Shown: in pieces, positions 1 through 64,000 of the stretch
Layout of the letters: every line of letters starts with the position of its first letter
Position numbering within the stretch: the first letter of the stretch is position 1
From: Callorhinchus milii
Lineage: Eukaryota
Assembly (NCBI RefSeq): GCF_018977255.1
Contig: NW_024704742.1
Span: 136,526,001-136,590,000, forward strand
Reading direction: 5' to 3'
Length of the DNA stretch: 64,000 nt
Notes under the pieces: generated by a model
The model's database searches: none
What the model was told of the DNA's origin: nothing
What the model saw: only the letters and a program-made list of their open reading frames with translations
Program-made: the position numbers and the translations under genes

Positions 1-551
1 TGAAAAGAACTATCCAATTCAATCCCATTCTCCCGCCCTCTACCCATAGCAAACTTGTCCTCCCCTTATATTTCATGATGATCTTAAGATAATGTCCTTC
101 TACCATCTCACCCACCAGTGGATCACAAGATGACAAGATAGATCATTCAGGATCTATCTTGTCATTTACTCAGTGTCCTCGAACAGCCCTTTCCTCCTTT
201 CCTACTTGTTGATTCACATCTTTGCAAATCATGTTGAAACTTGAATCTAATCAAAAGTAGTTCCATGTGTTCAAGCCATTTGGCTCAAATCATCTGTATT
301 GGTGTTTATTCTCCAAACTAGCCTCCACCCAACCTAAGCCACACACCCTCTGTTTCCTTCTCTGTTGTGTGTCCATTCATGAGATGACATTTGGTCTCAG
401 CTCCTCAGGGTAAACAGGGAATATCTGCCAAGCTAACCACCCCTGATTCTTAACACTGCTGGAATGTCTGTGAGGGCAAGCAGGCTGGAGGGAACCTGTC
501 AACCACGCTACAAGGGCTCACAGGTAAAATACTGAGCACTTGGACAAGGTA

Positions 552-820
552 CCAGACAGAGGGCGAAACCTTGGGCAAGTTTCCTTACTCCACACAGAGC
601 CTAATAATAATCCTCCAAAACCAAAAACAATAATAAATTGGTCATTTTCAATCTACAACTGTTTGTGGGACATTGCTGTGCGCAATTGGCTGCCGCGTTC
701 GCCCACAAATATACAGTCAATTCACTTTACAGTATATTCTGTGAAGCGCTTTGGGACGTCCTCCCGACGTGAAAAGCGCTATATCAAATGCAAGGATTAT
801 TATTATTATTATTATTATTA
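552..820 (+). mobile_element. 5'-truncated young SINE copy
   Basis: Near-identical to the body and tail of 2355-2675. Confidence 0.9.
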
Positions 821-2354
821 CCAGAGCGTGTCTAGTGTTTATGAAATCGTTCCAGAATAGAGAAAACGCAGAAGATGAGGATGGTCATTTCAATCCTCGA
901 CTGTTTGTGGGACGCTGCTGTGCGCAATTGGCTCCCGAGTTTCACCCACAAATATACAGTTAATTCACGTTACAGTCTATTCTGTGAAACGCTTTGAGAT
1001 GTCTAGAACACATGAAAAGCGCTATAATCAAATGCAAGGATTAATTAGGGTTAGGGTTAAGGTTAAGGGTTAATTAATTAATTAATTAATCAATCATTTA
1101 GGATGAAGAAGGTGCTACAGTCCATCCTATTTCACCCCATCAACTGCATCAAGCTGCTTTTTGCCATCCTTTGATGAGACATTAAACCAACGTCCTTCTG
1201 CCTGTTTAGGTGGGTGTTCAAGATCCCACGGTGTTATTCGACACCTCTAACCTGATGTCCAGACCAACGATCCTCCAAATAAAATTGGTCCCTCACTCCA
1301 TGGCTGTTTGTGGGACGTGGCTGTGTGCAACTGGTTGCTGCGTTTCGCCCATAAAATACCACCAATCCACTGTAGAGTATATTCTGTGAAATGCTTTGAG
1401 ATGTCTCAGTGATGTGATATCAAATGCAAGGATTATTATTAGTATTTTAAATGTGGTCCATTGTCCTGTCCTCAAGTTGCTTTCCTGACAACCTGTTCCA
1501 GTTGTTGGTTTCACTCTGAGAGAAAAGAAAACAGCTTCTCCCTATTTATTTTCTGAAAGGCCAGATGTTTCCATAAACACTGCAGGGCGCAGGATTTCAC
1601 ATCATGTCTAAACAGGAGATTGTTTTATCAACAACATTTTACTGACTAATTTATTGCACAGATTAAAGAGACTGAATGTCTGGCCAGCTAAATAATTCTC
1701 CATCTTCAAACGAAAGGTCCCAGAGAAGCCTTTATAGATATGGAGTCCTGTAACATCGTGGTTAAAGCACTTGCCTCCAAGCGAGAGGATCTGGGTTCGA
1801 TTCCCTGACAGGGCAAAACCTTCGGCAAGTTTCCTTACTCCACATGCCTCTGTTTACCTAGCAGTAAATAGGAAGCTGGTTGTTAGTCATTTGGCAGATC
1901 AATTTCCAGGGGGAATAATCCCTTAATTTTTTAAAAATAATAGCAATTGGCTGCCACATTTCACCCAATATACAGCCAATTCACTTTACAGTACACTCTG
2001 TAAACCGCTTTGAGATGTGATAAGGCGCTATATGAAATGCAAGGATTAATATGAATGGGGAAAAAAGTAAATCCTGAACAATACTCTAGGATGCACAAAA
2101 TAACAACAGGACATAGGTTTACATTGCAAAGGGCAAACTCAGGACAGAGGAAGATTTTCTTTAACCAGAGGATAATTAACAACTGGAATAAGTTGCCAGG
2201 AAGGGAGGTTGAACAGGACACTGGACCCATTTAAAAAGCAGCTTGAAGCTGTGATATATAGTAGGGAGGGTATAATTAAAATAATGATCCTTTATTTGAT
2301 ATAGAGCCTTATCACATCCTCAAGACATCTGAAAGCGCTTCACAGGATATTTGT

Positions 2355-2675
2355 GGAGTCCTGTAGCTCAGTGGTTAGAGCACTCGCCTTGCAAGTGAGA
2401 GACCTGAGTTCAATTCCAGGCAGAGGGCGAAATCTTGGGCAAGTTTCCTTACTCCACACAGAGCCTAATAATAATCCCTCCAAAACCAAAAACAATAATA
2501 AATTGGTCATTTTCAATCTACGACTGTTTGTGGGACATTGCTGTGCGCAATTGGCTGCCGCGTTTGCTCACTAATATACAGTCAATTCACTTTACAGTGT
2601 GTTCTGTGAAGCGCTTTGGGACGTCCTCCCGACGTGAAAAGCGCTATATAAAATGCAAGGATTATTATTATTATT
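2355..2675 (+). mobile_element. Full-length young tRNA-derived SINE (dominant family; partial Deu-like domain, L2-type tail, (TTA)n)
   Basis: Head GGAGTCCTGTAGCTCAGTGGTTAGAGC (A box) ... GAGTTCAATTCC (B box), then CTGTTTGTGGGACATTGCTGTGCGCAATTGGCTGCC, then tail GCGCTATAT..AAATGCAAGGATTATT. Dozens of full or partial copies occur across the window. Confidence 0.93.
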
Positions 2676-4490
2676 CTGTGGTGAGCGCGTGCATTTGTGG
2701 CAAAGGTAGCAGCCAATTTGCGCACATCAATGTCCCACAAACATGGAGTGAGTGACCTATCTGACAATGTAACCCCCCACAGTGTCAGCTTATACTGTGC
2801 GACTTCAAGTTCCAATTTGGGGCTTGAACCCACAACCTTCTCAGGGGCGAGAGTGCGACACTGAGCCAGGCTGACACATTCTGTAAGGATGAGATCAGAA
2901 AGGCCAAAGGATCGTCTTCATCCAACCAATCTTGTGGCCTTGTGAAATATGATTAGTCTCCACTTATTTCTTCTCCCCCACCACTACCTCCCTGCCCACC
3001 CCCCCACACCCCCCACACACCCCTAACCCAAATTTGCAGGATTCCTAAACTGTTACTAACTATTTTTAGGAATATTTTACGATCACCAGCAGATGGCGCC
3101 CTCCACCATATGATACCAATAATAACACCGCCCCCCCTCCCCCCATCCCCCGCATTTGATAAAGCACTTTATAACATCATTGAGACGTCTCAAAGCGCTT
3201 GATATTAAAGTGGATTGACTGTGTATCTTACGGGCGAAACGCAGCCGCTAATTACGCACAGCAGCGTCCAACAAACAGTCGTGGATTGAGTGACCAAATT
3301 TTGTTTGGTGGTGGTGGGGGGGAAGAGATTATTACCCCCAGAAAGCGATCCACCAATCAACTACTTACTGCTAAATAAACAGAGACCTGTGGAGTAAGGA
3401 AATTTGCATAAGGTTTCTTCCCACCGGGGATTTGAACCCGGTTCCTGTCGCTATACTCAAGCCCAGCTTTGCAACCAAAGTCAGTGCTCAGAGATATTAC
3501 CCTAAGTGACGCGCGCTATAGAACTGCCGGTTGTTGTGGTGGTGGTGGTTGTCGCAGCGAGAGGAGAAAGTGAGACTGAATTTAAGAATTTCGCACACCT
3601 CTGCGAAATGTTGACAGTTTGACTTTGATAGTTTGCAGAACGCTGCCAAATTCTTAAATTCAGCCTCAATCCTTTTGAACATCTTCCATCGTGCACAAGA
3701 GGGAACGAGAGAGAAAGAGCATGGAGAGAGAGAGAGAGAGAAAAGTGAAATGGGGGTAATAAAGGGTAGAGTGAGATAGAGACTGAGTATTGAGAGGGAG
3801 GGCTGTTAAGGTAAATAATAATCCTTGCATTTGATAACAGCTTCTATAATATCCGAGGGAGATATCCAAATGCTCCACTGGATTTTGTTATAAAGTGCAA
3901 TGACTGTATTTTATGGACAAACACAGGAGCTAATTTGCTCACAGCAACATCCGAAAAAACAGCCAATGCGACCAATTTTATCTGAGGGATTGTAGGCCAA
4001 GACACCGGGAGAGAAAAACTCCCTTCTCCCTTTCATGAACAGTAAAGCCTTGGCTTACCAGACACCGGGTATCAGATTTCAAACCTTGCCCAAACCTAAT
4101 CATTAAAGTAATATTTCCAAGTGTACGTGTAGACTCCCAGACCAGATTTCCACCCATTAGTCCAGCTAGTCGTGGTTTAAGAGGAGTGCCATAGGATCTT
4201 TAACATCTACCTGAACAGACAACTACAACAACTTGCCCTGATATAGCTCCCTCCACACAGGGTAGTGTCTCAGAGCACTTAACAGTGCCGGAACCTGACA
4301 ATCTAATGTCTCATCCAAAGGACGGTACCTCCAAAATCCAATAAAACTTGTATTTATGTAATAATATAATATTTATATAATAATAATTCTTGCATTTGAT
4401 ATAGTGCCTTATCACTTCTTTGAGACGTCTCAAACCACTTTACAGAATATACTGTGAAGTGAATTGATTTTGAACTCCTGTAGTCTAGAC

Positions 4491-4670
4491 CAGTGGTGGC
4501 CAATCTTTTTGGTGGTCCAACCAAATTAATTTTTCTTCATTTATGGTCACAACTGTGCCCCCTGAACCCCCGCCCCAGTCCAGGCAAGTCCACACCAAAT
4601 CAACACCGTGTATCCAGTAGCTATCGAGCTGCGATACACGTGGAGTTGCCATCAATGATGAAAAGTTCAT
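4491..4670. mobile_element. Truncated hAT (Charlie-like) MITE
   Basis: Starts CAGTGGTGGCCAATCTTT directly after GTCTAGAC, which matches the NTCTAGAN target preference of Charlie hATs; homologous to 14848-15122. Confidence 0.65.
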
Positions 4671-5499
4671 TGTCTCAAAGCGCTTCACAGACTATACTGT
4701 AAAGTGAATTGATTGTATATTTTGTGGGCGAAACGCGGCAGCCAATTGCGCACGGCAGGCATGGATTCAGTGACCAAATTATTCTTATTTTCTTAAGGAT
4801 TATTATCCCTAGAAAGTAATTCGCCAATTGACTAACAACCGGTTTCCTATTTACTACCAGGTAGACATTGGTATGTAGAGTAAGGAAACTTGCCCAAGGT
4901 TTTGCCCTGCCCGGGAATCGAACCCAGGTCCTTTCTGCTTGCAAGCTGAGCTCTCTAACCATTACGCTACAGGACTCCAACATATAGCATCCTACACGCA
5001 GGGTAGTGTCTCGGAGTGTTTGATAATATAACATGACACAACAATAATCCTTGCATTTGATATAGTGCCTTATCACGTCTTCGAGAGTCTCAAAGTACTT
5101 CAAAGATTATACTATGAAGTGAATTGACTACATATTTTATGAGCGAAACACCACAGGCCAGTGGCCTACAAACAGCCGTGAATTGAGTGACCAATTTTTT
5201 TTGGAAGGAATGGTAGTGGAGCTGGACGCCAAGCGGGGATGAGGGTTCAAGTGACTGTAGGCACAGTCGAAGAGTCTTAAGGCATGATGCAGACTCCACC
5301 CCCCCCCAACCCCCTTGGCATCGCACTGGAGTGTCAGCCTAGACAGTGAACTCATGGGGCTTGAAACCACAGTACTCTGACTCAAAGGCGAGAGTGCTGC
5401 CAACTTTGCCTGGCGAAGTTACAAACACCACAAACCTTTAACCATCGTATAATAAACTGCTCGAAGTCTAGGATTTTAGTCTCCAAATAGAACCTCACA

Positions 5500-5545
<46 letters not shown>

Positions 5546-5709
5546 ACTCACACTTTCTTGCTCTCTCTCTCTTTCTCTCCCTCTTTCTCTCGCGTTCTTC
5601 ACACACTCTCTGGCTCTCTCTCTCTCACTCTCACACACACACTCGTTCTCTCTTGCTCTGTCTCACATGATGTCTCGATCACTCTCTTTCCCACACTCAC
5701 TCACTCCTT

Positions 5710-6385
5710 GACATCTCAGCTGCATTCGATACCGTTGACCACTCTATCCTCTTCCACCGCCTTCTCCACTCACCACAACCTTCACGGCTTTGTCCATGAC
5801 TGGTTCAGATCCTACCTCTCATACCATATCATACCATACTTCATCTCCACAAACGGTTTCTCTTCTAGCCCCCAGACCGTCTCGTACGGTGTTCCTCAGG
5901 GCTCTGTCCTTGGTCCCCTCCTCTTCGATATCTATATGCTCCCCCTTGGTGATATGATCCACAGACATGGGGTCAACTTCCACATATATGCGGATGATAC
6001 CCAACTCTACCTCTCTGCCTCCACCCTTGACTCCAGGACCACTGCTGTGCTGACAGAATATCTGTCAGACATCAAGTCCTGGATGAGAACTAACTTTCTT
6101 CAGTTGGACGTCAACAAGACCAAAATTACTCATTGACACCCGTCAGTACCTCCACACCTCAGGCGCTGAGAGTATCACCATGCCCCCTCCACCTCGCCCC
6201 TCCCTTGCCTCCTTCAAGGCCCATCTCAAGAACATCCTCTTCAACCTTGCCTTCGATTACTCAGTTTCCCCCAATGCCTTCCATCCTCCCCGATTCTAAC
6301 CCCCAGCTCCAGTACGAAACACCGATTGTCTAGTGCCTCGTCCTCCCGATGTGAAAGGCGCTATACAAATGTCATTTTGTCAACA
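5710..6385 (+). mobile_element. L2 LINE remnant (reverse transcriptase fragment plus 3' tail)
   Basis: GVPQGSVLGPLLFDIYMLPLG...HIYADDTQLYLS. Confidence 0.93.
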
Positions 6386-6427
6386 TTGCTGTTACTCTCT
6401 GCCACACTCCCGCTCTCAGATTTTCAT

Positions 6428-7440
6428 CGGAACATAGGAATAGGAGTAGCTCAGTCAGGCCTTCGAGCCTGTTCCGCCATTTAATTGGGTCATGGCTGAT
6501 CTGTAGTCAACCAATCTCCCGCTTTCTCCCTATATCCCTTAATACCCTGACCTACCAAAAACATATCAACCTCACTCTTAAGGTGTGGCCTTTTGGGGGA
6601 GAGAATTCCAGATTTCTACCACCCTTTGAGTGAAAAAATTCTTCCTGATTTCGCTCTTAAACGGCCTGGTTCTAGTTTTAAGACTATGCCACTTGTTCTA
6701 GATTCTCCCACCAGAGAAAATAGCTTTTCTACATCTACCCTATCAAATCCCTTCATTATCTTAAATACCTCAATCGAATCACCCCTTTAAACTCAAGGGA
6801 ATACAATCCGAGTTTACGCAGCCTTTCCTCGTAACTTAACCCTTTTAGGCCTGGTAACATTCTGCTGAACCTGCGCTACATCCCCTTCAGGGCCAATATA
6901 TCTTTCCTAAGGTGTGTTGTTCAAAACTGAACGCAGTCTCCAGATGGGGTCTGACTAACATTCTCTCACAGCATCGTAGAGTCCTGTAGCTCAGTGGTTA
7001 GAGCACTTGAAACCTTGGGCAAATTTTCTTACTCCACACGCCTGATAATAATCCCTCAAGAAAAAAAACAATAAGAAATTTGGTCACTTTAATCCACGAC
7101 TGTTTGTGGGACATTGCTGTGCGCAATTGGCTGCCGCGTTTCGCCCACAAATATACAGTCAATTCACTTTACAGTCTATTCTGTGAAACGATTTGAGACG
7201 TCGAGAAGGCATGAAAAGCGCTATATCAAATGCAAGAATTATTATTTATTATTATTATTATTATCCAGCTGAAGCATCATTTCTTCCCCTTTGGATTCCA
7301 GGCCCCTTGAAAGAAAGGCCAGCATCCCATTTGCCTTTTTGATTACTTTTTGGACCTGGGAACTAGTTTAGTGATGTGTGGATATCGACACCCAAATCTC
7401 TTTGTTCCTTCACAGATCTTAATTTCTTCCCATTAAGAAA
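6428..7440 (-). mobile_element. CR1-type LINE 3' fragment, split by the SINE at 6979-7263
   Basis: Reverse strand encodes GDSIEVFKIMKGFDRV...; tail TTCCTATGTTCC. Confidence 0.85.
6979..7263 (+). mobile_element. Intermediate-subfamily SINE interrupting a CR1
   Basis: Diagnostic CACGCCTGATAATAATCCCTCAAGAAAA junction; similar copies at 23239-23552 (-), 24725-25008 (+), ~27000-27310 (-) and 41578-41790 (+). Confidence 0.85.
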
Positions 7441-10400
7441 TCCCACACACTCTCTTGCTCTTTCTCTCTCTCTCTCATTCTCACGCTCGCTCTTTCTTTC
7501 TCTCGCTCCCTCTCACTCATACCCTCTCTGGTTCACAGAGCAGGGGGCAGGGGAGTAGGTGGTGAGATTTGATTACGTAAAGGGGATGTTAGGGAAACTC
7601 TAGCCACCTGCACTTTTGTACACAGGCACAGATTATGTTATTGCAACTGTGTGCAAATATTTAAAGTTTTCCTTGTTTTATATCTGAAGCGGGCAAGGCT
7701 TGGGACACTGCAGCTAATGACTGCTCGTCCTGGAGGAGGTATAAAACAAACACACAGTCTCTACACATTACAGCAAAAAAAATAATAATAATAATCCTTA
7801 CATTTTATATAGCAGTTTATCATGTCATTGAGCTTCACAGGTTATGCTGTAAAGTGAACTGACTGTATATTTGGGGGCGAAATGCGCAGCCAATTGCGCA
7901 CAAACATTCATGGATGAAATGACCAATTTATTATTGTTTTTTTTGAGGGATTATCATTTCCTTATGCGTGTGGAGTAAGGAAACTTGCCCAAGGAATCAA
8001 ATCCAGGTCTCTCGCTTGCAAAGCAAGTGCTCTAACCACCGAGCTACAGGACTCCACTATTAGGTGCAGTTTGGCAAGAGCAAAAGGCTTCGGGACCCCA
8101 GAGCATGTGTTGGGGGTAACTGCTGGAGTCTAACCAGCTAAAACCACATTGCTTGCCATTAATATCACTGTCTGGCAAGCTTTCCTGCTGCTTGTCCAGC
8201 TGGGACCACCGCCTGTTAGGGCTTTGGCTTCCAGGATTAACGGGAGCCGAGTAGGATCACTCTGTGCACCTGACTTGTCTGCCCTTCCAAGTCCTGCCGA
8301 TGAGCCAGGCTGGGCTGCGCTGTCCTCTGGAATACTACGCACCCACCTTGGAGCCCAGGAGATCCCGTTTACCACCTCACCCCCAACCCCCAGGAGGATA
8401 ATCACCAGTTGTCCACTCACTGCCCTACGAAAAGCGCTCCGAGACCCTGCCCCACTTGAAGGGCGCTACATAAACACAAGTTGTTATTCTTGTTGCCCAT
8501 TCACTGCTCAGTCATTTGGAAGCTCTGAGGTTTTGAATATCTACAACAAAGCAGTTCTTGGCTGATCTGAGGAAGCAATAATTGCTGTTTACAGGAAGTG
8601 TGGAATATACACAGTTTATAAATCAATCTACAAACATTATTTAGCTGCCTGTTGTTCAGGTCGACGTTAAAGATCCTGTCTCTTTTTCAACAACTGCACA
8701 GAATCTTTGTCATCGACCTGAGTTAACCCAAGTATGTGCCTCAGACTCCACCGTCAGCGATCGGGCCTTCAGCCTCTCTGCCCCCATCCTTTGGAACTCA
8801 ATCTCACAGTCCCTTCACTTCGCCCCCTCCCTAGCCTCCTTCAAGGCTTTGGTCACGCTCCTACCTCTATGCTTCCTGCCCTCCACCCTCCCTGTCCTCC
8901 ACCCCTCCTGATCCCAACCCCCTGTTTGAGTCCAAGTCCCTGATCCCTGGAGAGGGGAGGAGAGAGAGGGGGTGAGGGAGAGGAGTGGGAGAGAGGTGGG
9001 GAGAGAGGTGTGGGGGAGAGAAGGGAGTGGGGAAAAGAGAGCCTAGGATCAAAGAATGAAGCAAAACCTTTTCAGGTTCGAAGTGGAAATGTGGTTTGTT
9101 TTATTTAAGAGGTGGCACACAACACTGCGGAACTGTACATGTGGAGGTGGAAATGTGGACATTATGTGCACACTGCACTATGGGTGGTCAAGGCCTGGGT
9201 GTTAAAGACACGGTGAGATGTTTGAGCGAGTGGACAGTCTCAATCGTGGCAGCTCTGAGATACGATGTTTCCAAATTGCAAAAGTAAGTTGAGTGTTTGG
9301 GGATGTGGAGAAAAGGCCGGAAAATGGGATTAGAAGGATGGTTGAAGCCAGAACACTAGACCCATGTAAAAAACAACAGCTTTGCACCATGATGGGCAGA
9401 AGGTAGGGTGGGGATTTGGGAAGGATGAGGTCAAATGGACTGAAGAGTCTTGTTCATCCAAACCAATCTTCTGATCTTCTGATCTTGTGAACTGTAAGGC
9501 TGATACAGTTCCCCAAAGCTTTGGAACTCTTTCCCTCAGTCCCTCTGCCTTGTCTCCTTCCTTCCCCTCTTTTAGATCATGACTGAAGACCTTCCTCTTG
9601 ACCCATACTTATGGTCACCTCCTCTCTCCCCCTCGGCTTGGCACCACCACTGTTAAGCGCTCCGAGACGCTGCCACGCATGAAGGACACTAAATTGAAGC
9701 AATGTTGGTGGTGCCGGGGAGGAAGGCAACAAATCACTTATTTCACTTATTCTAAGCTCTCCTCTGTCATTTTGCTTTCTCGATACAACAACAACAACAA
9801 CAACAAGATTCGATTTATTGAGCGCCTTTCACGTCGGGAGGACATCCCAAGGCGCTGTAATAGGATACTCTGTCCTGTAAACATTCAAACATTCCTAAGG
9901 ATCTCATGGTGAGAGTTTACTGAACGGTTTCATGCAAAGCGAAAGGGAGTTTCTCCCCATGTCCTGCCAACAGATAAAACTGTCCATTCGCTTATCCTGA
10001 GCAACAATCCCACCAGATAATAAAATTGGTCACTCACTCCACGGCTGTTTGTGGGACATTGCTGTGTTCAAATTGGCTGCCGTGTCTGCCCACAAAAGCC
10101 ACAGTCACCGCATTTTACAGTGTATCCTGTGAAGCACTCCTACCTGAAAGGTCATATGTTGGGCTTACTATCATGGTTCAGCAGCTGATTCTTTGGAGTT
10201 TGCAGTCAGTGAAAGGCTGCAGCCATCGAGCCTAATCGAGCCTAATGTTAGAGGAGTTCTCAAGGGCATTTGGTTATCAGCACCAGAAAGTGTCGTCACT
10301 CGGAGTTCTGTCCTTTCAGTGCCGGCATTGGGTAGATATAATAATAATAATAATAATAATAATCCTTGCATTTGATATAGCGCTTTTCACGTCTTCTAGA

Positions 10401-11062
10401 CGTCCCAAAGCGCTTCACAGAATATACTGTAAAGTGAATTGACTATATAGTGTCAACCAGGGCTCAGCTTGCTCACTGACACCTCTCGCCTCCGTCCCAG
10501 ATGTTTCTGGGTTCAGGGTCAGTGTTATAAGAATATTAATAATCTTTGCATTTGATATAGCGTCTCATTATGTCATTGAGACGTCTCAAAGCGCTTCACA
10601 GAATAGACTGTAAAGTGAATTGACTGTGTATTTTGTGGTCGAAACGTGGCAGCCAATTGCGCACAGCAGTTTCCCACAAACAGTCGTTGATTGAATGACC
10701 AGATTACATGTTAACTGCTGAGTTCCCACCTACAGGCTGTTAGTTCAGCACACTAGCTGGCATTTGCAAAGGGTCCAAAAACACTTCCCAGTGGTTAGGA
10801 GGAAGGTGTAATGAGTAACTTAGAAGTCCTGAACGAAACAACAACATCAATAAACCATTCGCACAACACTTTTCATGTCGGGACGATGTTCCCAAGACGC
10901 TGGACAGTCAAGGATTTGTACCCGAGCAAGGTTTGGGATCAGGAGGGGTGGAGGGCAGGCAAGGTAGGGGTAGGAGGGTGACGAAGGTAAGGTTCAGGTA
11001 AGGACAAAGAACACTGAGATGCGCTCACTCTGAAACCGCCTTGTTCGTGTGTGGGTAACATG

Positions 11063-11852
11063 ACCCTGAGCTGTCCTTTCTCCCTCACATCCGCACCACA
11101 ACTGGCACCGCCTTCCATCACCTTCGGAACATCGCCAGACTACGCCATTACCTCACCCCTCACGCTGCTGAAACCCTGGTTCACGCCTTTGTCACCTCAA
11201 GGCTGGACTATGGGAACTCTCTCCTCGCCGGCCTTCCCGCCACCTCCCTCCACACTGCAGGTCATTCAGAACTCTGCAGCTCGTGTACTGTCCCGCACCA
11301 GGCTTCGGGACCACATCACTCCCACCCTCGCTCGCCTCCACTGGCTCCCCATCCCCCAGAGGATTGATTTCAAGATCCTCATCCTCACCTACAAGGCCAT
11401 TCACGGCCTTGCTCCCTCCTACCTCTCCAACCTACTATCCCCCTACCTACCTGCCCGTACCCTCCGTTCCTCTGGCTCCGGTCTGCTCCACGTCCCCGCC
11501 CCAACCGCCCTACCATCGGTGGTCGGGCCTTCAGCCTCTCAGCCCCCAGGCTCTGGAACTCCATCCCCCAGTGCCTTCGCCGCTTCCTCCCTTTCCTCCT
11601 TCAAGGCCGGTCTCAAAACCTTTCTCTTTGACCGTGCCTTCAGCTCCCCTCTCGACTCTCTTCCCCCTCCTCGCTCCCTCCCTTCCCTCCCCTCACCCTG
11701 ACCATTTCCCCTCCTCGCTCCCTCCCTTCCCTCCCCTCACCCTGACCATTTCCCCCCTGCTCGGGTCATGACCCAACTGTGCAGCGCCTTGGGACGTCCT
11801 CCTGACGTGAAAGGCGCTTTATAAATGGAATCTTGTTGTTGTTGTTGTTGTT
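11063..11852 (+). mobile_element. Young L2 3' fragment with (TTG)n tail
   Basis: [12 protein letters not shown]...[17 protein letters not shown]; tail GGGACGTCCTCCTGACGTGAAAGGCGC..AAATGGAATC(TTG)n. Confidence 0.93.
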
Positions 11853-13714
11853 AAGCAGTTTAGTTAACATAAACCCTGATTGTGGGACTCGCCGGCAGAA
11901 ATTGAGAAACATTTGGCCAAACATAGAGATTATCCACACATTTTCCCACAAGATACATCTGTGGAATAGAATCCATGAAAGACAATTGGCTGTTACAAAT
12001 TCCTCTTGAGACCAGATTAACTCTATTTATGGAATTATCGGTGGCCGCACTTTCAGTCACTTTGCCCCGACTCTGGAACACTCTTCCTGTATCCCTCTGA
12101 CTTGCCTAAATCTTCCCAATCTTCAGGTCATGCCTTTTTCTTCGACTGTGCCTACGGTCACCTACCCACAGCTCTGCGTCGCATTCTGCCCCTGTATGAT
12201 GGGTGCTGTGTAAATAAATGCAAGTTGTTGTTTTGTTGTGTTGTAACATTTTCAAGATGACCAGAATTTGACAAACTGTTGAATTCAAACCTAATTTTCA
12301 AGCTTAAGCGTTTTTTAAGAACAGCTTCGAGATTCTTTAGACCGAGTTCGACAATTTGCCAAGTTCTGTATGTTCCGAAAACGCCGTGTAATTGGAGTCA
12401 AACTAAACATCAGTGGAATTTCTTTTTTTTTACAGAAACCAAAATTGGTCACTCAATTCTACGACTGTTTGTGGGACGATGCTGAGTGCAACCGACTGCC
12501 ACGTTTCGCCCACAAAATACGCAGTCAATTCACCTTACAGTATGTTCTGTGAGTGGCTTTGAGGCGTCTCAATGTCGAGATAAGGCGCAATATCAAATGC
12601 AAGAATTATTATTATTAGATTGTTGAATCACAACAATTTACTGAGGCAGTAATTCACAGGAGGTCACAGTTAGAGTGGGCCAAGGCCGTGGATTTGAAAG
12701 TGAGGGTCCTGTAAACGTAGCTGTCAATTTTGCACACAGCAATATCCTACAAACAGCCATGGACTGAGTGACCAATTTTATCTGCGGGATTCTTGGCCAG
12801 GAAACAGGGGAGAGGACTCCCTTATCTTTAAGAATCATCCATTGGCTTTTTAACGTCCACCTGAACAGGCAGATGGGGCCTCGATTTAAAGTTTCATATA
12901 AAGGACGGCACCTGTGAGAGCGCAGCGTTCCCCCAGCTCTGCCATGCAGTGTCAGCCAAGACAATGTGGTTACAAGTCTTTTCAAGTGATTCCAAGAGCG
13001 AGCCAAGCTGACTCACTAATTGCTGCCTCACACACTGTCTTTACATGGTGAGCGATGAGTCAACTCACAGGGCTAGATCTCTCAGCTTTCTCCCGGGCAA
13101 GTTCTATCCCATCCATTAGAGTGATGTAGCTCTGTGGTTAGAGCAATCGCTTCGCAAGCGAGATGACCCGAGTTTGAGTCCCGGGCGGGTTGGTGAAACC
13201 TTGAGTAAGTTTCCTTACTCCCCATGCCTCTGTTTACCGAGCAATAAGTAGGAGCCCTGTTGTTCGTCGATTGGCGAATCCTTTTCCGGGGTTAATAATC
13301 CCTCCCCCCAAAAAATGCGGTCACTCAGTCCACGACTGTTTGGCTGCCGCGTTTTGCCCGCAAATTCACAGTCAATTCACTTTACTGTGTGAAGCGCTTT
13401 GAGACGTCTCAACGACAGCGATTATTATGATTACTATTATCCAATGAAGTACATGTGCCTCCTATTCTTTTTTCCTCCTCCACGCAGAGTAAGGATCTTA
13501 CTCAGGTGATTGTTTCCAATTACTCATTGACAAACCCACCCTGTTATCAGGTTTTGGAATGATCCCTTGATGTTAAAACATCTTAAACATCAGTTGTGTT
13601 AGTTCACCTTCTGGTTGAGAATTCGAACAGGATGTCATGTGTTAATTATCACACCCTCCAAAGTTACGGGCAAAAGCTGTACAAAAATGTTAGTTGAGTT
13701 CTTCCAGTCTCACC

Positions 13715-14045
13715 CACATTCTCACACTGCACAATCAGACCCTTACACACTCACACACACATACTCACACACTTATGCACTCACACTACACAATCATATC
13801 CTTTCACACTACACAATCACCCTTACACACTCACACTACACAATTACACCCTTACATACTCACACTGCACAACTACGCCCCTACACACATACACATAATC
13901 ACACACATACTTTACATACTCATACGTATACAATCACACACTTACATTCTCACACACAAACATAATCACACATGTACATACACACAATCACACTCTTACA
14001 TACTCACACTCATACACACACACACACACACACACACAACACAGA
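13715..14045. repeat. Degenerate (CA)-rich low-complexity tract
   Basis: Repeated CACAATCACAC/ACTCACAC units ending in pure (CA)n. Confidence 0.85.
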
Positions 14046-14847
14046 TATCACAATTAACAACAACAAATTGTATTTATGCAGCGTCCTTCATGTCGCAAGG
14101 ACGGTCCAAGCACAGTCGACGGTAATGGTTTTCACGGATGTCCCAAGGCGCTGGACAACGAAGGATTTGGACCCGAGCTGGGGAGTTGGGATCAGGAGGT
14201 TTGGAGGACAGGGAGGGTAGGGGTAGGATGGTGATCGAAGGCACTGTCGAAGAGGAATCTTGAGACGGGCCTTGAAGGAGGTAAGGGAAGGTAAGGGAAT
14301 ATTATTTTTAATGCACAGAACCCCAGATGTGAAGCACTTTACGGCATTTCGAAGACAGGCAGGATTGTTATTATTCTAATCTTTATCTTCATAACGGAGA
14401 GCAGACGGCTGACACTGTGAAGTTCTCCTCGTGTACCCGACCATGCCACGGAACCAGCCGTGAAGTTATGGGCTGGTTGCAAGACTGGTGGGAGGGAGGG
14501 TACTGGGACCCACAGCTGGCAAACAGCTGTCCTGCTTCACCATGACCGTCCCATGAACCAAACTCCCCCCTCACTGTGCTCAAAGATTGCCTTTCTCAAA
14601 CCGTCTCTCTCTCTCTCTCTCTCTCCTTTCACCAAATAGTAATTACCACTGTAATCACTTGGCTGGGGCCAGACCGAGGTGAAGGAGTGAGAGGGGTAAT
14701 GCAGACAGAGTTCAAACTTTCTTTCCCCGACCCCGTCTCTGATTGTCCTTATAATCTGCTCCCTTCCAACCTCCCCCAGTTCTGACGATAGGTCATTGAC
14801 TTGAAAACGTTAACTCATGTTCGTCTTTCCATAGATCCTGCCAAGCT

Positions 14848-15122
14848 CAGCAGTGGCCAATCTTTATTTTTGGTCAACCAGAAAAATGTTTCTCTGTTGA
14901 ATTTTGTTTCACTTATGGTCACGTTGGTACCACTTTTGGGGCATCAAGAAGTGGCCCGTTAATCCCCTGCCCCAGTCCAGGCAAGTCAGCACCAAATCAA
15001 CACCGTGTTTCCAGTAGCTTCCGAGCCACAATACCCACCATGGCGCAGCTATGAATGAAGAAAATCTCAATGAAGAAACAATTATTTGTTTGGCCGACCA
15101 GAAAGGTTGGTGCCCACTGCTG
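14848..15122. mobile_element. hAT-like MITE
   Basis: Imperfect TIRs CAGCAGTGGCCAATCTTT / AAAGGTTGGTGCCCACTGCTG; internal sequence shared with 4491-4670. No clear TSD. Confidence 0.65.
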
Positions 15123-15138
15123 TATTGTCAGAGATGCC

Positions 15139-15467
15139 AATAATAATAATAATAATAATAATCCTTGCATTTGATATAGCGCTTTTCACGTCGGGAGGAC
15201 GTCCCAAAGCGCTTCACAGAACACACTGTAAAGTGAATTGACTGTATATTTGTGGGCGAACGCGGCAGCCAATTGCGCACAGCAATGTCCCACAAACAGT
15301 CGTAGATTGAAAATGACCAATTTATTATTGTTTTTTGTTTTGGAGGGATTATTATTAGGCTCTGTGTGGAGTAAGGAAACTTGCCCAAGGTTTCGCCCTC
15401 TGCCTGGAATTGAACTCAGGTCTCTCGCTTGCAAAGCGAGTGCTCTAACCACTGAGCTACAGGACTC
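15139..15467 (-). mobile_element. Full-length young SINE copy
   Basis: Reverse complement is near-identical to 2355-2675. Confidence 0.92.
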
Positions 15468-16899
15468 GAGTTAGTCTGCCTCTCCAGCTGGATGTTAAAG
15501 CTCCCATGGTCAATGTTCACTTCATATCTGTTTGTACGCAAATTGGCTGCCATATTCGCCTAAACAAATACACAGACACCACAATAATAATATTCCTTAC
15601 ATTTGATATAGCACCTTATAATGTAGTTGAGACGTCTCAAAGCTCTTTGCAGAATATACTGTAAAGTGTGTATTTTGTGGGTGAAACGTGGCAGCCAATT
15701 GCGCACAGCAGTGTCCCACAAACAGGCGTGGATTGAGTGACCAAATATTTTTTTTGGAGGGATTATTACTCACGGAAAGTGATCCGTCAATCGACTGACA
15801 ACCGGGTTCCTACTTACTGCTAGGTAAACAGAGGTATGTGGAATTAGGAAACTTGACGAAGGTTTAGCCCTGCCCGAGAATCAAACCCAGGTCCTCTCGC
15901 TTGCAAGGCGAGCGCTCTAACCGCTAATCAACGGGACTCCACAACGATAAAAATAAGGAGTATTATTATTATTAAGATACTCAATATGAAAGTGCGATTC
16001 AAATCTGCTTTAAAATAGTTCATGAGATTTTGACAGCACCGGACAGCAGTTGGGGGAGAGGGAGGTTCGGAGGAGGGGGAAAAGAGAGAGAAAAATTGTT
16101 GGACAGATAAAGGCTCCTTTGTTCTTCTCCTCGTCCCTCCTGTTAAATTCCATTTCAGCAACAATGGGTTGGCAAACCAGTTGGTTCAGAAAGTGTCTCC
16201 GCTGATGACAACGGCTCTCATCACCACGAGTGACAAGAGTTGATGCGATCGCTCTTCTGGCTCAGGGTTGAAATCAATCTATTTCTCACCATCTCCTCCT
16301 CCTTCATTACCAGGAGCTTAACACACCCCTCCGGCTCAGAAGCTGAATATAATAATCCTTGCATTTGATACAGTGCTTTATCATGTCTTTGAGACGTCTC
16401 AAAGTGCCTCACAGAATGTACTGTAAAGTGCATCGCCTGTGTACTTTCACCCCCTCCTCGCTCCCTCCCTTCCCTCCCCTCACCCTGACCATTTCCCCCC
16501 TGCTCGGGTCCTGACCCAACTGTCCAGCACCTTGGGACGTCCTCCCGACGTGAAAGGCGCTCTATAAATGAAATCTTGTTGTTGTTGTTGTACTTTATGG
16601 TCGAAACGCGGCAGCCAATTGCACACAGCAGTGTCCCACAAACCGTTGTGGTTTTAGTGACCAAACTATTGTTTTTTTGCATGGATTAGTACCCCTGGAA
16701 AACGATCCACCAATCAACTGACAACCGGTTCTTGCTTACTGCTGTATAATCAGAGACGTGTGGCGTACGGAACGTTGCGTAAGGTTTCTCTCTGCCTGGG
16801 AATCGAACCCGGTAAGTAACCCGGTAGGTAAGTACTCTAACCAATACGCTACAGGACTCCACAAGTCGATGTTGAGAGTTCGAGCTCACAGTCCAGGCT

Positions 16900-17480
16900 G
16901 ATGTTCCAACACAGTGCTGATAAGCAGCCATGAGGAGAACATTTGGTCGGCCAGGTCAACAGGGAGAAATTTCCTTCCCTTTTCCAACAGCAACGAGGGA
17001 CCTTTAAATTCCGACATGTTTTGTCAGAGACCCTCCCACGCCTCTCCCATGCTTTCCTCAAGCTGTGACTGTAAGGAGATGCTGGATTTCCTCGCATCCA
17101 AAATCGAGGGGATCCGTTCAGCTCTCTCCACCCTCCCAACCAGCACTCCCTCCCCATCTCCAACCCCCACACTCCGACCCCTCCCTCCACATTTTTTAAC
17201 CTGTCTCCCCTTCCTCTCTCATCACCACCATATCCAGCATGAAACACATCACCTGCTCCCTTGACCCTATCCCTACCCCTCTCCTTATCTCCCAGCTCCA
17301 CCTCCTCGCCCCTCCTCCACTCTCCCACACCATCAATCTCTTCCTATCATCTGGCACTATTCCCATCCCTGTAAAATCATCTACAATTACCCCCATCCTG
17401 AAAAAAACCTTCCCTGGACCAATCTCAGCCTTCCAACAACCAGCCCATCTCCCTCTCTTGCCTCCTTTAAGACACAACTA
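16900..17480 (+). mobile_element. L2 ORF2 internal fragment
   Basis: FLASKIEGIRS and TCSLDPIPT...IINL..SSG..P...K...ITPILKK. Confidence 0.8.
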
Positions 17481-18535
17481 TTATTTCTCTCCAGCCAGGG
17501 TTATTATTCCTCTGCAGGGTTATTAAGTCCTGAAAATGTGCATGTGCAGAGGTTGATGTTGCCAGAGACCACAGATTGATTCACGGAAATCGTGCCTCCA
17601 GACAGCATCAACTGTTTGTTGATCACACACCATCTCTTCGCTCAATGGACAAAGGAAGCTTTGTCCAGTTTTTGTAAGGCCCGTTCTTCAGTCTTGCGCT
17701 GTGCTCTCAGTGTTATTTTAACCTGATGGTCTGACACGGCGTTACGAAATACTACGCTGACAATACCACGGCCGTTTCAGAGTACTCTATTTCTATTTTT
17801 CTGAAAAACGCATTGGGAACGAAGATTTCTTTCACTTTTTTTAGATCAGCCGTGAGCCTGACACAGGCAGAAACCCATCACTGCGTGTTACAGTTTCCAA
17901 ACCAAACAACTCAGACTAAGACTTCCACATAGGCATGGTTTTCTGTTTATCTGGGATGTAGTGAGCGTTCTCTTTCTCTCTCTCTCTCTCTGCTTCTCTC
18001 TCTCTCTGTTTCACTCTCTCCCCAGAGGAACTCACCCTTCTCACCTAAATCCTTGACAGTGTTATAACAACAATAGAATATAAAATTACAACTATATAGC
18101 GCCCTTCATGTCAGGAGGAGGTCACAAGGCGATGGACATTAGGCCTTGGGATGTCCTCCCAACGTGAAAGGCCAACAAAAACTTGCATGTACCTTCACGC
18201 AGGGTTGCGTTTCCGAGCACTGAACAATGACGTTGTTGAGAAGTCTCAAAGCGCTTCACAGAATATATTGTAAAATAAAATAACTGTGTATTTTGTGGGT
18301 GAAACATGGCAGCTAATTAAGCACAGTAGTGTCCCGTAAACAGTCATGCATTGAATGACCGAATTTTGACCCATATAACACAATCCACCAATCAACTAAC
18401 AATCAGTTCCTACTGCTCGGTAAACTTGAGTAAGGAAACTTGCCTAAGGTTTCGCCCTGCCCAGGAATTGAAGATGGGTCCTTTCGGTTTCATCCAAATT
18501 TCTCATGATCTTGAGATGATAATCATCCCTCAACA

Positions 18536-18745
18536 CTAATAATAATCCCTCCAAAAACAATAATAAATTGGTCATTTTCAATCTACGATTGTTTGTGGGA
18601 CATTGCTGTGCGCAATTGGCTGCCGCATTCGCCCACAAATATACAGTCAATTCACTTTACAGTGTGTTCTGTGAAGCGCTTTGGGATGTCCTCCCGACAT
18701 GAAAAGCGCTATATCAAATGCAAGGATTATTATTATTATTATTAT
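18536..18745 (+). mobile_element. 3' half of young SINE
   Basis: Same body and tail as 2355-2675. Confidence 0.88.
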
Positions 18746-19937
18746 ATATTGCGAAAGAGAAGGGAGTTTCTCCTGATGTCCAGGTCAATAATCTCACTGG
18801 TAAACCATCCCTGGGAAAATGTTTTTGACACTATGATAGTAATAATAATAATAATAATCATTGCATTTGACATAGCATCTAGCATTTCTTATGTTCTTAT
18901 TTTATGTTCTTACTGCTAAGTAACCAGAGTTGTGTGGAGTAAGGAAACTTGCCCAAGGGTTATTGAACCCTGCCCAGGAATTGAACCCGGGTCCTGTAGC
19001 TTGCAAGGCGAGTGCTCTAACCAATACACTGCAGGACTCCACAAAATGAATGGACCGTCATATCACCAGAATGAATAGAACTTCAGGAATTTCCCATTGA
19101 GACAGTGTTACTGTGGAACAGTATGAGAAATCTGGGAAAAGCCACAGGACAGCTCTGAATTTCCCAAATACTTTCATATGACTCATATACCTATTTCAAA
19201 GAATGATATCAGTGAACATTTGATAAGGTGATTGGACTGAAATGATTGCCTTTTAAAGGAGCAAGCACAGACAGGATGGGCCGATTGGTCTTCTTCGGGG
19301 CTATAAATTTCTGTGGTTGTATTACAGTTCAGTTTACTAAGTCATTTCACAAAGGTTAACAACTTGTGGTGTAATCAAAGCATTCCCAGACCCCAATCTT
19401 GTGGAAACATAAACCAGAACAATAATTTCTTTTAAAGTTTGTCAGCCGAGTAGCTGATACATATAGGAACTCATCACCAAGCTTAAGAATATCAAAACCC
19501 AACTGAGAATACCATGGAATTTCCAAGTGCAGGTGGGATTCTCCAATTGCTTTGGATATCTTAACCATGGTTTATCGGACGTGTCAGACGCACGATTGAC
19601 CAAACAAAAATCAAAGAGGAAAGTCCCTGAAATGTTAACTGAAGCCGGGCAAGGAGGAGGCAGAGAGTTCCAGAGTATCGGATGTAGCAGATGAAAGCAC
19701 GGCCGCTGATTGTTGAGTGGAAGGGATTCGGTTTGTGTAGAAGTTCGGAGCCACTTGAGCAAAGGGGAGGGTAGTGGCGTGTGGTGGAGTGAGCAGGTAG
19801 GAGTGGGGTGTGAATTGATTCGTAAGATCTGGAAAACTGGGTTAGGGAGATACGTAGGGAGCTTGGCGAGCAGAGCGCTAGAATAATGAAGCCCAGAGGT
19901 GATGAACAGTCACGTCAGCCTGGAGGAAATGATAGTG

Positions 19938-20310
19938 GAGTCCTGTAGGATGATGGTTAGAGCACTCGCCTCGCAAGCGAGAGGACCCAGGTTCGATTTC
20001 CAGGCAGGGCGAAACCTTAGGCAAGTTTCCTCACTCCACACGTCTCTATTTACCCAGCAATAAGTAGGAACCCGGTTGTTCGACAAGTGATGGGTTGCCT
20101 TCCAGGTTACAATAATCACTTAAAACAAAACAAACAAAAATAATACAGGTTATAATAATTGGGTCACTTAAACCATGAGTGTTTGTGGCACACTGACTGC
20201 TGTGAGCAATTGGCTGCTGCTTTTCATCCACAAATTACAGTCAATCTACTTTACAGGATATTCTGAGAAGCGCTTTGAGACATCTCAGCGACGTGATAAG
20301 AATTATTAAT
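19938..20310 (+). mobile_element. Older long-form SINE copy retaining the central segment
   Basis: Contains CTCTATTTACCCAGCAATAAGTAGGAACCCGGTTGTT, absent from young copies; similar copies at 1742-2050, 32715-33085, 4672-4978, 15580-15950 and 29098-29450. Confidence 0.85.
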
Positions 20311-21002
20311 AGTAGTATGTATTATTATGGTGGCAATGTTGCGGAGCTGAGGGAAAGATACACAAATACAAAATGATATTTTAGTGCCTTTAATAGGGAG
20401 TATAGCTGTACCAAATGCAAGGGCTCAGGACAGTCAGGGATTTGGCCTTGGGGACCTTCCTAATGTTATGAGACCTTTCAACGTACCCCTATCAAAATCT
20501 ACCTGTTTGACCGAGCGTTGAACAAGTGATACAGGATTTGAACCCGAGAGAGATAGCTTTTGATCCGGTGACTTAGCAGGTCAGAACAGAACAGCCAGCA
20601 ACCGTACAGAGACCTTGGCCGCAGGGAGAGGAGGGGGAAGAGAGAGACAACAGCATAAACTGCTCAGACTGTATGACAAGCAAACAGATTAAGTAACCAC
20701 GCAAAAGGAATGCACCACTAGAATACTAAGCGTTCTCCTGGAATTCTGTGGTTAAGATTTCCGATAGAGGCCACCCACTCAATAAACAGCTCATAATAAT
20801 AACAATAATAATCATTGCATTTGGTATAGCGCCTTATTATGTCTTTGAAACGTCTCACAACGCTTCACAGAATATACTGTAAAGTGAATTGACTGTATAT
20901 GTTCTGGGTGAAACTCAGCAGCCAATTACGCACAGCAGCGTCCCACACACAGTTGTGGACTGAGTCAATTTGTTTCCTTTTTTATTTTTGAAGGGATTAT
21001 TA

Positions 21003-21328
21003 TAATAATAATAATAATAATCCTTGCATTTGATATAGCGCTTTTCACGTCAGGAGGACGTCCCAAAGCGCTTCACAGAACACACTGTAAAGTGAATTGA
21101 CTGTATATTTGTGGGCGAACACGGCAGCCAATTGCGCACAGCAATGTCCCACAAACAGTCGTAGATTGAAAATGACTAATTTAATTATTGTTTTTGGTTT
21201 TGGAGGGATTATTATTAGGCTCTGTGTGGAGTAAGGAAACTTGCCCAAGGTTTCGCCCTCTGCCTGGAATTGAACTCAGGTCTCTCACTTGCAAAGCGAG
21301 TGCTCTAACCACTGAGCTACAGGACTCC
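21003..21328 (-). mobile_element. Full-length young SINE nested inside an older SINE (about 20795-21502)
   Basis: The older copy's tail (20795-21000) and head (21331-21502) flank the young copy. Confidence 0.9.
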
Positions 21329-21954
21329 ACAATTATCTCCAGAAGAGCAATCGAACAATCGACTAACCACTGGGTTCCTACTTACTGCTAGGTAAACGGA
21401 GGCATGTGGAGTAAGGAAACTTGCCTAAGGTTTTGCCCTGTTAGGGAATCGAACCTGGGTCCTCTCACTTCCGAGGCGAGTGCTCTAACCACTGAGCTAC
21501 AGTATGCTTTACCCACAATGTGCACAGTCAATCCACTTTCCAGTATATACAAAATACAAAATACTCCAGATGTTTGAATCAAAAACAGAAGTTGCTGGGA
21601 ACACTCATCAGATCAGTCAGCATTTATGGAGAAAGTAAGTCAACGTTTCGTCAGCATGTTGGGAGGAAGAGGCTTTTAGGGGCTAACAGAGGGGGGGAGG
21701 CAGGGCAAGGAAGACAAAGGAGAAAATGGGGTAGAGGGCAGGGGATGATGGGTTTTGTTTTGCATCAACACCTCTTTAACCCATCCTCCCCTGTCCTCTA
21801 CCCCATTTTCTCCTTTGGACCCGAAACGTTGACTCACTTTCCTTTCTCCGCTTTACAGTGTATTCTGTGAGGCGCTTTGAGACGTCTCAATGACATGATA
21901 CGACGTGATATCAAATGCAAGGAGTATTCTTATTAATATTATTATTATGAATGG

Positions 21955-22270
21955 ACTGTCAATCTGGCTCAGTTAGTAGCACTCTTGCATCTCAGTCAGA
22001 AGGTTGTGGGTTCAAGCCCCACGTCGGGACTTGGAATCACGTAGTCTAAGCTGACACTCCAATGCAGTGCAGGGGAGGTGCTTCATTAGGAGTTGTCACC
22101 CTTTTGATGAGATGTTAAACCAAGGTCCCATCCGCCTGTTCAGGTGGATGTAAAAGATCCCCATGGCATTATTGGAAAAAGGTAGGAAGTTTCTCTGTCC
22201 CAGGATCCTGGCCGACAATCCCCCAAATAAAATTGGTCACTTGCTTCATGGGACATTGCTCTGCGTAAAT
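21955..22270 (+). mobile_element. Second SINE family: Deu-domain SINE of the SacSINE1/AmnSINE1 type
   Basis: Head GCTCAGTTAGTAGCACTCTTGC..TCAGAAGGTTGTGGGTTCAAGCCC, then Deu-type GATGAGATGTTAAACCAAGG..CCTGTTCAGGTGGATGTAAAAGATCCC. Other fragments at ~1165-1440, 2690-2878, 12715-13015, 32180-32470 and 46030-46330. Family name is from recalled consensus similarity. Confidence 0.75.
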
Positions 22271-23772
22271 TTATTTCGTGCCGTATCGTATCTTCAAGAT
22301 GTATCAAAGTGCTTCTGTAAAGTGAATTGACTGTATATTTTGTGGGTGAAATGCAGCAGCCAATTGCACACTGCAGTGTCCCACAAACAGTCGTGGATTG
22401 AGTGACCATATTATTATTTTGTTTGATTTTATTTTGCAAGGGATTACTACCTGTGGAAAGCGATCCGACAATCGACTAACAATCGGATCCCCTACTTACT
22501 GCTGGGTAAACAGAGATGTGTGGAGTAAGGAAAATTACCTAAGGTTTCGTTCTGCCCGGGAATCGAACCCAAGTCCTCTCGTTTGCGAGGTGATCGCGCT
22601 AACCATTGCGCTCGATAAAAGACGCTGTACCATATGCAAGGATTAGCTATTGTGTAAGGGGTATGTAATTGTCAATTATATTGTGTTGCAGTGGAACAGG
22701 ATGAGGCCAGAATGCACTGAGTGCTGTGTGTGTCACATATGCTCTCCAGGGTCAATGCTTTGTTACTTGGCCACTTCCCAGCACATTCTCTCTCCAAATG
22801 TTTCTGTCGCTTCGGTAAGCATTCACGTCACTTAGGTTGGGGGTACATTTGCTGTGAGCCAATTAGCTGTTGTTCAAATTCCCCTCAGCTCTGCGTAATT
22901 TTTAAATGTCAGGCAAAAAGGTCACGCAGACTAAGGCTAGCTGGAAGTCTGTTTCTCAAAAAAACAGAAGGGACCTTTACACCCCCACAATTCCACTTAG
23001 TTTTAGCCTTTCACATCGGTAGAACGTCCCAAGGCGCTGAGCAATCGAGGATCAGGAGCCGAGGGTGAGGGGGGCAGGATTGGGATGAGGGAGGGTAGAG
23101 AGGTAGGAGGGTGGCTGAAAGGACAGTCGAAAAAGAGGGGCTTGAGTCTTGCCTTAAGGAGGCAAGAGAGGGAGCAAAGCAAAGGGATTGTGGACTTCCA
23201 AAGGCTGGGGATAGAGCGGCTAAAAGCCCGGCCACCAATAATAGTAATAATAATAATAATCCTTGCATTTGAAATAACCCTTTTCACGTCTTCTCGACGT
23301 CTCAAAGTGCTTCACAGAATAGACTGTAAAGTGAATTGACTTTGTGGGCGAAACGCGGCAGCCAATTGCGCACAGCAGTGTCCCACAAACAGTCGTGGAT
23401 TGAAGTGACAAATTTATTATTGTTTTTCTTGAGGAATTATTATCAGGCGTGTGGAGTAAGGAAACTTGCCCAAGATTTCACCCTCCCCGGGAATCAAACC
23501 CAGGTCTCTCGCTTGCAAAGCGAGCGCTCTAAGCACTGAGCTACAGGACTCCAATAGTAGGGCGAGTCTGGCGGGAGACATGGAGCAGTCCTCAACCTTA
23601 AACTTTAAGATGGCGCAGAAAATATACAACAACAACAAAATTACATTTGTATAGTGGCTTTCACGTCGGATAAACCTAAGCAGTTATAAAGTCCTGTTGC
23701 GTATTGGTTAAAGCACTTGCCTTGCAAGCGAGAGGACCCAGGTTCAATTCCCAGGCAGGACAAAACCTGAGT

Positions 23773-24390
23773 GCAACAACAACAACAACAAGATTGCATT
23801 TGTATAGCACCTTTCACGTCGGGAGGACATCCCAAGACGCTGGACAGAGTACAGCATTTCAGACCCGAGCTGGGGATAGGGGGGTAAGGGAGGGTAGGGG
23901 AAGGGGGGTGGCAGATGGCATGGTCGAAGAGGAGGGTCCTGAGGCGGGAATTGAAGGAGGTTAAGGAGGGGGCGAGGCGGAGGGACTGGGGGATGGAATT
24001 CCAGAGGTTGGGGGCAGAGTGGCTGAAGGCTCTCCGCCAATGGTGGGACAGGTGGGTCGGGGGGACATGGAGTAGGCCAGAGCCGGCTGAGCAGAGGGAA
24101 CGGGCGGGTTGGTAGGGCGTTAGGAGATCGCAGAGGTAGGGTGGGGCGAGGCCATGGAGGGCTTTGTATGTGAGGATCAGGATCTTGAACTGGATCCTCT
24201 GAAGGATAGGGAGTCAGTGGAGTCGGGCGAGAATGGGGTCGGAGTTTGGTGCGGGAGAGGACACGGGCTGCAGAGTTCTGGATTATCTGCAGCCTGTGGA
24301 GGGGGGAGTTGGGAAGGCCCACAAGCAGAGCGTTTGCATAGTCAAGCCTGGAGGTGATGAAGGCATGAACAAGAGTTTCAGCGGCCTGAG
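23773..24390 (-). mobile_element. L2 3' fragment
   Basis: [18 protein letters not shown] plus (TTG)n tail. Confidence 0.88.
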
Positions 24391-27300
24391 GGGTTTTCCT
24401 TACGTGACACGCCTCGGTTTACTTAGCAGTAAGTAGGAACCCGGTTGTTTGTCGATTGGTAGATCGCTTTCCGGGGGAAATAATCCCTTCAAAAAATAAC
24501 TAAATAAATAATAATAATACTTAGATTCAGTAACTCGGTAACTCAATCCTCAACTGTTCGTAGGACACCGTCGTGCACAATTGGCTGCCTGTTTTGCCCA
24601 CAAAATATATAGTTAATTCAGTTTACAGTATATTCGGTGAAGCGATTTGAGATGTCTCAGCGACGGGATGAGGCACTGTATCAAATGCAAGCATCATTAC
24701 TAATGACAATTTTATACAATAGGTGGAGTCCTGTAGCTCAGTGGTTAAGAGCACTCGCTTTGCATGCGAGAGACCTGGGTTCGATTCCTTACTCTACACG
24801 CCGAATAATAATCCCTCAAGAAAAAAAAGCAATAATAAATTGGTCACTTCAAACCACGACTGTTTGTGGGACACTGCTGTGTGCTACGGCATTTTGCCCA
24901 CAAAAAATACAGTCAATTCACTTTACAGTCTATTCTGTGAAGCGCTTTGAGACATTTAGAAGATGTGAAAAGCGCTATATCAATTGCAAGGATTATTATT
25001 ATTATTATCTTTTAAGGAGTAACTTGCAGAGGAAAAGGGCAGGAAAATAGGACTGATTGGATTGTTCTTTCAAGGATCCAGCACAGACACCATGGGCTAA
25101 ATGCCCTTCTTCTATGCTGTAGAAATTCTAGGATTGTTTAATTTAGTCTAAATGTAGAAGCTGTGTTTTTCCCTCAGTCCTTAAGAAGAGAAGAGAGTTT
25201 CTCCCAGACTCCTGGCAGTCAATTTCTCCCATATAAAATTGGTCGTTCACTTCATGGCTGTTTGTTGGTTACTGCCGTAAGCAAATTGGCTGCTACGGTC
25301 TTCCACAAAATACACACGCTAAGATTTTCTTGGCTTGGAGATTGATGCGATCCACTCTACTGCCTCTGCCACTTCTACCTCCATCCTCCGCCAACCCATC
25401 TCCCTACACATAATAAAAACAAAAGTCACTGGAAACACTCAGCAGGTCAGGCAGCATCTATGGATAGAGGAAAGTGAGTTAATGTTACTTCCTCTCCCCC
25501 TCATCTTCCGCATGAAACCCACAACAACAACTTGCATTTATATAGCGCCATACACATGGGGTGGTGAATCAGAGTGTTACCATCTCCCTTGATCCCCAGA
25601 TTCATTTTGAGCCCATCTTTGCTCAGCTCCCCATCCCCCAGCGGATCGAGTTCAATCCCACCTTCAAATCCCTCCACTATCTCACCTCACCCTATCTCCG
25701 CAACCTCCTTCACCCTTACCAACCCGGCCTCATCTTGCTCTGCCAATCTCGGCCAACTCGACATGCCCCGCTCTATCTTCCACAACAGCCATTTGGGGGT
25801 CCGTTCTCTGGAACTCCATTCCCAGGTCCCTCCAAATTTCTCCCTCCTCTATTTCAATGCACCCCTCAAGACAACGACAACAACAAATTATATTTACGCT
25901 GCGCCTTTCATGTCAGGAGGACATCCCAAGGCACTGGACAGCCAGAGATTTGGACCTGAGCTAAGGGGGTTTGGATCAGGAGGGCCGGAGGGTAGGTTGG
26001 GTGGGGGTAAGAGGGTGACGGAAGGCACGGTTGAGGAGGAAAATCTTGAGACGAGGTAGGCAAGGGAGCGAGCGAGGTGAAGGAACCGTGGGATGGAGTT
26101 CCAAAGAATGGGGGCAGAGAGGCTGAAGGCCTGACCGCAGATGGTGGGACAGGCCAAGCGGGGGATATGGAGCAGGCCAGAGCCTGCTGAACGGAGAGAG
26201 TGGACAGGTCAACATGGAGTTAGCAGGTCAGAGAGGTAGGGAGGTGCAAGACCATAGACATTTCTCTGCGCTTCCGATCATCATTCACCTCCTCACCCCT
26301 CACCCCTGCTCAACACATTCAGCTCTGGAATTACCAGACGCTTTGAGACATCCTCCTGACATGAAAGGCTGCAATATCTATGTGTAAGTCATATTGTAAT
26401 TGTGAATCAGACTGTATCTCTGTGTGCTGACTGTTCTCAGAGTCCACCTAAATTCCCAACAACATTTTCTTCTTGTTATTACACCAAGGATTCCTGGAAG
26501 GATTAAGGGGGGGCGATGTGGGGGGCCCACTCTCAATTTTAACCAATAAGGGGCTGAATAAAATATTACGATTACTAGAAAGAAACACCCCTGCTTCCTG
26601 AAAGCTTGGCTCAGTTTCTCTTTCTTTGTGTTCCGCACATGTTGCCTATTATGGTTTGGGTCGCTCTGCACTATTTTCTCAATGAGCAGTCAGCTCCACT
26701 TGCAGGGGACAGGACTTTCAGGGGAGAGGAATGTTAATTCACTATAATCTCTCTTCCGTTCTCCCTCTCTGGAGACGCCAAATTCTACCTTATCTCAGCC
26801 AGTGAGACCGTTCTTGATTCATTTCTTAAATTCAGCCTTTGTGACAGTCGCTGTGCGCAATTGTCCGCTATGTTTCACATACTCTGCGAAGCGTTATGAG
26901 ACGTCTCAGAGTCATGATATTCCCTGTTTACTTCTCCACTGCAGTAAAGTGCGTACCAATATGCTCCAGTCTACGTAAGGGTCTACCAAGAGTCAGTGAT
27001 AATAATTATAATGATAATCCTTGCATTTGACTGCATTTAATTCTTGCATCTTTGCGACGTCTCAAAGCGCTTCACAGGATAGACTATAAAGTGAATTGAC
27101 TGTATATTTATGGGCGAAACACGACAGCCAATTGCGGACAGCAGTGTCCCACAAACAGTCGTGGATTGAAATGACCAATTTATTATTATTATTTTTCTTG
27201 AGGGATTATTATCAGACGTATGGAGTAAGGAAACTTGCCCAAGTTTTCACCAGCTGGAAATTGCACCCAGGTTTCTCCCTTGCCAGGCGAGGAACCACTG

Positions 27301-28164
27301 AGCTACAGGAACAACAACTTGCAGTTACATAGCATCTCTCATGCAGGGTAGCGGGTCCCAGAGCGCTTGACAGTGAAGGAGCACGACTCCGAGCTGAGGG
27401 GAGAGAGGTTGACCGTAGGCACGGTCGAAGAGGAAGGTTTTCATGCACGATATGAAGTTGGGGAAGGCAGGAGCAAGGCAGAGGGATAGAGGAAATGTAT
27501 TCCAGAATTTCGGGTCGTAGTGGCTGAAAGTACGGCCACCGATGGTGGAACAGAGGACAAAAAGGACTTGCGGAAGGCCGGAGACAGTCGTGTGGAGGCA
27601 GTGGGCTGCGGGTTGGGGGATAAGCAGGTCAGAGAGGTAAGGAGGCGCTAGGGATTTGAAAACGAGTGTGAGGATCTTGAAATCGATCCGTTCGGTGACA
27701 GGGAGCCGGTGGAACCTGGCTAGTACTGGTGCGATGGGGGTAGGGAGTATTGTTCAGCTTTTCCTATATACACAGCTTTGATATATATATAATATATAAC
27801 TTGTGTTGTGTCAGCCTTGCTCAGTTCATAACACCCTGTTATCAACCACTGCTTCTGTTAAGCCAAATATTCTTTGTGCTCTGAGTAAATAAACACTTTC
27901 AGGCATCTGTCCTAAATTTGCCCTTCACACACTAAACGTATCCCCTTTTGTCATTGTCATTGGGTTTACTTTCTTTATCCATCAGCCATCAGTTTTTCTA
28001 AGCATTGTTTTTTCAAAGCTGAACTAGTTTATCTAGTTATTTCTCATAGTTTATATACTGCTAATACTGAGGATCTGAGCTGAGCTTCTTGTTAAAGGGT
28101 GAATCAGTATCCTGTATTGACTGCTTCTGTTAACCATTTTCATAATGATTTGGATTTTAAAACA

Positions 28165-28678
28165 CTGGTTGGGCCTCAGCGAGAGACTGTGTCCAGTTCT
28201 GGGCACCACACTTTAGGAAGGATGTCAAGGCATCCTTGGGTGATAAGGAGATTTACCAGGAGAGGCGAGAGACGCTAGGATTATTCTCCTTGGAGTAGAC
28301 AAGGTTAAGAGGAGACTTAATAGAAGTTTTCAAAACGATGAGGGGATTCGATGAACAAGGAGAAACTGTTTCCACTGGCGGGTGGGTCGGTAACCCGAGG
28401 ACACCGATTTAAAATAGTTGTTGAAAGAAACAGACGGGAGGTGAGGAGAACTTTTTTCATGGGATCTGGAACTCATTACCTGAAAGGGTGGTGGAAGCCG
28501 ATTAGATAACAACTTTTGAGAGAGAAGTAGATAATTATTTGGGGAGGACAAATTTGCAGGGCTATGGGGAGAGAACGGGGGAGTGGGATTGATTTGGATA
28601 GCTCTTTTCAAAGAGCCGACACAGACACGATGGGCCGAATGGCCTCCTTCTGTGCTGTATAATTCTATGATTCTATAA
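28165..28678 (+). mobile_element. CR1-type LINE 3' end
   Basis: [23 protein letters not shown]; tail GATGGGCCGAATGGCCTCCTTCTGTGCTGTATAATTCTATGATTCT. Confidence 0.88.
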
Positions 28679-28781
28679 TTCAGGTACAGGAGATGCGTTG
28701 TCAAAATTTTGGTTGTTTTGTAAACAGTGGAAGAGGATTATGGAAGAACGCAGCGAGACAAACAGGGTAGCAGAATGGGCA

Positions 28782-28915
28782 AAACACAAAATACTGCAGA
28801 TGCCGGAATCTGAAACAAAAACATAGAGAGACATGGGAACGCTCAGCAGGTCAGGCAGCATCTATGGAGAAAGGAAAGTGAGTCAACGTTTCGGGTCCAC
28901 GACCCTTCGTCAGAA
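28782..28915 (-). mobile_element. Short Penelope-type repeat carrying a minimal hammerhead ribozyme motif
   Basis: Minus strand CTGACGA-A-GGGTC-GTG-GACCC-GAAACGTT; flanked by the direct repeat CAGAATGGGCA. Related copies at 14778-14845, 21548-21850 and 25415-25485. Confidence 0.7.
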
Positions 28916-29764
28916 TGGGCAGACAGGTGGCAGATGAAGTTTAATGTAAGATAATGCAAAAATTCCCTTGGGCAGGTAAAATAAAGAAGCCGTTGAACCC
29001 AGATCTCTCACTTGCGCGGGCCAAATCCAGCCCGTCGGCCGATTTCATCCCCTCCATTTCATGTGACCCATCAATCCCCTCTATAACCTGTAACTGTTAT
29101 AATAATAATCATTGCATTTGATATAGTACCTTATCACTTCTTCGAGATGTCCCAAAACCCTTCACACAATAAACTGTAAAGTGAATTGATGTGTGTATTT
29201 GGTGGATGAAAGCACACAACAGCATTGCACAAACCGTCGTGGATTGAGTGACCAAATTATTATTATTATTTTTTGAAGGAATTATTACAGCCGGAAAAGT
29301 GGTTCACCGATCGACTAACAACTCAGTTCTTACTTAAACAGAGACGTGTGGAGTAAGGAAACATGCCCAACATTTCAGCCTTCCTGGAATTGAACCCAGG
29401 TCCTCTCGCTTGCAAAGCGACTGCTCTAAGCACTGAGCTGACAGGACTCCACCATGTTATGTTATGCTTCTGGAAGGGAAATACAAAAATATTGCTTATG
29501 CAGCTGCGGACTACGCAGTAGGATAGGGAATCCGACCCTCAGCAGCCAGAAGGTTAGTCCAGCTTGAATAGGAATCAAAGAGGAGTAGAGGATCAAAGAA
29601 ATCTGGGGATTCAGATCCACAATCTCTAAAAGTAGCTGCACAGATAGATAAGGCTATATTTAAAAAAAAGGGTCTTGGGCTTTATATCTAGAGGGGTAGA
29701 ATATAAAAGTGAGAAGATGATGTTTTATTTTTTCAAGGGATTATTATTCGAGGCACCTGCTCTA

Positions 29765-30458
29765 ATCATTATTTCCCCGGCCTATCTCTCAAATGTACCG
29801 AATCAGTGCCCCACCTAGACCTCAGGTTCAACCCACAGCTGTCCTTTGTTCTCCACATCCGATCCCTGACCAGGAATATCTTCTTCCAACTCCGCACATT
29901 GCCTGCCTCCGACCGTACCTTACCCCGGACGTGTTTAGCACCTCCCGACTTTGCAAATGCCCTCTTTGCTGTTCTCCCCAACTCCACCATGCCCAGGATC
30001 CAGCTCATCCAAACCTCCGCTGCCCACATACTCCTCCGTACTAAACTCCGTACCCCCATCTCACCAGTTCTTGCCAGAATCCACTGGCCTCTTATCGCCA
30101 AATGGACCGACTTCAAGATCCTCGCACTCATTTTCAAATCCCTTCGCTCCCTGGCACCTCCCTACCTCTCCGACCTGCTTACCCCAACAACCCACTGCCT
30201 CCCCTCGACTGGCTCCGGCCTTCTGCAAGTCCCTCGTACCCTCCGTTTCACCATTGGTGGCCGCGCTTTCAGCCGCTACGCCCTGAAACTCTGGAACACT
30301 CTTCCTCTATCCCTTCGTCTTGTCCCATCCTTCCCCATTTTCAAGTCGCGCCTGAAGATTTTCCTATTCAACCGTGCCTAAGGTCACCTCCCCCACTGTC
30401 AAGCGCTCTGGGACGCTAGCCTGCATGAGGAGCGTTATATAAATTAGAGTTGTTGTGG
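29765..30458 (+). mobile_element. L2 3' fragment, second lineage (tail CTCTGGGACGCTA.CCTGC.TGAGG.GCG)
   Basis: IQLIQTSAAHIL...IHWP...FKILAL...LWNTLP; related copies at 27310-27760, 36386-36660, 51230-51625 and 61665-62810. Confidence 0.85.
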
Positions 30459-33279
30459 TACACTGCAGGACTTTATGAGTAACCAATGTGGACAGAATGG
30501 GCCAACAGTCTATGTCTATTGGGGTGGGGAGGGTAATTGTGACCATATGCCATCTTGCTGCTCTGGGAATTAGAATGTACAGCAACGCATTCTGTTACGT
30601 CTACTCTCGTGACCGCATGATCTGCCTGCGTTGAATCCCACAAGTATAGCTCATAGCTCAGTCCCTTAGCAGAAGCATTTGTACAAAATATGTGTTGGGA
30701 CATGGCCAAAGCAACAAAGCATTGACCCTGGGCAACACATTTGATGCAGCGCCTTATCATTTCTTCAGGGCGTCTCACAGAATATGCCGGATATTTTGTG
30801 GGCGAAACACGGCAGACAATTCTCGTGGATTGAGTAACCCAAATTTTTTTNCGTTAAAATATTCTTGGAAGGGATTATTACTCCCGGGAAAGCGATCTGC
30901 TAATTGACTAACAACCGGGTTCCAACTTGCTGCTGGGTAAATAGAGGCGTGCGGAGTAAGGAAACTTGCCCAAGGTTTTGTCCTGCCCGGGAATCGAACC
31001 CGTGTCCTCTTGTATAGCAAGGCGAGTAGCTGATATGCTACAGGACTCCACAAAGTACAGAGCGCTTTCCCAATCTTCCCTTCCAGTGCCAAAATATGGA
31101 AACAATAAAGCTGTTGTTTGCAGGCACAAACACACGCACAAATAATACAGCCCCCAACACGGAAAGTATTAACATTAGTTAACATCTACTTCTCCTACAT
31201 TACCTGTCTCTATTTGTCTCCCTCTCTTTCTCGCTCTCCCTCTCTCTCATGCTCTCACTTGCTCTCTTACAAAGAACTTACCTCTGTGTAAAAAAAAGTA
31301 CTTTCTGGCGATTGCCCTGAAATTGCCCTTTGCAACTATAAACCTATGGCTTCTTCTTCTGCTGACTCGATGCATCTGAACATATTGTTCTTAAATTGCT
31401 TTCTCAATCCCATTTGAAATCTTATCTAACTCTGTAAGGTGCCCCATGGCGACAACTCTTTTCATACTTATCTAATCGTTGCTCATTGCTCACCCCACTG
31501 ACACTTTCTTTGTTGGCCAGACAAGTGTCTCACACATGTGGAAACCCCTCACCGTGCTCAATGCCAATAATAATGATAATAATCCTTGCGTTTGAAATAG
31601 CGTCTTATCATCTCTTCGAAACGTTTCAAAACGCTTCACAGATTATCCTATTAAGGGAATTGACTGTATATTTTGTGGGCGAAACGCAGCAGCCAATTAT
31701 GCACGGCAGTGTCCCACAAACAGTCGTGGATTGAGTGACCAAATTATTTATTTCTTGAAGGGATTATTACCCCCGGAAAAGTGGTCTGCCAATTGACTGC
31801 AGCTAGGTAAACAGAGACATGTGGGGTAAGGAAACCTGCCTAATGTTTCACCCTGCCTGGGAATCGAACCCAGGTTAGCATGTGAATGGGATTACCAAAG
31901 CCACCTTCAAAGTCCTTCAGCAACAGCAATCCTGTAGCTCAGCAGTTAGAGCACTTGCCTCGCAGCGAGAGGCCTGGGTTCGATTCCTGGGCAGAGCGAA
32001 ACGTTGGGCACGTTCCCTTACTCCACACGCCTCTGTTTACTTAGCAGTAAGTAGGAACCCAGTTGTTAGTCGATTGCTTTTCTGGGGGTAATAATTCCTT
32101 AAATTTTTTTTAAATGTGATCCCCTTTCTTACATTTCTCCTTCTACTTGGCTTGGTTACCGGTGTTTTCCGAGCATTTTCAGTGGCTTTGAGCTCACGGC
32201 CCAGGCTGATGCTCCAGGGCAGTGCTGAGGGGAGCATGACATTGTCGGAGGTGCTTTCCTTCGGACGATAAGTTACACCAAGTCTCATCACAGTCCTGTC
32301 AGTTAAGTGGCTTCAGCTGGTTAAACTCCACCAGTACCCTCTGGGGCCCCTCACAGATAAAATCACTTCAATGGTTGCGGGGAATTGCCGTGTACAAATT
32401 TATTGGTCATCTGCAAAATACGCAGTGAGTACACACTACAGTAAATCCAGCAAACCACTTTGAGGCACTATAGCAAATGCAAGGATCATTATTGTTGATG
32501 GGCGCTTTGCGACGTGCTAATGCTAATTATCAAATGCAAGGATTAGTCATCATCGTATTTGATATAGCGCCTTATCATGTTCTCTGGCCCACTGCTGTGA
32601 GCTGGTTACTCGCAATCAATGTACAATCATTCCCCAACAAAACAAAAAACCAGTTTGATGTGCAACACAGGTTTTGCATGAGAGCTCCAATGGGATGCTT
32701 GCCAGCAAATGGTTGGAGTCCTGTAGTGTGGTGGTTTGAGCGCTCGCCTCACAAGCGAGAGGACCTGGGTTCGATTCCCAGGCAGGGCAAAACCTTAGGC
32801 AGGTCTCCTTACTCCACACGCCTCTGTTTAACTAGCAATAAGTAGGAACCCGGTTGTTAGTCAATTGGCGGATCACTTTCCGGGGGTAACAATCTCTTAA
32901 AAAAATATAAATAATAATTTCATTCAATCCACGACTGTTTGTGGGACGCCGTTGTGCAGAATTGGCTGCCGCATTTTGCCCACAAAATATACAGGCAATT
33001 CACTTTACAATATATTCTGTGAAGCGCTTTGAGACATCTCAACAATGTGGAAAGGCGCTGGATCAAACGGAAGGATTATTATTAAGCGCTCTGGGACAAT
33101 ATCCGCTCGAAGGGCGCTATATGAATGCAACTTGTTGTTAATATTCAATGGCAAGTTAAGTGGCTTCAGCTGGTTAAACTCCACCAGTACCCTCTGGGGC
33201 CCCCAAGCCTTAGCTCTTGCCAACCCTTGCTTAATACTCTCCAGATTTAGATAAATATGGCATATCCCCCTGGGGAGAG

Positions 33280-34045
33280 AGCGAGCATTCCATCATCCAT
33301 AAGAACATAAGAATTGTTCGACAGTCGATCACGCCATCCTCCTCCACCGCTTCTCCTCCCTCATTCAACTTAGTGGGACGCTCTCGCATGGTTCGAGTCC
33401 TACTTAACCAACCGCCAACCGCCAACATTTCATCTCGGCAAATGGTTTCTCCTCACGCCCTCACCAGGTCACCGCGGGGTATCTCAGGGCTCCATCCTTG
33501 GCCCTATTCCTTTGCTTATCTACACACTACCTCTCGGTGATGTCATCCAGTGTTTGCGGTTGACACCCAAATCTACTTCTCTTCCAGCTGCGACTCTTGC
33601 CTGATAAAAAAAAATGTAAAGAGTCACAGCTTGTTTGACGGACTTCAATGTCAGGATAAGCACAAATTTCCTGCAGCTGAATGTCGGCAAGACGGAAGCC
33701 ATACTCTTTGGCTCCCGTCAACGTCTTCTCTCCTGCAGGTCTGAACTCCTCAACCACCACCCCCCCCCCACTTCCAGGCTCTCCCACAGACTCTTCAAAC
33801 CCACGTGCAATTTAGGTGTCAAGTTCGATCCCCAGCTTTCTTTCCCCCCGCACATCCATTCCCTGACCAGGACCACTTTCTTCCACCTCCGACACATTGC
33901 CACTTCACAACCGACACAGCTGAGTTAGGGTTAGTCACTTCCCGGCTGGACTATCCCAATGCCCTCCTCGCTGGTTTCACCAGCTCCGCCATACACAAAA
34001 TCCAATCCATTCAAAACTCCGCCACCCGGATACTGACAAAACACC
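33280..34045 (+). mobile_element. Degraded L2 RT fragment
   Basis: QGSILGP, NFLQLNVGKTEAILFG, NLGVKFD, SRLDYPNALL. Confidence 0.85.
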
Positions 34046-34137
34046 ATAGCATGAAGCATGGTGATGGGTTTCCGCCAGATAAAAGAAACACTGTAAAACG
34101 TCACAGAATCCATACCCCCGTTACTCAAAAATATTTT

Positions 34138-34143
34138 TTTATT
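34138..34143 (-). terminator. Candidate polyadenylation signal (AATAAA) of the LIPG-like gene
   Basis: AATAAA on the minus strand ~1.3 kb past the predicted stop, followed by GT/T-rich sequence (gtgtttctttt). Confidence 0.45.
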
Positions 34144-34399
34144 TTATATGCACATCATAAACATTAACATAAATAGAATCGAACGGGAAAAAAATCTACG
34201 GATCAATCCAACATGTACAAAATTGAGGAGATACAATATATACAAACAGGACTATGTAACAAGAGTTTTGAACATTATATTACCATCAGCACAAAAATGT
34301 CAACAACAACTTGCATTTGTATCAACACATATCAATGCAAACAACAGCACAGCTCATAGCATTGGCGAATGGTGCCATAAGGAGTGTATAATGAATGGA

Positions 34400-35320
34400 C
34401 GTGAGAAATCAGGGGAGAGAGAAAGAGAGAGGACTGTTAGGAAGGAAGAAAGAGAAGGGGAGGTAGAGAGAGGGAGGGGGATAGATGGAGATAAAGGTCT
34501 CACTCTTTCAAGGCTATCTTACCATCACAATTGTAGACTAAACAAGGAAAGGAGAGGAAGAGAGGTCATAAAGGGGGAGAGAGAGAGAGAGAGAGAAGGA
34601 AGAGAAGAAACAAAGTGATAGAAGGAGTAGGGAGGCACGGCAGAGGAGATGAGAGAGGTAGAGAGAGAGAAGGGGGGGAAGGAAGAGAAAGAGTGGGAGT
34701 GAAGGAGGTGGGGGTGGGGGGAGAAAGAAAAACAACAACTTGTGCATTTATATTGCGCTCTTCATGTGGGTGTAGGCTCTCAGGGTGTTGAAGAAAAAGA
34801 GGGGGAGGGAGAAGAGAGAGGGAAGAGGCTCTAAATAGAGGGAGAGAGGGGGATTGCAGAGAGTGTAGGAGTGGGAGTAAGAGGAGGTGAGAGGAGGAAG
34901 GAGTGCGCGGAGAGAGGGAGAGAGGAATTCCAGAGAGTGTAGGAGTGAGAGAGGAAGTGAGGAGAGAGAGGAGGAATTGTAGGCAGAGTAGGAGCAAGAG
35001 TGAGGGAGAGAGTGGGGGTGGGAGGGAGAGGAGTGGAGGGGAATATGGGCATCGATAGTTGTGGTGCATCATTGTGGTGCTTCCATCAATACCAGAGCTC
35101 AGAGTCCATATTGCATCAAACAAGGTGACTGGAGAAATGACAACCAACGAGCGGGTGAGGAAAGGTTCTCAGGGCATTGAAGAAAAATAGGGGGAGGGGA
35201 AAGAGGGTGCAAATAGAGGGAGAGAGGGGGATTGCAGAGAGTGTAGGAGTGGGAGTGAGCGGAAATGAGGAGGGAAGAGAGGAGGAGGGAGGAGAGTGCG
35301 GAGAGAGGGAGAGACAGAGT
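34400..35320. repeat. GA-rich low-complexity tract with internal duplications, in the predicted 3' UTR
   Basis: AAATAGAGGGAGAGAGGGGGATTGCAGAGAGTGTAGGAGTGGGAGT occurs at ~34833 and ~35211. Confidence 0.75.
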
Positions 35321-35476
35321 GTGACAACTTTGTGACGGGCATCAGGGAGAGGAATCGCGTCAGTGAAAGGTCACGGCATCCGGTCACAACCGCAGGTTTG
35401 GGCGGTAGGAGGAGAGCAGGGGAGGGTGAGGGAGAAAGTTCTCTCTCGTCCTTCCAAGGTCATCTTGTCCACGACG

Positions 35477-35489
35477 CTACACGTTCAGA
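35477..35489 (-). CDS. LIPG: Probable LIPG-like exon 10, coding part (S-L-N-V-stop) followed by 3' UTR
   Basis: Strong acceptor ttattcttgttttccttgtatag|TCTGAACGTGTAG in the correct phase 2; LIPG/LPL have a short terminal coding exon. Not verifiable without RNA data. Confidence 0.6.
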
Positions 35490-38400
35490 CTATACAAGGA
35501 AAACAAGAATAAATAACGTTACATTGAAAGAAAAAGGAACACATTCCATGTCTTACTGAAGCAATGGTGTTTAGATGTGTTTGGAAATAACAACAACAAA
35601 CAACAACAAAATTACATTTATAGAGCGCCTTTCACATCGGGAGGACATCCCACGCACTGGACAGACTGGGGTTGGGATCCGAGGAGGGGGAAGGGGTGGG
35701 GTAGGGGTGAGGGAAGGCAGAGAGGTGGGAGGGCAACCGAAGGCACGATCGAAAAGAGACCGGCCTTGAAGGAGGTAAAGGACTGTGGGATGGAGTTCCA
35801 GAGTGTGGGGGCAGAGAGGCTGAAAGCCCAGCCACCGATGGTAGAGCGGGTCGGGCGGGAGACATGGAGGGAGCGGGCAGATTGGTAGGGTGTCAACAGG
35901 TCAGAGTGGTGGGAGGGGGCAAGGCCATGGATGGCCTTGAAAGTGAGGACGAGGATCTTGAATTCGATCCGCTGGGGGATGGGGAGCCAGTGGAGTCGGG
36001 CGAGGGTGGGAGAGATGGGGTCACGGAGCCTGGTGCGCAAGAGTACACGAGCTGCAGAGTTTTGGATGATCTGCAGTTTGTGAAGGGAAGAGTTGGGAAG
36101 GCCGATGAGGAGGGAGTTTCCATAATCGAGCCTTGAGGTGAAGAATACGTGGGTGAGGGTTTGGGCAGCCTGAGGGGTGAGGCAGTGGCGGAGTCTGGCA
36201 ATGTTGCGGAGGTGGTGGTAGGCAGTGCCGGGAGCCGGGAAATAACATCTCCCCCGATCCTCCCCACCGACATTGGAATAATGGCAACCCCAAACCTGGT
36301 TGAGAAGCCCTGGGTTCTGCCACCTTGGATGATGGTTAGAGGGGGATCATTCTCAAGCAGCAAATAAAAAGATCTCTCCAACTTTAACCAACAACAACTT
36401 GCATTTATATAGCGCCCCTCACGCAGGGTAGCGTCCCAGAGCACTTGACACTGGTGTAGCACAACACCAAGTTGAGGGAGATGACCGTAGGCACGGTCAA
36501 AGAGGAAGGCCTTCAGGCGTAACCTGAAGATGGGGAAGGAAGGGGCAAGGTGGAGGGATCGAGGAAGAGTGTTCCAGAGTTTTGGGGCATAGCGGCTGAA
36601 AGTGTGGCCACCGGTGGTAGAACAGTGGGCACGAGGGACATGCAGGAGGCTGGAGCTAGTCAAGAGGAAAGGTCCCTGGGTCTTACTTTGAACGACAACA
36701 TTTTCAGTACAAACTCATGCTACTATATTCGAAAGTGGAGATGGGGCAAGTTTCTGAACACATTTTAACGCCGTTCATTAATAGTGACATTCCACTAAAA
36801 TAAATGTGGCCACTCAATCCGCGACTGTTTGTGGGACTCCGCTGTGCACAATTGGCCGGTGAGTTTCCCCCACAAAATACTTTACAATATATTCTGTGAA
36901 GCGCCTTGAGGAGCCTCAACAATGTGCTAAGGCGCTGTATGAAACGCAAGGATTATAACTCAAGACCGGAATATCACTCCATCTCACTCCACATCCAACC
37001 TCCCAAACCACCTACAGGAACAATGTGGGTGGGAGCAGACGTAAGAACTTGTTGGCGAAAGAAGACCCAAGGTCTATCCAGTTCGCCTTCCACCACCCTG
37101 GCAGTCGCACGTCATGTCCCAAACTATATATTGTATCCTGAAATATTTATAAGGATAAATATCCTTATTTTTGCTGGACAATTTCTTCATCTTGTTCCCC
37201 ATCACAGAAAAGAATCTGGTGTGTTACCTAGTTTTGTTTGTAGCCTTGCCCATGCATTTGACGAACAGCATTTCATTTCCTGGGGTGATTTTCAGGGCGG
37301 AGGAGTTGGCTGCACAAAACACGTATCTGCAAACATAAACCCAGAGGTTAGTTACAAGAGTAGGTGGAGCATGCAATGGGGAGAGATCAGGGAATGGGGT
37401 TAAGAGTACAGAGCTCCAGCACAGATACGATGGAGGAGAATAGAGATTGGGGTTAGAATAGAGAGATCCAGTTAACAAGGGTTCAATGACCCCCTCTTCT
37501 CTCCCCACAAAACTCCCCCTCCCTCCTTGGTCAACAGCAATTGGAGCTTCGTTTCGCCCACAAAATATACAGTCAATTCACTTTACAGTATAGTCTGTGA
37601 AGCGCTTTGAGACGTCTCGAAGACTTGATAAGGCTCTAAATCAAATGCAAGGATTATTATTATTATTATTACTACTCACTTTTTCTGCAATTCACCAGAT
37701 TTGATGCGAAGTTTTCTGATCTCCATCTCGGGCATGTCGTTGTGTGTCGTCTTGGAAAAGAAGTTTGTGATCCTTCCCCACAGCGAACTCCACGTGTTAG
37801 CCGTTCCCTCCCATCTCAGCTTAATCCTCAGCAAGTCCCCAATGTCATCCTCACAATACACCAGGAAAGAGTTGGTCTGGTTTATGGAGAAATTTTCTGC
37901 CCTGGAAATCACACAGGAGGGGGTGGGGTGGGTGGGGGGAACGAATTAAAAATCATAAAAATCACAGAAATCACAAGATATCATAGACTTCACAAGGGTG
38001 GGGGAGGGGGGGGGAATCGTAAAAAAAAAAAATCGCAGAAATTCCCCCCAAAATCATTGAAATCAGGGGAAATTGTAAAAAAAATTAAAGGAATCAGGAG
38101 AATTGCAAAAAATTCATCCAAAAAACACAAGATTTTTTTTTTTGGTGGTGGGGGTGGGTGGGTGTAACGTCAATGTGATGGAGAGCGGGGAGGACAGTGT
38201 GGCTGATCCAAGCCGGGGTCACAATCTAATCACAGGAAAACTTTCTTTGGGGTCTGTTTTACACCTTCCCACTCACCCCACATAATCCCAACTACCCACC
38301 CGACACATAATCGCCCTCAACTCCAACACAAAACACACCCTCGTCTCTCCCCCCCCAAACACACACACACACACAAACAATCACCCTCATTCCCCACTCC

Positions 38401-41400
38401 CCCCCCACACAAGCACTCTTCATACCCACACAAAAAAAAATTCGGAATCACAAGCACCGCACGCACACACAATTTCTCTCATCCCCCACCTCCCCCGAAC
38501 CCGCACATAATTCTGGTTACGTACATTTTGATTACCAACTGTTTGCCGTCACGAGTGGTGCCGTGGAATCTGACGGAGAGTTTGGGTCTTGGGTCAGACA
38601 GGGGGGCCGAGCCGAAGGGGTGCATTTTCAGCTGGTAATGATACACTGATAGAGAGAGAGGGAGAGAGTTAAGAGGCACAGCAACAACAACAACGTATAT
38701 TTACACAGCAGCTTTCACGTCGGGAGGACGTCCCAAGGCGCTGGACAGTCAGAGATTTGGACCCGAGCTGAGGGTTGGGAGTAGGAGGGATGGAGGGCAG
38801 AGAGGGTTGAAGGATACAGTCAAAGAGGAGGGTCTTGAGATGTGCTTGGAAAGAACCAAGGAGGGAGCGAGGTGAAGGGGATGGGGATGGAGTTCCAAAG
38901 CTGATGGCCTGACCGCCGATGGTGGAGCAGGATGGAGCTCACTGAGTGGAGGGCACGGATAGAGTTAGGGGCGAGAGCATTAGCTGCAGCCTGAGCCAGA
39001 CATTACCTCTGAAGGGCATGTCAGCCCTGGTCTTCAGGTACATGGGTGCCTTGGGTTTGTTGCGGACGCGGTTGACGTTGTAGCCCAGCTTGTTGCAGCG
39101 GTTCTTTCGGCAGCTCAGACACAGGCCCTTCTCAAAGGTGTCGGTGTCTGAGCAGCGATACGCCAGGCTGGTCTTGTCCTGGTTCAGCAGAGAGTCGACA
39201 AACAGCTTGACCGAACGCACATGCTCACAATGCACCACATCCCACAGCTCTGCCGCCATGCACGAGAGAGAGAGAGAGAAAATTCCAGTGAGTCCCAGCC
39301 TTAACTGTCATTTATTTCAATGGGTTAATCAACCACAGCCAATACAGATCTGTTAAAGGCAAATCATAGAATAATACAGCACAGATGGAGGCCATTTGGT
39401 CCATTGTGCCTGTGCCAGGTCTTCGAAAGAGCTACCAACTGGCCCCACTCCACCACTCTTACCCTATAGACTTAATCCATCTACACAACATCAACCCACT
39501 CAATCAAGTTTATTAGTCATTTGAGGCCAAAGGGCCGATTGGCTTCCATCTGTGCTGTAATATTCTATAAATTTACCTTTAACAGATTGCCGTGTTGGCA
39601 GTGATTGATTAACCCATTAACCGAGGCCTCCTACTGTACTGTAAGATTCTATTATTCATCATCCTCCCATTCCCGGCCCCCGCCCCAGTGTTGTGAAGAG
39701 CCCGTTGTAGCGACAAGATAAATATTTGCTGGCAACGAAGAACGCTGACCAATATTTCACGTGTCCCCCCACACACTGAAACTCCCACTTCCCCCAACCT
39801 AACTCCTGCTGTGGGACACTTCAGTGCACACTTGGCTACCACGTTTCACCAACGAAATACACAGTCAATTCACTTTACAGTAGATTCCGTGAAGCGCTTT
39901 GAGACGTCTCGAAGACATGATGAGGCGCTGTATCAGATGCAAGGATTATTATTGTTATTATAATCTGAAGCACTTTGAGACGTCATTATTACTCATAAAA
40001 TTAACAGAAGTACTCACGCCCGAAGGAGATGGATTTCAGGACGTCCTGCAGACCACACCCGGGCTGGTAGCCCCCACCGTTGGGGTAAACGTCCACGTGG
40101 CCCACGGCCTCCTGGATGCCAATACTGACCCCCAGGGCGTTCTGCGAGAACGTGTGCAGGACGTCGACGAAGTCCGCGTCGTCAGGTGACAGGCGATTAT
40201 CTTCCGCAACCCCCTCAAACATGGGCCCAGCTGGGTCCAGCCCTGGAGAGAGAGAGAGAGGAAGAGTGATCAGTCGGATGCCTGACCCACAAGGAAACCC
40301 ATCGTCGTAAACGTCACCCACATATGCAAATTCTGAAATGGCAGCTCTCCCTGGAAAGACACACCTTGCTTACCTAATTTGGGAGAGTATTAGGCAGGTT
40401 GGCCACAGCCCAGCTTTGGCGGTGGAGCGTGTGTTGGATAACTGCTGGAGTCTGACCAGCTAACACTACGTAGCTTGCCACTGATACTGTTTGGCACGCT
40501 TTCCCGCTGCTTGTCTAGCTTGGCCCACCTTTGGAGCTTTGGCTTGCAGGGTTAACAGGAGCTGAGTGGGAAGAATCCCTACCCCCAGTGGCTGGTCTGC
40601 CTTTCCAAGCCCTATTCATGAGCCAGGCCGGGCTAGTGTATATATATATATATATCTCAGCCGTGCCCTGGAATACTGCGGACCTGCATAGCTCAAGAAC
40701 TGGACGATGTAACTGGACATGCTGCTGCCAAACACGTCTTGAAACCAGTTCAGCTCCAAGGAAACCGCACTTACCTTCCCTTCCCCCACTTTACTAATCC
40801 AAGTCCTGATCACACAACCTCCTCAGACTCAGAGGCGAGAGTGCTACCTGGCTGAGCCAGCCTGACACACTGTTATTACAGACTAATGATTATTATTATG
40901 TGATTAAAGTTAAAATCACGCGTTAGAGGTCATTTCTAACTGGTTTTCGGTGAGGAGTCAGCCAGCAATAACACTGCCACGTTACACGTGAATCGATATC
41001 ACTTTTCTTAGTATGTTTGAACTTCCTAAAGCAGTTACTTGGTATTTTGTCAAGCCATCGGAATAGTCTTATTAATGCTCCCAGTTCCACCCATGATTAT
41101 AGAAACTAATTTGTTGATCAATATAGTTCCTAATTTTTCTCTCGTTCATTTATTACGTTGTAATCCCTTGGGATAGCCACAACAATAATGTGTGGACGTA
41201 CAATCTATTTGATTTTTTCTGATAATATTATAGTAACAATGATAATCCTTTTGTATAGCGCCTTATGACATCTTTGAAACGTCTCAAAGGGCATCACAGA
41301 ATATATATTGTGAAGTGGATTGACTGTGTATTTGTGGGCGAAACATGGCAGTTGTCCCACAAACAGTCTCGATTGAGCAACCACATTATTATTTTATATA

Positions 41401-44400
41401 CCTATTTCTTTAAGAGATTATTACCCCCAAAAAGCGATCAACAATTGACTAACAACCGAGTTCCTACTTACTGCTGGGTAAGAGGTGTGCGGAGTAAGTA
41501 AATTTGCCCAAGGTTTCGCCCTGCCAGGGAATCAAACCCATGTCCTTTTGCTGGCGAGTCAAACGCTCTAACCAATAGGAGTCCTGTAGCTCAGCAATTG
41601 CCTCGCAAGCGAGAGACCTGGGTTCGATTCCCGGCAGGGCGAAACCTTGGGCAAGTTTCTTTACTCCAACGCCTGATAATAATCCCTCAAGAAAAAAAAG
41701 AAACAATAATAAAATTGTTCACTTCAATCCGCGACTGTTTGTAGGACGCTGTTGTGCGCAATTGGCTGCCGTGTTTCACCCAATGCAATAATTATTATTA
41801 TGATGATGATACAGGACTCAACATCTGGTTTGTTATAGCTGATTATCTTGCCTGTATGTACTTGTCATTAATTATTATTATTAGTAAGCACTGGGAGCAC
41901 AGACATGATGGGATGAACAGACTCCCTGCACATTGCCACGAGAGAACAAGGGGAGGAGGTCGAAGGAAATTAAAATGTTTAGGAGTTTTTCCTCATGCCC
42001 GATGCTCTTACCGGTGATCCGGCCGATTTTCCCGGCTCTCTGCTGCAATGCCCCACCGGCAAAACCGGCGACGTGGGCTCCCAGGCTGTACCCGATCAAG
42101 TGGACCTTGTGCAGGGGCAGCTCTGACATCACCTGCACAACAGGGTTTACACTTACGTTCTTCCCTCAACACCTCTCCCCTCCACCCCCCCCAAACCCTC
42201 CACGACAACCCCTACCCCCACCTCCAGTTCCGGCCCTTCCCTCTCCAAAACCACCCACCCTATAGCCGCCCACCCGCCCACCAAGAGCCAGTTCCTCCTC
42301 CTCCTCCCACCCACCCCACAGAGCCATCCCCTCCTCTTGTTGACCCCTACCCCACCTTCCCCCAGAGCAGGCAACCCTCCCCCAACACACACGCCCTACT
42401 CTCCAGAGCCAGCCCCATCCCCCTAGAATTGGCCCCTCCCCCCAGAGTCAGCCCCATCCCCCCCAGAGTCAGCCCCACACCCCCAGAGCCAGTTCCACCC
42501 CTCCCAGAGCCACCCACTCAATCTGGCCCCTGCCCCATGATCCGACCTCTCCGCCACCCTCTTCCGCGCCAACCCAGACCTGAGCACCCGGCTCCCTTTC
42601 CCCGAAACTGCTTTGGCATGCAGCGAGCTGGTGGAGGCGGGCGAGGACGGGGAGGGAGGGGGGAACGAGGATAATAGCCGAGCTGGATGTTGGGGCCAGT
42701 GATGCCAGCCTGAGGGTTTACCTGGAGCCACTCCACCATCTTGCCGATCTCCGTGCCCACACGCCGGGTATTGTTGGCCGCGGTGATGTAAGTCTGGTGA
42801 GCGCTCATCAGCCAGTCCACCACAATCACATTGGAGCCCTCCTCTCGGTCCCCCAGTGCCTTGGCCATATCCGCAATCCAGCTCTCAAACAACCCAGTCG
42901 TCTGTGAAGACATTATAATAATTATTAATAATAATCCTTGCATTTGATATGGCGTCTTATCTCGTTGTCCAGACAACAACAACAAATTACATTTGTACAG
43001 CTCCTTTCAAGTCGGGAGGACGTCCCAAGGCACCAAACAGCCTGGGGGCGGAGAGGGAGGGAGCATGAACGAAGACACGGTGGAAGAGGAGGTTCTTGAG
43101 ATGGGCCTTGAAGGGAGGGAGCGAGGTAAAGGGAATATGGGGTAGAGGTCCAGAGGGTGGGACCGGTCGGGCAGGGGATGTGAAGCAGAGGGAGCTGATG
43201 TCTCAAAGCGCATCCCAGAATATATTGTAAAGTGAATTGACTGTTTATTGTGTTGGTAGCCAATTGCACACGGCAGCGTCCCACAAACAATCGAGCATTG
43301 AGTGACTACATTTTTTTTTAAATATATTTTTTTAAGCGATTATTACCCCGGAAAGCGATCACCAATTGACTTAACAACCGGGTTCCTACATACTGCTGGG
43401 TAAACAGAGGCGTGTGGAGTACAGAAACTTGCCTGGAGTTTGGCCCTGCCTGGGAATTGAACCCAGGTCCTCTCGCTTGCGAGGCAAGTGCTCTAACCAA
43501 TTTCAACCACGAACTACAGTCAATTCACTTTACAATATAACCTGTGAAGTGCTTTGAGACATCTCAATGACGTAATAAGGCACTTTATCAAATGCAAGGA
43601 TTTTTATTATTACTATAGGACTCTTAACGCTCTCTCCTTTTCTCTCACTATCTCGGGGACGATGAGAAGAGCAGAGTGGTTTGACTCCTCCTCTACATTA
43701 CATTTCAGCGGTTCCTCATCGATTGGGATGGATGCAATCGCTACTCACCGTCCAGCCGTGGATGATGAGGAAGGTTTTGGAATCCTTTTTGAAGTTACAC
43801 TCTTCCAGGCTCTTGCCCACCCCTGGCCTGAGGTCACACTCCTTCGGGCCTGACTTGTCAGAGACGCTGAGTTTGAATTTTGTCTGAATGTCGCTGTAGT
43901 TCATAGTCACCTCATCATTGGAGGGCCCCTTAGCTACAATAAGAGACACCGGAGGTCAGGTCACACACCCGAACACCACGTACAAAGTCTACATGAAATT
44001 GAAGGAAAATATTATTAATAATACTTGCATGTTAATCACAATAATAATCCTTGCATTTGACATTGGACCTTATCACATCTTCGAGATGCCTCAAAGCACT
44101 TCACAGATTATATTGTAAGGTGAATTGACTGTATATTTTGTGGGCGAAATGTGGCAACCAATTGCGCACGGCAGATTTTTTTAACTACTAGGTAAACATA
44201 GGCATGTGGAGAAAGGAAACTTGCCCAAAGTTTCGTCCTGTTTGGGAATCAAATCCAGGTCCTCTCCCTTGCGAAGCAAGTGCTCTAACTGTTTTTATTG
44301 CAACCGGGGGTAATAATTCCTTCCTCTCCAAAAATAAATAATAAATAATAATTTAGTCAAGCAATCTAAGACTGTCTATGTCTCAATCACATTATAAGAC

Positions 44401-47400
44401 GGTATATCAAATGCAAGGATTATTATTTAACATAGCACCTTATCAGGTTGTTAAGAGGTCTCAAAGCGCTTCACAGAATATATTGTAAAGTGAATTGACT
44501 GTGTATTTTGTGGGCGAAACGCGGCAGCCGACTGCACACAGCAGTGTCCCACAAACAGTCGTGGATTGAGTGACCAAATTATTATTTACGGAAGGATTAT
44601 TACCTCTGGAAAGCAATCCGCCAATCAACTAACAATCATGTTTCTACTTACTGCTTAGGTAAATAGAGGAAACAGAGGAAATTTGCCTACGGTTTCATCC
44701 TGTCCAGGAATCGAACACACCGCTTGCGCGGGGAACTCGCTAACCACTACACAACACCATTCAACAACCTGAAAATGACTCCCCCCGCCTTCCCCCCCCT
44801 TCCCCCGCTTCTTTGTGTGTGTCTCTGGCTGGCCTTTATCAGCCAAGGTTGTGTGTTGACTACAGAGAGTAACTGATCACCACAGTAAGTTGTGGTAGCC
44901 AGTTGCTCTAAAGAAAGAGAGTATTTTTATTTCACGTTAAAACTACTCAAAATGCTCTCCAGCTCTTCCAGTTTTAGTGTAATGGCTGCTTTCGTCCCCT
45001 CACATGTACCCATGAGTGAAAGGCCAATCCTATCTACATATTTCTGCATATTTTATCCACAGAGTCCACTTTACAGTATATTCTGTGAAGCGTTTTGAGA
45101 CATCTTGAAGATGTGATAAGGCGCTATATCAAATCCAAGGATTATTTATATTTCTATCTAGAACATTATCAGCCACGAGACTGGGAAATTTAACATCCAC
45201 CTAAACAAACAGGACCTCGATTTATCTGAAGGATGGCAGTGCAGCATTTCGCAGGAATTACTGTAATGTGTAGTGACAGTGTATTTGTAAGTAAAAAAGG
45301 CAACCAATTTGCGCACAGCAATGTCCCACAAACAACCGGGAGAAGAGAAACCCTCTTCTCTTTTCCACTAGTCCACTCTTTTAACATTCTCCTGAACAGG
45401 ACCTCGGTTTAATGTCTCATAAAAAGAATAGCTCCTCAAGCACCGCAAGGGACGGAAACAAAAGTGATAATAATATTGGACTGAGACAGCAAGAAACACT
45501 TTCAATTTCAGGTCCGGATATCCTTGACCAAATGCTTTATCTCAGCTGCGGTTACACTGAAATTAAATAATTTCTTTCAACAACTATTTTAAAGAACAAT
45601 TCGTTGGGGAAATCACAAAGTGAAAGCAGGTACTGATTGCACAGTTTCTATTACATTGATAAGAGAGATAATAGTTTGATAATAGTTACTGGAGCTAATT
45701 CACCCACGCTTAGAAAGAGGAATCCTGTAGCATAGCGGTTAGAGAAAAGCGAGATTTGATTCCCGGGAGGGGTGGAATCTTAGGCAAGTTTCTTTACTCC
45801 ACACACCTCTGTTTACCAAGCAGTAAGTAGAGTGTTAATCGAATTGACTGAGGGGTAATAATACCTTCAACAAAATAAATAAAAATTTGGTCACTCAGTT
45901 GGGTGAGACATTGCTGTTGGCTGCCACGTTTCGTCCAGAAAATATGCAGTCAATCCATTTTACAATATGTGAAGCTCTTTGAGACGGTTTAAAGACGTGA
46001 TTAATAGTCAATCTAGTCCCAGATGAAATCCTTCAGATGAGATGTTAAACCGAGTTCCAGTCTGCCTGTTCCGGTGGACATTAAAGATCCAATGGTACTA
46101 TTTGAAAAGAGAAGGGAGTTTATCTCTTCCGATCTCCTAGTTAACAATCCCCCAAATCAAATTGATTGCTCACTCCCTGGCTGTTTGTGGGCCAGTACTG
46201 TGCACAATTTTTCGGCCGCATTTCCCTACAAATACACTCACTCTATGTCACATTAAGCCCTGTGAAGCGCTTTGAAATGTCCTTCCAAGGTGATAAGGCA
46301 CGATATCACATGCAAGAATTATTATTATAATTCCAACACACTGAGGTTAGAAATCATGGAAATATTCAGCACAGCAGATGGCCATTCGGCCCATCATGTC
46401 CGTGCCGGCTCTTTGAAAAGAGCTATCCAAATCAATCCCACTCCCCCGCGCTCTCCCCATAGCCCTGCAAACTTGTCCTCCCCAAATAGTTATCTACTTA
46501 TCTCTCAAAAGTTGTTATTGATCGGCTTCCATAAACATTTGAAACAATGCATTCCAGATCCAAATAACTCCTCACCTCCCCTGCTTCTTTTAACAACTAT
46601 CTTAAATCGGTGCCCTCGGGTTATCGACCCACCCGCCAGTGGGAGTAGTTTCTCCTTGTTCACCCTATCAAATCCCCTCATCATTTTGAAAACTTCTATT
46701 AAGTCTCCCCTTAATCTTCTCTGCTCCAAGGAGAATAATCCTAGCTTCTCTACCTCTCCTGATAACTGAAGTCCCTCATTCCTGGCACCATCCTGGTCAA
46801 TCTCCTTTGCACCCTCTCCAATGCTTTGACATCCTTCCTAAAGTGTGAGGGCCCGAACTGAACACAGTCTGTAGCTGAGGCCTAACCAGTATTTTATAAA
46901 GGTTCATTCTAAGATTTTTTCCCATTCCCCCACTCAAGACATCTGCATTTCCTCATAGGAACATAGGAATTACTGGACAAAGAAAGACCAAGCTCCATCT
47001 AGTTCGCCTTCTACCATCCTGGTAGTCGCTTTCTACAATAATGGAAATGTTCATAGCAATAGCCCACAAATATACAGTCAACTTTACAGTCTATTCTGTC
47101 AAGCGCTTTGAAGACGTGAAAAGCACTATATCAAATGCAAGGATTATTATATATTATAATTAATCCTGTACGGATTTGTGTACAGCAGAGTGGAAAGCTA
47201 CGGGAACTTTTATTCAAGGTTGCCTGGTTCTTCCAAACATGCCATTCAAATTACTCATATACTGTAATCCCAAATATTGTTTTTTAATTTGTTCCTCAAA
47301 TCTTAACAAAACAAGTCTTGGAGGTGGGGGAGGGGATGGGGAGGCTGGAGCGAAGTAGAGAAGGATAAATCACGGAGTCTTAACACATAGGAAACAACTC

Positions 47401-50400
47401 CTATTCCCAGCCCAACCCGGAGGGGCGGTCATTGTCACCGAAATCCCTACACAATAAAGTGGGATTAGGTGGGCTGCGGGACAGGATGCCTGGGAGGGAA
47501 GTGTTTTCTCCTACACGATTGGGGGTGGGAGAGACAGAGGTAGGTTTGGGGAGGTAACGATCAACTGAACTGCAGTCGTGGTTCGTTTGATATCCTAAGA
47601 AACGTTTTGCCTTTTTTTAAAAAAAATTCAAGACAAGTAACACTTTACATTAAGAGCATAAGAATTTGCTGCCAAAAGAAGACCAAAGTCCATCCAGTTC
47701 ACCTTCGACCATCCCGGCAGTCGCTTGACATGTCATGTGTCCGAAACTATAGATTGTCATGAGTTAAAATCCTGTACAGCACTTGGAAACGTTTCAGCAA
47801 AATGACAAGGCATTATTATGAAATAAGACTGAAACTTAAAATATTTAAGAAGCTCATCGTCAAGATGGGTTGTTAAACCAACTTCCTGTTCAGATGGATG
47901 GTAAATGGCCTACAGCGTTGATGGATAAGCGAAGGGAGTTTCTCTTGGTGTTTGGCCAACAATCACAGTTCCAAAAACTTTCACTTCCTGATTGTTTTTT
48001 GCTGTGTGCAACAAATACTACACCGAAAAGCTATTCAGTCTACACTGGCACTGCTAATAGAGCGCTGGGGGAACGATGTATTGTCAGAGGTTGTGAAGTC
48101 CTTTGGATGACAAACTGAGATTCCGTCCTTCTGTTCTGGTGGACATTAAACTTCCCGTGGTACTATTGGCTGTCGCATTCAAATGTAGTCGCTATACTTT
48201 ACAAGTAAATCCTGTGAAGCACTTAGATGACATGACAAGGCACGATATGAACTATAGGATTATTATTCCAGGCTAGTTTTGCTCACTGAACTGCCCACCT
48301 CTTCCCTCCACTCTGAACTCTGCAGCTTCTTGTCCTTTCCCACAGGCCTATCACCACCATCCTCACCCGGCTCCAATGGCTCCCCATCCCCCAGCAGATC
48401 AAGTTCAAGATTCTCGTTCTAACCTTTAATTACCTCCTCGGGCTTGCCTTTGACTTGCCCCCTTCCTTTGCCCCCTTCAAGGTCTGTCTCAAGACCTTCC
48501 TCTTTGCCCGCACTTTCAGGCACCTCCTCCCCCCCAGCTCGGGTGCAAACCCTGGACTGTCCTGCCCCTTTGAGACGTCCTCCCAAAGGGTGGGTGTGTA
48601 CAGTGAATGATTGTCTGCCGGGGTTTGCCCACAAAATGCAGTCAATCCATGTTACAATATATTTGTGAAGTTCTTTGAGACGTCTCAACGATATAAGGCG
48701 CTAGATCAAATGCAAGCATTATCATTATTATATTACTAGCTGTACCTGTTGCAGATACACTTGCAAACAAAGGATCCAATATGAATTGTAGATTTCAGTG
48801 ATACCATCACAAACCATTTAACATGCGATAAACACTGTGTGTACACCTTAAGCAAACATGTGCGATGAGCTTGTTTGGGTCATAGCTTATGAACGATAGA
48901 AGATCCTATCAAAGCTACGTGAACCGAACGTGGTTTACTGCGTGATCCGGCAGGTCCTCGAGTTATTGCAAGGCTTCCGTGAAGACGACATTTGCGGTTT
49001 TTCCTCCTTCGGTCATGAAGTACAGGTTTTGAGATGTAGCCACACATGAGCAGCCAATATAGAATTGTCCACGGGAAAAGCAAGCGATATTCAAGAAAAG
49101 GCCAACAACCTTTAAGCTCTGCCCCTTGTGCCTTGTTAATTGACATGGCAAAGCACATTTGAACAGGGAATTGGAATCTTTTGAACTCAAACGGGTAGTC
49201 ACTTGCGAGCAGTGGGATGCGAGGAATGAATACATCTTCCCCTTTGAACTGACCAGTCAGAAACAGTTGCTTCTACAACATGCGGCATCAACTGCTTCAC
49301 CACCAACCTTGTGCCGTTGCATAGCTTCGGTGCATCTAGATTCCTCAGCAGCATGATTATGCATCGAAGCTTCAGTACGGGTTTGTGTGCAGTCATGCTG
49401 GATGGTTCCAAAGAGTTTAAACACTCAGTTGGATAGTTGACAGCATTTTCGACGTCACGAACAGTATCTAATCGACTAATACACAGTTTCTTGGCCAGGG
49501 GTGTCATTTAGTAGCCGGGAATTAATTTTGCTGGGAATTAATCTTGCTGGCAGACTCATTTTTTTTGAACAAGGATGGCTCGCTCAAACAGTCACTTATG
49601 ATTTACTTAGTTATGGCTGAGGTTCAGGAAAACTTTGTTTTGGAGTTCTGCTACATCTTGTTGATTCCACAACCTCGGAGGAATTTGCATTCGGCCATCT
49701 GCTGGATCCACTGGAATCTTGCCATCCCCAATTTCCAGAAGGTCGGCATATGTATTGCTCCAGATGTGAAACTGCCAGGAAGATGGACTTGCATGTTTGT
49801 TCTGAGACTCTTCTTTTCCCCACACGCCCACAGCCTGGAAGCCTTAAGAGTGGCATTGAGTTCATCAGCACGAGCACCACACTGTACGACCGCTAGTGTC
49901 TCCTGACAAGATAGATGTCATCCCTCCCATCATCTGGGCATTTTCCCTGATGTCCTGAAGTGTCCCGTCCAGAGACTCAAAGGCACGTGCGTGCGAGCTG
50001 GTGCGTTCATCCACCACAATGTTTTTCAGTCCTTGTTCAATGTAGTCGCGGAATATATTAATATAGTATCTCTCTAGAAGTGTGTGTGTGCTTTCCTCTG
50101 ACGCCACTTTGTTGTAGAACACCCCGCATACATTTTGGGGTGGGGGGGGCTCAATTAAAGTATTTCTTGGAATATATATTTTTTAATATAACTCATCAAT
50201 ATAGATCCCTGAAAATATGCCCATGTCTCTCCCCCTTGCAAGACCTTTCCGATGAGGTATAAATCATGCCTTGTCAATAGGTTTATTGCGTTCTTGGTGG
50301 ACAGAGACACACACACACACCACACACACAGACACACGTTTCATCTTTATTAGATATTACACATGCGTAGTGGATCCAGATTTCCTTGTTGACATTATGG

Positions 50401-53400
50401 CACCATCTGCTGTTTAAAGTGCAAAAGCACAGACTTTAAAGATTTTACTGGGATTATCTATCTGAACTTTTCAGAAAAAACGTCATCTGGCGAGCAGTTC
50501 CTGCGAAAAGTCACCGGTTATGGATGGTGTGTGTGTGTGTGCGTGCGGGGGGGGGGGGGGGGGGGGAGGAGGGGGTGGTGGGATGTGGTTAAGTGAATCT
50601 CCTCATTTCAACTAATTCCAGATCCCTAGAATTGAAAAGATTATAGTTTCCCAACAAAATCTCTGCCGGCTTATTATAGTCACATAAATATGGTCACATG
50701 TATTAAATTACATGCGAGTCAAATTATAACCATCTCCAACACAGGCCAGGAACCGGGCAGGACATTTTTAAAAGTTTCTTTCACAGAAGCATCCCGGTCT
50801 TTGAATAACACACCATATACCCACCCACACCATACACCCAAACACACACCATACACACACCATACATCCACAACGTACACACACACTCACAACATGCACA
50901 CACACACACACAACATACAATATGCACACAACACACAACAGGCACACATAACATGCCCACAAAGCACACACAACATACAACACGCGCGCACAAACACGCG
51001 CGCACAATATACAACACGCGCGCCCACACGCGCGCGCACAACTTACAGCACGCGTGCCCACACAATCGGCCGCAACATACAACAAGCGCGCCTACACATG
51101 CATGCACAACATACAACACGCGCGCCCACATTCACGCACAACATACAACGCGGGCGCCCACACACACACACACACGCGCACAACATACAAAATGTGCGCC
51201 CACACACGCATAACAAACAACACCCACACCAACTTACACTTATGTAGCGGCCTCCATGCTGGGAGGCGTCTCAGAGCGCTTAACGATGGCGGAGCCCAAG
51301 GCTGAGCCAGGCGGAGGGGAAAGGTGACCTGAAGATGGTGAAGGATGGGGCGAGGAGAAGGGGTTGAGGGAGGGTGTTCCAAAGTATCGGGGCGTAGTGG
51401 CCGTCGATGATGGTGCGGAGGATTCAGGGAACGAACCTAGAAGAGCGGAGGCAACGGATACTGCTGTGGGGAGAGAGGAAGTTGGAGAGATGGGGGGACG
51501 GGTGGGGGGATGGCAAGGAATGGAGGGATTTAAACACTACAGTGAGGATCTCGAAGCGGATCTACTCTGTGACAGAAGTCAGTGGAGTTTGGCCAGGACT
51601 GGAGTAGTCGGGGTACAGAGAATGCGGGCTAACACATGCACACCCCCCCATACGCACCACACACACCCCCCCATGCGCACCACACACACCCCCCCATGCG
51701 CACCACACACACCCCCCCATGCGCACCAGACACACCCCCCCATGCGCACCAGACACACCCCCCCATCCGCACCACACACACCCCCCCATCCGCACCACAC
51801 ACACCCCCCATCCGCACCACACACACCCCCCCCATCCGCACCACACACCACCCCCCCATCCGCACCACACACACCCCCCCATCCGCACCACACACACCCC
51901 CCATCCGCACCACACACACCCCCCCATCCGCACCACACACACCCCCCATCCGCACCACACACACCCCCCCATCCGCACCACACACACCCCCCCATCCGCA
52001 CACACACACACCCCCCCCCATCCGCACCACACACACCCCCCCATCCGCACCACACACACCCCCCCATCCGCACCACACACACCCCCCCATCCGCACCACA
52101 CACACCCCCCATCCGCACCACACACACCCCCCCATCCGCACCACACACACCCCCCATCCCCACCACACCCCCCCATCCGCACCACACACACCCCCCATCC
52201 GCACCACACACACCCCCCCATCCGCACCACACACACCCCCCCATCCGCACCACACACACCCCCCCATCCGCACCACACACACCCCCCCATCCGCACCACA
52301 CACACCCCCCATCCGCACCACACACACCCCCCATCCGCACCCACACACACCCCCCCATCCGCACCACACACACCCCCCATCCGCACCACACACACCCCCC
52401 ATCCGCACCACACACACCCCCCCATCCGCACCACACACACCCCCCCATCCGCACCACACACACCCCCCCATCCGCACCACACACACCCCCCCATCCGCAC
52501 CACACACACCCCCCCATCCGCACCACACACACCCCCCATCCGCACCACACACCCCCCATCCGCACCACACACACCCCCCCATCCGCACCACACACACCCC
52601 CCATCCGCACCACACACACCCCCCATCCGCACCACACACACACCCCCATACGCACCACACACACACCCCCCATACGCACCACACACACACCCCCCATACG
52701 CACCACACACACCCCCCATACGCACCACACACACCCCCATACGCACCACACACACCCCCCCATACGCACCACACACACCCCCATACGCACCACACACACC
52801 CCATACGCACCACACACACCCCCATACGCACCACACACACCCCCACACGCACCACACACACCCCCACAACTAAAAACAATAATTAAATTGGTCATTTTCA
52901 ACCTACACATCACACACCCCCCCCACAATATACAGTCAATTCACTTTACAGTGTGTTCTGTGAAGCGCTTTGGGACGTCCTCCCGACGTGAAAAGCGCTA
53001 TATCAAATGCAAGGATTATTATTATTATTATACCACACACTCCCATACAACATACACAAATACACCTCACCCACACACGCCCAACCACGCCACCACCACA
53101 AACAACCATGTACACACACACACACACACAAAACCCTCACATAATTATTTGTTTTGGTCGGCCGGGTCTCCGTCACATGCGGAAACCCATCACCGTACTT
53201 CAGAGTATCCAAACCATATTGAGAATTCCATGCATCCGATCTACACGAGGAAATTCCAGAGATAAACTGTGAAACTTCTGCGATGTTTCAATCTTTCTGG
53301 TGCAATATTAACAGCAACAACCACAATGTACAACCAGATCATTTAAGAGATTAAAGTTAGAACATTTTCTAAAATATCATGATTATCGAATATTATCTCT

Positions 53401-54407
53401 AAATTGATCTCATTGCTATTGATAGCCTTGTAATGCCCTCCACAGTACGCATTTCAAAAGAAAATCCACGGGAATGCTCCCCCCTCTCCCCCCCCCCCAA
53501 AAAAAAAATGTTAGTTTAGAAAACCTTCAAGGCTTTGTGTTTTTTCTGGAAAAGAAACAATAAATTCAGGATTGCCGAGTATTCGCTTTAAACTTTAAGC
53601 AGAGCTGAAGTAATCAGTTACAGAGGCAGTCGCACGAGACTTGTCAGGGTCATCATACATCGCATTTCCACACATTGACTTTGAGGGAGCAAAAGCGTGA
53701 CATTGGACGATAAGGAGCCAGACCACAGCTGCAACTGATCAATGAATGAAACCTTTTCAGTCTCTCGGAGTTTGGGATTCGGTGCATAAATTTGCACACG
53801 ACGACGACAACTTGCACTTACACAGAGCGCCCTTCCTGTAAGGGTAGCATCGCAGACACTCACCTTCCTCCCACCCACCCACCCACCCACCCGAACAAAA
53901 AAAATCCCTTACTTTTTTTCAATATGAAATACACACAATACAAAAATTTCACCCACAAAACACACAGTCACTCCGCTTTACAGTGTATTCCGTGAAGCGC
54001 TTTGAGACGTCTCAACGACGCGACAAGATGCTGTGTCAGACGCGAGGATCATCGGCATTATTGTTAAATCCCTTTCCACTTTAAGTGCAATTAAAATACG
54101 CGGAAAATAAATGAGAGAGAGTGGGGGTGGGGTGGGGGGAAAGAGATAAGAAGACAAAAATAGTTAGTGAAACTTGACTAAATGTGGGTATTTAAGCTTC
54201 AGCAGCCAATTGAGCAAAGACACCCCAGAGACAAACTAAACTGATGGATAACTTAGTACAATTAAGAACAAATCAGCTTTTCTCACTCTCACTCTCTCTC
54301 TCTCTCTTACCAGGAAGTTGTGTGAAAGGATCGACCTGGGTTGAGCTGGTTTGCATTGAGCACATCAGACACAGCAGCACGTTCAGACCTTTCATTCCCC
54401 TCTCCAT
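35477..54407 (-). CDS. LIPG: Endothelial lipase-like gene (LPL/LIPC/LIPG family), 10 coding exons, 501 aa
   Basis: Manually spliced exons 54311-54407, 43749-43933, 42722-42901, 42012-42132, 40018-40242, 39007-39249, 38525-38645, 37680-37901, 37228-37326, 35477-35489 sum to 1506 nt, with all GT-AG junctions and consistent phases. Motifs: IIHGWT, GYSLG (Ser 42085-42087), [11 protein letters not shown] (Asp 40235-40237), CEH (His 39221-39223). The lid [21 protein letters not shown] is 19 aa like LIPG, not 22 aa like LPL/LIPC. Family assignment is secure; LIPG orthology is inferred. Confidence 0.85.
35590..36305 (-). mobile_element. L2 3' fragment in predicted intron 9
   Basis: [21 protein letters not shown] plus L2 tail. 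Confidence 0.88.
37228..37326 (-). CDS. LIPG: LIPG-like exon 9
   Basis: gtttgcag|A ... AG|GTAACA, 99 nt; YVFC...[12 protein letters not shown] carrying the C-terminal cysteine pair. Confidence 0.9.
37680..37901 (-). CDS. LIPG: LIPG-like exon 8 (PLAT domain)
   Basis: tttccag|G ... AA|GTGAGT, 222 nt; [25 protein letters not shown]...[13 protein letters not shown]. Confidence 0.95.
38525..38645 (-). CDS. LIPG: LIPG-like exon 7 (start of PLAT domain)
   Basis: ctatcag|TG ... AT|GTACGT, 121 nt; VYHYQLKMH...FHGT. Confidence 0.92.
39007..39249 (-). CDS. LIPG: LIPG-like exon 6 (catalytic His, basic cluster)
   Basis: ggcag|AG ... G|GTAATG, 243 nt; [14 protein letters not shown]...[14 protein letters not shown]...[12 protein letters not shown]. 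Confidence 0.96.
40018..40242 (-). CDS. LIPG: LIPG-like exon 5 (catalytic Asp, start of lid)
   Basis: ctctccag|GG ... C|GTGAGT, 225 nt; [10 protein letters not shown]...[15 protein letters not shown]...[11 protein letters not shown]. Confidence 0.97.
40405..40790 (+). repeat. Unclassified interspersed repeat (copies at 8065-8345 and 63310-63690; fragment at 33148-33232)
   Basis: Shared GTCT.ACCAGCTAA.AC..CA..GCTTGCC...GCTTTCC.GCT.CTTGTC.AGCT...GG.TTAAC.GGAGC.GAGT.GG blocks in three copies. Confidence 0.75.
42012..42132 (-). CDS. LIPG: LIPG-like exon 4 (nucleophile elbow GYSLG)
   Basis: tgtgcag|GTG ... G|GTAAGA, 121 nt; [17 protein letters not shown]...KIGRITG. Confidence 0.96.
42722..42901 (-). 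CDS. LIPG: LIPG-like exon 3
   Basis: cttcacag|ACG ... CAG|GTAAAC, 180 nt; [16 protein letters not shown]...NVIVVDWL...[20 protein letters not shown]. Confidence 0.95.
43749..43933 (-). CDS. LIPG: LIPG-like exon 2
   Basis: Acceptor ttattgtag|CT, donor ACG|GTGAGT, 185 nt; encodes ...TKFKL...[18 protein letters not shown]. Confidence 0.93.
46348..46910 (-). mobile_element. CR1-type LINE 3' end
   Basis: [22 protein letters not shown]. Confidence 0.88.
48736..50354 (-). mobile_element. Internally deleted Helitron with degraded PIF1-type helicase remnants
   Basis: Minus strand A|TCTAATAAAG... 5' end; 3' hairpin TGTATCTG-CAA-CAGGTACA followed by CTAG|T. Frameshifted helicase motifs IVVDE...[27 protein letters not shown] and [13 protein letters not shown]...CFSRGQFY. 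No Rep motifs seen. Confidence 0.92.
50805..51232. repeat. CA/CG-rich degenerate tandem repeat (CACAACATACAACACGCGCGC-like)
   Basis: Visible low-complexity array. Confidence 0.85.
51636..52868. repeat. Minisatellite, ~22-23 bp unit CCGCACCACACACACCCCCC(C)AT, about 50-55 copies
   Basis: Directly visible tandem array; unit variants ATGCGCAC, ATCCGCAC and ATACGCAC occur in blocks. Confidence 0.97.
54311..54407 (-). CDS. LIPG: LIPG-like exon 1, coding part (signal-peptide-like [32 protein letters not shown])
   Basis: ATG at 54407, 97 coding nt, phase-1 donor G|GTAAGA matching the phase-1 acceptor of exon 2, hydrophobic LNVLLCLMC core. No homology check is possible for this variable exon. Confidence 0.75.
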
Positions 54408-54627
54408 TCAAGTGAAAGTGCTTTAAAGCCACAACGATGTTAGAAAAATGCCCTTTCTCCTGTGTAATGCTATGTGATGTTCCCCCTCTCTCTCTCTCTC
54501 TCTCTGTCTGTCTCTCTGCCTTAAATCTCACAGTCAGTCCAAAAAGTCTCAATAAACTTTATGAACCATCTGTCCCCCCTTCCATGGATGCACTACAAAC
54601 TTTGGTGTGATAGCCAGCGATTGGCTT

Positions 54628-54710
54628 TTTAAATAGATTTCCTTAAATCACCCGACTAATCGGCAGATAGATATTTGACTAATTTATTCTGCTCTCACAT
54701 TGAGGATTGG
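54628..54710 (-). promoter_or_regulatory. Candidate core promoter: TATTTAAA (54628-54635) with upstream CCAAT (54706-54710)
   Basis: Repeat-free unique sequence ~220 nt upstream of the ATG; CCAAT lies ~70 nt upstream of the TATA-like box. Confidence 0.4.
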
Positions 54711-57008
54711 TTTAGTTGGAAAGGGCTGGCGTGGCTTTAGTCAGTCAATGGGATGAATGGTAAAGTAATACCTGTTAATATTCTCTTAACAATCTTCTTT
54801 CCAGACTTTGGGAAGGAATGTTGTATAACATTTTTTTTTGCCTAAAACACACACTGCAAATAACATCAGAGACCAAAAGCTCATGATCTTCAATGACTCA
54901 CATCTTGTTGTCCAGGATTACATTGGAAAAAAAGGAAAAGAAACAACTTATTGTAAACTTTTTGCAAGACTGTGTGTGTGTGTCTCTGTGTGTATGTGAT
55001 GAGGAAAGTCCCTCTTTTTAGGAAGTAGATTAAACTGTGATATTAAAGATTATTAATTCATATTTTAGCGCTGATTGAGTTGCGATGTTATATTAACTTA
55101 AGGTAAAAGCGGTGGATTTGTTCTTACACCTTGGTCCCTCTTTTTCCGCCTCTCCCTCTACCCCAACCCTTCTTTGCTTAGTGTTAATTTCAATGTTGAT
55201 TTCAGGTGTGACCAATTGAAACCTTTGCACTGCGCGGAGAGAGATTGAATGACATTGATCTGGTTTCACCTACTGGTTTTCTCGTGGAAAAAAATGTAGA
55301 TCAGAAAAAAAAGCAGGAGTAAGAGAGGGAGGAATTGGCAGGTTATAGGGAGGCTGGAAAAAAAAAGGTCAGTACTGTACGTCTCGAATGTAACCGGCTG
55401 ATACGTGTCTCCACGTGCGCATTCCATTCCACACACAAGGATATTTCCATAAAGTGGCTATACATGGAACTCTCAGTCTGGTTTGGATACTCATAAGCCC
55501 GGCGATGGGTTTCCGCACGTGGCAGACCATAAAAAAAACACCAATCCCCGACAACAACAACAAATCACATTCGTATAGCGTCTTTCGCATAAGCAGCAGC
55601 AGCAACAACAACAACAAGATTCCATTTATAGGGCGCCTTTCACGTCGGGAGGACGTCCCAAGGCGCTGGACAGTCGGGGAACACAGTCACTATACTTCAC
55701 AGTAAGCGCTGTAAAATGCTTTCAGGTGTTTCAATGTCACAGTCGTTGTATAACAATAATCATCTTTGCGTTTGATACAGCGCCTTATAACATGGCTGAG
55801 ATGTCTCATATACCGTAAAGTGAATTGATTGCATATTTTGGGGGCAGCCAATTACGTACAGCAGTGTCCCACAAACAGTCTTGGATTGAGTGACCACATT
55901 TTTTCAGGATTATAAACCTCTAGAAAGCAATCTGCCAATCGACTATCAATCAGATGGCTATTTGCTGCTAGGTAAACGGAGGCGTGTGGAATAAAGAAAC
56001 GTGCCTAAGGTTTCACTGCGCCGTGAATCAAACCCGGGCCCCTCACTGGCAAGGCAACTGTAACAGGACTCCGCAAATGCAATGATTATTTATTGGATAT
56101 TTATAGCACCTGCAGTGGAAAATCTGGCTGATTCACACACGCACAACCAGATAATTACACACCTTCCTAGCGCAGGGTCACTGTGGTCAACGCAAAGCAT
56201 TTGGGAAGCGATGCCCAGTTTGCAGTCAAGCGAACACAAGGCAGAGAGGGAGAAGTACTGAGGCAGTTGACAGAAAGGGAACTAAGCCACCACAGGACTT
56301 TGCAGTGGACTACCACCTGATTTTGCAAGAGGAAGTTAAGACAGAATAGATAAAGCATTGCAGAAAAAATGCATAGAGAAGCTAACAGAAGGCATGACAT
56401 TGGCATTTGTTGTATTGGATACAGCAACAGGAACAACTTGCACTCATATAGAGTCTCAGACCGCTTAACAATGGCGGGGGCTGACTCCGAGCTGGGGGTT
56501 GGAGGGGGGGGTTGAAGTCACAGTAAGCACGGTCGAAAAGGAAGGTTTTAAGGCAGGACTTGAAAAAGGGGAGGTGGGGGCAACTTTGCAGCTAAACCAC
56601 ACTCTGTGAGGCACTACTGCTGTGTGCAATTTGCTGCCACGTTCGCCAACACAAAATACACAGTCAATTCACTTTGCCATATATTCTGCAAAGCGCTTTG
56701 TAATGTGTCAACGAGGTGATAAGGCGCTATATCAAATGCAACGATTATTATCCTCTCCACACAACACTGTGCGGTTAAAAAACAATATTGCTCCTTAAGT
56801 AATTTGATAGAGCGCCTTTCACATTGGGAGAACATCTCAAACCGCTTTTCACAGGATTTCATAATGCTGTATAATGAACCTTGCGCTTGACACAGCGGTT
56901 TATACGTCAAAGTGTTTCAAACGATTTACTGTAAAGTGCAGTGTATTTGGTAAGACAATGTGGAAGCCAATTTGCACACAGCAATGGCGTTGCAAGCAGC
57001 TACCAAGT

Positions 57009-57741
57009 ACAACAACAACAACAACAAGATTCCACTTACAGAGCGCCTTTCACGTCAGGAGGACATCCCAAGGCACTGTACTGTTGGGTCAGGATCCGAG
57101 CATTGGGGGGGAAATGGTCAGGGTGAGGGAAGGGAGGGAGTGAGGAGGGGGTCAAGAGTCGAGAGGGGAGCTGAAGGCACGGTCAAAGAGAAAGGTCTTG
57201 AGACCAGCCTTGAAGGAGGAAAGGGAGGAGGCGGTGAAGGCACTGGGGGATGGAGTTCCAGAGCCTGGGGGCTGAGAGGCTGAAGGCCTGGCCACCGATG
57301 GTAGGGCGGTTGGGGCGGGGGATGTGGAGCAGACCGGAGCCAGAGGAACGGAGGGTACGGGCAGGTAAGTAGGGGGATAGTAGGTCGGAGAGGTAGGAGG
57401 GAGCGAGGCCGTGAATGGCCTTGTAGGTGAGGATGAGGATCTTGAATTCGATCCTCTGGGGGATGGGGAGCCAGTGGAGGCGAGCGAGGGTGGGAGTGAT
57501 GTGGTCCCGAAGCCTGGTGCGGGACAGTACACGAGCTGCAGAGTTCTGAATGACCTGCAGTGTGGAGGGAGGTGGCGGGAAGGCCGGCGAGGAGAGAGTT
57601 CCCGTAGTCCAGCCTTGAGGTGATAAAGGCGTGGACCAGAGTTTTAGCAGCGTGAGGGGTGAGGCAGTGCCGTAGTCCGGAGGTGATGGAAGGCGGTGCC
57701 AGTTGTGGCGCGGACACGAGGGAGAAAGGACAGCTCAGGGT
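57009..57741 (-). mobile_element. Young L2 3' fragment, sister of 11063-11852
   Basis: Same 5' start and shared indels with 11063-11852. Confidence 0.93.
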
Positions 57742-58259
57742 AAATTAAATTACTTGCACTGTTGTGTTGGCCCATATGATCTCAAAGTCCTTGTTGTGGG
57801 GGGAGCAATGTGGAGTCCTGTAACGTAGTGGTTAGGACCAGGTTTAAATTCCCGGACGTGGTGAAACCTGAGGCAGGGGTGGGGAGAGATGAGCTCATAG
57901 TGGTATTAAGGAGCCTCCAATGTGTCATTTGGCCTTAGATAACTACCTGGTATTGCGGTGGGAGAGAGGAGGAACTCATAGACTATCCATTAAAATCACT
58001 GGGAAACCTGAGACACCTCAGAACTTTGTGGTAAATAACACCTGTGAGGAATTCGATCGCCATGGAGCTGAGATCAATCAAACATGTCCTTTAGATGTTA
58101 ACATAAGGTTATATCTGCCTGTTAGAAGTGGGTGTTTAAAGATCCCAGGACTCAATTAAAAAAGGGTAGGGAACTTCTCACAGTGTCCTGCTCTGCCCAC
58201 AGCACAGAGACAGTTTGTCAAAGTCACATACAACGTCCTCTCTATCTGTGATCAGGGCT

Positions 58260-58985
58260 CCCTCTGCCTCCTCATCCTCCTGGATCCCTCTGGGCAATGT
58301 CATCCGCAGACATGGGCTAAACTTCCACATGTATGCGGATGACACACAACTCTACTTTTCCTCCTCCAGTACCAACTCCAGGTCTGCTGATGTTTGATCA
58401 GCTCGTCTGACATCAGGGTCTGGATGAATGTAAACTTCCTGCAGCTGGTCAAGACAGAAGCCATACTCCTCGGTCAACAATCTAAACTCCTCAACCTCCC
58501 TGGGCTCTCCCTCAGACTCACTGAGTGTCTGGTTCGACCCCACAGCCGTTCTTCCTCTCCCACATCCTGTCCCTGACCAGGACTGCCTTCTTCCACCTCC
58601 GCCACATTGCCCGCCTCCGACTGTACCTTACACCAAATACAGTCGAAACCTTTGTGCATGGGTTTGCCACCTCCCGCCTGAATTACTCCAACGCACTCCT
58701 CGCTGGTCTCCCCAGCTCCATTTCAAAAAATCCAGCTCATTCGGAACTCTGCCGCCCGCACGCTGACCACAACCAAACTCCGTACCCCCATCCCACCAGT
58801 TCTGGCCCAGGCCCCACTGGCTCCCCATCACCGAACGTAATCGAGTTCAAGAACGTCTGCCCCACCAGTGGAGGTCAAGCTTTAAAACACTACGCCCCGA
58901 AACTCTGGAACACTCTCCCTCAATCCCTCCGCCTTGACCCCCTCTCTCCCCTTTTTCAAGTCCAACCTAAAAAACTTCCTTTTTA
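58260..58985 (+). mobile_element. Degraded L2 RT and 3' fragment
   Basis: IRRHGLNFHMYADDTQLY, SRLNYSNALL. Confidence 0.87.
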
Positions 58986-60015
58986 AATATATACTGTGAA
59001 GCGCTTTGAGATGTCTCAATGCACAGGCAGACATTTCGTCTTGATTAGTATAGATGTATCTCCCTGGAAGGGTGTGTGATTTCCTGTCGCTATTTTGTTG
59101 CATCCCTCATATTTTGGGGCTCAATTAAAACATTTTTTAATTCACGTCTCTATGTCAATACCCGGTTAGTGCGTACACACGACTGTCTATGCTGGAGACA
59201 AGGACGCTATCAGGTGAGCCAAACTGCCACATCCACAGACGTTTTACTGAAACTAAAACTGAAACTGATGCGAAAGGCGCCTATATGAACACAAATCAAT
59301 AATAATCCTTGCATTTGATACAGCGCCTTATCACGTCTTCGAGACGTCTCAAAGCGCTCACAGAAGATACTCTAAAGTGAATTGACTGTATATTTTGTGG
59401 GCGAAACGCGGCAGCCACTTGTGCACAGCAGCGTCCCACAAACAGTCGTGGATTGAGTGATCAAATTATTATTATTTTTGATTTTTTTAAGGGATTATTC
59501 CCAGAAAGCGATTGCCAAATCAACTCACAAACGGTTTCTTGCTGACTGCAGAGTAAACAGAAACGTAAGGAGAAAGGAAACTAGTTTAAGGTTTTGCCCC
59601 GCTCTTTTCTTGCACTGTCAAAGAGGAAGTACTTGAGAAGGATCTTGAAGGAAGCGAGGGATGAGGCGAGATGAAGGGTCTCTAGGATGGTACCAGAGAG
59701 TGGAGGCAGAAGGTCTGACAGCCTGACGCAGGGTGGAAGATACAAAGCAGACCAGAACCCACCAAGCGGAGGGTTGGTAAACGTTTCAGAAGGTCACAGA
59801 GTTAAGGTGGGGCAAGACCATGGAGCGTTTCAAAAGTGAGGATGAGGAACTTGAACTCTATCCTCTGGGGGATGAGGAGCCAGTGGAGCTGAACGAGGAT
59901 TGGGATGACAGCCTCACAGAGCCTGGTTCGCAGTCGTTACACTTCACAGAAAATCCTGTGAAGCGCTTTGAGATACTTTCTCCAGACATGAAAAGCACTG
60001 TATCAAATGCTATTA

Positions 60016-60530
60016 CATAAGAACATAAGAATTAGGAGCAGGAGTAGGCCATTCGGCCCCTCGAGCCTGTGCCCCGCCATTCAATAAGGTCATGGCTGAT
60101 CTTCAGACCTAACTCTGATTACCCGCCCTATCCCCATATCCCCTAATCCCTCTATTTTTCAAGAATCTCTCAGTCTCAGCCTTGAAGATGTTCAAGGACT
60201 GACATCTATAGCCTTCTGGGGGAGTGAATTCCATAAATTCACTACCCTCTGAGTGAAGAAATGTTTCCTCAACTCTGTTCTAAAAGGCTGACCCTTAATT
60301 TTAAGACTGTGACCCCTGGTTATAGATTCTCCCACCGGGGAAACAGTCCCTCTGTGTCTACTTTATTAGCCCTTTAAGAATCTTATAAGTTTCAATAAGA
60401 TCCCCCCTAATTCTTCTGTACTCTGGAGAATACAGCCCGAGTTTATTCAGCCTATCCTCATAGGTCAGTCCCCTCATCCCAGGAACTAACCGAGTGAATC
60501 TACGCTGCACTCCCTCTAGGGGCAAGTATG
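60016..60530 (-). mobile_element. CR1-type LINE 3' end
   Basis: LEGVQRRFTRLVPGMRGLTYEDRL...RGDLIETYKILKG; tail TTCTTATGTTCTTATG. Confidence 0.9.
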
Positions 60531-63500
60531 TCCTATTATTGTTATTATTAGTATAATAATAACTAATTATACTAATTATAACTAATATTCTTCGCCCAAA
60601 GAATTGAGCAAAGGAAGGATGTTGGAAGGTTATGGGAAAAGAGCAGCGAATTAATAATAATATAATTGCTGACAAATGTGTCAGTAGCGTCATGGTTAGA
60701 GCACTCATCTCACAAGCGAGAAGACCTGGGTTTGATTCCCAGGCAGGGTGAAACCTTAGGAAAGTTTCCTTACTCCACACTCCTCTGTTTACCTACAGTA
60801 AGTAGGAACCCGGTTGATTCGATGAGCGGAATGGTAATAATCCCTCAAAAAAAAATTTTGTTCGCTCAATCCACAACTATCTGTGCGTGCAATTATTTTT
60901 AATTAACCTTGAAGTCTTTATTTTTTGTTTTAAGAAAATTGTCAACATTTAAATAGAGCCTAGATAGCATTGGGGTCTGTGAAATGCTGACTGCCTCCTC
61001 ATGTTCCTGCAATGCTTTACAAGAAAGTTAGACCTATCGGGAATACGATAATATTTGGGGAGATTTAACAAAGAATTGGGCAAAGCAAGGGCGTTGGAAG
61101 GTATGGGAAAAGAGCAGCAAAATAATATTACCAGCATTTGATATAATGTCTTTTCACATCGATGAGACGTCTCAAAGTGCTTCACAGGATATACTTTAAA
61201 GTGGATTGACTGTGTATTTTGTGGGCAAAACTGGAATTGGGATTATAGTGGACGGCCTCTTGATTATGGATTACACAAATGCCCCCAAATTTGCCCAAAT
61301 GGTCTTTTTCTTTGTACATTTCCATCGTTCTACGATAGGTCTCTGTGTTTACCAAGTGTTTGGTGACACTTAGTGGTTAAACAACAATACTGCATTTTAT
61401 TATAATAATCCTTGCATTTGTTATAGCGCCTTATCATGCCTTCGAGACGTCTTAAAGCGCTTCATAGAATATACTGTAAGGTGTAGTGACTGTATGTTTC
61501 GTGGGGGAAACGCGGCAGCCAATTGCGTAAACCGGCGTCCCACAAACAGTCGTGGATTGAGTGACTTTTATTTATTTATTGGAGGAATTATCTTATTATT
61601 ACTGTATTGATAATCTTTATGTTTTACTAGAACATGGAATGATTTGATACAAGTGGCTTCTGTGTGTCCAGTTCAACCCCCAGCTGTCCTACCTTCCCCG
61701 CATCCTATCCCTGACCAGGACCGCCTTCCTCCACCTCCGCCACATTGCCCGCCTCTGACCATACCATACCCCAAATGCAGCCGTAACCCTCATGCATGCA
61801 TTTTTCACCTCTCGCCTGGATTACTCAAACGCTCTCCTCGCCGGTTTCCCCAGCTCCAGTATTCAAAAGGTCCAGCTCGTTCAGAACTCTGCCGCCCACA
61901 TACTGACCCGGACCAAACTCCGTACCCACATCTCAACAGTTCTGGCCCAGGCTCCACTGGCTCCCCATCACCGAACGGATCCACTTCAACATCCTCACTC
62001 TCATGTTCAATCCCTTCGCTCCCTGGCAGAAGTATCAACAAAATGTAAAAAAGGAATTTCATAAGCGTTTGACAGAGAGGCCAAATACCACACTGGGAAA
62101 GAGAAAGGAATTGGGATTAGATTGCTTTAGATAGTTCCAGGAGGTCAGATAGGACCTATATATATTCAATGACAGAATAATAATTGTATTATAACTGTAA
62201 TTCTTATTAATAATAATGATATTATTATAATTTTTGATATAGTAGGTTAACATGTCACTGAGACATCTCAAAGCATTTCACAGATATGCTCTGAAGTGGT
62301 ATATAAACATGGGAGTTAATTTTGTGCACCTCAATGTCCTGCACACAGAAAAATCACAGGATAATACTGCTAAATAATTTGCTGACTGTACCAAGCATTG
62401 GCCAGGTGACTGCTGCAAGGAGGATTAATTGTGTTTAAAAAGATATGGGGAAATAGCGTGATTTCCTGAAAGTATTCCTTCATGCCCTGGCACCTCCCTA
62501 CCTCTCCAACCTGCTTATCCCTCCAACCCACCACCCGCTGCCTCCGCTTGACTGTCTCCGGCCTGCTGCATGTCCCTTGTGCCTTCCGTTCGACCATTGG
62601 TGGCCCCACTTTCAGCCCTGAAACTCTGGAACACTCTTCCTCTATCCCTCCGCATTGCCCCTTCCTTCCCCATCTTCAGATCGCGCCTGAAGACCTTCCT
62701 ATTTGACTGTGCCTACAGTCGCATCCCCTTCCACCCCCGGCTCGGCATCATGTTCCGCCACTGTCAAGTGCTCTGGGACTCTACCCAGAGGGGCAAGTTG
62801 TTATAATACAAATGACCTCTTTCTATGAGGCTATGGGGTATAATTGGGCTACTAGGAGAGTTGCATTAAACATGTGACTGCTGGAAAATTTGGTTGCAGT
62901 TGGGAAGTAAGTGAGTGGCTACTTGGACCAAGTTAGTGATGGATAGATGGAGAGGCCATGACGGAGCGTGTCACTGGGTGAGGTGTATGGGAGATTGTGG
63001 CTTTTCAAGGTGTTGTGTGTGCACTGCTCTGACCTTTCTCCTACTCTGTGGTTCCTCCTCAGGCTGTGACACACGAATAGTTGAACTATCGACCAATTGC
63101 TCGCCACTGAGTTAACTTTTGTTTTGATCAGTCAGGTATCTGACTCATGGAGAAACCTTTCACCCTGGTTATGGCTATCCAAATCAAACTGGAAATTCCA
63201 TTCATCCATCCCACCTACACAAGGGAATTCCAGAGATATTTATTCAAATGGAATGCCCACTCTCTAACTGGACACATCCTGCTTACCCCATTCCAGAAAA
63301 TATTAGGCGCAAGTTGGCAAGAGCCAAGGCTTGGGGTGAGCCCAGAGTGTGTGTCTAACCAGCTAAAACCGCATAGCTTGCCGTTGATATTGCTGTCTGT
63401 CAAGCTTTCCTGCTACTTGTCCAGCTAGAACCATCCTACCCATTAGGGCTTGCAGGGTTAACAGGAGCTGAGTGGAATGACTCCCTTGCCCCAATCGGCG

Positions 63501-64000
63501 TATCTTTTCAGGTCCTGCCAATGAGCTAGGCTGTCATCAGCAGTGCCCTGGAGTATTGCAGACTCACCTGGCTCACGAACCAGACTACCAAGACCGCCAC
63601 GTTTAGCGGGTTGGCTCAATTCCGATAATCCATTGCCAAAGCTATCATCTTGAAGCCAGTTCATCTCAAGTAGTTCCCGCTTACCTCCCCCCCAAAGAGG
63701 ATAGTCACTTAGTGGTTATAGCACTCGCCTCACAAGCAAGACACCCGGGTTCGATTCCAGGCAGGGCAAAATGTTGGACAAGTTTCCTTACTCCACACGC
63801 CCCTGTTTACCGAGCAGTAAGTAGGCACCCGGTTGTTAGTTGAATGGCGGATCATTTTTCAGGGGTAATAATTCCTTTTTTAAAAAACATTGGTCACTTC
63901 AATCCATGCCTGTTTGTCGGACATTACAGCACATAATTGGCTCCCACGTTTCGCCCACAAAATATACAGTCAACTCACTTTCCATAGCCCATATGAAACC

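Follow-up and report, generated by a model that had tools for sequence, protein, structure and literature searches.

A hammerhead-bearing insert in a CR1-type fragment of Callorhinchus milii as the probable stranded end of a Penelope-like element

Introduction

Penelope-like elements (PLEs) have been detected in all vertebrate species of one survey, including the elephant shark, and the pseudo-LTRs (pLTRs) of metazoan PLEs are described as carrying minimal hammerhead ribozymes (min-HHRs) with a consensus of CUGANGAH, a G-C-closed stem II and GAAA-C-G-U-U, together with a short stem I and no helix III (Cervera and De la Pena 2014, PMC4209133). According to the same study, solitary min-HHRs are the rule in metazoan genomes, and truncated PLEs are given as their source; two supplementary files of the study were searched for cartilaginous fishes, and none is named there. 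In D. virilis, an intron has been described as ending at the 5' end of helix I, and the promoter as lying in the pLTR.

The anatomy of PLE insertions has likewise been described. PLEs have been reported to leave target duplications of 8-10 bp and to join the target by microhomology on their 5' side (PMC3846280), and inverted, shorter partners and solo pLTRs are on record as well (PMC3846280, PMC8557442). Tails measure 30-40 bp (PMC8557442) or 31 bp (PMC3846280), and the tail sits between two reverse-transcription start sites (PMC11167929). The last of these features comes from work on the Anolis PLE Poseidon (PAc), in which reverse transcription was found to start internally at two sites that bound the tail, downstream of the hammerhead, with uncleaved RNA as the dominant substrate in vitro (Frangieh 2024, PMC11167929). 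A second group of relatives, the non-LTR retrozymes, comprises non-coding, PLE-related units with a type I hammerhead (Cervera 2020, PMC7229834; Li 2026, bioRxiv 10.64898/2026.07.22.740005).

Both the motif class and the insertion anatomy of the locus described below have been published. With PLE min-HHRs (PMC4209133) it has in common, as far as they are described, the core, the closing of stem II, the GAAA-C-G-U-U without helix III, the solitary state and perhaps the short stem I. A search of mostly open literature, outside Repbase and Dfam, returned no publication on this cartilaginous-fish family or on the stem I boundary reported here, and the Li 2026 preprint, in which one chondrichthyan genome was screened, may list the family in its supplements.

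The insert and its target site

In the 64,000-nt stretch of Callorhinchus milii DNA that was analysed (the window), a short repeat unit on the minus strand, copy A (28780..28915), interrupts a degenerate CR1-type reverse transcriptase (RT) fragment on the plus strand (28682..28960, consisting of 28682-28781 and 28922-28960). The unit comprises a hammerhead motif, a middle segment and a tail, and probably represents the pLTR end and tail of a PLE. The 11-mer CAGAATGGGCA occurs on the plus strand at both 28771-28781 and 28911-28921, and is the sole direct repeat of at least 6 bp between the two junction regions tested around the insert; by comparison, random non-tandem position pairs at equal spacing gave an exact repeat of at least 11 bp in 8 of 3000 cases (38 of 1500 before tandem arrays were excluded). 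When 140 nt (129 nt plus one copy of the repeat) are excised, a continuous frame results, ...NRVAEWADRWQMKFNV, in which ...NRVAEWA is fused with DRWQMKFNV, and because the host frame is thereby restored the repeat is a real target-site duplication. Both this short duplication and the lack of a poly(A) tail are traits of insertion by endonuclease-bearing (EN+) PLEs.

The original prediction of a ~130-nt insert that is flanked by a direct repeat and splits a CR1 RT fragment is thus borne out, with two refinements. First, the element-like stretch spans 136 nt, since five nucleotides of the right repeat (TTCTG on the minus strand) and the final two of the left repeat match the element ends as well. 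The five bases, which lie just upstream of and into the core, are common to the target and the element 5' arm, making the 5' junction one of microhomology and leaving only 4 of the 11 duplicated bases unambiguously non-element; copy D, described below, aligns with the target for a few bases further. Second, the host is a second, degenerate CR1-type piece, distinct from the CR1-type copy with its 3' end at ~28676. The name CR1 was given to it from a peptide motif that we presume to be of that type. Read depth over 28909-28959 is at repeat level and consistent with a CR1-type repeat (no named database match), and a CR1 protein search returned two weak, unnamed C-terminal matches to the upstream CR1-type copy (E 0.04 and 0.08), with the split motif outside both.

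Copy A lies on the same strand as, and ~8.3 kb beyond the last matched exon of, the endothelial lipase (LIPG) gene (54407 to 37230, minus strand; nine matched exon blocks, residues 1-497 of 501), in which the exon at 40034-40243 encodes 70 aa with 100% identity to the protein that NCBI names endothelial lipase in C. milii. The first lipase intron contains a 23-bp minisatellite (51639-52865, 54 copies, 94% matches). Other repeats in the window include a very abundant SINE-type repeat with tRNA-like heads at 29376-29448 (minus strand) and 31935-31990 (plus strand), and LINE-type RT fragments with YADD at 5480-6133 (plus strand; Pfam RVT_1) and near 58332 (plus strand), which by eye are not Penelope-like.

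The hammerhead motif

A minimal type I hammerhead motif occupies 28881..28915 on the minus strand and departs nowhere from the min-HHR consensus of metazoan PLEs; the additional base that follows A9, the G10.1-C11.1 pair and the CG/UU ending all conform to it. It opens with a 2-nt 5' arm of stem I (28915-14), followed by CUGACGA (28913-28907) with an extra A (28906), a 5-bp stem II of GGGUC/GACCC with a GUG loop (28905-28893), GAAA (28892-28889) and the palindrome AACGUU (28890-28885), which stands in place of helix III and corresponds to the palindromic 15.2-16.2 followed by UH. The predicted cut falls between 28885 and 28884, and the 3' arm of stem I follows (28884-81). Every part that had been proposed for the opening of the minus strand, i.e., the core, stem II and the palindromic AACGUU, was located, and a descriptor built after the 2014 consensus of Cervera and De la Pena matched once in the window, at this very site, and in none of 200 first-order Markov resamples. 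Stem I had been called weak, and it does retain only two pairs in copy A, in which the 5' arm is replaced by target, compared with four in copy D and 3-5 bp in the consensus. Copy D keeps stem II through a two-sided change of G-C to A-U and a one-sided change of G-C to G-U, and covariation counted on these two copies only amounts to one two-sided change, a value as high in 258 of 500 shuffles.

Searches that rely on more general models were negative. Rfam gave no hammerhead match at copy A, even at E 5; the lowest-energy fold of copy A was not hammerhead-shaped (z 0.42 and 0.82); and folding of copies A, B and D gave no significant stability. An absent Rfam match and hammerhead fold would be expected, because the motif is without helix III, and equally they lend it no support. 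In public reads (described below), differences of at least 5% in the ribozyme region are listed only at 28887, 28888 and 28893, all of CpG type, with positions near record ends under-counted; so few differences would be weak evidence of core conservation, and they are also compatible with the neutral decay of dead copies.

Copy A is itself predicted to be non-cleaving, because it is solitary, without helix III and left with two stem I pairs. Moreover, 31 nt of the copy precede its predicted cut, and 103-105 nt follow it up to the 3' end. As copy A spans its own predicted cut site, self-cleavage would not have set the ends of the copy, and the template would have been an uncleaved or re-joined RNA.

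Related copies in the window

Four further fragments of the family were found within the 64 kb. Copy B (21550..21757, minus strand) has the same 3' end as copy A, has stem II deleted and carries ~100 nt of pyrimidine-rich upstream sequence. It forms a head-to-head inverted pair with copy C (21778..21849, plus strand), which has a 40-nt arm (38/40 identical) followed by 34/34 nt identical to copy A, and is ended by another repeat. Copy D (14717..14842, plus strand) possesses a hammerhead motif in which stem I measures 4 bp, stem II is variant and GAAA contains an additional A, and its upstream sequence shows a modest likeness to that of copy B, as high in 23 of 1000 shuffles. Finally, copy E (25412..25486, minus strand) has its 5' end within the core, at the palindrome. 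Accordingly, the ribozyme is preceded by further sequence in three of the five window fragments (B, C and D), and the stem I boundary is the starting point of one of the four insertion events (A; not B/C, D or E). No duplication of at least 7 bp was seen around B/C, D or E, and no tandem repeat was found at the copy A locus in this window.

The copies also differ at their 3' ends. Copies A and B end at one and the same base, and copy E ends 34 nt short of it; the segment concerned (28780..28813, minus strand; ~34 nt), found in A and B and not in E, has the size and place of an optional PLE tail, as judged from these three copies only. Two further observations concern copies C and D. The stretch of copy C that is identical to copy A lies at 21816-21849 (plus strand), and its partner B is far more diverged; two events or a conversion are possible. 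Past a break after the conserved middle, copy D runs into a short inverted family piece (14843-14860, plus strand).

Within the unit, an ATG at 28861 (minus strand) stands right after a pyrimidine tract plus TAG, an acceptor-like context, and opens a frame that in copy A covers 27 codons and reaches the tail end, against 17 codons in E and 14 in B; a second acceptor-like site lies near 28810. Searches with this frame identified no PLE protein, one returning no match and another a single match, which was rejected as an unrelated bacterial-type repeat protein. The GIY-YIG family had no match in the 69 window ORFs scanned (of 82 listed). Outside the window, a degenerate hammerhead pattern occurred in no stretch of the metagenome contigs. 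A 21-nt family motif occurred in 6, 3 and 0 stretches of metagenome, prokaryote-genome and viral contigs, respectively; these were dismissed as chance, since the nine loci are 60-68% GC and match over only 21-34 nt.

Ends and joints in public reads

Contigs of four public runs (of 24 listed; three coded organisms; DNA-type or unlabelled) were compared with positions 28620-29100 at 80% likeness, giving 22,548-30,616 records per run, CR1 parts included. In all four runs, the maximum depth over 28773-28915 is 7e5 to 7.5e6, compared with 0-96 on the unique flanks. The insert thus exceeds its flanks by 4-5 orders of magnitude, and while depth is not to be read as copy number, the family of copy A is plainly very large.

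Among the six best loose ends per run (1078 further entries exist), none but position 28915 lies on the unit's 5' side, and its records number 378, 370, 914 and 688 in the respective runs. Beyond it, agreement persists for ~3 nt and then stands at 0.38-0.39 over the next 30 letters, with an AT-rich consensus; as benchmarks, the true CR1 3' end gives 0.33-0.37 and internal divergence points at which the family continues give 0.49-0.63. In run X5, plurality agreement extends 16 nt beyond 28915 and resembles the upstream sequence of copies B and D. The low agreement indicates that most copies with a loose end at 28915 terminate no more than a few bases from the 5' arm of stem I, with the exact place being forced by copy A's own boundary and the count mixing true ends with longer copies. 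Several long pieces span 28774-89 to 28915.

Inversions are recorded at the same place. Strand switches that join 28870-83 to 28907-15, close to both arms of stem I, account for seven among the 15 joints listed (136 others exist), and are found in 34 contigs of run X5, 23 of X8, 1 of X1 and 2 of X2. Inverted joints are thus far commoner in X5 and X8 than in X1 and X2, though the family is present in all four runs. The coincidence of 5' ends and inversion joints at stem I suggests a discrete RNA or cDNA end. No empty-site joint was seen among the 15 listed, and most runs are without cover at 28705-28738; presence/absence polymorphism is not readable from either. In a separate observation, contigs from other loci join a CR1 3' end (28676-79) directly to the family's tail end (28779-80) or to 28844 in all four runs. 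Each run has 1-8 such contigs, a hint that the AT-rich tails of CR1 copies have been hit by insertions repeatedly.

Origin of the insert

Copy A, a member of a very abundant family, is probably a dead-on-arrival retro-copy of the terminal module of an EN+ PLE, i.e., the pLTR end plus tail. Two origins had been put forward in the original prediction, namely a non-coding retrozyme- or SINE-like unit mobilised in trans, or an extreme 5' truncation of a Penelope element, and the second is the better supported of the two. It is favoured because the upstream sequence in copies B, C and D, the B/C inverted pair and the optional 34-nt tail are all traits that have been described in PLEs (PMC3846280, PMC8557442, PMC11167929). 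Both the optional tail of 30-40 nt and the inverted, 5'-truncated adjacent copies of EN+ PLEs are present here, the former in A and B versus E and the latter in B/C and in the strand-switch joints. Likeness to truncated EN+ PLE insertions, as described by Arkhipova (2013, PMC3846280) and Craig (2021, PMC8557442), also extends to a similar length of the duplication and to microhomology at the 5' end, and the shortening of the inverted partner, 37 bp in Adineta Pen2a, compares with 32-45 nt between the joint positions here (commonest, 38). With PAc, as reported (PMC11167929), the locus would share a reverse-transcription start site ~85-90 nt past the hammerhead cut with a second one a tail-length away, and an uncleaved template; ATT in the target is common to both.

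There are also differences. The unit measures 136 nt, whereas the pLTRs of the EN+ PLEs described are ~200 bp long, and a concentration of 5' ends at stem I is absent from those descriptions (PMC3846280, PMC8557442). The ORF of PAc starts inside the ribozyme (PMC11167929), whereas in copy A the ATG follows the ribozyme and is tied to no PLE protein. Points against the reading as a PLE end are that the sharp 5' boundary of the family is unlike random truncation, that the unit is tied to no PLE coding sequence, that the upstream likeness of copies B and D is modest, that the covariation counted on two copies stays within the range of its shuffles and that the joints listed include no empty allele.

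The steps of insertion can be envisaged as follows. An RT/GIY-YIG protein would nick the target DNA, and reverse transcription would start internally on uncleaved RNA, ~103-105 nt past the ribozyme cut; such a start is proposed because the Anolis element initiates in this way in vitro, and what is observed here is where the copies end on the 3' side and that the 34-nt tail is optional. The cDNA would then pass through the whole hammerhead and end at or near the stem I 5' arm, in keeping with a copy that spans the cut site and with family 5' ends that concentrate at this arm. Next, the cDNA end may anneal to the second nicked strand via the 5-nt microhomology, and fill-in would leave the 11-bp duplication, both of which are present at the locus; their order in the process is conjectural. 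In other copies, the cDNA end may instead fold back on the stem I 3' arm, which would account for the head-to-head inverted pairs whose joints are observed.

It is conceivable, although we consider it doubtful, that stem I constitutes a fixed end in the Penelope cycle, independent of cleavage. RNA would start, or cDNA would stop, at its 5' arm; internal initiation at the tail would yield a run-off cDNA of ~135 nt that inserts alone and in very large numbers; and stem I, in its DNA form, would prime the fold-back that makes an inverted pLTR shorter by one ribozyme length. In copy D, the 5' arm stands in the context of a pyrimidine tract and CAG, followed by TT-CUGA, which is compatible with what we take to be an initiator pattern and equally with a splice acceptor. 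Were transcripts to start at the 5' arm of stem I, internal initiation would give rise to the short copies as run-off products. If the proposal is true, the mini-copies would document PLE "strong-stop" products across the genome, and a non-autonomous unit that propagates itself may be among them.

Such a unit, in which a PLE end has become a discrete non-autonomous mini-element, with short masters that have a transcription start of their own at stem I and are copied in trans by the PLE protein, is an unlikely origin here. The agreement beyond the loose ends at 28915 is near that of a true CR1 3' end and below that of internal divergence points, as would suit it, and so would the long pieces that reach from 28774-89 to 28915; however, 28915 is the place imposed by copy A's own end, longer copies are mixed into the count, and only copy A among the four window insertion events begins at the boundary. 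The 5' arm context of copy D fits the presumed initiator pattern. Promoters do occur in PLE pLTRs, and pLTRs can reportedly act in cis for mobilisation in trans (PMC3846280 for the cis action), but long elements that shed short run-off cDNAs would give a fixed end too. A SINE-like unit mobilised in trans may be considered, since stem I is where many 5' ends of the family lie, but the insert has no Pol III-type head (tRNA, 5S or 7SL-like; no Rfam match at E 5), and there is no sign here of short copies giving rise to others.

The retrozyme part of the earlier proposal, by which copy A would be a non-LTR retrozyme monomer copied from self-cleaved, circularised RNA, fares far worse and is very improbable. 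Apart from being non-coding, PLE-related and provided with a type I hammerhead motif, the unit could find a counterpart in reported vertebrate retrozyme families of 51-972 bp with dispersed monomers, which are described as pLTR-derived and include one from a chondrichthyan. However, retrozymes are defined by tandem units, and copy A is not part of a tandem repeat within the window. Its motif is minimal, without helix III, whereas that of non-LTR retrozymes is canonical, and a target duplication also sets it apart (PMC7229834; Li 2026, as described there). Neither end of copy A lies at the cut site, which the copy spans. A circle would also require the two ends to adjoin each other in the family, and they do not, family sequence being found 5' of the core in B, D and the reads.

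Finally, the idea that the hammerhead likeness or the duplication arose by chance inside some other repeat, which could invoke the missing Rfam match, the unfavourable fold and the non-significant covariation on two copies, is scarcely credible and already largely refuted by the descriptor's silence in the resamples, the rarity of such a repeat at random pairs, the exact restoration of the host frame and a second copy in which stem II persists despite two changes, the first two-sided and the other one-sided. The probable origin of copy A thus remains the stranded end of a PLE.

Biological significance

Taken alone, copy A is most likely ordinary genomic debris of a kind already described. Cleavage by PLE hammerheads has been reported to be weak, and to be dispensable for insertion in vitro (PMC4209133, PMC11167929). 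The family as a whole matters a little, because its short copies bear on the role of the PLE hammerhead: a very large set of them, with 5' ends and inversion joints on stem I, offers a cheap test of where the template RNA starts and of how inverted pLTRs originate.
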